NCBI GenBank assembly: GCA_049296095.1
Contig: JBAQRV010000001.1
Coordinates: 270,001-302,000, forward strand
Origin: Candidatus Saccharimonadota bacterium
GTDB lineage: Bacteria > Patescibacteriota > Saccharimonadia > Saccharimonadales > Saccharimonadaceae
Direction: 5' to 3'
Length of the DNA: 32,000 bases
Shown here: piece by piece, positions 1 to 32,000 of the stretch
Layout of the letters: every line of letters starts with the position of its first letter
Position numbering within the stretch: the stretch's first letter is position 1
The notes under the pieces: generated by a model
What the model saw: the letters and a program-made list of their open reading frames with translations, nothing else
Databases searched by the model: none
What the model was told of the DNA's origin: nothing
Translations under genes and position numbers: made by a program

Positions 1-3000
1 ATGTGACAGTAAATGTTCCGCTCGAAGTAAAGCGATGAATCGTATTGCCACCCGAAGTAGTGATCGTTCCACCCGTCGCCGTCATCGTACCGGTAGGATA
101 GGAGATAATAACCACACCAGAGCCACCGGCACCACCATTTCCGCCGCCATCGCCTCCGCCGCCGCCACCGCCGCCTCTGTTCGCCGTGCCCGCTGCGCCT
201 GCAGTCGGACCGCCACCTTGGCCACCAACACCGCCAGCACAACCCGCCGCCCCTACACCATTAGTAACATTTGCCCAACGGCCACCGCTACCACCGCCTG
301 CGTAGCAGACACTTGCACCACTTATTGAAGTTGTATAGCCGGCCCCTCCTGTACCCGAGACACCTGCGCTCATAGCACCTGTTGCATTACCACCTGCGCC
401 CGTTGCGCCACCGCCACCACCACCTTGACCTGCAGTAGAGTCAGAGGATCCATTACCCCCTCTGTTCCCACGACCGATAGTCCCGAGCATACCCGCACCG
501 GCAACTCCCGTTGCTGCGTCGATCGTCCCTGCGCCGCCGCCACCAGAACCACCTATTGTCGCCTGAGAAACAGAGTTTGTGTTAATGCGCCCGCCGCCGC
601 CGCCGCCGCCTAGAGAGATAATTGTTGAGAATACCGAAGTACCACCCATTCCGCCTGGAGTACCGATGCCAACACCACCACTTCCTCCAGCACCAACCGT
701 TACGGCATACGCCTGCTGGCTTACAACTACCGTACCTTCAGAAACACCGCCACCACCACCGCCACCTGCGTGGTTATTTCCGCCGCCGCCACCGCCACCA
801 ACTACCAGCGCTTGTACCGTTGCTAGTTGTTCTGTATCTGGTACGGGTCGAAAAGCTGCACTATAAGAATAGGGGATTGTACTACTTGTAGACCAGACAA
901 AACCGGCTAACCAACTTGCATCGGTACGAGTTAATATAGAGCTGTCAGATAATTTCCGAACTGAAAGGCTAAACCCAGCGCCACCACTAACATTGTAGTC
1001 TGAAACCGCAAACTGATGTTCACCCTCAGTAAGAGTCACGTTTACCGTATAGACATTGTTATATGAGCCTGAAGCGATGATAGTACCATCAAGATAGATA
1101 TCACAGGTTTCATCGCAGTTATATGTCACCCTCACATCAGTCGGTGAAGTAACCGTAATTGTTCGACTATCGCGAAAGAATGAGTACTGCGCCGACGGGG
1201 AATTACCGGAGCCATCATAATTATGCACTGTCGTAATCCAACGCGCACCCGCATCGCTACTATTACTTGTCCATGCGCTGTTAACTGCCTGTGCACTAAA
1301 CCTATCTCGACTCACTCCCCACATACTTGATAACGCATCAAAATCCTTATGTGCAAAGTTAACCGTGTCACCGGCCGTTGCTCGCCAACTGCGATCTGTC
1401 ACTGCAACTGGGATTGAAGCACCTTCTTGAATGACGCTCGCTTCAAAACGAGCAGCATTGTTTGCTAAGTCTGGACTCAGGTTAATCAAACGTACAAATA
1501 CATTGTGACATCCACTCGATAAAGTGACACTACCGGATCCGAGAGTGCCCGCTTCAGACCTAGTAATATACTTCCCGTCGACATATATATATGCACTATC
1601 GTTCACACCAGACACCTGTACGCCAACGTTATAAGTTCCTGCATTCGTCACGCTAAAGTCTTTCCTGTAGTAGGTCGAGCCGGGATTTAAAGCACTGTCA
1701 GAAATACTTATTGTCTGCGCTAAAGACGTGGGAGAGTAATCGACCTGAGTACTCGTAAGAACAGCTGCTTGCCAACCTAATGTGCTCGAAGTTGCCCCGG
1801 AACATAGATCGGGAACGACCGCCGCCTGGACGCTTGGTTGAGTGTAAGTTCGCCAGACCGATCCATTCGATGTACGAGTAATTTCCGTATAGCCAGTATT
1901 AGGGATAGTGACCGCTTTGCCATCACTATCGAGAGTCGGGCGACCCACACTAAATGAACTGCGGACATTGCCGTTCTGGGTTACGAAACATTGCGGGCCG
2001 CTAGGGCAGGGGGCAGAACTTGAACTTGTCACAGTAAAGGTACCACTCGATGTAAAGGTGTGGGTCGTGCGTCCACCAGAAGTGGTGATCGTGCCCCCGG
2101 TTGCCGTTATCCATCCGGTTGGATAAGAAATAATAACAATACCAGAGCCACCATTACCACCCTTATTATTAGAGTTATAGTGAGACCCTCCGCCGCCGCC
2201 GCCGCCAGTATTAGCGCCAGCGTTACCTCCTGGCGTATTCGTTTGAGCGTTCGGACTACCACCGCCACCAGGCGATCCGTTATTAATACCTAGCGTACCG
2301 CCAAGCGTTACACCGACAGCGCCACCGCCGCCACCGCCAATACCTCCATTGCCGCCAGCAGATAATGTATAAGCAGCGCCACCGCCGCCACCGCCAAAGT
2401 AATATGAACTGATATCTGAATATCGGATTCCAGCCCCTCCGTTTGCCTGGGCAGGTCCACTAGTACCAGCACCACCCGCACCACCACCACCACCTGAATA
2501 ATATGTGGTTGAGGTGGAACCACCTCCATTGTTTCCTTGTCCAAGAGTACCAAGTCCACCGGGCATAAGTGGTGCTCCAGCCGTATAGCCACTTGAACCA
2601 CCGCCGCTGCCACCGGCAGCACCGCCTGGACCAGGCATGTAGATATGATGGGAGCTACCACCTCGGCCACCGCCGAGCGCGTTCACAACCTCAGCACTAT
2701 CGGCTGTATCGGTCGTATCCCGTCCGTACACCTCAACTCGGGCTGTACGATTCATTCCCGATGTACCGCAACAACTATACCAGTCTCCCGCGCTGTAACT
2801 CCCTTGTTTTAGACCGATACCTCCACCCGCATCATCCGAAGTATAGACACCAGCACCGTTCTCATTAAAACGAAAACCCCAGCGTGCTGCGGCGCTACTC
2901 ACACCCAGATCTCCTAGCTTTGTACCCCAGGCAGATGGCCCGGGAGGACCAGTTTGTTGGATTGGTTGGCTACTGAACGCAGTCGAGAAGTACGGTGAGG

Positions 3001-3952
3001 ATGTATGATTACCCCAGTTTCTAAATTCATTGAATCCCTGTAGGGCTGTCCGGCTCGACCATGCACTTGAATGGAGCCAACGCCTATCATCAGCATCTGG
3101 CCATCGAGCCATCAAATCAGTCACTGATGATTCGTTGAATGAACGGAACTTCGCATCGCCGTCATTTCTATTCAATGCCGATTCATTCAACGTATTGGCT
3201 GTATCCCAATAACTAGAGCTGTATGAAAAAGTCGTTCCCCGAGTTGCCTTCATAAGAAGTGTCCAGCCGCCGCCAGTATAAGTCATGTCACAATATGCCT
3301 GGAACGGGCTATTTGGGCCTGTCGTGTCGGGATCAATCCAGTACACGCCATCTGTGTTAATGCCGTCTAGCTTTAGTGAGTAGCAACTTTTACCGGGGAT
3401 GCTCGAACTCGAGCCATAAGTTGGGATAGAGGCAGGCTTAATCGACGAATTTTCTCCATTTTTTGCCGGAATAGTAAACTGGTGAGCAGAAGCTTGACCG
3501 TTAGTACCCCCAGCAGGAGCGCCAGCGCCACCCGCACCGACAGTCACTGTGTACGCCTGGTTTGATATTGGAAGGTCTGCGTTGTACACAACACCACCGC
3601 CACCACCGCCACCGCCCATATCCATACCACCGCCGCCGCCGCCAGCCACGATGAGAGCGCGCACAGTCGGAGCAGACAACTCGTTACCAGCACAATCGGT
3701 CGAGGGGGTGAGCGGCTTCGCATCAGTCCACTGCGGCACATTCTCACTTGCCGTAAGACAGGCTTTCGCGTAAGCAACCCCAGCCTCACCAGCCATCTGA
3801 GCAAGTTGCTGATAGTACTGGGTTTTAAGAGTTGTCCGCACCGCAGCGGTTGCCGAAACGGAAATAGCAAGAATAGACAATAAGATAACTGAAGCAATCA
3901 ACACTGTCGGCAGTGCAAAACCTTTTTTAAAACTGGTGTGCATGGAATGCAT
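1..3952 (-). CDS. Giant secreted/surface protein whose C-terminus is cut by the window edge. It has a prepilin/PilX_N-like N-terminal segment, two polyglycine-rich modules, an inserted fibrinogen-C-like domain and two beta-sandwich repeats.
   Basis: Manual frame check: minus-strand codons starting at 3952, 3949 and so on contain no TAA/TAG/TGA down to position 2 (1,317 codons). The upstream in-frame stop is at 3964..3962, the first ATG at 3952 and a second ATG at 3943. The gene is missing from the track because no stop lies inside the window. N-terminus: MHSMHTSFKKGFALPTVLIASVILLSILAISVSATAAVRTTLKTQYYQQLAQMAGEAGVAYAKACL. Long G-runs occur, e.g. ALIVAGGGGGGMDMGGGGGGGGVVYN..YTVTVGAGGAG. YCDMTYTGGGWTLLMK is present, and the motif GSG(I/V)VIISYPTG..TATGGTITTSGG.T.H.FTSSGTFTVT occurs twice. 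Confidence 0.85.
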   Translation of the reverse strand, partial: MHSMHTSFKKGFALPTVLIASVILLSILAISVSATAAVRTTLKTQYYQQLAQMAGEAGVAYAKACLTASENVPQWTDAKPLTPSTDCAGNELSAPTVRALIVAGGGGGGMDMGGGGGGGGVVYNADLPISNQAYTVTVGAGGAGAPAGGTNGQASAHQFTIPAKNGENSSIKPASIPTYGSSSSIPGKSCYSLKLDGINTDGVYWIDPDTTGPNSPFQAYCDMTYTGGGWTLLMKATRGTTFSYSSSYWDTANTLNESALNRNDGDAKFRSFNESSVTDLMARWPDADDRRWLHSSAWSSRTALQGFNEFRNWGNHTSSPYFSTAFSSQPIQQTGPPGPSAWGTKLGDLGVSSAAARWGFRFNENGAGVYTSDDAGGGIGLKQGSYSAGDWYSCCGTSGMNRTARVEVYGRDTTDTADSAEVVNALGGGRGGSSHHIYMPGPGGAAGGSGGGSSGYTAGAPLMPGGLGTLGQGNNGGGSTSTTYYSGGGGGAGGAGTSGPAQANGGAGIRYSDISSYYFGGGGGGAAYTLSAGGNGGIGGGGGGAVGVTLGGTLGINNGSPGGGGSPNAQTNTPGGNAGANTGGGGGGGSHYNSNNKGGNGGSGIVIISYPTGWITATGGTITTSGGRTTHTFTSSGTFTVTSSSSAPCPSGPQCFVTQNGNVRSSFSVGRPTLDSDGKAVTIPNTGYTEITRTSNGSVWRTYTQPSVQAAVVPDLCSGATSSTLGWQAAVLTSTQVDYSPTSLAQTISISDSALNPGSTYYRKDFSVTNAGTYNVGVQVSGVNDSAYIYVDGKYITRSEAGTLGSGSVTLSSGCHNVFVRLINLSPDLANNAARFEASVIQEGASIPVAVTDRSWRATAGDTVNFAHKDFDALSSMWGVSRDRFSAQAVNSAWTSNSSDAGARWITTVHNYDGSGNSPSAQYSFFRDSRTITVTSPTDVRVTYNCDETCDIYLDGTIIASGSYNNVYTVNVTLTEGEHQFAVSDYNVSGGAGFSLSVRKLSDSSILTRTDASWLAGFVWSTSSTIPYSYSAAFRPVPDTEQLATVQALVVGGGGGGGNNHAGGGGGGGVSEGTVVVSQQAYAVTVGAGGSGGVGIGTPGGMGGTSVFSTIISLGGGGGGGRINTNSVSQATIGGSGGGGAGTIDAATGVAGAGMLGTIGRGNRGGNGSSDSTAGQGGGGGGATGAGGNATGAMSAGVSGTGGAGYTTSISGASVCYAGGGSGGRWANVTNGVGAAGCAGGVGGQGGGPTAGAAGTANRGGGGGGGGDGGGNGGAGGSGVVIISYPTGTMTATGGTITTSGGNTIHRFTSSGTFTVT
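2..811 (-). repeat. Polyglycine-rich module, copy 2 (uninterrupted)
   Basis: ALVVGGGGGGGNNHAGGGGGGGVSEGTVVVSQQAYAVTVGAGGSGG...TSVFSTIISLGGGGGGG...NRGGGGGGGGDGGGNGGAGGSGVVIISYPTGTMTATGGTITTSGGNTIHRFTSSGTFTVT. The terminal 41-aa motif (nt 2..124) parallels nt 2027..2149. Confidence 0.7.
905..1741 (-). repeat. Two tandem beta-sandwich-like (PA14/CBM-like) repeats inside the giant protein
   Basis: Repeat 1 (about 1379..1741): ...YYRKDFSVTNAGTYNVGVQVSGVNDSAYIYVDGKYI...GCHNVFVRLINLS...ARFEASV...VTDRSWRA. Repeat 2 (about 905..1378): ...FFRDSRTITVTSPTDVRVTYNCDETCDIYLDGTII...GEHQFAVSDYNVSGGAGFSLSV...TRTDASWLA. Both share the pattern F....V......V.V....D...IY(V/L)DG..I....G.H.F.V......F.(A/L)SV....TD.SW.A. 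Confidence 0.5.
2027..3658 (-). repeat. Polyglycine-rich module, copy 1 (interrupted by the fibrinogen-like insert)
   Basis: Runs from ALIVAGGGGGG...QAYTVTVGAGGAG through the insert and ...GGGGGGGSHYNSNNKGGNGGSGIVIISYPTGWITATGGTITTSGGRTTHTFTSSGTFTVT. It has the same order of elements as copy 2. Confidence 0.7.
2720..3394 (-). other. Fibrinogen C-terminal-like (FReD) domain embedded in the giant protein
   Basis: Translation: GKSCYSLKLDGINTDGVYWIDPDTTGPNSPFQAYCDMTYTGGGWTLLMKATRGTTFSYSSSYWDT...RTARVEVYGR. This matches the hallmark pattern SC..L...G....G(V/I)Y.I.P......PF.(V/A)YCDM.T.GGGWT(V/L) of fibrinogen-related domains. Confidence 0.7.
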
Positions 3953-3987
3953 ATTGTTTAGTTAGCCCTACTCAAATACTTGGCACT

Positions 3988-3996
3988 ATTGTACCA
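3988..3996 (-). promoter_or_regulatory. Extended -10 box TGgTACAAT upstream of the giant gene
   Basis: The reverse complement of attgtacca reads tggtacaat. A 35-nt leader follows to ATG 3952, with no obvious SD. Confidence 0.45.
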
Positions 3997-4076
3997 TAAG
4001 CAGCATAGCTAGGCCGTATTTACTCAGCCGAATAATTACTGTATAATGTATAGTGAAATCAAGAGAGGGAACAATC

Positions 4077-4352
4077 ATGACTACCGCAACGCCACAAATC
4101 ACCATTTATCGCACCAGCTGGTGTGCTTTCTGCCACACCGAAGCGCAGTGGCTCGAACGACTCGGTATTCCTTTTATCGAAAAAGATATCGAAGCTGACC
4201 CAGAAGCAAATGCCGAGCTAATGAAAAAGATCAACAACGACTTCCGCGGCGTACCCGTCACAGATGTCGCTGGTGATATCATCCTTGGGTTTGACCGTCC
4301 AAAGCTCCAAGACGCCATCAAAGCACACAACATCCAACCCGCTACTGCCTAG
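4077..4352 (+). CDS. Glutaredoxin-like / NrdH-like thiol-disulfide oxidoreductase
   Basis: ITIYRTSWCAFCHTEAQWLERLGIPFIEKDI carries a CxxC motif in a thioredoxin-fold context. I prefer ATG 4077, which is preceded by GAGAGGGA, over the track's GTG 4053. A TATAAT box lies at 4042-4047. Confidence 0.8.
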   Translation: MTTATPQITIYRTSWCAFCHTEAQWLERLGIPFIEKDIEADPEANAELMKKINNDFRGVPVTDVAGDIILGFDRPKLQDAIKAHNIQPATA

Positions 4353-4360
4353 GTTTGTTG

Positions 4361-4366
4361 TATGAT
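4361..4366 (+). promoter_or_regulatory. -10-like TATGAT, 8 nt upstream of ATG 4375
   Basis: ttgTATGATaagagtcaATG, with no SD between box and start. Confidence 0.4.
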
Positions 4367-4374
4367 AAGAGTCA

Positions 4375-5157
4375 ATGACCCAGTCAAAGACGCTTATTTT
4401 TATTCACGGCTTTCGTGGGACCCACCACGGGCTTGAACTGATTGCCAAAGAATTTAAAGGCTTCCATGTCATCATTCCAGATCTGCCGGGCTTTGCCGAA
4501 GGTGATCGGCTTGAAACTTATAATTTAGCGTCATATGTCGAATGGCTTCGTGTCTTTATCGCCGAACAAAAACTGGCCGAACCACCAGTATTACTAGGTC
4601 ATTCATTTGGCACAATTATCTCGGCTGCTTATGCCGCCAAATATCCCGAAACAATCGAGAAACTTATCCTAGTTAATCCAATTGGCGCCCCAGCCCTCGA
4701 GGGACCACGCGCTATTGCGAGTCGATTGACCGAATTTTACTACTGGGTTGGTAAGCAGTTGCCTGAAAAACTTGGCCAAAAATGGCTGGCTTCACGTACC
4801 ATTGTCCTAGTAATGGGCAAATTGATGATTAAATCAAAAGACAAGAAAATGCGCGATTTCATTAACGATCAACATCTCCGTTATTTCAGCATGTTCCATG
4901 ACCGAAAATCCGTCGCCGAAAGCTTTACGACATCAATCAGCCATAACGTCCGTGAATCTGCGCCATCCATCCAGCTACCGACGCTGATTATCGCCGGAGC
5001 CGAGGATGACATTACACCGTTATCAAAACAACGTGAACTGCAAAAATTATTTAAGGACGCCCAACTTGAGGTCATCGAAGGGGTGGGTCATTTAACTCAC
5101 TACGAAAAACCCAAAGACGTCGCCCGATTTGTTCAAGATTTTATAAGACTCTCGTAG
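4375..5157 (+). CDS. Alpha/beta-fold hydrolase
   Basis: LIFIHGFRGTHHG, the nucleophile elbow GHSFG and the C-terminal GVGHLTHYEKP (catalytic His region). Confidence 0.8.
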   Translation: MTQSKTLIFIHGFRGTHHGLELIAKEFKGFHVIIPDLPGFAEGDRLETYNLASYVEWLRVFIAEQKLAEPPVLLGHSFGTIISAAYAAKYPETIEKLILVNPIGAPALEGPRAIASRLTEFYYWVGKQLPEKLGQKWLASRTIVLVMGKLMIKSKDKKMRDFINDQHLRYFSMFHDRKSVAESFTTSISHNVRESAPSIQLPTLIIAGAEDDITPLSKQRELQKLFKDAQLEVIEGVGHLTHYEKPKDVARFVQDFIRLS

Positions 5158-6299
5158 ATCGCCTCAAACCTTGCAAGGGTCGTCTCGAGATCATGAGTCT
5201 TGGCAATAGCCAAACTCTCTTTGCTCATACGCTCACGCTCGACGGGGTCCGTAAGTACCTTTAGAAGTGCGGCTGCCATTGCTTGATCGTCATCGAGCGG
5301 GAAGAGATAGCCGTTGCGCCCGTCCTGACATAATTCACTTAGAGCTCCCGCATCAACCGCAACCACAGGCTGACCACTGGCCATTGCTTCGAGTGTTGCA
5401 ATACTCTGCAATTCCATCGGCGAAGGCATCGCAAAAACGGTGCCAACTTGATGGAGTAACTCCTTATCTTCTTCGGTGACACGGCCGGTGAAGGTGATGT
5501 GATCAAAAATAGCTAATTCGTGGGCTTGTTCTTTAAGATTAATCGCTTCTTGACCATCACCAATAATCAAGAGGTGAGCATTCTGCGTATCGAGGAGGCG
5601 TTTAAGGGCATTAATCAGTACGAATACATGTTTTTCAGCGTCCAAGCGTCCCACGAAGGTAATGATAGGTATGTCAGTGGGGAGATTAAATTTTTTATAA
5701 AAATCTTGATCGGGCTTCCCTGGCGTAAAGTGGGTGAGATCGATGCCGTTAGACACCGCCTCCATAGGCACCTTTACCTTGTCGCTGGCATTAAACATAT
5801 CGATGGCAGATTGTGTTGGCAGTGTCACATAGTCGGCTTTGGAATGAAACCGAGCCCCATATTGAGTCAGCATGTAATTAATCGGGCGTGCGATTGGTGC
5901 AAGCAACATGATATTATCCATCAAGTTTTCCGGCATGGCGTGATTCGTCGTCACAATCGGAATATCCTTCTTGTTCCCGTATTTCATTGCCGCCTGGCCA
6001 ATCCACATCATCATTTGAATATGAATAACATCGGGCTCGAACTCTTCAATAATCTTTTTTACTTCGCGACCAGGAGTAGGGGAGATGCGGAAATTTTGGT
6101 AAGGCAGAAACGGCACTGAAGCCGTTCGGACGACGATGTGGTTATTATCAATTTCTTTAAACTTTTTGTTTGTCTGACTGGGCGCAATCACCAAAACCTC
6201 ATGCCCACGAGCCGCCAAGCCCCGAGCGAGATTGCGGCTAAAAGTCGCCACGCCATTGATCGTCGGGTAGTGTAAATCCGACGCGATAAGGATTTTCAT
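5133..6299 (-). CDS. Glycosyltransferase, GT4 family (GT-B fold)
   Basis: MKILIASDLHYPTINGVATFSRNLARGLAARGHEVLVIAP at the N-terminus. EX7E motif in PSPMELQSIATLEAMASGQPVV. Its 3' end overlaps the convergent hydrolase gene by 25 nt. Confidence 0.85.
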   Translation of the reverse strand: MKILIASDLHYPTINGVATFSRNLARGLAARGHEVLVIAPSQTNKKFKEIDNNHIVVRTASVPFLPYQNFRISPTPGREVKKIIEEFEPDVIHIQMMMWIGQAAMKYGNKKDIPIVTTNHAMPENLMDNIMLLAPIARPINYMLTQYGARFHSKADYVTLPTQSAIDMFNASDKVKVPMEAVSNGIDLTHFTPGKPDQDFYKKFNLPTDIPIITFVGRLDAEKHVFVLINALKRLLDTQNAHLLIIGDGQEAINLKEQAHELAIFDHITFTGRVTEEDKELLHQVGTVFAMPSPMELQSIATLEAMASGQPVVAVDAGALSELCQDGRNGYLFPLDDDQAMAAALLKVLTDPVERERMSKESLAIAKTHDLETTLARFEAIYESLIKS

Positions 6300-6308
6300 A
6301 TGTGTCTT

Positions 6309-6317
6309 AGTATACCA
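6309..6317 (-). promoter_or_regulatory. Extended -10 TGgTATACT, 9 nt upstream of ATG 6299
   Basis: Minus strand reads tcaTGgTATACTaagacacatATG. Confidence 0.5.
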
Positions 6318-6343
6318 TGACCACTTCCGCCTCTAGTAGTGTC

Positions 6344-6352
6344 TGCTATAAT
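6344..6352 (+). promoter_or_regulatory. Extended -10 TGcTATAAT, 10 nt upstream of ATG 6363
   Basis: gtcTGcTATAATcgtacgtaagATG. Divergent from the promoter at 6309-6317. Confidence 0.5.
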
Positions 6353-6362
6353 CGTACGTAAG

Positions 6363-7430
6363 ATGAAGTTCTTGTTTGATGCACGGTATATCCGTCCAGA
6401 TTTTCACGATGGGATTAGTCGTTACTCGGTCAGTATGGGCAATGCCCTCAGTAAACTCATGCCGGTGACTTTTATTATTTCTGATGAAAAGCAACGCGAC
6501 TTTCTGCCTAAAAAAGCCAAGTTTATTAGATTTCATAAACCAACTTCAGCGAAAGAGCCTTTTAGTGCACTGCTCCTAAACAAATACCATCCTGATGTCG
6601 TCTTTTCGCCAATGCAGACAATAGGCGCACTCGGTCGAAAGTTTAAACTCATCCTAACTCTACATGATATGATCTATTATCGTCACCGTACTCCACCGAA
6701 AGACCTCAACCCACTCCTCCGACTCGGCTGGTACCTGTTTCATTTGACTTACGTCCCACAGCGACTCGTACTGAATCGTGCCGATCTCGTTATCACAGTC
6801 AGCGAAACAGCCAAGAAGCAGTTCGAAGCCGCAAAGCTCACTAAGCGATCAATCGTCGCTATCCCTTCGGCTCCAAGCACCTTTGATAAGCCGCCAAAAA
6901 TGACACAAAGCGACTTCCCGAAGAATATTGTATATATGGGATCATTTATGCCCTACAAGAATGTCGAAACTCTCATTAGAGCAATGGAATGGCTACCAGG
7001 AAGATCCTTACACCTGCTCAGCCGTATTTCAATCGAGCGCGAAAAGGAGTTGCGATTGCTTATACCGCGAGGTGCAGAGGTTATTTTTCACCGTGGCGTG
7101 ACAGATCAGGAATACGCTCAGATACTGGCTGAAGATGCCATATTTGCTTCCGCTAGTCTTGATGAAGGCTACGGCCTTCCTCTCGCCGAAGCACTATCAT
7201 TTGGCGTACCTGCAGTCGTCAGTGATATCGACATTTTTCACGAGGTAGGTGGTAAAGGAGCACTTTATTTTAATCCACATGATCCAAAAGACTTTGCCAA
7301 ATGCGTAAAAACGCTTGACGATGCCACGAAAAAACATAGACTGATCGCGGCTGGTAAAAAACGCATGAAACAATTCACCTGGGACGCTGCCGCCCAATCT
7401 CTGAGAGCAGCCATCAAAAGCCTCCAGTAG
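6363..7430 (+). CDS. Glycosyltransferase, GT4/GT1 family
   Basis: MKFLFDARYIRPDFHDGISRYS at the N-terminus. EX7E motif in ASLDEGYGLPLAEALSFGVPAVVSD. The track's GTG 6339 start would lie inside the -10 box, so ATG 6363 is preferred. Confidence 0.8.
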   Translation: MKFLFDARYIRPDFHDGISRYSVSMGNALSKLMPVTFIISDEKQRDFLPKKAKFIRFHKPTSAKEPFSALLLNKYHPDVVFSPMQTIGALGRKFKLILTLHDMIYYRHRTPPKDLNPLLRLGWYLFHLTYVPQRLVLNRADLVITVSETAKKQFEAAKLTKRSIVAIPSAPSTFDKPPKMTQSDFPKNIVYMGSFMPYKNVETLIRAMEWLPGRSLHLLSRISIEREKELRLLIPRGAEVIFHRGVTDQEYAQILAEDAIFASASLDEGYGLPLAEALSFGVPAVVSDIDIFHEVGGKGALYFNPHDPKDFAKCVKTLDDATKKHRLIAAGKKRMKQFTWDAAAQSLRAAIKSLQ

Positions 7431-7432
7431 TT

Positions 7433-7441
7433 TGCTACAAT
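7433..7441 (+). promoter_or_regulatory. Extended -10 TGcTACAAT, 9 nt upstream of smpB ATG
   Basis: ttTGcTACAATaaggggattATG. The aagggg could alternatively act as a closely spaced SD. Confidence 0.4.
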
Positions 7442-7450
7442 AAGGGGATT

Positions 7451-7912
7451 ATGGCCACCAAGAAAAAGCCCCTCAAACCTCGCGCAATCCTCAATCGTCG
7501 CGCGTCTTTTGACTATGCCCTCGACGAAGAGCTCGTAACAGGCATTGTCCTGACCGGCAGAGAGGCCCGAGCCGCTCGAGACGGGCGAGTCCAACTAAAA
7601 GGCTCGTTCGTAACAATCAGGAATAATGAACTTTGGCTTAACAATGCCAGTTTCAGTCTCGTTCTCAACAGTAAAACGGACAATTCTACCTCTGTTGATA
7701 CTTCTCCCAGAAAACTCCTGGCCAGCCGCAAGCAAATCGAGGAACTTGCCGAGCGCAAACAAGCGGGGATGAGTATCGTCCCGATAAAACTCCTCACCCA
7801 AGGTAACTATATCAAGTTGGTCATTGCGCTCGGTAAGGGCAAGAAGAACTACGATAAGCGTCAGGCCATTAAACAACGCGACCAAGAACGCGAAAATAAA
7901 ATTCGTTTATAA
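7451..7912 (+). CDS. smpB: SsrA-binding protein SmpB
   Basis: NRRASFDYALDEELVTGIVLTGREARAARDGRVQLKGSFV...ELWLNNASFSL, about 150 aa with a basic C-terminal tail. Confidence 0.9.
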   Translation: MATKKKPLKPRAILNRRASFDYALDEELVTGIVLTGREARAARDGRVQLKGSFVTIRNNELWLNNASFSLVLNSKTDNSTSVDTSPRKLLASRKQIEELAERKQAGMSIVPIKLLTQGNYIKLVIALGKGKKNYDKRQAIKQRDQERENKIRL

Positions 7913-7913
7913 T
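7908..7913 (+). promoter_or_regulatory. -10 TATAAT overlapping the smpB stop, 6 nt upstream of xth ATG
   Basis: cgtttaTAATagtcatATG reading as TATAAT + agtcat + ATG(7920). Confidence 0.4.
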
Positions 7914-7919
7914 AGTCAT

Positions 7920-8720
7920 ATGAAACTCTACTCCTGGAACGTCAATGGCATCCGCGCCGTCATCAATAAGGGCGCTTTCCAAACTTTTATGGCTGAGCAC
8001 CAACCAGATATCTTGTGTCTCCAGGAAACAAAGGCCAAGCAAGGCCAGGCAGAAATCGACCTAACTGGCTATGAGGAATACTGGAACAGTGCCGACAAGG
8101 CTGGTTATAGCGGGACGGCCATTTTCAGTAAATTCAAACCGATCCAGGTATTAAACGGGTTTGCTGATGCGATTGCTGAAAAATACAACCTTGCAGGTGA
8201 TAGTTACGGTGATCCAACCAAAGAGGGACGCGTCATTTCAGCCGAATTCAACGACTTCTGGGTCGTCACTGTCTACACTCCAAACTCAAAGGGTGATTTA
8301 AGTCGTCTTGAACTACGCCATACACAGTGGGATCCAGCTTTTCTTGAACATATTAAAGAACTTGAAAAGACTAAGCCTGTACTGTTTTCGGGTGACCTTA
8401 ACGTTGCTCATGCTGAAATCGACTTGGCAAATCCTAAAGCCAATATCGGCAAGCATGGGTTCACCAACGAAGAGCGCGAAGGGTTTGATAACTTTGAAAA
8501 AGCGGGGCTATTCGATACTTTCCGAACTCTGCATCCGGACCAAACCGAGGCCTACACATGGTGGACACACTGGGCCAACGCCCGCGCTCGTAATGTCGGG
8601 TGGCGGATTGATTACTGGCTAGCCAGCGATTCATTGAAAGATAAGGTTAAATCTGCCCAAATTCATCCCGATGTCATGGGCTCTGACCACTGTCCTGTCA
8701 GTATTGAACTGGATATCTAA
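7920..8720 (+). CDS. xth: Exodeoxyribonuclease III (AP endonuclease, Xth/ExoA family)
   Basis: MKLYSWNVNGIRA...PDILCLQETKA...SGDLNVAH...WRIDYWL...GSDHCPV. Start taken at M33 of the track ORF, since the earlier part overlaps smpB. Confidence 0.9.
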   Translation: MKLYSWNVNGIRAVINKGAFQTFMAEHQPDILCLQETKAKQGQAEIDLTGYEEYWNSADKAGYSGTAIFSKFKPIQVLNGFADAIAEKYNLAGDSYGDPTKEGRVISAEFNDFWVVTVYTPNSKGDLSRLELRHTQWDPAFLEHIKELEKTKPVLFSGDLNVAHAEIDLANPKANIGKHGFTNEEREGFDNFEKAGLFDTFRTLHPDQTEAYTWWTHWANARARNVGWRIDYWLASDSLKDKVKSAQIHPDVMGSDHCPVSIELDI

Positions 8721-9193
8721 TGCAGAAGAAGACATTATCTTTATTATTCCTCCGAAAAGACGATGAAGTATTACTCGCCATGAAAAAGCGAGGCTTCGGT
8801 GAAGGCCGCTGGAACGGCGTCGGCGGTAAGGTCGAAGAAGGTGAATCGATCGAGCAAGCTATGATTCGCGAAACCCAAGAGGAAATTGGCGTCACACCAA
8901 CTGCCTATCAAAAGGTGGGGGATATTCGTTTCGATGAATTCTTTAAAGGCGTCCCGACACTGATGCACGTTCACATTTTTATCGCCTCTGAATGGACCGG
9001 CGAACCAGCCGAGAGTGAAGAAATGGCCCCGAAATGGTTTAAAACAGATGAAGTGCCGTACGACGATATGTGGCCTGACGACCCCTACTGGCTCCCACAA
9101 GTATTACAGGGGAAAAAGATCTCGGCTGATTTCAAACTCGACGAATCGGATACTATAGTTTCTCATGATAGTAAGGAAGTGGCGGTAGTCTAA
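8720..9193 (+). CDS. NUDIX hydrolase (MutT-like)
   Basis: Nudix box GGKVEEGESIEQAMIRETQEEIGV. The start overlaps the xth stop (TAATG). Confidence 0.85.
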   Translation: MQKKTLSLLFLRKDDEVLLAMKKRGFGEGRWNGVGGKVEEGESIEQAMIRETQEEIGVTPTAYQKVGDIRFDEFFKGVPTLMHVHIFIASEWTGEPAESEEMAPKWFKTDEVPYDDMWPDDPYWLPQVLQGKKISADFKLDESDTIVSHDSKEVAVV

Positions 9194-9194
9194 T

Positions 9195-9923
9195 ATGAAA
9201 TTGTCGCCATCAACACTCCAACGTCTTGAAACCTTATCAAAGAGCGAAAAAGTTTACGTTCCAAACAGCAATGCCCAGGCAGCAATTCACAATCGTTACC
9301 TCATTGAACTTATCGGTCCAGCCGCTGGAGGCAAGTCTACAATTATGGGGCATGCTCAAGCCAAGGACACCGACTTTTCATACGTGACCGGTTTTACAAC
9401 CAGAGGACCTGAGCCACGAGATGTTCCAGGACGGTATTACTACTACAATACCGACGAAGAGGTGAACACTCTTATTGACCACATTGAAAAAGGTGACGTG
9501 CTCCAGTACGTCACCCATCCAACAAGTGGTCAATTGTACGGTTCATTTCCTAGTGACTATAAGACAAGTTATAACATGCTCGATACGCTTTTTAATACCG
9601 TTGCTGAACTTGATAGACTTCCATTCAAGGGAGTTCTCAAGATCGCGATCGTTTCGCGCGGCAATAGTTGGGCAGATCTATTCCTAGAACGATATCCCAA
9701 ACCATCTCAGGAAAGAACAAAACGTATCAACGAAGCAGTCTTGTGTCTTAACTGGATGATAAATGAGGCTCCTGACGATATGATATGGCTCGAAAATCCA
9801 TGGGGTACGGCTGAGTTAGCAGCCGATAATCTTATTTCACTCATAAAGGGTTCTAAAAAGACTGAGGATCTGCGACCTCTTGCTGTCGAAATGCTCGAAC
9901 GCGCAAAAGGTATTGCGGCATAA
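9195..9923 (+). CDS. Guanylate-kinase-like P-loop kinase (divergent)
   Basis: Walker A GPAAGGKST. GFTTRGPEPRDVPGRYYYY resembles the GMK TTR.PR..E..G..Y.F block, and LYGS follows later. The start lies 1 nt after the upstream stop. Confidence 0.5.
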   Translation: MKLSPSTLQRLETLSKSEKVYVPNSNAQAAIHNRYLIELIGPAAGGKSTIMGHAQAKDTDFSYVTGFTTRGPEPRDVPGRYYYYNTDEEVNTLIDHIEKGDVLQYVTHPTSGQLYGSFPSDYKTSYNMLDTLFNTVAELDRLPFKGVLKIAIVSRGNSWADLFLERYPKPSQERTKRINEAVLCLNWMINEAPDDMIWLENPWGTAELAADNLISLIKGSKKTEDLRPLAVEMLERAKGIAA

Positions 9924-10708
9924 TGGACTACTCCTACTGGAAAAAACAAACGCCAGGCACTCCACTCTTTCCTGATATCGAATGGAGCAAACCCGAACAA
10001 CGTGGTCAGGCCGGCAAGCTCGGCATTATCGGTGGCAACAAACTAGGCTTCGCGGGCGTCGCCGAAGCATACACTATCGCGACCGAAGCGGGTGTCGGAC
10101 AAGTGCGAGTGCTCCTGCCTGATGTCTTAAAAAAAGCTATCCCGAGTACCATTACTGACGCCGTCTTTGGACCAACCAACCCCTCTGGTAGTCTCACCAA
10201 AGAAGCCGTTGCCGAAATGAATGCAGTGGGCGAGTGGGCGAACAGTATTCTCTTGATTGGCGATGCTGGACGTAGCAGTGAAACAGCCATCGCCTACGAG
10301 CAATTCATCCAAAACTATCATGGACAACTCGTCCTCACTCGTGATGCGATTGATCTTGTTAAACATAGTTCCCAAACACTTGTTGATCGTCCAGACACGC
10401 TCCTGGTAGCGTCGTTTGCACAGCTGCAGAAATTATTTCAGCTGGTGTATTACCCAAAAGTGCTCACTTTTAGTATGCAGCTCACTAATTTAGTCGAGGC
10501 CGTTCATAAATTTACCATTACGTATCCTGTCAGTTTGGCAGTGCTTCATAAGGACCACCTGGTCATCGCCAGTGGTGGGGAAGTCGTCACTGTACCCTGG
10601 GACAATCCAATGGCGATCTGGCGGGGAAGTGTCGCGGCCAGAGCAGCCGCCTATTGGCTCTGGAGTCCAAAAAAACCGCTTGAAGCGGTCACAACGTCGA
10701 TTAAATAA
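9923..10708 (+). CDS. YjeF_C / carbohydrate-kinase-like domain protein (NAD(P)H-hydrate dehydratase-like, divergent)
   Basis: GKLGIIGGNKLGFAGVAEAYTIATEAGVGQVRVLLP resembles the G.v.iGGs..y.GA..la..aa...GaG.v.v block. The usual C-terminal GSGD motif is not evident (WRGSVAARAAAYWLW). The start overlaps the upstream stop (TAATG). Confidence 0.45.
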   Translation: MDYSYWKKQTPGTPLFPDIEWSKPEQRGQAGKLGIIGGNKLGFAGVAEAYTIATEAGVGQVRVLLPDVLKKAIPSTITDAVFGPTNPSGSLTKEAVAEMNAVGEWANSILLIGDAGRSSETAIAYEQFIQNYHGQLVLTRDAIDLVKHSSQTLVDRPDTLLVASFAQLQKLFQLVYYPKVLTFSMQLTNLVEAVHKFTITYPVSLAVLHKDHLVIASGGEVVTVPWDNPMAIWRGSVAARAAAYWLWSPKKPLEAVTTSIK

Positions 10709-10722
10709 TTATCCTGATTGAT

Positions 10723-10809
10723 TGGTGGGCAAGGAGGGACTTGAACCCTCACTCCCTTGCGAGAACCAGATTTTGAGTCTAGCGCGTCTACCGATTCCGC
10801 CACTCGCCC
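10723..10809 (-). tRNA. tRNA-Leu (anticodon CAA), CCA encoded
   Basis: Reverse complement: GGGCGAG-TG-GCGGAATCGGTAGACGCG-CTAGA-CTCAAAA-TCTGG-long variable arm-GAGGG-TTCAAGT-CCCTC-CTTGCCC-A-CCA. 87 nt, class II tRNA. Confidence 0.9.
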
Positions 10810-10892
10810 ACGTATCAACGGGGATAATGTGAGTCCAGCCGTCGCTGGAAGTACCAATGTATTGTACAATAGAACCTAGTAGGAATAAAGAT

Positions 10893-12125
10893 ATGAACCC
10901 TGATAAAAGCAGTCCTGGTGGAGATATGCCAACGCCTTCGTTGTCAGGGAGTTCGATACCCCCAAATCCAGCCCCTTCAACACAGGACGCCGCAGCTAAT
11001 GTTATCCGCTCACAAATCGATCAACTCTATAATAATACCTCCGCTCCTGACAACTCAAGAGAAGTGACACCTGTCGCACAGGTACATGAAGAACCAGTCA
11101 AGCAAGCGATTCTCGCCGACACCAATCCCTATCATCGCACCCACACGCCTCATTCCACTCCGCAGGCTGACCAGTGGAAAGAGTATCACAGCGCATGGCA
11201 GAATTATTACCAGAAATATTACGAGAACTATTACACTCAGACAGCCGCACAAGCACAGCAACCTCAGGGAAGTCATTATTTTTCTGGCTCATCACGGCAG
11301 CCTGAAAGAATTGAAGAGACCGCAGAAGAGCTGTCCAACGACCAAGCACTCTATGAGCTTCGACAAAAACTTCTTGGCAAAGTACAGGCTTCGGCAAAAA
11401 AGATCCGACGCAGCCGTCATTTCGTTCCCATTGCCGCGGCTCTTGGTGTCGTCCTCATTTTTGTGTTCCTCCAATATAACCGTGTCTTCATCGCCAACGT
11501 CGCCGCCTACGTCTCTCCTGGCAGTATTGATCCGCAGAATATTGTCGTTGATCCATCTAATGATATCGTCGTCAGCAACGACCCTCGACTCATCATCCCA
11601 AAGATCAATGTCGATGTCCCTGTACTCTATGATGTCGGGACTGACAATGCCTCCCAAATGGCTGCCATGGAAAAAGGAGTGGCTCATTTCCCAATCCCTG
11701 GGGCAAACAGTCATCCCGGCGAAATAGGCAATACCGCCATTGCAGGGCACAGTAGCAATGACCTGTTTGATCAGGGTGATTACAAGTTTATTTTTGCTCA
11801 GCTCGAGAAACTGGCACCAGGCGATAGTATATACGCCAACTACCAAGGCAAACGCTACACCTACGTTGTCACAAAAATGGAAGTCGTGAAACCAAATGAA
11901 ATCGGCAAGCTAGTGTATCCAACTGACAAACCCGTCCTCACCCTGATTACCTGCACCCCACTGGGTACCGCTATTAACCGTTTGCTTGTCACTGCCGAAC
12001 AAGTGAGCCCCGACCCTTCAGCAGCCGCTGCAGCCCCAGAAGGCGCTGGCCAGGGCGATGACACCAGTGCTATCCCAGGCAATTCACCAACCTTATTCGA
12101 ACGACTATTCGGCGGCGGTAACTAG
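10893..12125 (+). CDS. Sortase family transpeptidase (class E-like) with a long N-terminal cytoplasmic extension
   Basis: Catalytic His in TAIAGHSSN, TLxTC in LTLITCTP, Arg in NRLLVTAEQ. TM segment HFVPIAAALGVVLIFVFLQY. The N-terminal extension of about 180 aa is Q/Y/W-rich (WKEYHSAWQNYYQKYYENYY). ATG 10893 is preceded by AGGAA. The track start 10857 abuts the tRNA. Confidence 0.85.
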   Translation: MNPDKSSPGGDMPTPSLSGSSIPPNPAPSTQDAAANVIRSQIDQLYNNTSAPDNSREVTPVAQVHEEPVKQAILADTNPYHRTHTPHSTPQADQWKEYHSAWQNYYQKYYENYYTQTAAQAQQPQGSHYFSGSSRQPERIEETAEELSNDQALYELRQKLLGKVQASAKKIRRSRHFVPIAAALGVVLIFVFLQYNRVFIANVAAYVSPGSIDPQNIVVDPSNDIVVSNDPRLIIPKINVDVPVLYDVGTDNASQMAAMEKGVAHFPIPGANSHPGEIGNTAIAGHSSNDLFDQGDYKFIFAQLEKLAPGDSIYANYQGKRYTYVVTKMEVVKPNEIGKLVYPTDKPVLTLITCTPLGTAINRLLVTAEQVSPDPSAAAAAPEGAGQGDDTSAIPGNSPTLFERLFGGGN

Positions 12126-13594
12126 TCGAGGATCATTTTCACGCGCTGGAGATAGTAGCTGTCACCCGACTTCACCATGCTGTAAAGATAGCGACCATTT
12201 TGGCTCAACGTAACGTCTAAACCTTGTGCAACCGAGTTAATAGTGTGGCTATTCGTGCCATCGAACTCGCGAATAACCAAGGTACCGCCATAATCAGTCC
12301 ATAGATATGCATTATCTAACCAGTGGAGTTGCGGTACGGGCTGGTCAGCGATCGCCGTGATAGAACCAGTCGTGGCTCGCTCATGCTCTAGCTCATAGCC
12401 GACAAAGCTCAGCCCTGACTGCACCACCAAGTAGTCGCCGTCTTCACTAAAGGAAAGCTGCGAAACCGCTCCGTTAACCGTCAGTTCATGTTGAACTTTC
12501 AGGCTTGAGACATCATCATTGCTCGAGGTTGGGTAGGTACCCTTTAGAACGGTCACTTTTAGCCCTTCGGCTATCACGACATAATCATCATTGCGATATA
12601 TGACCATGTCAATAAACAGGGGAGTCTCGAGCGATGAAACGGTGCGAAGAACGTGCGGTGCCGCATCACCATCACGATACACCCCAGCCACCTGCTGGGC
12701 GGCATTATTCGGATCAATACCGACATAACTAATCCTATTCGTCTCAGACAGATCAAACGTCTTCACATTACTAATAAGCGGTCGAGAAATTGTCGCAGCT
12801 GATACGTCAAGCTTACGAACCGTCCCATCACTTAACAGGCCGTAGAGTAGCGAGCCATTCGTGCCAGCAAACTCTAGTTGAGACACAGAGATGCTCAAGA
12901 GACGGCTAATATTGACGCTAGCATCAGGATTTTGCGTATCGAACACGATCCATTCACCCGTGTCATTATAGGCGTGCTTTAGAAGCACATAGCGACCACC
13001 CAGGTCCCAGTGATCCAGCGTGAAACTATGGGTCACACCAGCCGTCGTTGCCTCACTATACGCAGCTGCGGGCAATGCGATGGCTGTCGACTTAATATCC
13101 TGCGAACGAAGGTCGACCAGCTGGAAAGTTGGCGTATCGGTTTTTTCTTGAATAATGAGTGTCTTTAGGTCTGGTGAGGCTTTTTCACCAACGATAGTTG
13201 AATACGTCGCAACCGTTTCTGGTTTGAGATCCTTGGGAACTAATCGAATGTAATCAAGCCAGGTGAGCGTACCGGCCTTCACAGTCAGAGATTTTGCCCA
13301 TGACTCGTAGCCATTCTTACTCACGACAAACGAATGCGCACCAGCTAGTACCGATTGTTTGCCAGCCGTTCGCACGCCAGTTGGTTTACTGTCGATTGCT
13401 ATGTCCGCACCAGCAGGCACTGACTCAAACTGCAGCAAAGCACCTTGTTCGAGGCGACCCTTTTCACTATCGAGGCGAAAGCCCAAAATGAAGAGAATCG
13501 TACCCGTGACAATCACCAAGACGGCGAGAACCGAAATGACTGACACAATAATGCGCTGAAGTAATAACTGCTTCTTTGAAGGTCGTCGATACAT
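12122..13594 (-). CDS. PEGA-domain membrane protein with a C-terminal beta-propeller-like region
   Basis: N-terminal TM segment IIVSVISVLAVLVIVTGTILFILGF. PEGA-type block FESVPAGADIAIDSKPTG...AGAHSFVVSKNGYESW. The stop codon shares the palindrome CTAG (12122-12125) with the sortase stop. Confidence 0.75.
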   Translation of the reverse strand: MYRRPSKKQLLLQRIIVSVISVLAVLVIVTGTILFILGFRLDSEKGRLEQGALLQFESVPAGADIAIDSKPTGVRTAGKQSVLAGAHSFVVSKNGYESWAKSLTVKAGTLTWLDYIRLVPKDLKPETVATYSTIVGEKASPDLKTLIIQEKTDTPTFQLVDLRSQDIKSTAIALPAAAYSEATTAGVTHSFTLDHWDLGGRYVLLKHAYNDTGEWIVFDTQNPDASVNISRLLSISVSQLEFAGTNGSLLYGLLSDGTVRKLDVSAATISRPLISNVKTFDLSETNRISYVGIDPNNAAQQVAGVYRDGDAAPHVLRTVSSLETPLFIDMVIYRNDDYVVIAEGLKVTVLKGTYPTSSNDDVSSLKVQHELTVNGAVSQLSFSEDGDYLVVQSGLSFVGYELEHERATTGSITAIADQPVPQLHWLDNAYLWTDYGGTLVIREFDGTNSHTINSVAQGLDVTLSQNGRYLYSMVKSGDSYYLQRVKMILD

Positions 13595-13604
13595 CGTTAT
13601 GTTT

Positions 13605-13613
13605 ATTATACCA
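13605..13613 (-). promoter_or_regulatory. Extended -10 TGgTATAAT, 10 nt upstream of ATG 13594
   Basis: Minus strand reads aatTGgTATAATaaacataacgATG. Confidence 0.5.
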
Positions 13614-13720
13614 ATTTGTCCTTATTTTTATGCAACTACTTGCATAAGCAGGATGATACTTCTAATATAGGTCTAACGTACGTTGATGATTAATACGCGT
13701 ACCAACTGACCTGCGAGGAA

Positions 13721-14686
13721 ATGAACACCACAATGCAAGCAAACAAGACTGTCACTATTAACGGGCGTACATACGACGCCGTTACAGGCTTACCTGTCCA
13801 AAAGAAAAGCACGCCTGCCGTGAAACCGACCAAACCAACCCCAGCGGCAGCGAAGCGGGCTGATCACGTCCCAGCTGCAAGTGTCCACACAACGACACAG
13901 CGTTCCCAGACTCTTCACCGTCGTGCGACCAAAAAACCTGCCTCACTTGCCAAACGTCCACAAGCTGGTCGCCATATGGATATATCTCGTAGCAAGTCGA
14001 TCTCTCGGTTTGCTCCTCATCCCGCAGCTGTGACTGCAAAGAAACCTTCAACTCCAGACGTACCAGTTCGACCACACCCAGCCGCAGCACGCGCCCTTGC
14101 CCGCACAAGTACAAACACAAAGCCAGCTACTAAGTCATCGAAACAAATCAAAGATGCGGCGATTTCAGCAGCACTTTCGACCCCAACTCAAAAACCGATC
14201 AAACAAAAGAGGTTCAAGTGGCAATGGTCACGTCGCTTTACAATCATCACGGCTATTTTTGCGTTGCTTATCATCGGTGCAACCATTACCTATGCCAATC
14301 TTCCCGTCCTCTCAGTCGGCTTCGCAGCTGCACAGTCAGGTATTAATGCGACCTACCCCGAATATCGACCCGACGGCTATAGCTTGTCTCAGCCAGTCAC
14401 ATTCCGTGACGGGGAAGTGAGCCTGACGTTCAAGTCCAACACCAGCGACAGTGGCTACACTATCACACAGACTCGCAGCTCTTGGGATTCAACAGCAGTT
14501 CTCGACAATGTCGTACGCAAAGATGCTGGTGATGACTACACCACGACACAGGAAAAGGGTCTCATTATCTACGCTTACGATGAAAACACTGTCGCTACCT
14601 GGGTCAACGGCGGCATTCTCTACAAGATTAAAACGACCGCTCCACTGTCAGGCGAACAGATCCGCCGCATAGCCACTAGCCTGTAA
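13721..14686 (+). CDS. Single-pass membrane protein with a K/P/A/T-rich N-terminal region and a DUF4367-like C-terminal domain
   Basis: TM segment FTIITAIFALLIIGATITYANL. The C-terminus ...YTITQTRSSWDS...ATWVNGGILYKIKTTAPLSGEQIRRIATSL resembles DUF4367 ends (W..ng..Y.i.....s.eel..ia.Sl). GAGGAA lies just upstream of the ATG. Confidence 0.6.
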   Translation: MNTTMQANKTVTINGRTYDAVTGLPVQKKSTPAVKPTKPTPAAAKRADHVPAASVHTTTQRSQTLHRRATKKPASLAKRPQAGRHMDISRSKSISRFAPHPAAVTAKKPSTPDVPVRPHPAAARALARTSTNTKPATKSSKQIKDAAISAALSTPTQKPIKQKRFKWQWSRRFTIITAIFALLIIGATITYANLPVLSVGFAAAQSGINATYPEYRPDGYSLSQPVTFRDGEVSLTFKSNTSDSGYTITQTRSSWDSTAVLDNVVRKDAGDDYTTTQEKGLIIYAYDENTVATWVNGGILYKIKTTAPLSGEQIRRIATSL

Positions 14687-14689
14687 ATC

Positions 14690-14698
14690 TGGTATACT
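14690..14698 (+). promoter_or_regulatory. Extended -10 TGgTATACT, 10 nt upstream of gltX ATG
   Basis: atcTGgTATACTacccctaattATG. Confidence 0.5.
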
Positions 14699-14708
14699 AC
14701 CCCTAATT

Positions 14709-16133
14709 ATGACTCAAGTTGTTCGTACTCGTTTTGCGCCTAGTCCAACCGGCTTTATGCACGTTGGTGGTGTTCGTACCGCGCTTTTTGCATGGCTCTT
14801 AGCAAGACAAAAAAAGGGCCAGTTTATCCTGCGTCTCGAAGATACCGACCAAAAGAGGGAAGTCGAAGGCTCGGCTGAGCATATTATTCTTGCTCTCAAT
14901 GCCCTCGGTATCCACCACGACGAAGGTCCAGATATTGGTGGACCTTATACTCCTTATATACAGAGTAAGCGTCTCGACATCTATCGGACTTGGGCGCAAA
15001 AACTCATCGATACTGGCCGCGCATACGCCGATCCCTATACAGCTGATGAAATTGACGCCTTTCGTGAATCCGCCAAAGCCAACAAGAAAGCTTTCCTTTA
15101 CCGAGACCACCGTCCAGAAAATCCACCAGCATGGGATGGCACGACCCCTCTTCGTTTCAAGTCTGAACCAAAAGCCTATCATTGGCACGACGAAGTCCTC
15201 GGTGACCTGTCGACTGGTCCAGAGGTTATCGATGATATCATCCTAATTAAGTCTGACGGCTTTCCGACCTACAACTTCGCCCACATCGTCGATGACGCCG
15301 AAATGAAGATCAGCCACATTATCCGTGGCCAAGAGTTCATTGCCAGCCAACCAAACTATTTGAATCTTTACGAAGCACTCGGTCTCGAATTCCCAATTTT
15401 CGCCACTATGCCGCATATCTTGGCCGAATCAGGTAACAAGAAATTGGGTAAGCGTGACGGTGCGAAAGATGTTCTTGATTACCTCAAGGAAGGCTACCTC
15501 CCTGAGACCATGGTCAATTTTATTGCTAGCCTTGGCTGGAACGATGGCACCGAACAGGAAATCTTTACCGTTGATGAACTCATTGCCAAGTTCAGCCTGG
15601 ACCGCGTCCAAAAAAGTGGTGCTCGTTTTGATGAGAAGCGCCTGGAATGGATGAATGGCCAACACATCCGCATGCTATCACTCGACGATCTTTATGAACG
15701 AGTAAAGGACTTTTGGCCCGAATCAGCCGCAAACGCTGATGATACCAAGAAAAAACAGATCCTCGCTTTAGTGCAAGATCGCCTTAAAACGCTCAAAGAC
15801 CTTGCGACATTGACTGATTATTTCTTCACCGAACCAACCCCCGACTGGTCGATGATCGACGATAATAAACAGCTATCCAAAGTATCTCGAGAAGAAATTA
15901 ATTCACTCTTAACTCAGGCAAAGTCAGCACTCGAAACAAGTGATTTTGATGCCGAAAGCATCCAAAACACCTTAAATAGCCTGCTGGAAACTACCGGACA
16001 AAAACCAGGTATTCTGTTTAGCCTGATTCGTATCGCCGTCTCGTGGGCACCGTTTAGCCCTGCCTTAAACGAAACCTTGGCTACACTCGGTAAAGAAACG
16101 ACCTTACGCCGACTTCAGACTGCTATTAGATAA
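14709..16133 (+). CDS. gltX: Glutamate--tRNA ligase
   Basis: RFAPSPTGFMHVGGVRTALF (HIGH-type), LRLEDTD, KKLGKRDG (KMSKS-type), 474 aa. Confidence 0.95.
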   Translation: MTQVVRTRFAPSPTGFMHVGGVRTALFAWLLARQKKGQFILRLEDTDQKREVEGSAEHIILALNALGIHHDEGPDIGGPYTPYIQSKRLDIYRTWAQKLIDTGRAYADPYTADEIDAFRESAKANKKAFLYRDHRPENPPAWDGTTPLRFKSEPKAYHWHDEVLGDLSTGPEVIDDIILIKSDGFPTYNFAHIVDDAEMKISHIIRGQEFIASQPNYLNLYEALGLEFPIFATMPHILAESGNKKLGKRDGAKDVLDYLKEGYLPETMVNFIASLGWNDGTEQEIFTVDELIAKFSLDRVQKSGARFDEKRLEWMNGQHIRMLSLDDLYERVKDFWPESAANADDTKKKQILALVQDRLKTLKDLATLTDYFFTEPTPDWSMIDDNKQLSKVSREEINSLLTQAKSALETSDFDAESIQNTLNSLLETTGQKPGILFSLIRIAVSWAPFSPALNETLATLGKETTLRRLQTAIR

Positions 16134-16143
16134 GCTCCCAGTT

Positions 16144-16152
16144 TGCTATAAT
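16144..16152 (+). promoter_or_regulatory. Extended -10 TGcTATAAT, 12 nt upstream of ATG 16165
   Basis: gttTGcTATAATaacgcttaagctATG. Confidence 0.45.
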
Positions 16153-16164
16153 AACGCTTAAGCT

Positions 16165-17271
16165 ATGTTCAAACACAAAAAGCTTTCTTTAAACGTGAAA
16201 GAAACCGGACCAAAAAGTCCGAACTGGTTTCGTCGTCACAAAAAACTCGTCATTATCCTCAGTTTCGTACTGGTTATTTTGATCGGCGGGGGAGTTGCAG
16301 CTGCTGTCTATTTCCTCAACCAAAAGCCTGTCGAAACACCAGCAAAAGTCGAGCAACCAACGCCACCGCCAGAACCACCAAAGTACTATTCGCCTCTAAC
16401 GGGTAATCTTGTCGCTACAGAAGCCATCACCCAGCAAGCAGTCACAGGCATCATGATCGAAAATAGCCCCGATGCACGGCCACAATCGGGCCTCAAAGAC
16501 AGTGGCGTTATCTTCGAAGCGATTGCCGAAGGTGGTATTACACGCTTCCTCGTCTTGTACCAAGAGCAAAAACCCCAACTCATCGGACCAGTCCGCAGTG
16601 TACGCATGTACTATGTCGACTGGGTCGCTGCCTTTAACGCCAGCGTTGCTCATATCGGCGGCAGTTCCGAAGCACTCAAAGAGGTCAGGAACGGCAATTA
16701 TCGAGATATCGACCAGTTCTTCAACGCAGGATCATATTGGCGCGCCACTGATCGCTATGCGCCCCACAATGTTTACACCAGCTTTGAACGTCTCGATGCG
16801 CTCAATGCTGCCAAAGGATATACCACCTCCACATTTACAGGCTTTACCCGCAAAGATAGTAAGACTGCTGAAATTCTAACCGCTTCTTCAGTTGACGTGA
16901 CGATCAGCAGCTTCACCTACAACAGCCACTACGACTACGATGCAACGACTGGCCTCTACAACCGTTCCCAGGCGGGCGCACCGCACACCGATAGGGAAGC
17001 AGGGCAGATCAGTCCGCGAGTTGTGATTGTGATGAAGATTCCAGAGACACTCGTCTTTGAAGATGGCTACCGACAACAACTCACTACCATCGGGAGCGGT
17101 ACGGCGTATATTTTCCAGGACGGTACCGCACAGGAGGTCACTTGGACCAAGGCCAGCAAGACTGATCAGATCAAGTTTACCGACACCGAAGGCAAAGACG
17201 TGCCGCTCGCGAGAGGCCAAACCTGGCTGACAGCCGTTCCTGCTGATACCGGAGGTGCAACGTGGCAGTAA
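16165..17271 (+). CDS. DUF3048 (YerB-like) extracytoplasmic protein with an N-terminal TM anchor
   Basis: TM segment LVIILSFVLVILIGGGVAAAVYFL. MIENSPDARPQSGLKDSGVIFEAIAEGGITRFLVLYQ is the typical DUF3048 core. Confidence 0.8.
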   Translation: MFKHKKLSLNVKETGPKSPNWFRRHKKLVIILSFVLVILIGGGVAAAVYFLNQKPVETPAKVEQPTPPPEPPKYYSPLTGNLVATEAITQQAVTGIMIENSPDARPQSGLKDSGVIFEAIAEGGITRFLVLYQEQKPQLIGPVRSVRMYYVDWVAAFNASVAHIGGSSEALKEVRNGNYRDIDQFFNAGSYWRATDRYAPHNVYTSFERLDALNAAKGYTTSTFTGFTRKDSKTAEILTASSVDVTISSFTYNSHYDYDATTGLYNRSQAGAPHTDREAGQISPRVVIVMKIPETLVFEDGYRQQLTTIGSGTAYIFQDGTAQEVTWTKASKTDQIKFTDTEGKDVPLARGQTWLTAVPADTGGATWQ

Positions 17272-18827
17272 ACGAGCCACAACGACTTGCAAAGGACTTT
17301 TGGCCCCACTTTAATCGCGGCGTCACCATTCTCATCATTCTGATACAAGCATCCTTTTTAGTCGCCGTCGCCGCCCTTCTATACTTTCTCGACCTGTTTA
17401 CTAACCATCCCATAGCCTTTGCGAGTATTCTCATTATCCAGGCAGTCCTTGGGACGATCGCTTCACTCATCATCTACCAGTTCGTCGCACGTCCGATAAG
17501 AGATCTCTTAGCAGCCATTATTCATGTCTCTGGCGAACCAACCGCGATCACGCCCCCGAACCCTAACGATGCTCGTTTTGCGCGCAGTGGATTTAAACAG
17601 GTCCTCCAAACGATCTACCAATTAGCCAGTAAGGACACAGTATTAGACTCAGCCCCCGCACCCGTGGCTCAACCCGGGGAAGTGCACCCCGTATCCAGCC
17701 CGTCTCATCTCATTGAGACTGCCCTCAACGAGACGATTTGTGGCTTTGTTGTGATGAACAAGGACCGCGTCATTACCTATTCAAACAAAGCGGCACCTAT
17801 ACAGGTTGATCAAAACGGCGTTGCGTCACTCAGTCTCTTGTTCAATGGCGAAGATACGCTCGCAGCCTGGTTAGCCGAATGTGAGGAGAGCGCTGTCCAC
17901 GCCGAGCACACTTGGTCACGTGTCCCAGATAAACTACCAGACGAAGAGAATCGTCGCTTTTTCGATGTCATCGCATCATACGACAAGGGAGCTGAAAGCG
18001 AAGTCGTCCTGACACTTATTGACCGAACTCAGCTATATAATGTCGGCGAACAAGAGCTTGATTTCATCGCTTTTGCTGCTCATGAATTGCGTGGGCCAAT
18101 TACCGTTATTCGCGGCTATCTTGATGTTCTAGAGGATGAATTAAAAGATGTTCTCAAGGACGATCAACACGAGTTGTTCCGCCGCCTGACAGTCTCGGCT
18201 AACCGCCTATCTGGCTATATTAACAATATCTTAAATACCTCTCGCTATGATCGTCGTCACCTCAAAATGCACTTGGCAGAGACGACAGTCGCTTCTGTTT
18301 ACGACACTATTAGGGACGACATGCAACTACGCGCCAGCGCCCAAAACCGCTTACTATCCGTCACCATCCCCGAGGGGCTTCCAACCATAGCCGCAGACCC
18401 CGCCAGCCTGAGTGAAGTCTTTGGCAACCTTATCGACAATGCCATTAAGTACAGTAACGAGGGTGGCGCCATTAATGTTACAGCGGCCGTCAAAGGTGAT
18501 TTCGTTGAAATAGCCGTCGAAGACCACGGTATCGGCATGCCAGGCAATGTCGTCAGTAATCTCTTCCAAAAGTTTTACCGCTCACACCGTTCCCGCGAAA
18601 CTGTCGCCGGAACGGGTATCGGCCTCTATATTTCCAAGGCAATCGTTGAATCACACGGCGGTACCATTAGTGTCAGGAGCGAAGAAGGCAAGGGCTCAAC
18701 CTTTATCGTTTCACTTCCGACCTTCCAATCAGTTGCAGACAAGCTCAAAGCAGGTAATAATAGTAACGAAGGATTTATCGAGCAAAACAGTGGTTGGATT
18801 AAAAACCACTCAATGTATCGAGGGTAG
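17262..18827 (+). CDS. Sensor histidine kinase (HK1)
   Basis: GTG start 5 nt after GGAGGT, overlapping the upstream gene by 10 nt. Two N-terminal TM segments. H-box AAHELRGPITVIRGY, N-box NLIDNAIKYS, G1 DHGIGMP, G2 GTGIGLYISKAIVESHGG. Confidence 0.9.
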   Translation: MAVNEPQRLAKDFWPHFNRGVTILIILIQASFLVAVAALLYFLDLFTNHPIAFASILIIQAVLGTIASLIIYQFVARPIRDLLAAIIHVSGEPTAITPPNPNDARFARSGFKQVLQTIYQLASKDTVLDSAPAPVAQPGEVHPVSSPSHLIETALNETICGFVVMNKDRVITYSNKAAPIQVDQNGVASLSLLFNGEDTLAAWLAECEESAVHAEHTWSRVPDKLPDEENRRFFDVIASYDKGAESEVVLTLIDRTQLYNVGEQELDFIAFAAHELRGPITVIRGYLDVLEDELKDVLKDDQHELFRRLTVSANRLSGYINNILNTSRYDRRHLKMHLAETTVASVYDTIRDDMQLRASAQNRLLSVTIPEGLPTIAADPASLSEVFGNLIDNAIKYSNEGGAINVTAAVKGDFVEIAVEDHGIGMPGNVVSNLFQKFYRSHRSRETVAGTGIGLYISKAIVESHGGTISVRSEEGKGSTFIVSLPTFQSVADKLKAGNNSNEGFIEQNSGWIKNHSMYRG

Positions 18828-18832
18828 ACACT

Positions 18833-19219
18833 ATGGCAATTAAAACAATTCTCGTGATCGAAGACGACCGCTTTATCGGTGAGATGTACGTCCGTAGCCT
18901 CAAGAAGGCCGGATACACGGTTGATTGGATGGTGGACGGCAACGACGGCCTGATTGCTGCGCGCAACAAACCATTCGACCTCATCCTACTGGACGTGATG
19001 TTGCCAGAAAGAAGAGGGACTGAAATCCTCGAGGCCCTGCGAGGCGGCGCCGAAGACCTCATTCCTCATTCTAAAGTGATTGTCTTAACTAATTTTGAAC
19101 AAGACGACGAATCTCGATTGGCGATGGAGAAGCGAGCCGATGGCTACCTGATTAAAGCCGAAATTACTCCCAGCAAGCTTCTGGCCGTTATTCAACAGCT
19201 TGATCAAACAAAGGCCTAG
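18833..19219 (+). CDS. Stand-alone receiver-domain response regulator (RR1, no output domain)
   Basis: 128 aa: ILVIEDD...FDLILLDVMLP...VIVLTN...YLIKAEI, with nothing beyond the REC fold. Confidence 0.9.
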   Translation: MAIKTILVIEDDRFIGEMYVRSLKKAGYTVDWMVDGNDGLIAARNKPFDLILLDVMLPERRGTEILEALRGGAEDLIPHSKVIVLTNFEQDDESRLAMEKRADGYLIKAEITPSKLLAVIQQLDQTKA

Positions 19220-19222
19220 TAG

Positions 19223-19879
19223 GTGGCGCGACGAACCATCAAAGCGCCCAGCAAGCTCATAGCCGAGTCGCTCTTCGATGATCATTCAGAACTTACAACG
19301 CTATATCCGAAGGTAAGGCCGATCAATTCAAATCCGATTTCAACACCCGCCGAAATCGCCGAGCGTCACCAAAAGGCACTCGATAACCAAGTGCGGTCGC
19401 TTCGAAACATGACATTTAAAATCGGACTTTTCATCGCCGGGCCCTATATCCTTGCCCTGTTCACAATTCAACAGGTTATTATCCGCATTGTGTATATTAG
19501 CCCGGGTGACATTGGCGGGGGAATGTCGATCGTATTCGCCAGCTTTCTGTTCGCGACCGCGACTGTCTTTTCTACTTATTTCTTATTCCACCGCGTAAAG
19601 GAGATTTTCAATCACAGCCACGGACTGAAGGTTTGGCCCATTATGACAACCATCGTCGTCAGTATGATCGGCATCACACCACTACTATTCCGTTTCGTTG
19701 ACCTACTTCCCATTGGTGGGTTGTTGGGTTATTTTACTACCCTGGCACTCGTTGTCGGCGTCACAATCGCTCTCACCGGCAGCCTGCTCTATATCTGGAC
19801 AACCAAACTTAATCCTAGAATTAAAATTGGTATCCTCATACTATACATCGCCATTTTCACAGTGTTATTTTTTATATAA
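19223..19879 (+). CDS. Hypothetical polytopic membrane protein
   Basis: GTG start 3 nt after the RR1 stop. Four to five hydrophobic segments (FKIGLFIAGPYILALFTI, MSIVFASFLFATATVFSTYFLF, IMTTIVVSMIGITPLLF, LLGYFTTLALVVGVTIALTGSLLYIW, IGILILYIAIFTVLFFI). The start codon is uncertain. Confidence 0.55.
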   Translation: MARRTIKAPSKLIAESLFDDHSELTTLYPKVRPINSNPISTPAEIAERHQKALDNQVRSLRNMTFKIGLFIAGPYILALFTIQQVIIRIVYISPGDIGGGMSIVFASFLFATATVFSTYFLFHRVKEIFNHSHGLKVWPIMTTIVVSMIGITPLLFRFVDLLPIGGLLGYFTTLALVVGVTIALTGSLLYIWTTKLNPRIKIGILILYIAIFTVLFFI

Positions 19880-20011
19880 GACCACCTCGCCGCTGGACAT
19901 AACCCCTGTTATTTGATAGAGTAGGGCAGTCAAGGGTCCCATATCTTCGATATGTAACCGCTCGGCTTGGAATAGAAAATGAACAAGTTAATTTTCTATT
20001 CTCTCACTCTC

Positions 20012-20086
20012 GCGGTCCCATCGTCTAACGGTTAGGACACCAGGTTCTCATCCTGGCAATCCGGGTTCGATTCCCGGTGGGATCAC
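20012..20086 (+). tRNA. tRNA-Glu (anticodon CTC), CCA encoded
   Basis: GGTCCCA-TC-GTCTAACGGTTAGGAC-A-CCAGG-TTCTCAT-CCTGG-CAAT-CCGGG-TTCGATT-CCCGG-TGGGATC-A-CCA. Confidence 0.9.
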
Positions 20087-20095
20087 CAATATTAT

Positions 20096-20120
20096 TAAAT
20101 AAGCCTTCGGGCTTATTTTG
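20096..20120 (+). terminator. Rho-independent terminator after tRNA-Glu
   Basis: aataagcc-ttcg-ggcttatt stem-loop followed by ttgtt. The T-tract overlaps the next promoter. Confidence 0.7.
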
Positions 20121-20125
20121 TTATA
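20117..20125 (+). promoter_or_regulatory. Extended -10 TGtTATACT followed by a 24-nt leader with SD AAGGAG
   Basis: ttTGtTATACTgaatcataacAAGGAGtatttATG(20150). Confidence 0.5.
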
Positions 20126-20149
20126 CTGAATCATAACAAAGGAGTATTT

Positions 20150-20638
20150 ATGGGAGTTGAGCAGAGTTGGCTGCGAACGGACGGCAAGGCGGGTTCTGTA
20201 GATTTAGCCATTTTAGCTAATGAGGGGAAGGCTACTATTCAATCGGTCAGCTTCAGAACACTTAGCAAGCTTCGGTACACACTCAGCCCTCTTGATGGTA
20301 CAGAACTCCAGTCGGCGGATGGCATTATCACACCTGTACATCTTGAATTCGATCCTTGGGCAAGAATGAATGGCGGGTTTATTGAAGAAACAGGCATAGC
20401 CTTGCGATCTATCAAACAGTGGGTGACTGAACGTCGACACTTTCCCAACCCTGGAGAAGTTGCTATTGCGAACGCTATCGTTCGTGAAGGTGATCCGCTT
20501 GTCATTAATGGACGAGAGACAAGTCCTGTTGATGTCGCCTGGGTTACGGAGTTCGTTGATCTCTCGGAAGCATCCATGATTACAAGGGATTCTGAAACTG
20601 ACGTAGCAACTGGCGAAATGTCATTTGCTCATTTTTAA
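20150..20638 (+). CDS. Hypothetical protein (no recognisable motif)
   Basis: 162-aa ORF with a canonical AAGGAG SD 7 nt upstream and its own promoter. Confidence 0.6.
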   Translation: MGVEQSWLRTDGKAGSVDLAILANEGKATIQSVSFRTLSKLRYTLSPLDGTELQSADGIITPVHLEFDPWARMNGGFIEETGIALRSIKQWVTERRHFPNPGEVAIANAIVREGDPLVINGRETSPVDVAWVTEFVDLSEASMITRDSETDVATGEMSFAHF

Positions 20639-20665
20639 TACACGGTTCCACCTTACAACCTATTC

Positions 20666-20950
20666 TTGTTCCATGTCCCTATATTCGGAGGGTGGCGACA
20701 TTATACGTTGTTTGAGGCGTCACAAGAAGAGTTCCATATTGGCTGGGCCAGTCGAATCAATAGGAAGCTAGCCCAAGCGGCAATTCATCGATTGACACTT
20801 TTTGATGGGCATGTTCGAATGTTGAATGGAGCGGGCAACTCAGAGACAGATTTTTTCGCAGTAGATCCAGATGGTATACAAATCGACATCCAGGTTGCTG
20901 GCACAGGAGTGCTTGGCGACAGTCAATTTCCTGGAACTCGGCTGCTTTAG
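20666..20950 (+). CDS. Hypothetical ORF in the same frame as 20150..20638, separated from it by a single TAA. It may be the severed 3' part of one gene.
   Basis: TTG start, no SD. 20666-20150=516, a multiple of 3. The 9 codons between the TAA (20636-20638) and 20666 contain no stop. Confidence 0.3.
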   Translation: MFHVPIFGGWRHYTLFEASQEEFHIGWASRINRKLAQAAIHRLTLFDGHVRMLNGAGNSETDFFAVDPDGIQIDIQVAGTGVLGDSQFPGTRLL

Positions 20951-21165
20951 GCGGACCATACTTAAGTAAGTAGGTAATGATACGTTTCAACGCATAATTT
21001 CACCCACAATTACTTTATAAACCGAAGCCCTGCACTTTTTCGTGATACCATATACCTATGCTTTTGCAAGTGGCTTGTCGCCATTTGACGCTATGTCTTA
21101 AAGACAAAGCGGTTGCACTGTTCAAAAGGAGTACATTGTCATCAGCCAGGAAAAAAGACCCCTAA

Positions 21166-21194
21166 TTGTACATTCGACCCAAAAATGGTATAAT
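21166..21194 (+). promoter_or_regulatory. Sigma-70-type promoter TTGTAC-17 nt-TGgTATAAT, 8 nt upstream of ATG 21203
   Basis: TTGTACattcgacccaaaaaTGgTATAATataattatATG. Confidence 0.6.
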
Positions 21195-21202
21195 ATAATT
21201 AT

Positions 21203-21961
21203 ATGACCCTCAATGAGCCTCGTGATTCCTTTCCTAGCGACGCTGAATTAGCGTCTTTTCTTGAGGAAAGCACCCGAGAAATGCAACAAGAGAACGAAGA
21301 CCCTGAAAAAGCTCAGGCTCTCCACAACCAACGCCTCGAAGATGAGGCTAATGTGATCATCATAGAGGTATTGGAGCGGAAGGGATACACACCATCGACA
21401 GATAATGTTATCGCCTTTAAAGAGCAACACCTTCTCAAGGAAGCTTCACAAATTCTTCGAATATATCAAGACTGCCTGGAAACGCCTTTAACAATAGCGC
21501 AAGGGGATTTTTTTAACCGAGCAAAAAAACGCTTGTTCGCCGTTGGAGCAGTCACCCATGGACTTCCGACAGATGCTCCTATCTTTGCCATTCTTGAAGA
21601 CATCTTACCTGGTGAAAAAGTCGACTTTGACGATGAAAATATGACCGAATTTTCACTCGAAGCAATGGAGATACTTGCCAACACAAGGGTACGCGAACAG
21701 CACTGGTTTGAATTTCATAATGGTCTGCGCGGTCTGATCGAATCCTTCAGCGGATCGGCTGATGAAGACTTCGGTCAATCAATATCTCAGGGCCTAATCA
21801 ATTTTACAGATGATATCATTACACTCCTAAATCGAAAAACTATCACCGACCGCGAAAGAGCACAGCTTCTCGACTATCTCGCGAAGGGTTCCTCATTCGG
21901 CTATAACGTTGCTCAGGGTATCATTACCTACACAAAAGAGCACAAACACCTCCTCGAATAA
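21203..21961 (+). CDS. Hypothetical acidic, probably helical protein
   Basis: 252-aa ORF rich in E/D/L (EESTREMQQENEDPEKAQALHNQRLEDEANVIIIEVLE...). No family recognised. Confidence 0.6.
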   Translation: MTLNEPRDSFPSDAELASFLEESTREMQQENEDPEKAQALHNQRLEDEANVIIIEVLERKGYTPSTDNVIAFKEQHLLKEASQILRIYQDCLETPLTIAQGDFFNRAKKRLFAVGAVTHGLPTDAPIFAILEDILPGEKVDFDDENMTEFSLEAMEILANTRVREQHWFEFHNGLRGLIESFSGSADEDFGQSISQGLINFTDDIITLLNRKTITDRERAQLLDYLAKGSSFGYNVAQGIITYTKEHKHLLE

Positions 21962-22051
21962 TCTCTTGTCATAACCCCCGTTATGAGTCATACTAACCAC
22001 AAGAACTTTCACGCCTAAAAGCGAAAAGGGTAGGGGGCAGTTATCACACCA

Positions 22052-24007
22052 TTGTCATTGTCACGATTTTGGCACCGCCGAATTTATGAGGTGGTCTTTT
22101 TGCTATGCTTAGCTATTATCGCTCTCTACGTCGTGCCGATCGTCACAAATGTATCAGCGACCGGCTTATTCGGTATTAGCATTTGGGTAGCGATGAGCGC
22201 TGGCGTGACCGCTCTGGCAAGTTTGGCGCTTTACATCTTTAGTCCAAAACAACCACATTACGTCCTACCCCTGATGGTATACCTATTGTTTGCCGCCACC
22301 GTCGCACTACTTGTGATTCAAACGGGCGGCACGATGTCACCATTTATCGCCCTCTGGATGCTAGTGTCATTCTTTGGCGGTATTTTTGCCGTCTGGGGGG
22401 CAGTCCCTTTACTGGTTGCAAGTGCGGCTTTTATCGCCTCAATCTATCTCAATGGGGAGCTGTCGATCGGCGCAGTAGCATTAGTCGCCTTTACCTCAGT
22501 CGTTCCTCTCATTATCAGTATCGTTATCTGGCGCGACCAAGGTGAAAATGATGAAGCAACCAAAAATGTCAAAAACCTCGCCAGCCAGCTATCCGAGGTA
22601 GCGAATAAATCTGAAATTGTCATTAACGCCATTGGTGACGGCGTGATAGCTATTGATAGTCAAGGGGTCATCCAACTCATCAACCCCGCTGGACAGGAAC
22701 TCTTGGGATGGGGGAAGCAAGACGCCTTGATGCTTAATTACAAGTCAGTCTTACAGATGACCGACCAGAATAATCATGAAATAACACCCGAAAACGACCC
22801 GATTCGCCAGGTGCTGAACACCAACCAACAAATGCGCTCAAACAACCTTATTATCCTGACAAAATCAGGTAAAAAGATTAACGCCTCGATCGTCGTGTCG
22901 CCAATCGGTGAGTCTGGCAACGGAGTTATCACGGTATTTAGTGATATCACCAAGCAAAAAGCTGAAGAGCGCGAGCAAGCCGAATTCATCAGCACCGCCA
23001 GTCACGAAATGCGGACGCCGGTTGCTTCTATCGAAGGGTACTTGGGACTCGCACTGAACCCAAATACCGCCACAATTGATGAAAAGGCCCGTGACTTTAT
23101 CATGAAAGCCCACGAAGCCGCTCAGCACCTTGGACGCCTCTTCCAGGACCTGCTCGACGTCTCTAAATCCGAGGATGGCCGTATGACGAGCATACCGAAA
23201 GTTGTTGATATGACCGTCTTTACTCAGACGATTGTTCAAGGGTTAGCACCAAAGGCTCAAGAAAAGGGTCTCAAACTTGTCTATGTACCATCCGAAAATG
23301 ATGGGGTGAGAAAGATCGCCCCAGTATATTTTGTTAATCAGGATAACGACCATATCCGAGAAGTCCTAGATAATTTAATTGAAAACGGCATCAAATACAC
23401 GCCAAAAGGCGAGGTCATTGTCGACATCAATGGCACGGACGATAAAGTCATTGTCAGCGTCAAGGATACAGGTCTCGGCATCCCAGCCGAGGATATCCCG
23501 CATCTCTTTCAAAAATTCTACCGCGTCGATAATATCGACCGTCAGGCAATTGGCGGCACTGGCCTCGGCCTCTTCCTGTGTCGTCGTCTGGCCGAAGCTA
23601 TGGGTGGCCGACTTTGGGTAGAAAGTGTCTACACCAAAGGAAGCACCTTCTTCTTTGAACTACCTCGAGTCAACAGCCAAGACGCTACGCGGCTAAAGGA
23701 ACAGCAAGCCCTCCAGGCACAACAAGCCGCTGCTACACAGCCAACTGCTACAGCGCCTGTATTCACTCCTGCTCCTCAGGCCGCCACACCAGCCAGTACG
23801 CCTGCGCCGACCCCAATACCGACTTCATCCGAAACCAAACCAGCGACGACCGTCCCGCGCGGCGAGAGCCTCACCCGTGAACAAATTGCCGAGCATGTCC
23901 GTCAGCTCCAGGCGATGGCTCGTGGCACACAAACAGTCCCGCAACGCCCAGTCACACAGATCCCCGTCAGTGACGGATCACCACCTCCTGGACCACCCCA
24001 AGCATAA
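22052..24007 (+). CDS. Sensor histidine kinase (HK2) with polytopic N-terminus, PAS-like region and a P/A/T/Q-rich C-terminal tail
   Basis: H-box ASHEMRTPVASIEGY, N-box NLIENGIKYT, DTGLGIP, GTGLGLFLCRRLAEAMGG. The tail reads QALQAQQAAATQPTATAPVFTPAPQAATPASTPAPTPIPT...GSPPPGPPQA. The TTG start at 22052 is uncertain. Confidence 0.85.
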   Translation: MSLSRFWHRRIYEVVFLLCLAIIALYVVPIVTNVSATGLFGISIWVAMSAGVTALASLALYIFSPKQPHYVLPLMVYLLFAATVALLVIQTGGTMSPFIALWMLVSFFGGIFAVWGAVPLLVASAAFIASIYLNGELSIGAVALVAFTSVVPLIISIVIWRDQGENDEATKNVKNLASQLSEVANKSEIVINAIGDGVIAIDSQGVIQLINPAGQELLGWGKQDALMLNYKSVLQMTDQNNHEITPENDPIRQVLNTNQQMRSNNLIILTKSGKKINASIVVSPIGESGNGVITVFSDITKQKAEEREQAEFISTASHEMRTPVASIEGYLGLALNPNTATIDEKARDFIMKAHEAAQHLGRLFQDLLDVSKSEDGRMTSIPKVVDMTVFTQTIVQGLAPKAQEKGLKLVYVPSENDGVRKIAPVYFVNQDNDHIREVLDNLIENGIKYTPKGEVIVDINGTDDKVIVSVKDTGLGIPAEDIPHLFQKFYRVDNIDRQAIGGTGLGLFLCRRLAEAMGGRLWVESVYTKGSTFFFELPRVNSQDATRLKEQQALQAQQAAATQPTATAPVFTPAPQAATPASTPAPTPIPTSSETKPATTVPRGESLTREQIAEHVRQLQAMARGTQTVPQRPVTQIPVSDGSPPPGPPQA

Positions 24008-24052
24008 GTAGTATGGTAATTTCAACAAGTATCGGATAGAATAAAGGTAATT

Positions 24053-24940
24053 ATGGCGAAAATTTTATTGGTAGAAGACGACAAGAGCTTGCGCGAAATC
24101 TACGGCGTCCGTTTAATGGCTGAGGGCTATGAAATCGTATCAGCCGGTGATGGGGAAGAGGCTCTCGCAATGGCGATCAAAGAGCGTCCCAACCTTATTG
24201 TCAGCGATGTCATGATGCCAAAGATTAGTGGCTTTGACATGCTCGACATCCTCCGTAGTACCACCGAAACCAAAGACATTAAGGTTATTATGATGACCGC
24301 ACTTTCCAGTGATGACCAACGTGCCCGTGGCGAAGCCCTTGGTGCCGATCGTTACCTCGTCAAATCCCAGGTCGGTATCGAAGACGTCGTTCGCACCGTC
24401 CACGACGTACTCGGTGATGGTGTTCCAGGCGCCGCAGCCGCTCCGACAACCTTCCCACCAGCTCCGGCCGCCGCAACTACTCCAGCAACTGGACCAGTCG
24501 CGCCAACCCCAGTCCCTGAAGCGCCAGCCGTTTCTGCTATGCCAGTCCCAACTCCCGCTCCCGAGCCAGTGGTTCCAATCGCACCCGTCGCACCGATGAC
24601 ACCTCCAGCCGCTGCGCCTGTACCTATGACACCAGCAGCAGAGCCTGTAACTCCTCCTGTTATTAATCTTCCGCCAACGCCTGCACCTGCGCCAGTCACA
24701 CCACCAGCGGCACCTGTCGTACCAGCACCAACGCCGACGCAAATCCTCCCAGAGCCAACCGCGCCGTTCTCATCGCCGCGTCCAGCCTCACTCGGTGACA
24801 GGATCATTAATCCCATCGATCCGACCCTAGGTGGAGCACCGACCGTTGATATCGCTGCGCAGATGAACCAAGAGCTCAACGCTGCACCACAACCACCTTT
24901 GCCACCTCAGCCACCAGTTCCTCCAGTTCCCAGCGTCTAG
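24053..24940 (+). CDS. Response regulator (RR2): receiver domain plus a proline/alanine-rich low-complexity tail of about 175 aa, with no DNA-binding domain
   Basis: ILLVEDD...NLIVSDVMMP...VIMMTAL...YLVKSQ, then GVPGAAAAPTTFPPAPAAATTPATGPVAPTPVPEAP...PQPPLPPQPPVPPVPSV. Confidence 0.85.
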   Translation: MAKILLVEDDKSLREIYGVRLMAEGYEIVSAGDGEEALAMAIKERPNLIVSDVMMPKISGFDMLDILRSTTETKDIKVIMMTALSSDDQRARGEALGADRYLVKSQVGIEDVVRTVHDVLGDGVPGAAAAPTTFPPAPAAATTPATGPVAPTPVPEAPAVSAMPVPTPAPEPVVPIAPVAPMTPPAAAPVPMTPAAEPVTPPVINLPPTPAPAPVTPPAAPVVPAPTPTQILPEPTAPFSSPRPASLGDRIINPIDPTLGGAPTVDIAAQMNQELNAAPQPPLPPQPPVPPVPSV

Positions 24941-24942
24941 CC

Positions 24943-24951
24943 TGTTATACT
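24943..24951 (+). promoter_or_regulatory. Extended -10 TGtTATACT, 7 nt upstream of ATG 24959
   Basis: ccTGtTATACTgataccaATG. Confidence 0.5.
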
Positions 24952-24958
24952 GATACCA

Positions 24959-25633
24959 ATGAGTGAACGTCTCAACAAATATCTTGCCTTCCAATTAGGA
25001 GTGTCACGCCGCGAAGCCGACAGTCTTATTGAGCATGGTCATGTCCGCGTGAATGGTGAACTGGCGATTCTCGGTGGACGATTTGAGGAAGGGGAGGTAG
25101 TCACTGTAAAAGGAAAACCATTGGGTACTGAAGCGACTTACGAATACTTCGCCCTCAATAAACCGATTGGTTATGTCTCCTCACGCAAACAACAAGGCGA
25201 CATTCCAACAATTTATTCGCTGTTGCCAGAGAAGTATCACCACTTAAAACCTGTTGGCCGTCTCGACAAGGACAGTAGCGGGCTTATTTTACTGACCAAC
25301 GATGGTGACTTTGCCTTTCAAATGACGCACCCGAAGTTTTATAAGGTCAAGAAATACGAAGTCTCACTGGACCACGCCCTTGAACCGCTTCACCAGCAAA
25401 TGATCAATGATCACGGCATTCAACTCGAGGACGGTGAGAGCAAACTGACCTTGGAGCGAACCGATGACAGTCGAGAGCACTGGATCGTCATTATGCACGA
25501 GGGACGCAACCGACAGATTCGCCGAACCTTCGCAGCCCTGGGCTATGAGGTGACACGCCTCCACCGAACTGATTTTGGCAATTACACGATCGGCGATATG
25601 AAGCCAGGCGAGTTCGTTGCCGTTAGCAAATAA
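24959..25633 (+). CDS. Pseudouridine synthase, RsuA/RluB family (S4 domain plus catalytic domain)
   Basis: N-terminal S4-like RLNKYLAFQLGVSRREADSLIEHGHVRVNG. Catalytic motif GRLDKDSSGLILLTNDG. Confidence 0.85.
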   Translation: MSERLNKYLAFQLGVSRREADSLIEHGHVRVNGELAILGGRFEEGEVVTVKGKPLGTEATYEYFALNKPIGYVSSRKQQGDIPTIYSLLPEKYHHLKPVGRLDKDSSGLILLTNDGDFAFQMTHPKFYKVKKYEVSLDHALEPLHQQMINDHGIQLEDGESKLTLERTDDSREHWIVIMHEGRNRQIRRTFAALGYEVTRLHRTDFGNYTIGDMKPGEFVAVSK

Positions 25634-25673
25634 ATTCCGCATCCCGCTCATGCTCGCAAAATCTTCCTACCTC

Positions 25674-25682
25674 TGTTATAAT
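25674..25682 (+). promoter_or_regulatory. Extended -10 TGtTATAAT, 11 nt upstream of der ATG
   Basis: ctcTGtTATAATtacctccagttATG. Confidence 0.5.
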
Positions 25683-25693
25683 TACCTCCAGTT

Positions 25694-27121
25694 ATGGCAT
25701 CAAAGCTCCCAACAGTTGCGATCATTGGCCAAGCGAACGTCGGTAAGAGTTCGCTTTTTAATCGTTTCTTAAAATCTCGCCAGGCGATTGTCGCCCGCGA
25801 GGCAGGTACTACGAGGGACAACGTCCTCGGGAAAATGCTCTACGAGGATCACCAATTCTGGCTGGTTGATACCGCTGGTCTAAAGGACCCTAACGACGAC
25901 TTTGAAGCCTCGATTCAAGAGCAAATTACAGAGGCGGCCGATACTGCTGATGTTATCCTCGTCGTCGTTGATGGCACCCAATATGTCAGTGATCAGGACC
26001 GCCTAGTTGCCAAGAAAGCCCTGAAGAGCAAAAAGCCCGTTATCCTCCTCATCAACAAGGTAGACCTGGCTGGTAGCATCGAAACCGATGAGTTTAAACG
26101 CCTCGGTATCAAAGAAATCATCCGCACCAGTGCCGAACACAATACTGGCATCCGAGAGACCCTCGACAAGGTCACAGAGCTAATTCCAGCCAAATCTGAG
26201 CGCCCAGAAGACGATATTCTGCGTGTTTCACTCATCGGCCGACCGAATGTTGGCAAGAGCTTCTTATTTAATACCATGGCTGGTAAACAGCAGGCGATTG
26301 TCGCCAATATCGCCGGTACCACCCGCGACGTCAACCGCGTGTCGATTAAATACAAAACTCAAGCCATCGAAATCCTCGACACCGCCGGGATGCGAAAACC
26401 TGGCAAACAAGAGGTCGGCATCGAGAAATTCTCAGTCCTGCGTTCACTCCAAGCGATCGAAGAAAGCGATATTTGTTTCCTTTTGATGGACGTCAATGAG
26501 ATCAATACCCAGCTGGACCAACGTTTGGCCGGTATTATCGATGAAGCAGGCAAAGGCCTGGTCATTGTCGTCAGCAAATGGGACATCGTCGAAGAAAAAG
26601 ATGAATTTACCCGCGACGCGATTGCGCCAAAGATCTCTCGAACTTTCGATTTTGTGCCATGGGCACCACTTATTTTTACCAGTAGCGTCACCGGTCAAAA
26701 CGTCACAAAATTATTCGACCTCGCCCTGGAAATCCAAGAACGACGTCGCCAAGAACTCAAGACTCGCAAGCTTAACGATCTTCTGCAAAAACTGGTCCAA
26801 AAACACCCGCCAGCAGGACTAAAGAATACCTTCCCGCGTCTTCGTTATATGGTTCAGACCGACTTTTCACCACCATGGTTCGTGATCTATGGCAGCAACC
26901 TGACCCACCTCCACTGGAGCTACAAACGCTACCTAGAGCGCGGTATGCGCGAGGAATTTGATTTCATCGGCACACCAATTAAGTTTAGCTTCCGCGACGA
27001 AAAGCAGATCAAGGCCAACAAAGAACGTATTGCTCAAGGCAAGGAACCAATTACCAAAAAATCTCGCTTGGAAAAATTGGAAAAAGAAAAACTCGCTCTG
27101 CAAAAGCTGAACGAGGAATAA
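25694..27121 (+). CDS. der: Ribosome-biogenesis GTPase Der (EngA)
   Basis: Two tandem G domains (GQANVGKSSLFN/DTAGL/NKVD and GRPNVGKSFLFN/DTAGM/SKWD) plus a KH-like C-terminus. Confidence 0.95.
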   Translation: MASKLPTVAIIGQANVGKSSLFNRFLKSRQAIVAREAGTTRDNVLGKMLYEDHQFWLVDTAGLKDPNDDFEASIQEQITEAADTADVILVVVDGTQYVSDQDRLVAKKALKSKKPVILLINKVDLAGSIETDEFKRLGIKEIIRTSAEHNTGIRETLDKVTELIPAKSERPEDDILRVSLIGRPNVGKSFLFNTMAGKQQAIVANIAGTTRDVNRVSIKYKTQAIEILDTAGMRKPGKQEVGIEKFSVLRSLQAIEESDICFLLMDVNEINTQLDQRLAGIIDEAGKGLVIVVSKWDIVEEKDEFTRDAIAPKISRTFDFVPWAPLIFTSSVTGQNVTKLFDLALEIQERRRQELKTRKLNDLLQKLVQKHPPAGLKNTFPRLRYMVQTDFSPPWFVIYGSNLTHLHWSYKRYLERGMREEFDFIGTPIKFSFRDEKQIKANKERIAQGKEPITKKSRLEKLEKEKLALQKLNEE

Positions 27122-27138
27122 GCATTAAAAGTGAGGGG

Positions 27139-27190
27139 CCGAGCGGAAGCTCGGGGAGGCCCAAAGGGCCGTCCCTTAGCTTCCGCTCGG
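27139..27190. terminator. Long GC-rich hairpin between convergent der and the small membrane gene
   Basis: A perfect 13-bp inverted repeat ccgagcggaagct (27139-27151) / agcttccgctcgg (27178-27190) encloses a second ggccc-aaa-gggcc stem. U-tracts are weak on both sides. The hairpin overlaps the last codons of 27176..27493. Confidence 0.45.
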
Positions 27191-27493
27191 ATTTGGATGA
27201 TGGTCGATCTGCCGACTCCTCTTGAGTTCCCCGACAAACAGACGCCAGAGAGTGAGAACCAGGACTGCCGACAGGACAGCGCCGAGTACGAAGACCAGCT
27301 GATCCGACATAGTCATACTAGCCAGATTCAGCACTGCGACGACCGGACCGAAAATACCGATCGCCACTGCAGTCCGAAAGGCCAGGTCGTCGCGGGTATA
27401 GTCCCCTCGACGCCGAGCAACCCAATTCTGACACAGAGCGGCAATCGTCGCCCCGAGTGCCATAATCACTCCGAGTAATCCAATAATCCACAT
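27176..27493 (-). CDS. Small hypothetical membrane protein (about 3 TM)
   Basis: MWIIGLLGVIMALGATIAALC...AVAIGIFGPVVAVLNLA...LVFVLGAVLSAVLVLTLW. Strong SD GAAGGAGGA lies 6 nt upstream, with the TGaTATAAT promoter further upstream. Confidence 0.7.
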   Translation of the reverse strand: MWIIGLLGVIMALGATIAALCQNWVARRRGDYTRDDLAFRTAVAIGIFGPVVAVLNLASMTMSDQLVFVLGAVLSAVLVLTLWRLFVGELKRSRQIDHHPNPSGS

Positions 27494-27534
27494 CTCGTTT
27501 CCTCCTTCGATGGTACAGCGAGGTGAATGTACAT

Positions 27535-27543
27535 ATTATATCA
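27535..27543 (-). promoter_or_regulatory. Extended -10 TGaTATAAT for the small membrane gene (leadered, SD GGAGGA at 27500-27505)
   Basis: Minus strand reads gTGaTATAATatgtacattcacctcgctgtaccatcGAAGGAGGAaacgagATG. Confidence 0.5.
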
Positions 27544-27579
27544 CACTTGGCCTTATTTATCAATCAACGACGAATGCGG

Positions 27580-27585
27580 TACAAT
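27580..27585 (+). promoter_or_regulatory. -10 TACAAT, 9 nt upstream of pth ATG
   Basis: gcggTACAATggtgacaagATG(27595). Confidence 0.4.
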
Positions 27586-27594
27586 GGTGACAAG

Positions 27595-28158
27595 ATGAAA
27601 CTTATCTTCGCCCAAGGCAACCCAGACCGTAAATACGCCAAAACCCGCCATAATACGGGCTTCTTAGTGCTCGATGCCTTCGCAGACAGGCATAGTGCCC
27701 TCTGGAAGGACAATGATAAGTTCAACGCCCGTGTGGCCGAACTCAACATCAACGGCGAAAAGGTCCTCCTCGTCAAACCCGCATCATTTTATAATGACAC
27801 CGGCCCAGTCGCCCGCAAGCTTATCGATTTTTATAAGTTAAACCCTGCAACTGATCTTTTGGTTATCCACGACGACCTTTCCTTGCCATTTGGCACTATC
27901 CGCCTCCGCGAAAGGGGAAGTGATGCTGGCAATAATGGTATAAAAAGCCTCAATACCTTCATTGGCGAGCATTATTCACGTGTTCGTATCGGTATCTGGA
28001 GCGAGCAACGCGACCAAATGGACGATGTCAGTTTCGTCCTCGGTAAATTCTCGGCCCACGAGACCAAGCGGCTCGAAAAAGATGCCATGCCAAAACTTAT
28101 CGAGATTATCGAAGATTTCATCGCCTCAAACGTCGAACACACCAGTCATAAGGTATAA
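27595..28158 (+). CDS. pth: Peptidyl-tRNA hydrolase
   Basis: MKLIFAQGNPDRKYAKTRHNTGF, HDDLSLPFGTIRLR, GNNGIKS. Start taken at M25 of the track ORF. Confidence 0.9.
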   Translation: MKLIFAQGNPDRKYAKTRHNTGFLVLDAFADRHSALWKDNDKFNARVAELNINGEKVLLVKPASFYNDTGPVARKLIDFYKLNPATDLLVIHDDLSLPFGTIRLRERGSDAGNNGIKSLNTFIGEHYSRVRIGIWSEQRDQMDDVSFVLGKFSAHETKRLEKDAMPKLIEIIEDFIASNVEHTSHKV

Positions 28159-28160
28159 AG

Positions 28161-28556
28161 AAAAACCCCCTCGGTTAAGAAGGAGTTAATCAGTCTGTTC
28201 TAACATAAAAAGGTGCCAGGTAAGGGTGGGCATCACCTGACACCATTTTACCCTTTAACCCACCCGGATGTCCTCAATGAAGCGTACGCGGTCCAATAGT
28301 ATATATGGTGCGCGCCTGATCTCCCCGAGGGGAGGTCACTACTGTATAGTCACTATAACGAGTACACCGTAAAACGGGTTGCCACCTCTGAAAGAGGCAG
28401 TGTTAAAGGGATTAGTATACACACAAAGCTTTCGTCCGAAAACGGCCGACAAGATGGAGGGTAGTTACCTTGACGACACCGTGTGTGCAACCTAACATTA
28501 AAGTTAGAATAGGGGGTATAAGGTGCTTGGTTGATCTCGCAGATGCAACCAATCAT
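28161..28556 (-). ncRNA. Candidate structured non-coding RNA of unknown class (about 350-395 nt). An alternative reading is a 67-68 aa Cys-rich ORF plus a structured 3' region.
   Basis: The 460-nt gap between pth and dprA has a near-consensus minus-strand promoter. At least six hairpins are present. Five G-U wobble positions pair on the minus strand but are A-C mismatches on the plus strand, in stems 28382-28400, 28212-28244 and 28166-28185. Two hairpin plus U-tract terminators lie at 28205-28244 and 28161-28185. Confidence 0.5.
28205..28244. terminator. 10-bp stem-loop with flanking T/A tracts. Candidate bidirectional terminator for pth and the minus-strand RNA.
   Basis: Minus strand: ggtgtcaggt-13 nt loop-acctggcacc followed by TTTTTAT. 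Plus strand: the same stem (with one C-A mismatch) followed by ATTTTA. Confidence 0.5.
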
Positions 28557-28561
28557 CACGC

Positions 28562-28590
28562 ATTTTAGCAGGTCTTTGACATTATGTCAA
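28562..28590 (-). promoter_or_regulatory. Near-consensus promoter TTGACA-17 nt-TGcTAAAAT on the minus strand
   Basis: Minus strand reads TTGACAtaatgtcaaagaccTGcTAAAATgcgtgATG... The -35 box is half of the palindrome TTGACATTATGTCAA. Confidence 0.6.
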
Positions 28591-28618
28591 TACTTAATTC
28601 AGGATGGACATATTTTAG

Positions 28619-29476
28619 GTGGAAATCAAGCATCTCAATCCAAAGGGTCACAGCTTTCTTCGGCCACTGTTACAGCTTGCAAAACCGCCGAAAGCATTAT
28701 ATCTTAAAGGCTCCCTGCCGACGACGCGTAAAACTGTGGTCGCCATAGTTGGATCTAGGAAGCCTACCTCTTATGGTAAAGAGGTGACCTTTGATTTAGC
28801 TTATAGCTTGGCTAAAAGAGGAGTGGTCATCGTGAGCGGCCTGGCATTTGGGGTGGACGCAATTGCTCACCGAGGAGCGCTCGAAGCAGGCGGAACGACT
28901 ATTGCTATACTGCCCGGTGGACTCGAGAGCATTTACCCAGCCGCGCATCAAAAGCTCGCTGAGGAGATTGTAGAGAAGGGAGGTGCCCTTCTCAGCGAAT
29001 ACGAGTCAGGAAAGCCTCAAAAGTATCAATTCCTCGCCCGCAACCGCATTATTAGCGGCCTAGCAGATGCGATTGTGATTACGGAGGCAGGTGAGAGGAG
29101 CGGCACACTTTCAACCACCAATCACGCGCTCGATCAGAATAAGGAAGTGTTTGCAGTTCCAGGTAATATTACGAGCCTATTGTCTATCGGGCCAAATCGC
29201 CTGATTCAGCAGGGGGCGCACCCAGTCCTCGGTGCTGATGACATCCTCGAGGTTATTGCGCCTCATTTATTACAACCTCAAACTTCATTCCCATTAGGGT
29301 CGAACCCTGCGGAAACAAAGATCATCAAGCTCTTACAGCAAGGGACGCGCAGCAATGACGAACTCCAGCAACAGTCCAGATTAAGTACCAGCGAGTTCGC
29401 CAGCACTTTAACTATGCTTGAGATAAACAAGGTTATCAGATCGTCTGGTAGCAATCAGTGGATGCTTATGGAATGA
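28619..29476 (+). CDS. dprA: DNA-processing protein DprA (Smf)
   Basis: VAIVGSRKPTSYG, SGLAFGVDAIAHRGAL, RNRIISGLADAIVITEAGERSGTLSTTNHALDQNKEVFAVPG. GTG start, TGA stop. Confidence 0.85.
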   Translation: MEIKHLNPKGHSFLRPLLQLAKPPKALYLKGSLPTTRKTVVAIVGSRKPTSYGKEVTFDLAYSLAKRGVVIVSGLAFGVDAIAHRGALEAGGTTIAILPGGLESIYPAAHQKLAEEIVEKGGALLSEYESGKPQKYQFLARNRIISGLADAIVITEAGERSGTLSTTNHALDQNKEVFAVPGNITSLLSIGPNRLIQQGAHPVLGADDILEVIAPHLLQPQTSFPLGSNPAETKIIKLLQQGTRSNDELQQQSRLSTSEFASTLTMLEINKVIRSSGSNQWMLME

Positions 29477-29593
29477 AGAAGAATTTAAGATCTCTTGTCT
29501 ATACTTTTTGTATCGACTTTCTTTACATTCCTCATCAAGTTGTGTAAAGTCAGCCGTTGTGTTTAGCTGGTTTAGCGAACATAAGCAATATAT

Positions 29594-31906
29594 ATGGCAA
29601 AAAACTTAGTAATCGTCGAGTCCCCGGCAAAAGCCAAAACCATCGAGAAATACCTCGGTAGTGATTTTACTGTGCTTTCAAGTGTCGGACATATTCGTTC
29701 AATCGCCAAAAAGACAAAGACTGGCACACCACCAATCGACGTCAAAAATGGCTTTGAAACCACCTACGAAGTTGATCCTGATAAGAAAAAGACCATTACT
29801 GAACTGAAAAAGGCTGTCAAAGTCGCCGAGCAAGTCTGGCTGGCAACTGATGAAGACCGAGAAGGGGAGGCGATTGCCTGGCATCTTTGCGAGGTCCTCG
29901 GTCTTGATCCTAAGACCACCAAGCGTATTGTTTTCCACGAGATCACCAAATCTGCCATCGAAGAAGCCGTCAAGAACCCCCGCACTGTCGATATGCAATT
30001 AGTCCAAGCCCAACAAGCCCGTCAAATCCTTGACCGCCTGGTTGGTTTTGAACTCTCGCCAGTGGTCTGGCAAAAGGTACCTGGTGGTAAATCTGCCGGA
30101 CGTGTCCAATCGCCAGCCGTCCGCCTTCTCGTCGAACGTGAACGTGAAATCGACGCCTTTGAAGGCTCATTCCAGTTTAAGATTACCGCCGAATTCGAAC
30201 ACGACGGCCAGGCCGTCAAAGCTGAACTTCCAAAGAAATTTGATACCGAAGAGGAAGCGACTAAGTTCCTTGACTCATTAAAAGACGCGACCTTCAGGGT
30301 CAGCGACGTCACCACCAGCCCAGCCACTCGCAATCCAGGCGCACCATTCACCACCAGCACCCTCCAGCAGGAAGCTAACTCAAAGTTAGGCTTTGGGGCT
30401 CGTGCAACCATGTCCAGCGCCCAGAAGCTCTATCAAGAAGGTAAGATCACCTATATGCGTACCGACTCGGTCAACTTGAGCGGGCAGGCAATCGCTGCGG
30501 CTAAAGACTTTATTACCAGCAAGTTTGGACCAGAATATTCTCAAGTTCGACAATTCAAAACGAAATCATCCAGCGCACAGGAAGCCCACGAAGCGATTCG
30601 CCCAACCGACATGTCTCTCGAAAAGGGAAGTGGTAGTGAATATGACCAAAAGATCTATAACCTGATTCGTACTCGAGCTCTCGCCAGCCAAATGGCACCA
30701 GCAAAACTCGAACGCACCACTGTGACAATCGATATCAGCACTGCGAAAGAAACATTCGAGGCCAAAGGAGAAGTAATTATCTTCCCTGGATTCCTCAAAG
30801 TCTACGGCGCCAGCAAGAAGGATCCAGAAATCCTCCCAGCTATGAAAGCAAACGACGAATTGGCCCTCCGCGAGGCCAGCGCCCGCCAAACCTTTGCCCG
30901 TCCGCCAGCCCGCTACACTGAAGGTAGCCTGGTCAAGAAACTCGAAGAGCTCGGTATTGGCCGTCCTTCAACCTATGCGACTATTATTGGCACGATTCAA
31001 GCGCGCGACTATGCAGTCAAGGGTGACGGTGAAGGTAAGGAGCGTGACGTTATTACCTTAACTATCCACCCTCACCAAGAGGTAGCAAGAGAAATTGTCC
31101 AAGAAAAAACCGGCTCAGACAAAGGCAAACTCGTCCCAACCGCTATTGGCCACATGATTAGCGATTTCTTAACTGACCACTTTGAACCAGTTGTTGATTA
31201 TGGCTTTACCGCCTCAGTCGAAGAGGACTTTGACAAAATCGCCACTGGCGCCCTGGCTCGCAACGTCATGCTCGAAAAATTCTACGAACCATTTCACAAA
31301 CTCGTCGAAGGATCGGGTGGTATCGACCGCTCAACCGTCGCTAAATCAACCGAAATTGGTATTGATCCTAAATCTGGCAAGCCAATCTCAGCTCGCTTCG
31401 GCCGTTTTGGACCAATGTTGCAATTGGGTGATCCTGAAAATAAGGAAGAGAAACTGCAATTCGCCCCAATGCCAGCCGGTGCACGTATTGAAACGGTTAC
31501 TCTTGAACAAGCCCTGAAAGCCTTCGAGCTTCCTCGCGTGGTTGGTACTACCGAGGACGGCAAAGAAATCAAAGCCAATATTGGTCGTTTTGGACCGTAT
31601 ATCCAGGTCGATAAACTCTTTGTTAGTATTAAACCGCTCGATCCACACACCATCACCGAGAAGGAAGCTCTCGATCTCTATGCTGCAAAATTAAAATCTG
31701 AAGCAGAGAAGAACATCTCTGATTTCGGCGACGGCATCAAAGTCCTTAATGGCCGCTACGGCCCATACATCACTGACGGCAAAAAGAATGCCAAGATCCC
31801 AAAGGACCAAAAGCCAGAAGAAATTACCCATGACGAAGCGAAAAAACTCTTAGCTGAAGCTCCCGCTACCAAGAAACGCTCATTCACACGCCGAAAAAAA
31901 GCGTAA
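29594..31906 (+). CDS. topA: DNA topoisomerase I (type IA) with a cysteine-free repeat-type C-terminal domain and a lysine-rich tail
   Basis: TOPRIM LVIVESPAKAKTIEKYLG and ATDEDREGEAIAWH. Active-site Tyr in GKITYMRTDS. C-terminal repeats ARFGRFGPMLQ / ANIGRFGPYIQ / LNGRYGPYIT. The tail ends KKRSFTRRKKA. Confidence 0.95.
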   Translation: MAKNLVIVESPAKAKTIEKYLGSDFTVLSSVGHIRSIAKKTKTGTPPIDVKNGFETTYEVDPDKKKTITELKKAVKVAEQVWLATDEDREGEAIAWHLCEVLGLDPKTTKRIVFHEITKSAIEEAVKNPRTVDMQLVQAQQARQILDRLVGFELSPVVWQKVPGGKSAGRVQSPAVRLLVEREREIDAFEGSFQFKITAEFEHDGQAVKAELPKKFDTEEEATKFLDSLKDATFRVSDVTTSPATRNPGAPFTTSTLQQEANSKLGFGARATMSSAQKLYQEGKITYMRTDSVNLSGQAIAAAKDFITSKFGPEYSQVRQFKTKSSSAQEAHEAIRPTDMSLEKGSGSEYDQKIYNLIRTRALASQMAPAKLERTTVTIDISTAKETFEAKGEVIIFPGFLKVYGASKKDPEILPAMKANDELALREASARQTFARPPARYTEGSLVKKLEELGIGRPSTYATIIGTIQARDYAVKGDGEGKERDVITLTIHPHQEVAREIVQEKTGSDKGKLVPTAIGHMISDFLTDHFEPVVDYGFTASVEEDFDKIATGALARNVMLEKFYEPFHKLVEGSGGIDRSTVAKSTEIGIDPKSGKPISARFGRFGPMLQLGDPENKEEKLQFAPMPAGARIETVTLEQALKAFELPRVVGTTEDGKEIKANIGRFGPYIQVDKLFVSIKPLDPHTITEKEALDLYAAKLKSEAEKNISDFGDGIKVLNGRYGPYITDGKKNAKIPKDQKPEEITHDEAKKLLAEAPATKKRSFTRRKKA

Positions 31907-31947
31907 AGTTTCATAATTAGTTAATCATTTAATGTTTAACTAGGTAT

Positions 31948-32000
31948 ATGGACGAGAAGCAATTCACCGAACTCAAACAATTCTTCACCTCAACGTTAAG
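31948..32000 (+). CDS. Possible 5' end of a further gene (open to the window edge)
   Basis: ATG at 31948, then MDEKQFTELKQFFTSTL with no stop before the window ends. Too short to evaluate. Confidence 0.25.
   Translation, partial: MDEKQFTELKQFFTSTL

Follow-up and report, generated by a model that had tools for sequence, protein, structure and literature searches.

A single gene beside the ATP synthase operon

The window analyzed here is a whole 32,000-nt stretch of Candidatus Saccharimonadota DNA, and its first 4 kb form one real gene, the product of which is a surface protein of an ultrasmall member of the Saccharibacteria (Table 1). Translation of the minus strand agreed with the original prediction of a stop-free frame from an ATG at 3952 to base 2, giving 1,317 codons with zero stops and a product that begins MHSMHTSFKKGFALPTVLIASVILLSILAISVSA and reaches QQLAQMAGEAGVAYAKACL, identical to the earlier quotation. 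Since ORFs running off an end of the window were omitted under the rule of the ORF lister, this frame was missing from the ORF track, as had been supposed. The short plus-strand ORFs listed over the same region, already suspected of being antisense artifacts, are artifacts of GGN-rich coding: Pro accounts for 33 of the 96 residues of the ORF at 579-866, and the ORF at 35-328 is rich in Thr, Ala, and Arg. Considering that the protein has >1,800 homologues at E <= 1e-5, including orthologues with 92, 79, and 65% identity over the whole length (P0001-P0003), the frame must be regarded as a genuine gene.

The product had been expected to exceed 1,317 aa, and it does so, but only slightly. Within the window, the ORF ends with 49 nt that are shared without a mismatch by an orthologous locus (L001), which runs on with TCA ATC AAC TAA (SIN, then stop), and the three orthologues are 1,320, 1,318, and 1,313 aa long, all with the C-terminus ...TFT(V/I)TSIN. 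Since the DNA at the window end is identical to that of L001 and the orthologues end three residues later, the protein is ~1,320 aa long and its gene is almost complete in the window; only the last three codons and the stop codon are missing, the latter lying just 11 nt beyond the left window edge. A much larger protein running past the window was rejected on the evidence of the orthologue C-termini and the DNA continuation at L001. Upstream of the gene, a weak extended -10-like element was read from the sequence as a putative promoter, and a consensus scan of the minus strand found no two-hexamer promoter site.

The gene occupies a conserved slot, glutaredoxin <- -> X -> atpBEFHAGDC, and the order grx <- -> X -> atpB was found at three orthologous loci (L001, L003, and L004) and at roughly half of the 80 loci taken from GTDB. 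The nearest loci come from Candidatus Microsaccharimonas/Saccharimonadales MAGs, which bears out the original assumption of a saccharibacterial host. The suggested check for synteny with pil genes was negative: none lies beside the gene in the window or at the orthologous loci, and the gene and its orthologues have glutaredoxin on one side and the ATP synthase operon on the other. Neither the window gene nor its orthologues are thus encoded with other pilins or with T4P machinery; paralogues carrying the same N-terminal module, however, do occur in pilin clusters.

The protein belongs to a large Saccharimonadales family whose database name is 'glycine-rich domain-containing protein.' It had been put forward that this domain combination was not a described family, a view that now looks overstated: the family is large and automatically annotated, and Saccharibacteria are already known to have pilin-like 'PilX' proteins that carry large accessory domains (PMC11623550). 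Our literature searches on PF21722/Gly_rich_2 and on fibrinogen-like domains of the bacterial GGGWT type yielded no pertinent papers.

Table 1. Features of the giant gene, its product, and its flank (positions in the window).
Feature	Position	Strand	Basis or remark
Giant-protein CDS (aa 1-1317 of ~1,320)	2..3952	-	Open frame, full-length orthologues, DNA end identical to L001
Basic leader MHSMHTSFKKG (aa 1-11)	3920..3952	-	Gly at -1 of putative prepilin-peptidase site G↓FALPT
Alpha-1-like helix (aa 12-68)	3749..3919	-	Hydrophobic half FALPT(V/I)LI(A/S)S invariant, then amphipathic half
N-module part 1 (aa 4-96): leader, helix, loop with conserved C65 and C87	3665..3952	-	A2 profile
548-aa insertion (aa 97-644): Gly_rich_2 domain 1 and closing hairpin	2021..3664	-	Pfam, homologue comparison, BFVD
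Fibrinogen-like (GGGWT_bact) domain (aa 179-414), nested in Gly_rich_2 domain 1	2711..3418	-	NCBIfam, Pfam, PDB profile
N-module part 2 (aa 645-719): beta-strands CPSGPQCFVTQNGNVRSSFSV / KAVTIPNTGYTEITRT / GSVWRTYTQPSV	1796..2020	-	A2 profile, AF2
Tandem lectin-like beta-sandwich (aa 720-1040)	833..1795	-	AF2, Foldseek, BFVD
Gly_rich_2 domain 2 and C-terminal hairpin (aa 1041-1317)	2..832	-	Pfam, PHROG matches
Putative extended -10-like promoter element TGGTACAAT	3988..3996	-	36 nt upstream of ATG 3952; sequence reading; weak
Glutaredoxin gene, divergent, marking the conserved slot	4077..4352	+	Pfam Glutaredoxin, 4.7e-11

A split N-terminal module and its passenger domains

The N-terminal part of the protein is a module of ~165 aa (N-module), consisting of a 55-residue helix and a small beta-sheet, which is split in the window protein by a 548-aa insertion. 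Against the A2 profile of the contiguous module, part 1 matches HMM positions 4-96 with 150 bits and part 2 matches positions 93-170 with 90 bits; in natural homologues the two parts are contiguous. AlphaFold2 (AF2) modeling of the N-module, built from 10 natural sequences, gave a helix at 14-68 and 5-6 strands with a pLDDT of 79. In the AF2 model of the window protein, the strands of part 2 fell at 658-704 with a pLDDT of about 80-90. A Foldseek search of the N-module model against the PDB returned nothing significant (best E 0.46), with no pilin in the top 50.

The N-module is always N-terminal, being found in 801 protein clusters of 145-1,861 aa, among which the stand-alone forms measure 158-177 aa. 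A homologue search with a 163-aa stand-alone paralogue recovered itself only, its reach being set by the word-index limit of the search. The module also heads RCC1/ricin, LamG, and phage-collar proteins that adjoin canonical GFT(L/I)xE prepilin genes. At one such locus (L065), a pilin is followed by an N_methyl pilin that bears Ig and LamG domains and then by a FALPT-type protein with phage Collar/Gp10_C; at another (L079), an N_methyl pilin precedes a 163-aa FALPT-type protein, and at two more (L082 and L062) FALPT-RCC1-ricin proteins lie between GFT(L/I)xE pilins. In addition, a canonical GFTIVEM (Glu5) pilin, P0115, carries the same Gly_rich_2 and fibrinogen-like passenger, with 53% identity to aa 92-438, and its gene is followed by two N_methyl pilin genes.

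The insertion ends in a hairpin of the form YPTG..TATGGTITTSGG.T.H.FTSSGTFTV. Its Gly_rich_2 domain is missing at this position in four homologues (P0011, P0037, P0017, and P0119) and is inserted at a different loop in three others (P0036, P0078, and P0095), and BFVD matches spanning the insertion were phage glycine-rich proteins (E down to 5e-17, TM to 0.79 on the target). Pfam Gly_rich_2 (PF21722) matched in two stretches with 86.3 bits against a gathering threshold of 24.3, the best being aa 1043-1285 (E 4e-24), and domain 2 additionally matched PHROG 2295 at 1e-80 and, weakly, the tail-fibre PHROGs 6202 and 863. Phage 'glycine-rich domain-containing' proteins (PF21722) therefore have the same domain as the window protein by both HMM and fold; in phages, however, its carriers are virion proteins, whereas here it would belong to a membrane- or pilus-anchored cellular protein encoded at a conserved chromosomal site.

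Both the glycine-rich and the fibrinogen-like components of the predicted array are present, as seen with Pfam Gly_rich_2, NCBIfam, and Fibrinogen_C, although the fibrinogen domain could be upheld for its N-terminal part only. The 46-position NCBIfam model NF040941 GGGWT_bact matched aa 187-241 only, with 63 bits against a cut-off of 30; Pfam Fibrinogen_C (PF00147) matched the same residues only, with 27.9 bits and over profile positions 2-54 of 221, and a PDB profile search (E 7e-8) was likewise confined to the first ~55 residues. In common with the fibrinogen-related domains (FReDs) of ficolins, FIBCD1, and intelectins, the window protein has the N-terminal C...YCDM...GGGWT subdomain, but its likeness to animal FReDs, and with it the match to a full-length FReD with ligand-binding subdomain, stops at ~55 residues; the subdomains with which animal FReDs bind ligand are not recognizable, and the AF2 model of this domain has low confidence (pLDDT <50).

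The region of aa 720-1040 was modeled as all-beta with a pLDDT mostly >90. The top Foldseek match in the PDB was Pleurotus ostreatus lectin (PDB 6t1d, 6kc2), which has been crystallized with melibiose, GalNAc, and rhamnose; the alignment (E 2e-11, 21% identity) takes in 328 columns of the 338-residue target, i.e., nearly the entire lectin. Sugar-binding domains of beta-galactosidases and rhamnosidases followed, and BFVD matches included PA14-domain phage proteins. The PA14 domain foreseen for the array thus holds at the level of fold, since the central region is PA14/galactose-binding-like, but its resemblance to the lectin and to galactose-binding-like domains is better; no Pfam model matched aa ~720-1040, and Pfam PA14 had no match at E <= 1.

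The giant protein has a single hydrophobic segment, at its N-terminus. Its 14 Cys form seven neighboring pairs, five of which are conserved in the family, and its GAST content is 53%. Together with the fold matches to lectins and phage proteins, these features are taken as signs of an extracellular adhesin. A sortase gene at 10857-12125 raised the possibility of a sortase substrate, which was rejected because the protein has neither an LPXTG motif nor a hydrophobic C-terminal tail, the orthologues ending in ...TFTVTSIN. The TM7x orphan pilin PilK is probably not an orthologue: compared by description, it is reported to be low in Gly/Ala/Ser/Thr and patchily distributed.

A prepilin-like N-terminus

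The protein starts with a short basic leader and a hydrophobic stretch, KKG↓FALPTVLIASVILLSILAISV, as expected of the leader of a class III signal. Across 113 homologues, the -1 residue was Gly (72) or Ala (41) without exception, -2 was mostly R/K, and Phe+1, A, L, P, and Thr+5 were invariant; the leaders had medians of 12 aa in length and +3 in net charge. The consensus [KR][G/A]↓FALPT(V/I)LI(A/S)S is the most conserved part of the protein, and the alpha-1-like helix, predicted in both AF2 models to be one helix spanning 14-68 and bearing R39, Q45, Y46, Q49, and AGEAGVAYAKAC in its amphipathic half, is the densest block of columns at least 90% conserved in the family. In an ordinary anchor or Sec signal, such a stretch would be the least conserved part. 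Since it is most conserved just where these vary most, the N-terminus argues for prepilin cleavage logic. The Glu+5 of prepilins is replaced by Thr in all 113 homologues; only in tip subunits of the GspK/PilX type would one expect Glu5 to be absent. Downstream of the hydrophobic stretch, a VSA↓T motif might suit signal peptidase I.

Profile comparisons were less favorable. Alignment with canonical GFT(I/L)VE pilins by hhalign placed the G↓F site in register (E 7e-4, probability 27%), and the NCBIfam prepilin model NF007660 matched 25 of 26 N-termini (best E 2e-4), but with ~20 bits against a cut-off of 86; matches to GspK, PpdB-like, and ComGD models were sporadic. Pfam N_methyl (PF07963) matched neither the whole protein (E <= 1) nor the 26 N-termini (E <= 10). 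Below their curated thresholds, Pfam PilX_N (PF14341; best E 0.014) and NF037980 T2SS_GspK (best E 0.0095) each matched two of the 26; the former matches aside, Pfam returned generic TM-helix families only. A profile of the 26 N-termini found no pilin among PDB sequences, only diacylglycerol kinase (E 3.6). The prediction of a prepilin-like N-terminus with Thr+5 consequently stands as regards the formal features of a class III signal, whereas curated pilin models, including the PilX_N and N_methyl families named for the purpose, and PDB/Foldseek searches do not support it.

A candidate adhesin on a pilin-like scaffold

Taken together, we consider that the window protein is probably a modular minor pilin of the GspK/PilX class acting as an adhesin, which makes it a good, though unproven, candidate for the molecule with which the cell holds on to its host bacterium. 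In such a mechanism, the basic leader would remain in the cytoplasm, prepilin peptidase would cut after Gly11 (Ala in many orthologues), and the protein would be retained in the membrane by the invariant FALPTVLIAS helix. Without Glu5 and with a very bulky head, it could enter a pilus only as the first, tip-most subunit when the pilus is primed, and we infer a location at the pilus tip; alternatively, it may form a membrane-anchored stalk. The head, which at ~1,150 aa would be unusually large for a pilin, is nested, with the fibrinogen-like domain inside Gly_rich_2 domain 1 and the latter inside the helix/beta-sheet loop of the pilin-like module; beyond the beta-sheet, two lectin-like beta-sandwiches and Gly_rich_2 domain 2 follow. 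These modules may bind cell-wall glycans of the host bacterium.

A cell-body adhesin or fibril with minor-pilin ancestry, held by an uncleaved N-terminal signal-anchor helix and never assembled into a pilus, is the rather unlikely reading that competes best. Such a protein would be in keeping with the location of the gene, apart from pil loci and in a conserved housekeeping slot by the atp operon, with the very large head, with the lack of any significant pilin HMM or fold match, and with the fact that TM7x PilX1 and PilX2 are also without predicted PilD signals (PMC11623550); however, membrane anchoring alone explains neither the strictness of G/A at -1 nor the invariance of FALPT, the same module occurs as 160-aa proteins within pilin operons, and a canonical Glu5 pilin has the same passenger. 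Ordinary Sec export, with signal peptidase I cutting after VSA (aa 33-35) to leave a soluble or loosely attached lectin, appears improbable: although small residues at -1 and -3 are found family-wide (V-S-A, V-T-A, V-S-S) and a C-terminal anchor is lacking along with LPXTG, the hydrophobic stretch spans 21+ nearly invariant residues and continues as one 55-residue helix, invariant residues flank the supposed cut on both sides where cleavable Sec signals normally vary much in sequence, and the product would not be retained on a cell that has to attach to its host. A prophage or phage-derived tail-fibre gene, despite the PHROG matches and a Gly_rich_2 fold shared with many uncultured Caudovirales proteins, is highly improbable, since the same grx/atp-operon position recurs in dozens of species, flanking phage genes are absent, the protein has an N-terminal membrane helix, and a tblastn search with aa 646-1317 gave no match among 50,697 GenBank phage records.

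The pilin-like adhesin reading has parallels in known systems. Like GspK (T2SS) and P. aeruginosa PilX, the window protein has a prepilin-type leader without Glu5; Korotkov and Hol reportedly noted in 2008 that GspK lacks this residue. In contrast to GspK/PilX, the corresponding models match the window family in two of 26 N-termini below threshold, the fold match is not significant, and the inserted domains bear no relation to each other. A pilin module joined to a large functional domain is also seen in ComZ of Thermus thermophilus and PilB of Streptococcus sanguinis, but they are far smaller, canonical prepilins, whereas the 548-aa insertion of the window protein has a further domain set into it. 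In the pilins GspK and ComZ, large domains interrupt the pilin fold, and both proteins have been assigned to the tip, GspK in a capping position (PMC7248040); the ComZ domain is inserted into the beta-sheet and thought to lie at the pilus tip, and PilB is a bimodular pilin with an appended domain and a direct role in adhesion (PMC7248040, PMC8179133).

Also close to the present case are PilX1 and PilX2 of TM7x (Nanosynbacter lyticus), described as putative minor pilins of the lollipop type, in which the C-terminal domains are large and lectin-like; their signal is not called PilD-type by SignalP, and they have been proposed as tip adhesins (PMC11623550). PilX2 has a beta-propeller and a non-canonical signal peptide, and its deletion halves host binding (PMC11623550). 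By description, the FALPT-type RCC1-propeller proteins (L062, L082) fit TM7x PilX2, and they have the N-module in common with the window protein. Compared in the same way, the passengers of the window protein differ from those of PilX1/PilX2 (two Gly_rich_2 domains, one fibrinogen-like domain, and a tandem beta-sandwich); its size is two to three times theirs, its pilin-like module is split, and its gene is an orphan beside the atp operon.

More tentatively, a single PilX-like, Glu5-less handle might serve Saccharibacteria as a universal display platform, found in ~800 clusters, with swappable heads deciding which hosts can be attached to. The heads seen on it are lectin, RCC1, LamG, phage-collar, and Gly_rich_2, some of them inserted into loops of the presumed pilin fold, and the set would include one orphan member that many lineages of Saccharimonadales keep beside the ATP synthase operon. 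Heads resembling phage receptor-binding proteins could set host range much as phage tail fibres do.

Type IV pili have been implicated in the way in which ultrasmall epibiotic bacteria recognize and hold their hosts, and host binding has been linked to PilX2, a pilin-like protein whose head is of the lectin type. The present finding is a far larger, widely conserved relative put together from phage tail-fibre-type and lectin-type domains, and it is a clear case of domain-in-domain-in-domain nesting on a pilin-like scaffold. The handle [G/A]↓FALPT(V/I)LI(A/S)S and the ~165-aa module pick out hundreds of candidate adhesins that are now annotated 'hypothetical' or 'glycine-rich.' Since genetics is available for Saccharibacteria, the adhesin idea is directly testable.

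Extent of the giant gene

Translation of the minus strand showed an open frame of 1,317 codons with zero stops, beginning with MHSMHTSFKKGFALPTVLIASVILLSILAISVSA, and >1,800 relatives (E ≤ 1e-5) came out of a comparison with 5.8 billion proteins. These results bear out the original prediction that a giant, unlisted ORF is real; the ORF lister missed it because it omits ORFs running past an end, and the plus-strand ORFs drawn over it are, as proposed, antisense products of Gly-rich coding. The best three relatives (1,320, 1,318 and 1,313 aa; 92, 79 and 65% identity, full length) all end in ...TFT(V/I)TSIN. The final 49 nt of the ORF inside the window are identical to L001, the locus of the 92% orthologue, which goes on TCA ATC AAC TAA. 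Therefore, the window protein is ~1,320 aa long, missing just three codons and the stop; it is not much longer than the part inside the window, contrary to what had been supposed, since its orthologues end three residues later. No clear Shine-Dalgarno sequence was found before ATG 3952.

Coordinates of features in the window and in loci with N-module genes
Sequence	Positions	Strand	Feature
Window	2-3952	-	giant gene
Window	35-328	+	antisense ORF, rich in Thr/Ala/Arg
Window	579-866	+	antisense ORF, one-third proline
Window	3943	-	second in-frame ATG of giant gene
Window	3988-3996	-	TGGTACAAT, extended -10-like element, 36 nt upstream of start codon
Window	10857-12125	+	sortase gene
Window	12122-13594	-	PEGA-domain gene
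Window	19223-19879		218-aa multi-pass membrane protein gene
Window	20014-20088		tRNA-Glu
Window	20150-20638		ORF without Pfam match
Window	20666-20950		ORF without Pfam match
Window	21203-21961		ORF without Pfam match
Window	22052-24007	+	PAS histidine kinase
Window	24053-24940	+	response-regulator receiver protein
L065	4800-8918		three-gene pilin operon
L075	1824-2351		canonical GFTIVELL pilin
L075	7929-8828		300-aa FALPT-type protein
L075	11769-12374		canonical GFTIVELL pilin
L082	7908-10229		FALPT-RCC1-ricin gene
L082	10284-10661		126-aa FALPT-type ORF
L082	10947-12536		RCC1-ricin ORF without N-terminus

A split, pilin-like N-terminal module

The proposed PilX-like prepilin N-terminus held in its residue-level features but only weakly in comparisons with known pilins. 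In all 113 homologues, Gly (72) or Ala (41) stands directly before the invariant FALPT, with Arg or Lys usual at -2; leaders are short (median 12 aa) and carry a net charge of +3, and Thr is invariant at +5, counted from the putative prepilin-peptidase cut. The NCBIfam prepilin model NF007660 ranked first for 25 of 26 N-termini (best E 2e-4); GspK, a prepilin peptidase-dependent protein and ComGD gave scattered NCBIfam matches. An hhalign comparison with 16 canonical pilins taken from fetched loci placed the Gly/Phe site in register (E 7e-4, probability 27%). However, Pfam N_methyl did not match the N-terminus, PilX_N stayed below threshold (E 0.014 in 2 of 26 N-termini), the family profile found no pilin in the PDB, and Foldseek of the N-terminal module (N-module) gave no significant match and no pilin in its top 50. 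We consider the giant gene product to be probably a minor pilin-like adhesin of the GspK / P. aeruginosa-PilX class. The failed pilin tests, the orphan locus and the protein's size would also suit an uncleaved signal-anchor protein that is never part of a pilus; this is unlikely, since the FALPT stretch and the next amphipathic helix are the most conserved part of the proteins (the rest is ~45% identical), the opposite of an ordinary signal or anchor.

In the window protein and most relatives, a Gly_rich_2 domain comes after residue ~96. In P0011, P0017, P0037, P0041, P0102, P0111 and P0119, residue ~96 leads directly to CPxxxxC-V-NGNVRSSFSV...GYxExxRTSNGxVWRTYxQ, a segment at aa 649-705 of the window protein. 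Searched with a profile of this contiguous module, the window protein matched twice: aa 4-96 to profile positions 4-96 (150 bits) and aa 645-719 to profile positions 93-170 (90 bits). Therefore, a ~165-aa module is broken by 548 inserted residues (Gly_rich_2 domain 1), and a fibrinogen-like domain breaks this insertion in turn. Gly_rich_2 is inserted one beta-strand later (~aa 96-135) in P0036, P0078 and P0095, and behaves as a mobile cassette able to occupy different N-module loops. GspK and Thermus ComZ set precedents for such an insertion and for a place at the tip: both are tip-assigned pilins whose fold contains large inserted domains (PMC7248040). An adhesive module appended to a pilin has its precedent in the bimodular PilB of Streptococcus sanguinis (PMC8179133).

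AlphaFold2 modelled the natural contiguous module (P0011 1-172, 10 sequences; pLDDT 79) as one helix of 55 residues and, after it, five or six strands, a predicted outline resembling the 'lollipop' of a pilin. In the window protein (aa 1-1045, 108-sequence alignment, mean pLDDT 74.5), one long helix (14-68) and a small sheet (658-704) were predicted, and aa 9-42 form the only hydrophobic segment. A Sec signal cleaved after VSA35 has its motif, but the stretch is invariant and the helix continuous, making such cleavage quite improbable.

Passenger domains

The window protein is 21% Gly (53% Gly+Ala+Ser+Thr), and its 14 cysteines form seven neighbouring pairs. Pfam Gly_rich_2 (PF21722) matched in two stretches (86 bits vs cut-off 24.3). 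Within aa 1-1045, AlphaFold2 modelled Gly-rich segments with confidence. The suggested fibrinogen domain stood in part: Pfam Fibrinogen_C matched partially (aa 187-241), an NCBIfam 'fibrinogen-like YCDxxxxGGGW' bacterial model matched aa 189-233 (63 bits vs 30), and a profile of the insert from ten relatives matched fibrinogen, FIBCD1, MFAP4, tenascin and intelectins (best E 7e-8). Since these profile matches cover only its first ~55 residues, we call the insert fibrinogen-like, not a full FReD; it was modelled poorly (pLDDT <50).

The all-beta region at ~758-1030, modelled very confidently, matched the two-domain Pleurotus ostreatus lectin (Foldseek, PDB; E 2e-11, 328 of 338 columns), whose structures hold melibiose, GalNAc and rhamnose; next came sugar-binding beta-sandwiches of beta-galactosidases, rhamnosidases and RsgI-type sensors. 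Among predicted viral structures, Gly_rich_2 matched dozens of Caudovirales proteins named 'glycine-rich domain-containing' (E to 5e-17, target TM to 0.79) and the central region matched PA14-domain phage proteins. PHROG 2295 matched at 1e-80 and two tail-fibre PHROGs weakly, and tblastn against GenBank phages gave no match. LPXTG and a C-terminal anchor are absent; without LPXTG, the protein is not a substrate of the window sortase. A weaker claim, that the protein is a lectin-type adhesin outside the cell, anchored by its N-terminus, is very likely.

Genomic setting and proposed role

The window holds no pil genes; its remaining genes are housekeeping (glutaredoxin, alpha/beta hydrolase, two GT4 glycosyltransferases, SmpB, NUDIX, sortase, PEGA protein, GluRS, two-component systems, Der, Pth, DprA and TopA). 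The suggested synteny with pil genes was not found, as the giant gene and its orthologues lie outside pil loci, in a glutaredoxin / atp operon slot. A scan of one genome per species located 112 loci coding for the N-terminus, nearly all in Candidatus Saccharibacteria, Microsaccharimonas or Saccharimonadales MAGs (best identity 70-80%). In L001, L003, L004 and about half of 80 fetched loci, the gene is oriented away from glutaredoxin and lies immediately ahead of atpB-E-F-H-A-G-D-C on the same strand, and its product ranges from 511 to 1,619 aa. The constant slot and varying length indicate vertical inheritance of a chromosomal gene whose head end stays constant while its passenger varies. The gene belongs neither to a prophage nor to a pilus locus; given the conserved chromosomal slot, a prophage tail fibre is scarcely credible.

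The grx / atp operon linkage is kept across many Saccharimonadales species (window 1-4352; L001, L003, L004, L005-L081); Southlakia can reportedly do without ATP synthase (PMC10633639). The sortase and PEGA-domain genes are convergent, with ends overlapping by 4 nt, and are likewise adjacent in L004, in mirrored order. The PAS kinase and response regulator carry long Pro/Ala/Thr-rich low-complexity C-terminal tails, and the regulator has no recognisable output domain. The 218-aa membrane protein gene lies just upstream of tRNA-Glu, and the ORFs without Pfam matches between tRNA-Glu and the kinase.

The N-module is always N-terminal (801 clusters at the 50% identity level, 145-1,861 aa), occurring alone in proteins of 158-177 aa or, in sampled proteins, with LamG, fn3, Gly_rich_2 or DUF2341 passengers. 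In favour of the pilin reading, paralogues with the N-module lie in pilin operons (L062, L065, L079, L082). L065 encodes a 284-aa GFTLVELL pilin, an N_methyl pilin of 758 aa that also has Ig and LamG domains, and a protein of 313 aa bearing the N-module (FALPT-type) with phage tail Collar and Gp10_C domains, indicating that phage receptor-binding modules are reused on pilin-like handles. In L079, an N_methyl pilin is followed by a 163-aa FALPT-type protein, a bare N-module. In L062 and L082, GFT(L/I)xE pilins flank FALPT-type proteins that carry RCC1 propeller and ricin lectin domains; by description, these proteins resemble TM7x PilX2, a putative minor pilin that combines a non-canonical signal peptide with a heptabladed RCC1 propeller, and deleting PilX2 cuts host binding by half (PMC11623550). 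TM7x orphan PilK, judged by its published description, is a misfit as counterpart. Also in favour, P0115 is a canonical Glu5 pilin (KRGFTIVEML) with two Gly_rich_2 domains, the second holding the same fibrinogen-like insert (53% identical to window protein aa 92-438), and two N_methyl pilin genes come after its own. The trio in L082 looks like a tandem duplicate broken by frameshift or assembly error. L075 is assigned to an actinobacterial isolate (Gulosibacter macacae scaffold NZ_RQVS01000021.1), and either the N-module also occurs in Actinobacteria or the assembly holds epibiont DNA.

As a minor pilin-like adhesin, the window protein would lose its leader to prepilin peptidase between G11 and F12, and the invariant helix would keep it in the membrane. 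As it lacks Glu5 and its head is ~1,150 aa long, its one way into a fibre would be as the first subunit, at the very tip. Its Gly_rich_2, fibrinogen-like and tandem lectin-like modules may bind host cell-wall glycans; TM7x host binding is sensitive to sugars, notably rhamnose (PMC11623550). Databases already list the family, under the names 'glycine-rich domain-containing' or hypothetical protein; pilin-like proteins that bear large accessory domains are described from Saccharibacteria (PMC11623550), and a literature search on Gly_rich_2 and on the giant-protein family found no paper. What is new is a PilX-like handle recognised on a large, widely conserved family, its nested-insertion architecture, the pairing of lectin domains with domains also known from phage tail-fibre-type proteins, the conserved place beside the atp operon, and a sequence signature that selects ~800 clusters of candidate adhesins.

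Follow-up and report, generated by a model that had tools for sequence, protein, structure and literature searches.

A fibrinogen-related, intelectin-like domain nested in a glycine-rich module of a Saccharibacteria protein, a candidate for host attachment

In Saccharibacteria and other CPR episymbionts, host recognition is still poorly understood, with Nanosynbacter lyticus TM7x as one genetically studied case. There, minor pilins whose signal peptides are non-canonical and which bear lectin-like domains contribute to host binding, in which glycans of the host cell wall also play a part (PMC11623550). Modular pilins with lectin modules are widespread (PMC8179133), and 'Fibrinogen C' domains in giant Patescibacteria surface proteins have been proposed as host-adhesion candidates (PMC13059738). 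We ask here what is encoded by a gene in a 32-kb stretch of DNA, called the window throughout, from a Candidatus Microsaccharimonas MAG (Saccharibacteria). A preliminary description of this DNA had reported a fibrinogen-like lectin domain inserted into a pilin-like protein, which in an episymbiont might recognise host cell-wall glycans; the source organism does indeed fall in the Saccharibacteria episymbiont lineage. That surface proteins of Saccharibacteria can carry lectin modules has been published as a general idea, and the domain type is already catalogued, both as an NCBI family of bacterial/archaeal proteins and as a phage family. To the host-recognition repertoire the protein adds a putative binding module, an intelectin-like fibrinogen-related domain (FReD) on a phage-fibre-like glycine-rich scaffold.

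The gene and its fibrinogen-related domain

The gene is on the minus strand, and with the ATG at 3952 as start its product has 1320 aa, while an alternative ATG at 3943 yields 1317 aa and is the start of NCBI record MFZ2126344.1, whose product name is 'glycine-rich domain-containing protein'. The open reading frame passes the left edge of the window, beyond which the public contig adds just three codons and a stop (Table 1). Positions 2720-3394(-) correspond exactly to residues 187-411 of the 1320-aa protein, with SCYSLKLDG at residues 189-197, YCDMTYTGGGWTLLMK at 220-235 and ARVEVYGRD at 404-412. A plus-strand reading was rejected: all three plus frames are closed across the region, and the Pro-rich plus-strand 'ORFs' simply mirror the poly-Gly coding on the opposite strand.

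Table 1. Segments of the protein and their positions in the window (L002, L004 and L006 are related proteins with composite modules)
Feature	Residues	Position	Strand	Remarks
Whole gene		1..3952	-	last three codons (S-I-N) and stop lie just left of the window
Basic and hydrophobic N-terminal segment, KKGFALPTVLIASVILLSILAISVSATAAV	9-40	3833..3928	-	pilin/pseudopilin-like, as read from the sequence
Glycine-rich module 1, N-terminal part	97-171	3440..3664	-	VRALIVAGGGGGG ... YTVTVGAGGAG ... GENSSI; stops at the first strand of the insert-bearing hairpin
Linker into the insert, KPASIPTYGSSSSIP	172-186	3395..3439	-	N-terminal side of the domain; similar Ser/Gly-rich linkers (xYGSSx/xFGSSx) in the composite modules of L002, L004 and L006
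Fibrinogen-related/intelectin-like domain	187-411	2720..3394	-	prokaryotic and viral 'YCDxxxxGGGW' family
Signature core, SCYSL...YCDMTYTGGGWTLL	189-233	3254..3388	-	NCBIfam NF040941 and Pfam Fibrinogen_C match; contains Cys190 and Cys221
Linker out of the insert, DTTDTADSAE	412-421	2690..2719	-	C-terminal side of the domain; acidic Asp/Thr-rich linker after the domain also in L002 and L004 (NISDTAD) and L006 (NTNDPPD)
Glycine-rich module 1, C-terminal part	422-642	2027..2689	-	VVNALGGG ... GSGIVIISYPTG; phrog_2295 6e-22; tail TGGTITTSGGRTTHTFTSSGTFTVT
Central region, ~400 aa	643-1039	836..2026	-	three Cys pairs; no Pfam or PHROG family matched (central 425 aa searched with Pfam)
Glycine-rich module 2	1040-1317	1..835	-	without insert; Pfam Gly_rich_2 match

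The segment is a genuine fibrinogen-related-type domain, as the preliminary description had proposed. The Pfam Fibrinogen_C profile (PF00147) matches at about 28-30 bits against a gathering score of 22 (29.8 bits, E 6.6e-7, for the domain and 27.9 bits for the whole protein), over profile positions 2-54 of 221 only and thus not over the whole A/B/P domain. NCBIfam NF040941 (GGGWT_bact, the 'fibrinogen-like YCDxxxxGGGW domain') matches over its full model (1-46/46) at 63-63.9 bits (E 9.7e-18), with a curated cutoff of 30. In phmmer searches against the PDB, we obtained matches to MFAP4, FIBCD1, fibrinogen beta, intelectin/XEEL, angiopoietins and tachylectin 5A. Likeness in sequence to the animal FReDs is confined to the first 55-95 of the 225 domain residues, and the alignments to FIBCD1, whether by phmmer or by hhalign, are confident over 45-55 residues only.

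The AlphaFold2 model of the domain has a pLDDT of 91.8 and a pTM of 0.90, and in the Foldseek comparison with the PDB all 50 matches listed were FReD-fold proteins, at a probability of 1.00. The top matches were XEEL, lamprey lectin and human intelectin-1 (E 1e-7, TMq 0.47-0.50), followed by angiopoietin, MFAP4, FIBCD1, ficolins and tachylectin 5A. A core of ~115 residues superposes on FReD folds at 4-5 A, and TM-scores against solved FReDs among the 50 matches listed were 0.31-0.50; the domain is therefore a divergent relative. From this model we read the domain as probably homologous to FReDs and strongly diverged outside the core. A chance motif, which we also considered, is ruled out by the profile E-values and the fold search.

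Likeness to intelectins and the ligand-site residues

The domain had been likened in the preliminary description to acetyl-binding lectins such as ficolins and FIBCD1, but intelectins (X-type lectins) are closest by both profile and fold. Human intelectin-1 (4WMQ/6USC), XEEL (4WMO) and the lamprey lectin (7E1E) are the best structural and profile-to-PDB matches, and hhalign of the family profile against intelectin-1 gave 93% probability over 97 columns. The likeness comprises the YCDM..GGGW core and the NWANYNTFG / YWDTANTLN stretch, and both proteins end in ...Y-x-R. However, intelectins have ~280 residues compared to 225 for the domain here, and their TM-scores are about 0.5 or lower. Among the acetyl-group-binding FReD lectins (ficolins, FIBCD1 and tachylectin 5A; PF00147), it is the FIBCD1 alignment in which YCDM..GGGW is matched, with Cys190 falling on the FIBCD1 Cys.

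In animal FReDs, the first Cys and the Cys of YCDM form a disulfide. In the alignments, Cys190 is matched to the Cys of 'RDC' in FIBCD1 and of 'RSC' in intelectin, and Cys221 is the Cys of YCDM. The N-terminal FReD Cys pair is kept here as the aligned positions Cys190/Cys221, between which we place a putative disulfide.

The calcium and acetyl sites of the animal lectins could not be shown to persist in the domain. The intelectin structural-calcium loop, with the consensus HENxxxGxCTxGD (PMC9682848), is deleted in the domain, since in the hhalign alignment it falls in a 9-residue gap opposite VHENDMRGK. The confident part of the intelectin alignment stops at intelectin residue ~147, forced extensions have near-zero column confidence, and the ligand-binding region of intelectins lies beyond any confident alignment to the domain. 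The ligand-binding calcium site and aromatic box of hITLN-1 we take to be N260, E262, E274, W288 and Y297.

The calcium Asp-x-Asp, the P-domain Cys-Cys disulfide and the acetyl pocket of FIBCD1 and ficolins were likewise not recovered in stretched, low-confidence alignments. These were obtained with hhalign (-mact 0.05, -loc and -glob) against small alignments built from PDB sequences, and are full-length, with near-zero column confidence after about residue 95. The hhalign version, of low confidence, sets FSSQPIQQT opposite FTTKDRDSD of FIBCD1, and no Cys faces the P-domain Cys. The phmmer version, which is weak, pairs YSAGDWYSCCGTSGMN with FIBCD1 Y405RGAWWYRNCH415TSNLN, such that the Tyr is kept and Gly stands at the His position (for FIBCD1, we assume the residue numbers Y405 and H415 and the roles of the Asp-x-Asp calcium site and the S1 acetyl pocket). 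The stretched hhalign alignment contradicts the weak phmmer alignment of the C-terminal part, and we therefore rely on neither.

Binding by FReD folds extends to peptides and proteins: fibrinogen gamma binds Gly-Pro-Arg knobs, angiopoietin binds Tie2 and FGL1 binds LAG-3. The fold alone therefore implies no glycan ligand, and the domain might instead bind a peptide or protein, such as a protein on the host surface or the stem peptide of peptidoglycan. We consider this unlikely. Angiopoietins, MFAP4, tenascin and FGL1 do reach fold-search scores comparable to those of lectins, and the failure to recover the canonical lectin calcium and acetyl-site residues is in keeping with such a ligand, but the closest relatives in both sequence and structure are intelectins, which are glycan binders, and both the characterised phage fibre tips and the minor-pilin modules of Saccharibacteria point to glycans (PMC11623550).

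Nesting in the glycine-rich module and the N-terminus

The domain is inserted into glycine-rich module 1, and the nesting given in the preliminary description is borne out by the second module of the same protein. With the insert taken out, the two modules can be aligned across both flanks of the insertion site, from VRALIVAGGGG/VQALVVGGGGG to IVIISYPTG/VVIISYPTG (module 1/module 2). The same insertion site is used in L002 (1546 aa), L004 and L006 (Levyibacteriota). Pfam PF21722 (Gly_rich_2) matches in two stretches at 86.3 bits (4e-24; gathering score 24.3), and the carrier modules match phrog_2295 (2e-41) and a 'tail fiber assembly' PHROG. The AlphaFold model of module 2 (pLDDT 93.3) is closest to the tail tip of mycobacteriophage Bxb1 (9D93) and to a fibre of cyanophage Pam3 (7YPX), with Foldseek matches that are weak (E 1.5e-3 to 9.5e-3, TMq 0.34-0.38). 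The glycine-rich module resembles phage tail-tip and fibre proteins. The carrier modules are like the Gly_rich_2 domains of phage fibres and, distantly, the glycine-rich domain of ALK/LTK, but differ from the phage fibre domains in that one module bears the nested FReD-like domain.

Matches of both module types to phage protein families and phage structural proteins would also be expected if this were a prophage- or phage-derived tail-fibre gene and not a cellular adhesin, an origin that we regard as highly improbable given its surroundings. The gene is flanked by a glutaredoxin gene on one side and the ATP synthase operon on the other, genes with housekeeping functions surround it (glutaredoxin, hydrolase, glycosyltransferases, SmpB and the F1Fo ATP synthase operon), and no phage genes were found within the 32-kb window. 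Moreover, the protein has an N-terminal membrane/pilin-like segment, and its orthologues in other CPR genomes are pilins. In the genomic neighbourhood inspected, the gene lies outside any pilus locus.

Two further candidate assignments were rejected. The protein is not a sortase substrate, as it ends in ...TFTVTSIN, without an LPxTG motif. Similarly, it is not the target of a diversity-generating retroelement, as the 32-kb window contains no repeat that pairs with the FReD region; the repeats found inside the gene are confined to its two glycine-rich modules.

The N-terminus, KKGFALPTVLIAS..., is a pilin-type hydrophobic segment with a putative cleavage site, KKG/FALPT, in which Thr and not Glu is found at +5 after the Gly. 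Pfam N_methyl (PF07963) and PilX_N gave no match in the N-terminal 100 aa even at E<=10, and the sole N-terminal match, to a prepilin model of NCBIfam, reaches 14.6 bits where the cutoff is 86 (E 0.037). The L002 orthologue shares RGFALPTVLIAS at its N-terminus. The canonical pilin motif is found in relatives, as RRGFTIVELM in L004, a canonical type IV pilin that carries the same composite and whose gene adjoins another pilin-like gene, and as KGFTLLEILL in L053; P0001 has a precomputed PF07963 match, and the nearest free-standing homologues of the domain are pilins. The term pilin-like holds only in part: the hydrophobic segment, the composite on a canonical pilin and these homologues speak for it, but not Glu5 or the pilin profiles. 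We take the N-terminal segment to act either as an anchor in the membrane or as the non-canonical signal of a minor pilin.

A hydrophobic pilin-type N-terminus combined with a bulky binding module, putative in the protein here, is likewise found in PilB/PilC of S. sanguinis and in PilX1/PilX2 of TM7x, and the two TM7x pilins share with it a non-canonical signal. The modules of the known modular pilins are vWA, concanavalin-like, beta-jelly-roll and beta-propeller domains, whereas the fold here is FReD/intelectin-like and is encoded away from a pilus locus.

Distribution of the family and a candidate role in host attachment

The 225 residues form one conserved domain with 368 50%-identity clusters at E<=1e-30; there are 369 homologues, and nearly all of the 120 listed cover 94-100% of the query. 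The domain is present in CPR bacteria, DPANN archaea, freshwater Bacteroidota and Actinomycetota, and in T4-like cyanophages as phrog_1325, which matches the domain at E 3e-22 over residues 14-219 and matches 112 of the 117 family members scanned. We found no experimentally characterised member of this prokaryotic and viral family in the literature searched.

Most members have the domain exactly at the C-terminus, where it finishes with an invariant RxARVExYxR. Type IV pilins of Saccharibacteria and Paceibacteria (KGFTLLEILL) carry it strictly at this end, and its position is likewise C-terminal in pilin-like proteins of DPANN archaea and signal-peptide proteins of Bacteroidota. The cyanophage P-TIM40 homologue is located between two 'tail fiber assembly' genes, downstream of a 'tail fiber protein', and the P-HM2 homologue superposes at TMq 0.86 and rmsd 2.2 A. 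This placement, C-terminal in pilins and in a cyanophage tail-fibre block, was counted as typical of a binding head.

We compared the domain directly with the NF040941 proteins (for instance P0115 of Pedobacter puniceum) and the phrog_1325 proteins of P-HM2 and P-TIM40, to which it is ~40% identical over the whole 225 residues. The proteins share the 46-residue core, the RxARVExYxR end and all family-invariant residues; the window sequence retains all 20 invariant columns, and the polar or charged ones include D266, K268, N273, R357, N363, D374, D390 and R402. They differ in three respects. First, the domain is at the protein C-terminus in these relatives, but is internal here, looped from a glycine-rich module. 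Second, the subfamily here has one more Cys (SCYSL), shared by 15 of the 117 members aligned; in alignments, this Cys falls on the first Cys of animal FReDs. Third, the loop region at residues 287-356 differs.

The placement of the domain bears on whether it has a ligand at all. It might be mainly a structural, folding or oligomerisation knob, similar to the C-terminal NC1 domain in fibrillar collagens or to the ends through which phage fibres trimerise, which could explain the exactly C-terminal position and invariant end seen in most members. Pfam COLFI (the fibrillar collagen C-terminal domain) is indeed the second-best Pfam match, under its cutoff, and ficolins and intelectins are trimeric. 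However, the internal, hairpin-looped position of the domain here and in L002, L004 and L006 is ill suited to a C-terminal assembly nucleus, and the many invariant polar and charged residues are more typical of a binding or metal site. We thus find a purely structural role improbable.

We favour instead the reading that the gene product is a fibre or adhesin on the cell surface of a Saccharibacteria episymbiont, with the domain as a ligand-binding head for host attachment, to which we give a probability of roughly 55%. Surface exposure, a binding function, a glycan ligand and a role in host attachment are all features that we infer for the protein. The pilin-like hydrophobic helix at the N-terminus would keep the protein in the membrane or, alternatively, would set it at the start of a type IV filament, as in tip-located minor pilins without Glu5. 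The body of the protein would be made of glycine-rich modules of the phage tail-fibre type, with the 225-residue intelectin-like globular domain looped from a beta-hairpin turn of the first module. The ligand of this head would be displayed on the surface of the host bacterium and would most probably be a glycan of the cell envelope; by binding it, the head would contribute to host recognition and attachment.

The compact 225-residue domain would lend itself to expression and ligand screening. The family is common to CPR, DPANN, Bacteroidota, Actinomycetota and cyanophages. As our searches found no characterised member, identifying the ligand of a single one would be informative for several hundred protein clusters. 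More tentatively, and with considerable doubt, CPR bacteria and DPANN archaea, the two radiations of ultra-small episymbionts, might attach to their hosts by receptor-binding cassettes of the phage-tail-fibre type that are mobile among phages and bacterial and archaeal pilins, and such a cassette might, equally doubtfully, consist of a glycine-rich fibre module and an intelectin-like FReD head looped from a fixed hairpin. On this same doubtful reading, the animal intelectin-type FReDs might have originated in the prokaryotic and viral pool. One observation that prompts it is that the domain is 61% identical between the Saccharibacteria protein and a pilin-like protein of Aenigmatarchaeota.

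Identity and predicted fold of the domain

A single long ORF on the minus strand spans the domain region; a plus-strand gene is rejected there, since all three plus frames are closed. Of this ORF, just three codons (S-I-N) and the stop fall beyond the left window edge. In the public contig GCA_049286885.1 the gene is called from the second ATG, with a product of 1317 aa whose NCBI name is 'glycine-rich domain-containing protein'. Exact matches of ten neighbouring proteins assign the window to MAGs named Candidatus Microsaccharimonas sp. (order Saccharimonadales, phylum Saccharimonadota). The plus-strand ORFs at window positions 35-866 and 2060-3773, which are Pro/Thr/Arg-rich (e.g. 579-866), merely mirror the poly-Gly coding strand and are not genes.

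The fibrinogen-like signal noticed in the preliminary description is real, and the strings quoted there are found where it placed them. Both relevant models score above their cutoffs: Pfam Fibrinogen_C with 27.9-29.8 bits (gathering score 22), over profile positions 2-54 of 221 only, and NCBIfam NF040941, a dedicated model for 'fibrinogen-like YCDxxxxGGGW domain-containing protein', end to end with 63 bits (cutoff 30). Searching PDB sequences with phmmer yielded MFAP4, FIBCD1, fibrinogen beta, XEEL/intelectin, angiopoietins, tenascins and tachylectin 5A, always confined to the first ~55 residues of the domain. The conserved unit comprises 225 residues, more than the motif alone. A homologue search found 369 proteins, with query coverage of 94-100% in nearly all of the 120 listed; the Pedobacter puniceum homologue already bears the NF040941 name at NCBI. 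Among 1.84 billion cluster representatives, a family profile built from 117 sequences detected 368 proteins at E<=1e-30, with 1222 at E<=1e-10 and 4366 at E<=1e-3. The family alignment has twenty invariant columns (G228, G229, W230, K235, T241, W249, L255, A267, K268, N273, A282, W292, R357, W358, N363, D374, G378, G380, D390 and R402), and the family has the C-terminal motif R-x-A-R-V-E-x-Y-x-R.

AlphaFold2 with the family alignment modelled the domain with a pLDDT of 91.8 and a pTM of 0.90. Foldseek against the PDB gave 125 matches at E<=1e-3, the best 50 of which all have the fibrinogen-related (FReD) fold. XEEL, a lamprey serum lectin and human intelectin-1 come at the top (E 1e-7, TMq 0.47-0.50), followed in order by angiopoietin-1, MFAP4, FIBCD1, ficolins, tenascin, FGL1 and tachylectin 5A; TM-scores to FReD structures are just 0.31-0.50, with local alignments of ~115 columns at 4-5 A. 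Rather than the absent Fibrinogen_C match and unrelated fold that the preliminary description named as speaking against its proposal, we find a match above cutoff and FReD-fold structures among the Foldseek matches. Intelectin-type lectins also rank first when the family profile is compared with PDB sequences, and hhalign, for which the animal sequences were checked against the PDB beforehand, gives intelectin-1 93% probability over 97 columns and FIBCD1 88% over 45 columns. Together, the fold search, profile ranking, hhalign results and low TM-scores indicate a divergent FReD whose predicted nearest relatives are X-type lectins.

Alignments to the animal FReDs are trustworthy only up to about residue 95. 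Opposite the structural-calcium loop of intelectins (consensus HENxxxGxCTxGD; PMC9682848), the bacterial domain has a 9-residue gap in hhalign. A weak colinear phmmer match sets YSAGDWYSCCGTSGMN opposite Y405-RGAWWYRNC-H415-TSNLN of FIBCD1; a stretched hhalign alignment, which conflicts with it and is untrustworthy past ~residue 95, sets FSSQ opposite FTTKD, RWGFRFNENGAGVY opposite GAWWYRNCHTSNLNGQY, SYSAGDWY opposite SYADGVEW and ARVEVYGR opposite FSEMKIR. In low-confidence hhalign to FIBCD1, the domain has neither an Asp-x-Asp opposite the Asp-rich FTTKDRDSD nor a Cys opposite the P-domain Cys; in FIBCD1 these residues serve as calcium ligands and in a disulfide, respectively. A ficolin-type acetyl pocket, as raised in the preliminary description, thus finds no support in these alignments. 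The N-terminal pair Cys190 and Cys221 is the sole canonical feature kept, and 15 of the 117 family members have its first Cys.

Features of the window and of related loci
Feature	Position	Strand	Remarks
ORF	start ATG 3952, second in-frame ATG 3943, past left window edge	-	ORF reading
Fibrinogen-related domain	window 2720-3394	-	exactly residues 187-411
Glycine-rich modules	window 1-835 and 2027-3664	-	Pfam Gly_rich_2, phrog_2295
Central region	window 836-2026	-	residues 643-1039, ~400 aa; three Cys pairs
Sortase gene	window 10857-12125	+	converges on PEGA-domain protein gene
PEGA-domain protein gene	window 12122-13594	-	490 aa
Histidine kinase	window 17262-18827		
Histidine kinase with PAS domain	window 22052-24007		
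Response regulator	window 24053-24940		
DprA	window 28619-29476		
Protein with composite module, L002			1546 aa; N-terminus RGFALPTVLIAS, as in window protein; domain 71% identical
Protein with composite module, L004			673 aa; canonical type IV pilin signal RRGFTIVELM; another pilin-like gene next
Second large pilin-like gene, L004	7431-8972		513 aa; N-terminus QSGFTVVELL
Levyibacteriota protein, L006			>2500 aa; shared insertion site
Protein P0003, Aenigmatarchaeota MAG, L005	843-1514		archaeal pilin-like N-terminus MKAISPIIAIIIILLITIAIAG
Cyanophage P-TIM40 gp043, L082	4101-5690		529 aa; domain C-terminal

Nesting within a glycine-rich module

Searches with the carrier modules gave matches to Pfam Gly_rich_2 (4e-24), to phrog_2295 (2e-41) and to a PHROG annotated 'tail fiber assembly'. 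The modules have more than 1500 homologues, some fused to a pilin N_methyl, LamG-type lectin or T9SS sorting domain. Module 2, which has no insert, was modelled with a pLDDT of 93.3; its nearest solved structures are the mycobacteriophage Bxb1 tail tip (9D93) and the cyanophage Pam3 fibre (7YPX), and a weak resemblance to the human ALK/LTK glycine-rich domain comes after the phage proteins. The central region (residues 643-1039) matched no Pfam or PHROG family.

The nesting in module 1 proposed earlier is borne out: once residues 187-411 are taken out, the two modules can be aligned from VRALIVAGGGG/VQALVVGGGGG (module 1/module 2) to IVIISYPTG/VVIISYPTG. Relative to the Gly_rich_2 consensus from 121 proteins (...YTVTVGAGGAG...GxxGxNSxFxxITAxGGGGGG...), the insert follows GENSSI and precedes VVNALGGG. 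The module 2 model shows the corresponding segments as two short strands next to each other (model residues 67-69 and 72-74), so the domain is predicted to loop out of a hairpin turn. Its linkers are Ser/Gly-rich (PTYGSSSS) on one side and acidic, Asp/Thr-rich (DTTDTAD) on the other.

The insertion site and similar linkers recur in three more proteins (L002, L004 and L006). In L004 the second pilin-like gene lies directly downstream, so the composite module belongs to a pilin gene pair. A Woesearchaeota protein (L008) has a degenerate version of the composite, and elsewhere in the family the domain is always the C-terminal end of the protein.

Distribution among bacteria, archaea and phages

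In a survey of one genome per species, the domain was found in the CPR groups Saccharibacteria, Paceibacteria, Minisyncoccia and Levyibacteriota, in the archaeal Aenigmatarchaeota, Woesearchaeota and Nanoarchaeota, and in Actinomycetota and many freshwater Bacteroidota (Flavobacterium, Aquirufa, Sediminibacterium, Pedobacter). CPR carriers are type IV pilins (KGFTLLEILL...), DPANN carriers have archaeal pilin-like N-termini and Bacteroidota carriers have ordinary signal peptides. The 61% identity between the window's domain and that of the Aenigmatarchaeota protein, together with the Woese- and Nanoarchaeota carriers among L007-L010, suggests either recent CPR-DPANN transfer or binning contamination.

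The family also extends to phages. Indeed, phrog_1325 matches 112 of the 117 family members and the window domain itself (3e-22 over domain residues 14-219), and tblastn finds the domain in the T4-like cyanophages S-H9-1, S-H9-2, ACG-2014h, P-HM2 and P-TIM40. P-TIM40 gp043 is flanked on both sides by 'tail fiber assembly' genes and lies downstream of a 'tail fiber protein'; slightly further downstream are two tryptophan halogenase genes. The predicted P-HM2 protein matches the window domain model with a TMq of 0.86 and an rmsd of 2.2 A, and other BFVD matches carry the annotation fibrinogen C-terminal domain protein or tail fibre-like protein.

Putative function and genomic setting

On our best reading, the domain would act as the ligand-binding head of an adhesin that is anchored to the cell and resembles a phage fibre. 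Because the family occurs at pilin ends, in proteins encoded by a phage tail-fibre block and in secreted proteins, its placement implies that it would bind something on a host surface. Intelectin kinship and knowledge of TM7x are the only grounds for a glycan as ligand, to which we would give about an even chance.

The domain family is already catalogued: NCBI curates it, and PHROGs include it. Phage and bacterial FReDs have been discussed as regards where intelectins came from (PMC9682848), candidates for adhesion have been seen in the 'Fibrinogen C' domains that giant surface proteins of Patescibacteria carry (PMC13059738), and modular pilins bearing lectins are an established concept (PMC8179133; PMC11623550). 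In the literature we found no description of the conserved composite, with the domain nested at a fixed Gly_rich_2 hairpin, or of its shared occurrence in CPR, DPANN and phage-type proteins. The new aspect is therefore limited to an architectural twist on a known domain family.

The description of the protein as pilin-like is partly borne out: its N-terminus is hydrophobic and of pilin type, yet KKG|FALPT lacks Glu5 and fails pilin profiles. Glu5 is also missing from minor pilins located at the tip, such as GspK. In TM7x, PilX1 and PilX2, which bind the host, are likewise reported to have no canonical prepilin-peptidase signal (PMC11623550).

The window also encodes a sortase; lacking an LPxTG motif, the FReD-bearing protein is not an obvious substrate. 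Other window genes are for housekeeping (glycosyltransferases, SmpB, NUDIX, GltX, Der, TopA, DprA) or encode the PEGA protein and two-component systems, and no pilus locus, phage genes or retroelement-type repeat were found in the window. The gene is flanked by a divergent glutaredoxin gene on one side and by the F1Fo ATP synthase operon downstream on the same strand. This operon, complete to the left of the window in the public contig (L001 1-5891; ATPase_gene1 family, A, C, B, delta, alpha, gamma, beta), is an odd direct neighbour for a surface-fibre gene.

Follow-up and report, generated by a model that had tools for sequence, protein, structure and literature searches.

The 6C RNA of Actinobacteria (RF01066) and RsaE/RoxS of Firmicutes are regulatory RNAs of 60-120 nt in which two or three simple hairpins carry C-rich seed loops. 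An RNA gene lying between pth and dprA in Saccharibacteria resembles them in standing alone with its own promoter and intrinsic terminator, in having covarying stems predicted to expose invariant C-rich loops and linkers, and in having G-rich partners proposed for it. Unlike them, it measures 250-450 nt and has a long-range helix (P4), a probable pseudoknot, a variable domain and about 100 invariant nucleotides. It has no Rfam match at E <= 10 and is therefore not a member of either family, so that the resemblance is functional only. Like the large RNAs raiA/ModT, OLE, ROOL and GOLLD, it is rich in covariation, combines a conserved core with a variable periphery, occurs across its lineage and has a function that cannot be deduced from gene context. 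These RNAs are all in Rfam, whereas the pth-dprA RNA matches none of them in sequence or structure; it also differs from them in its fixed genomic position and in having a terminator hairpin within the conserved fold.

In the window, the 32,000-nt stretch of DNA analysed here, a gap of 460 nt separates the end of pth, at 28158, from the start of dprA, at 28619. A first-pass annotation had described it as gene-free, and the public contig record (GCA_049286885.1, JBAQET010000003.1) likewise calls no gene there. The same annotation took this gap for the longest non-coding stretch, which it is not: 20639-21202 spans 564 nt, with no convincing ORF and no fold signal. The RNA gene is antisense to both neighbours, with dprA divergent and pth convergent. 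No plus-strand terminator belongs to pth itself, and the dprA start codon lies only ~28 nt past the -35 box of the RNA.

Of 80 loci from Saccharibacteria species representatives, chosen by Pth similarity only, 68 have a homologue in the same place and orientation between pth and dprA; absence of conservation in relatives, which would have refuted the earlier reading, is thus not what is found. Homologues are detected with E-values as low as 2e-57, and at least 120 metagenome contigs carry one. They range from 248 to ~450 nt and fall into three size classes. Across 65 species, identity is at least 95% in 99 of the ~255 shared columns and complete in 52; Pth is only 52-68% identical. The order pth, RNA, dprA is retained even at a Pth identity of 34-41%, and dprA is divergent from the RNA in every locus with enough flank. 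Four loci (L025, L027, L053 and L058) retain the RNA followed by topA instead of dprA. Neighbouring genes other than pth and dprA vary, and there is no linked gene for a partner protein. A DprA homologue search aimed at distant lineages returned only close relatives (>60% identity) and so did not widen the taxonomic range. Viral contigs contain no matches to the RNA, and a phage origin was rejected on this ground. As far as has been seen, the RNA is limited to Saccharibacteria.

The promoter that had been proposed on the minus strand, TTGACA-17-TGcTAAAAT, stands up well: 11 of 12 positions match, an extended -10 TG is present, and relatives have the same promoter at a fixed distance. Of 66 relatives, 37 contain the strict pattern TTGACA-17-TGC-TAnnnT, which in every case precedes the first invariant block by 34-40 nt; the region holds three promoter-like sites against 1.2 +/- 1.0 in shuffled sequence. 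Spacing alone would place the transcription start at ~28556-28554. An inverted repeat overlies the -35 box and spacer, and almost all listed relatives retain its GTCAA half in their promoters; the repeat may serve both the RNA gene and the divergent dprA as an operator, a role that is inferred. At the other end, nhmmer family profiles match 28556-28207 at E = 2e-86, the sole copy in the window, and a terminal hairpin with a U-tract at 28211-28207 forms a first terminator. Two terminators had been reported, and both are visible in the window (Table 1), although only the first is conserved; the second has no counterpart in the alignment of relatives and is specific to this genome. The RNA had consequently been drawn too long, to 28161, and its proper end is at the first terminator, ~28206. 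A helix pairing ACCCCCU with AGGGGGU, once suggested to close the whole domain, was dropped: its 3' partner sits in the second terminator, and because relatives lack that terminator they have no such helix. Sequence alone, without expression data, is the basis for what is said here of transcription, RNA ends and abundance.

Table 1. Coordinates in the window of the pth-dprA RNA, its promoter and its structural elements.
Feature	Position	Strand	Remarks
-35 box TTGACA	28585..28590	-	RNA promoter, 11/12 match
Extended -10 TGcTAAAAT	28562..28570	-	Spacer to -35 of 17 nt; near-consensus sigma-70
Inverted repeat TTGAC-N5-GTCAA	28576..28590	.	Overlaps -35 box and spacer
Conserved RNA, ~351 nt, 'long form' of the family	28206..28556	-	nhmmer family profiles and homologues
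P1, 5'-terminal hairpin	28524..28555	-	UUGGUUG/CAACCAA and AUCU/AGAU, GCG loop
ss1, invariant single-stranded C-rich block GCACCUUAUACCCCCUAUU	28508..28526	-	At least 95% identical, 65 species
P2 hairpin UCUAAC/GUUAGG	28491..28508	-	Compensatory variants in relatives
P3, long helix and distal part	28418..28489	-	11/11 P3 pairs change on both sides
L3a, invariant P3 loop AACUACCCUCCAU	28466-28454	-	At least 95% identical; predicted unpaired probability 0.86
J3/4 ACUAAU	28412..28417	-	Invariant in main group
P4 5' strand CCCUUUAAC	28402..28410	-	Pairs with 28259-28251, encloses variable domain
P5, variable domain	28266..28401	-	Includes four hairpins of the first-pass annotation
8-bp hairpin	28400-28382	-	Within P5
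Hairpin ACUAU/GUAGU	28350-28338	-	Predicted fold
Hairpin GACCUCCC/GGGAGAUC	28337-28318	-	Predicted fold
Invariant purine strand GGGUGGGUUAAAGGGU	28250..28265	-	P4 3' strand and 5' strand of possible pseudoknot
P6, terminal hairpin and intrinsic terminator	28206..28250	-	28250-28233 pairs with 28223-28206
L6, invariant P6 loop GAUGCCCACCCUU	~28234-28222	-	CCCACCC at 28230-28224
Second, back-up intrinsic terminator	28159..28187	-	Stem 28187-28164 and U-tract; just before convergent pth

The predicted fold exceeds chance expectation in stability much further on the minus strand (z-score -5.8 over 400 nt, -4.3 for the 351-nt core) than on the plus strand (-1.8), and it carries strong covariation. 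The curated model has 91% of its cells paired, and at 46 of its 80 base pairs both sides have changed in compensation; none of 500 shuffles equals this, and the count in slid controls is no more than 14-20. In the RNAalifold predictions such changes occur at 25 of 49 pairs and at 34 of 76. The helices hold 217 G-U cells against 61 A-C cells, which places the RNA on the minus strand, in agreement with what had been read from a handful of wobble positions.

Each of the main helices contributes. P1 shows compensatory changes in relatives, for example GC to AU; the 5' hairpin put earlier at 28523-28548 is real and has an 11-bp core with one bulge (28552-27), but its span is 28555-28524. P2 takes the forms UUAAC/GUUAA (L068, L179), CUAAU/AUUAG (L100) and CUAUC/GGUAG (L099), and its loop is an insertion hot spot that reaches ~190 nt in relatives. 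RNAalifold instead pairs GUUAG with the downstream ACUAAY (J3/4), an arrangement contradicted by L068, L099, L159, L179 and L182, so that pairing with the upstream CUAAC in P2 is preferred. Compensatory changes support P4 in L028 (CCCUUUGUC with GACGAAGGG) and in L075. P5 contains many within the long-form group, and short-form relatives have only ~40 nt there; the 8-bp hairpin noted previously at 28382-28400 is present. In P6, 11 of 17 pairs change on both sides, including covarying outermost pairs (UAAAA...UUUUA to CCAAA...UUUGG), and an A-tract/U-tract extension lengthens the stem. The terminal stem, its loop CCCACCC (28230-28224), the complementary GGGUGGG (28265-28259) and the U-tract are all as first described. 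A pseudoknot between CCCACCC and GGGUGGG is plausible; both strands are invariant, so covariation evidence is lacking, and for the same reason neither the pseudoknot nor the state of the P6 loop is within reach of covariation. Over 65 homologues, ss1 has a predicted unpaired probability of 0.74 (median 0.88) against 0.35 for the whole RNA, and ss1, L3a and L6 together span 0.74-0.86. GCGA-type hairpin loops recur. The architecture speaks against a base-pairing regulator, since an invariant core of ~100 nt in a multi-domain fold with insertion hot spots would be more usual in a ribonucleoprotein or catalytic RNA.

Neither a protein nor a downstream gene accounts for the element. There is no conserved ORF in 65 homologues, where the longest ORF has a median of 38 aa; an ORF of 67-68 aa (28353-28559) is specific to the window, and in 42 of the 65 the longest ORF does not take in the invariant block. 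A small-protein gene was rejected, no frame being conserved among these homologues. No gene follows on the same strand in the window, and in relatives what follows is heterogeneous, the largest same-strand downstream protein cluster having five members (169 loci with at least 700 nt downstream); a cis-leader for a ZIP transporter or pilin gene was rejected for this heterogeneity. The central reading of the first-pass annotation, an independently transcribed, structured and unclassified minus-strand RNA, is upheld by conservation of the promoter and terminal hairpin, by covariation, and by the absence of a conserved ORF and of a family match. The gap thus holds a stand-alone gene for a highly structured non-coding RNA, whose stability and transcription are deduced rather than measured, and this RNA is the founding example of a family outside those catalogued.

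What might such an RNA do? The best guess, unproven, is a trans-acting scaffold RNA on which invariant, single-stranded C-rich segments (ACCCCCU, ACCCUCC, CCCACCC) are presented to partners rich in G. Helices P1-P6 would form a rigid scaffold whose peripheral hairpins are free to vary; P4 would close the middle domain, and the terminator loop would probably sit in the pseudoknot. The scaffold would then expose ss1 ACCUUAUACCCCCUAUU and the P3 loop CUACCCUCCA as invariant single strands, joined by the P6 loop GCCCACCCUU whenever it is outside the pseudoknot, and these strands may base-pair with G-rich stretches of other RNAs, like 6C RNA and the RsaE/RoxS loops. An operon encoding a PAS-HisKA (PhoR-like) sensor kinase has a leader at 22000-22108 in the window whose conserved G-run, (A)AGGGUAGGGGGC, is one candidate target. 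Among 26 start regions in the window, this leader forms the best duplex with all three C-rich blocks (-19.6, -20.2 and -20.4 kcal/mol; runners-up -15.3, -16.1 and -13.5). A G-run occupies the corresponding position in the leader of six orthologues, and five of seven leaders rank in the best 2.5% of background segments. The site was found post hoc, and the seven leaders, being homologous, are not independent. There is no enrichment of the 7-mer that would pair with ss1 within the window, nor, over 1.4 Mb of neighbouring sequence, of 9-mers that would pair with the C-rich blocks. Many genes of this genome look leaderless, which weakens any model of Shine-Dalgarno masking. The pairing mechanism is no more than a tentative proposal, with the odds of its being right leaning against it; the whole statement, RNA gene and pairing mechanism together, falls only somewhat short of probable.

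Could pairing to mRNA be beside the point? The RNA may instead work as a ribonucleoprotein or through tertiary structure, in the manner of OLE, raiA/ModT, ROOL or 6S, its invariant loops and junctions binding protein or forming a ligand-binding or catalytic core; it could, for example, serve as a sponge or a scaffold for a protein with affinity for C-rich RNA. Such a role, unlikely as it stands yet deserving of serious attention, would suit the ~100 near-invariant nucleotides spread over junctions and loops, the conserved core with variable peripheral hairpins in three size classes, and a class-wide distribution despite genomes of ~1 Mb. CCCNCC-like motifs are repeated in single-stranded contexts, as in protein-sponge RNAs, and the recurrent GCGA-type loops could make tertiary contacts. 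Yet with variable neighbours the locus offers no partner protein, there is no similarity to known ribonucleoprotein RNAs, and binding or catalysis is conjecture. The arrangement of the locus suggests another role, that of a local regulator acting in cis on dprA, a competence gene, by means of competing promoters, transcriptional interference or antisense pairing. The RNA and dprA promoters overlap back to back, with the start codon close by and a conserved inverted repeat over the shared region; the two genes diverge wherever flank allows; and any read-through transcript of dprA or of pth, the latter without a plus-strand terminator of its own, would be fully antisense to the RNA. None of this needs 250-450 nt of covarying helices or invariant loops, however, selection acts on the minus-strand fold, and the four loci with topA next keep the RNA without dprA beside it, which makes purely local control improbable. 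A riboswitch-like sensor is a poorer prospect again. In it two folds would compete for the purine strand GGGUGGGUUAAAGGG, one pairing it with CCCUUUAAC and the terminator loop, the other with the 5' block ACCUU..ACCCCC, and the choice between them would set how far transcription stops at the conserved terminator or reads through into downstream sequence. The RNA does share with terminator-type riboswitches and T-box leaders a length of 200-400 nt, an end at an intrinsic terminator and an invariant purine-rich strand (GGGUGG...) with alternative partners: ss1 can pair along the entire purine strand (duplex -16.2 kcal/mol, also predicted by RNAalifold), and the conserved parts are exactly the complementary ones, the spacer between them varying. 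The window adds a second terminator, and five relatives have a ZIP metal-transporter gene downstream on the same strand. Unlike those leaders, the RNA has no regulated gene downstream, since the window and most loci have none and the genes present elsewhere are unrelated; its terminator stem has no competing partner, and no Rfam riboswitch matches it. The alternative fold is ~30 kcal/mol worse (nested folding, window RNA), and in L109 and L145 an insertion replaces ACCCCC.

The remaining alternative is that the RNA is a divergent RNase P RNA, tmRNA, SRP RNA or 6S RNA, which the evidence leaves barely tenable. Its size, class-wide occurrence and strong promoter would fit, and RNase P RNA or tmRNA had been suggested in the first-pass annotation; nothing but size spoke for either, and the RNA lacks the features that define them. 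With type A RNase P RNA (RF00010) it has in common its size, its ubiquity in the lineage and pseudoknotted long-range pairing. The plus strand has GGUGCCAGGUAA and AUAGGGGGUAUAAGGU, which we take to resemble segments of E. coli M1 RNA. These lie on the wrong strand, and a plus-strand RNA was rejected because G-U covariation, promoter, terminator and fold z-score all favour the minus strand. The RNase P P4 strands (GNAANNUCNGNG / ACNRAANNNGGYUUA; GGAAAGUCC, ACAGAAnCCGG) are found on neither strand with two mismatches allowed, and RF00010/RF00011 give no match over the RNA even at E <= 10 in the window and 20 metagenome relatives. Unlike in RNase P, whose P1 joins the ends, the 5' and 3' ends are not paired with each other and form the local, covariation-supported hairpins P1 and P6; all four known RNAs need paired ends. 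With tmRNA (RF00023) the RNA shares its size and several possible pseudoknots. It has no tRNA-like domain or CCA end (GGUUCRAnUCC and UCCACCA are absent), no RF00023 match, and no conserved tag frame, the frame through the invariant block ending after 6 to 71 codons by species; ARAGORN reports no tmRNA in the window or in 200 loci. For SRP RNA (RF00169/RF01854), the domain IV GGAA loop/AGCA motif and any Rfam match are absent; for 6S RNA (RF00013), the RNA is multi-domain with ends unpaired with each other and again has no match. Signature motifs of RNase P, SRP, tmRNA and T-box RNAs are missing on both strands, so that the earlier failure to find P4 strands, a TPsiC arm with CCA or the SRP GGAA/AGCA motif is confirmed. 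A proposed Rfam comparison was carried out over 4227 families; the window and 17 relatives were scanned with the gathering score as cut-off, the region and another 20 relatives from metagenomes with a cut-off of E <= 10. It gave no confident match, only scattered chance ones, none recurring and none at gathering score on the RNA. In favour of a divergent known RNA, thresholds for RF00010 had to be lowered to find RNase P RNA in 10 of 35 CPR genomes (Lui et al. 2021, PMC8172020), and PGAP called only two ncRNAs in an oral Saccharibacterium (PMC8830319). RF00010-type RNase P RNA was nevertheless found in both complete Saccharimonadia genomes of the former study (PMC8172020). A literature search found no description of the RNA. 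That the gene exists and is novel is regarded as very probable.

Conservation at the same place without a catalogued match makes the RNA look new and probably important, and with no catalogued family to account for it, standard annotation leaves the locus blank in every genome. Saccharibacteria have genomes of ~1 Mb and have shed most dispensable genes. Despite this reduction, 250-450 nt of non-coding DNA are kept at one fixed locus under strong selection on sequence and structure. A new class-wide structured RNA in the Candidate Phyla Radiation would join the few large bacterial RNAs whose function is unknown, and it could readily serve as a phylogenetic and annotation marker for Saccharibacteria. 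Work from 2023 reportedly made these bacteria cultivable on hosts, naturally transformable and open to transposon mutagenesis, and if so the question is directly testable; the candidate link to a phosphate-type sensor kinase and the promoter shared with dprA provide concrete hypotheses. Saccharibacteria are epibionts thought to depend on DNA uptake. It is possible, though not the expected outcome, that this is a lineage-defining housekeeping RNA without counterpart elsewhere in bacteria, either the RNA subunit of an unknown ribonucleoprotein or ribozyme or a master regulator whose C-rich strands would act on targets including a PhoR-like two-component system, with its promoter back to back with that of dprA. 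If the master-regulator reading were true, nutrient sensing could be tied to DNA uptake.

The 460-nt gap between pth and dprA contains only short, unconvincing open reading frames (ORFs), and no gene is called in it in the public record of this contig, from a Saccharibacteria MAG (GCA_049286885.1, JBAQET010000003.1). It is not the longest non-coding stretch of the window, as the first-pass annotation had claimed, since 20639-21202 (564 nt) is longer; that interval has no convincing ORF (best 94 aa), no Rfam match and no unusual folding energy (z = +0.6 and -0.9 on the two strands). The seeming lack of ORFs at 1-3960 is due to a minus-strand stop-free frame of more than 1320 codons that continues past the window's left edge. 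At 1-800 the plus strand is C-rich (GC 0.60, GC skew -0.3).

The minus-strand RNA encoded in the gap (28206-28556) recurs widely. Eighty loci picked from GTDB species representatives by their Pth protein alone are all Saccharibacteria (Pth 52-68% identical to that of the window), and in 68 of them plain nhmmer with the spacer as query detects a homologue following pth, identically oriented in every case and with E-values down to 2e-57. By length the homologues divide three ways, into short forms (248-300 nt), long forms (325-450 nt, among them the 351-nt window RNA) and a third, more divergent form. Of the ~255 columns shared by 65 full-length copies, 99 reach 95% identity or more and 52 never vary; the RNA is better conserved than its neighbours. 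The order pth, RNA, dprA is retained in loci whose Pth shares as little as 34-41% identity with the window protein, and at least 120 metagenome contigs match the exact pattern, all matches listed carrying the whole family. No matches were found in viral contigs, and the window holds a single copy.

Conservation extends to structure, as the first-pass reading had required of related spacers. Minus-strand folding is far better than that of shuffled sequences (z = -5.8 for 400 nt, -4.3 for the 351-nt core), whereas plus-strand folding is not (z = -1.8). Compensatory changes affect 25 of the 49 pairs that RNAalifold predicts for short forms and 34 of the 76 that it predicts for long forms. A curated model consists of P1 (the 5' hairpin), P2, P3/P3a, P4, P5/P5a (the variable domain), P6 (the terminal hairpin) and a pseudoknot. 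Counted on A1, an alignment of relatives, 91.2% of its cells are paired and 46 of 80 pairs vary on both sides, a level reached by none of 500 shuffles; sliding the partners by 1-3 columns leaves just 14-20 such pairs. All 11 pairs of P3 covary, and the long-range P4, CCCUUUAAC with GUUAAAGGG, shows double compensatory changes in two related loci (L028, L075). P2 pairs GUUAG with an upstream CUAAC across a loop that tolerates insertions of up to ~190 nt, backed by compensatory variants in L068, L179, L100 and L099. The RNAalifold pairing of GUUAG with a downstream ACUAAY was rejected, failing in L068, L099, L159, L179 and L182. Helices contain 217 G-U against 61 A-C cells, which identifies the minus strand as the RNA strand, a choice already favoured by wobble positions in the single sequence. 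There is no conserved reading frame.

The hairpins, CCCACCC loop, GGGUGGG tract and both U-tracts of the first-pass annotation agree in position to within a few bases. The pseudoknot strands GGUGGG and CCCACC are perfectly complementary, but as both are invariant, covariation speaks neither for nor against the pairing. The first G triplet of the pseudoknot strand has a rival partner in long forms, a CCCR element in P5. A proposed closing helix, ACCCCCU with AGGGGGU, had to be dropped because its 3' partner lies in a second terminator that has no counterpart in relatives and belongs to this genome only, probably a local back-stop shielding convergent pth from antisense transcription. The conserved 3' end is the U-tract of P6 (~28206), whose terminator stem covaries as far as its A-tract/U-tract extension, making the U-tract part of the mature fold. 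The P1 loop carries the motif YUGCGAGAU (28536-28544; possibly a GCGA tetraloop), which recurs in P5 sub-hairpins of several subgroups (e.g. L009, L099, L102) and may be a tertiary-contact module.

A consensus scan recovers the minus-strand promoter proposed earlier, TTGACA and TAAAAT with a 17-nt spacer and a TG before the -10 box, matching at 11 of 12 positions. Relatives have AAGTATTGACA, then nnnnGTCAA, then nnnnnGTGCTAnnAT, and their -10 box ends 34-40 nt ahead of the first invariant block, which places the inferred RNA start ~2-6 nt before P1. Almost all related promoters keep the GTCAA half of an inverted repeat at this promoter, and the repeat may be an operator common to the RNA and divergent dprA. 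Only ~28 nt separate the -35 box from the start codon of dprA, so the two promoters are inferred to overlap on opposite strands; a weak plus-strand dprA candidate is TTAGCA (28565-70), 18 nt, AATACT (28589-94). pth lacks a plus-strand terminator, and read-through transcripts would thus be antisense to the RNA. Elsewhere, many first genes (starts at 6299(-), 13594(-), 14709, 16165, 21203, 24959 and 25694) combine an extended -10 box (TGnTATAMT) only 7-12 nt before ATG with the lack of a Shine-Dalgarno sequence, a pattern suggestive of widespread leaderless mRNAs in this genome.

Features of the locus and of the candidate target
Feature	Position	Strand	Description
pth	27523-28158	+	flank of gap
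dprA	28619-29476	+	flank of gap; start GTG 28619
Inverted repeat	28576-28590		TTGACATTATGTCAA (TTGAC-N5-GTCAA), perfect; overlaps -35 box and spacer of RNA promoter
ss1	28526-28508	-	GCACCUUAUACCCCCUAUU; invariant, C-rich
P3 loop	28464-28455	-	CUACCCUCCA; invariant, C-rich
P6 loop		-	GCCCACCCUU; invariant, C-rich
Second intrinsic terminator	28159-28187	-	28187-28164 plus U-tract; ~20 nt behind conserved terminator
Kinase leader	22000-22108		~90 nt; operon of PAS-HisKA (PhoR-like) sensor kinase and response regulator; kinase start GTG 22091

Could this be a known RNA in divergent form? A confident Rfam match would have refuted the first-pass reading, and at gathering score the sole matches to Rfam 15 (4227 families) in the window are its two tRNAs, while 17 related loci have none. 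Relaxing the threshold to E <= 10 for the RNA region and another 20 relatives yields only isolated chance matches, none of which recurs. Scanning the window and 200 loci with ARAGORN yields no tmRNA. The RNase P P4 strands, the tmRNA T-arm and CCA end and the SRP GGAA/AGCA motif, sought without success on first reading, are absent from both strands, as is a T-box sequence. In RNase P RNA, tmRNA, SRP RNA and 6S RNA the 5' and 3' ends are mutually paired, whereas each end of this RNA is its own covarying hairpin. RNase P RNA is known to be divergent in the Candidate Phyla Radiation. RF00010-type genes were nevertheless found in both complete Saccharimonadia genomes included by Lui et al. 2021 (PMC8172020). 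No description of this RNA was found in the literature.

In every locus with enough flanking sequence the RNA diverges from dprA, and its interval to pth varies. On the RNA's strand this interval sometimes encodes a ZIP-family metal transporter that has a His-rich loop (L028, L058, L077, L128, L165) or contains type IV pilin-like genes (L029, L036). No gene recurs downstream of the RNA and the window has none there, which excludes a cis-leader role. The scaffold of covarying helices is predicted to leave the three invariant C-rich elements unpaired (probability 0.74-0.86 against 0.35 for the whole RNA; 65 homologues). With five or six C-triplet elements and only one G-rich strand, some C-runs must face outward, and for this reason the favoured model is one in which the RNA would act in trans, presenting its C-rich strands for pairing with G-rich partners. 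6C and RsaE/RoxS work on this principle, although the RNA is a member of neither. Ranked close behind is a ribonucleoprotein or otherwise tertiary-structured RNA, with which the size, the ~100 invariant nucleotides and the tolerance of the periphery for insertions agree equally well. A two-state switch, with the purine strand (28250-28265) contested by ss1 and by P4 plus the pseudoknot, is sterically possible, but nested folding makes it ~30 kcal/mol worse, and it is not universal.

One lead supports the trans-acting model, the kinase leader as a candidate target. For each of the three C-rich blocks, this leader is the strongest duplex partner of the window's 26 start regions (-19.6, -20.2 and -20.4 kcal/mol; runners-up -15.3, -16.1 and -13.5). 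The predicted site is a G-run, AAGGGUAGGGGGC (22024-22039), ~30 nt into the conserved leader; six orthologous leaders (L204-L209; kinase 64-81% identical) retain a G-run at the same spot while the preceding sequence drifts, and 5 of 7 leaders rank in the best 2.5% of background segments. The finding is post hoc, and the homologous leaders do not count as independent cases; the 7-mer and 9-mers complementary to the C-rich blocks show no enrichment elsewhere. The leader has a promoter TTGTCA-17-CATACT and a hairpin of GGCACCGCC with GAGGUGG that covers the GTG start; the kinase's C-terminal tail (23600-24007) is low-complexity, rich in Pro/Thr/Ala/Gln, with a local GC peak of 0.60 and strong negative GC skew.

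The initial observation and its reading as a structured, unclassified minus-strand RNA stand. By computation, without expression data or genetics, it is well supported that this RNA represents a real, hitherto uncatalogued structured-RNA family conserved across Saccharibacteria.
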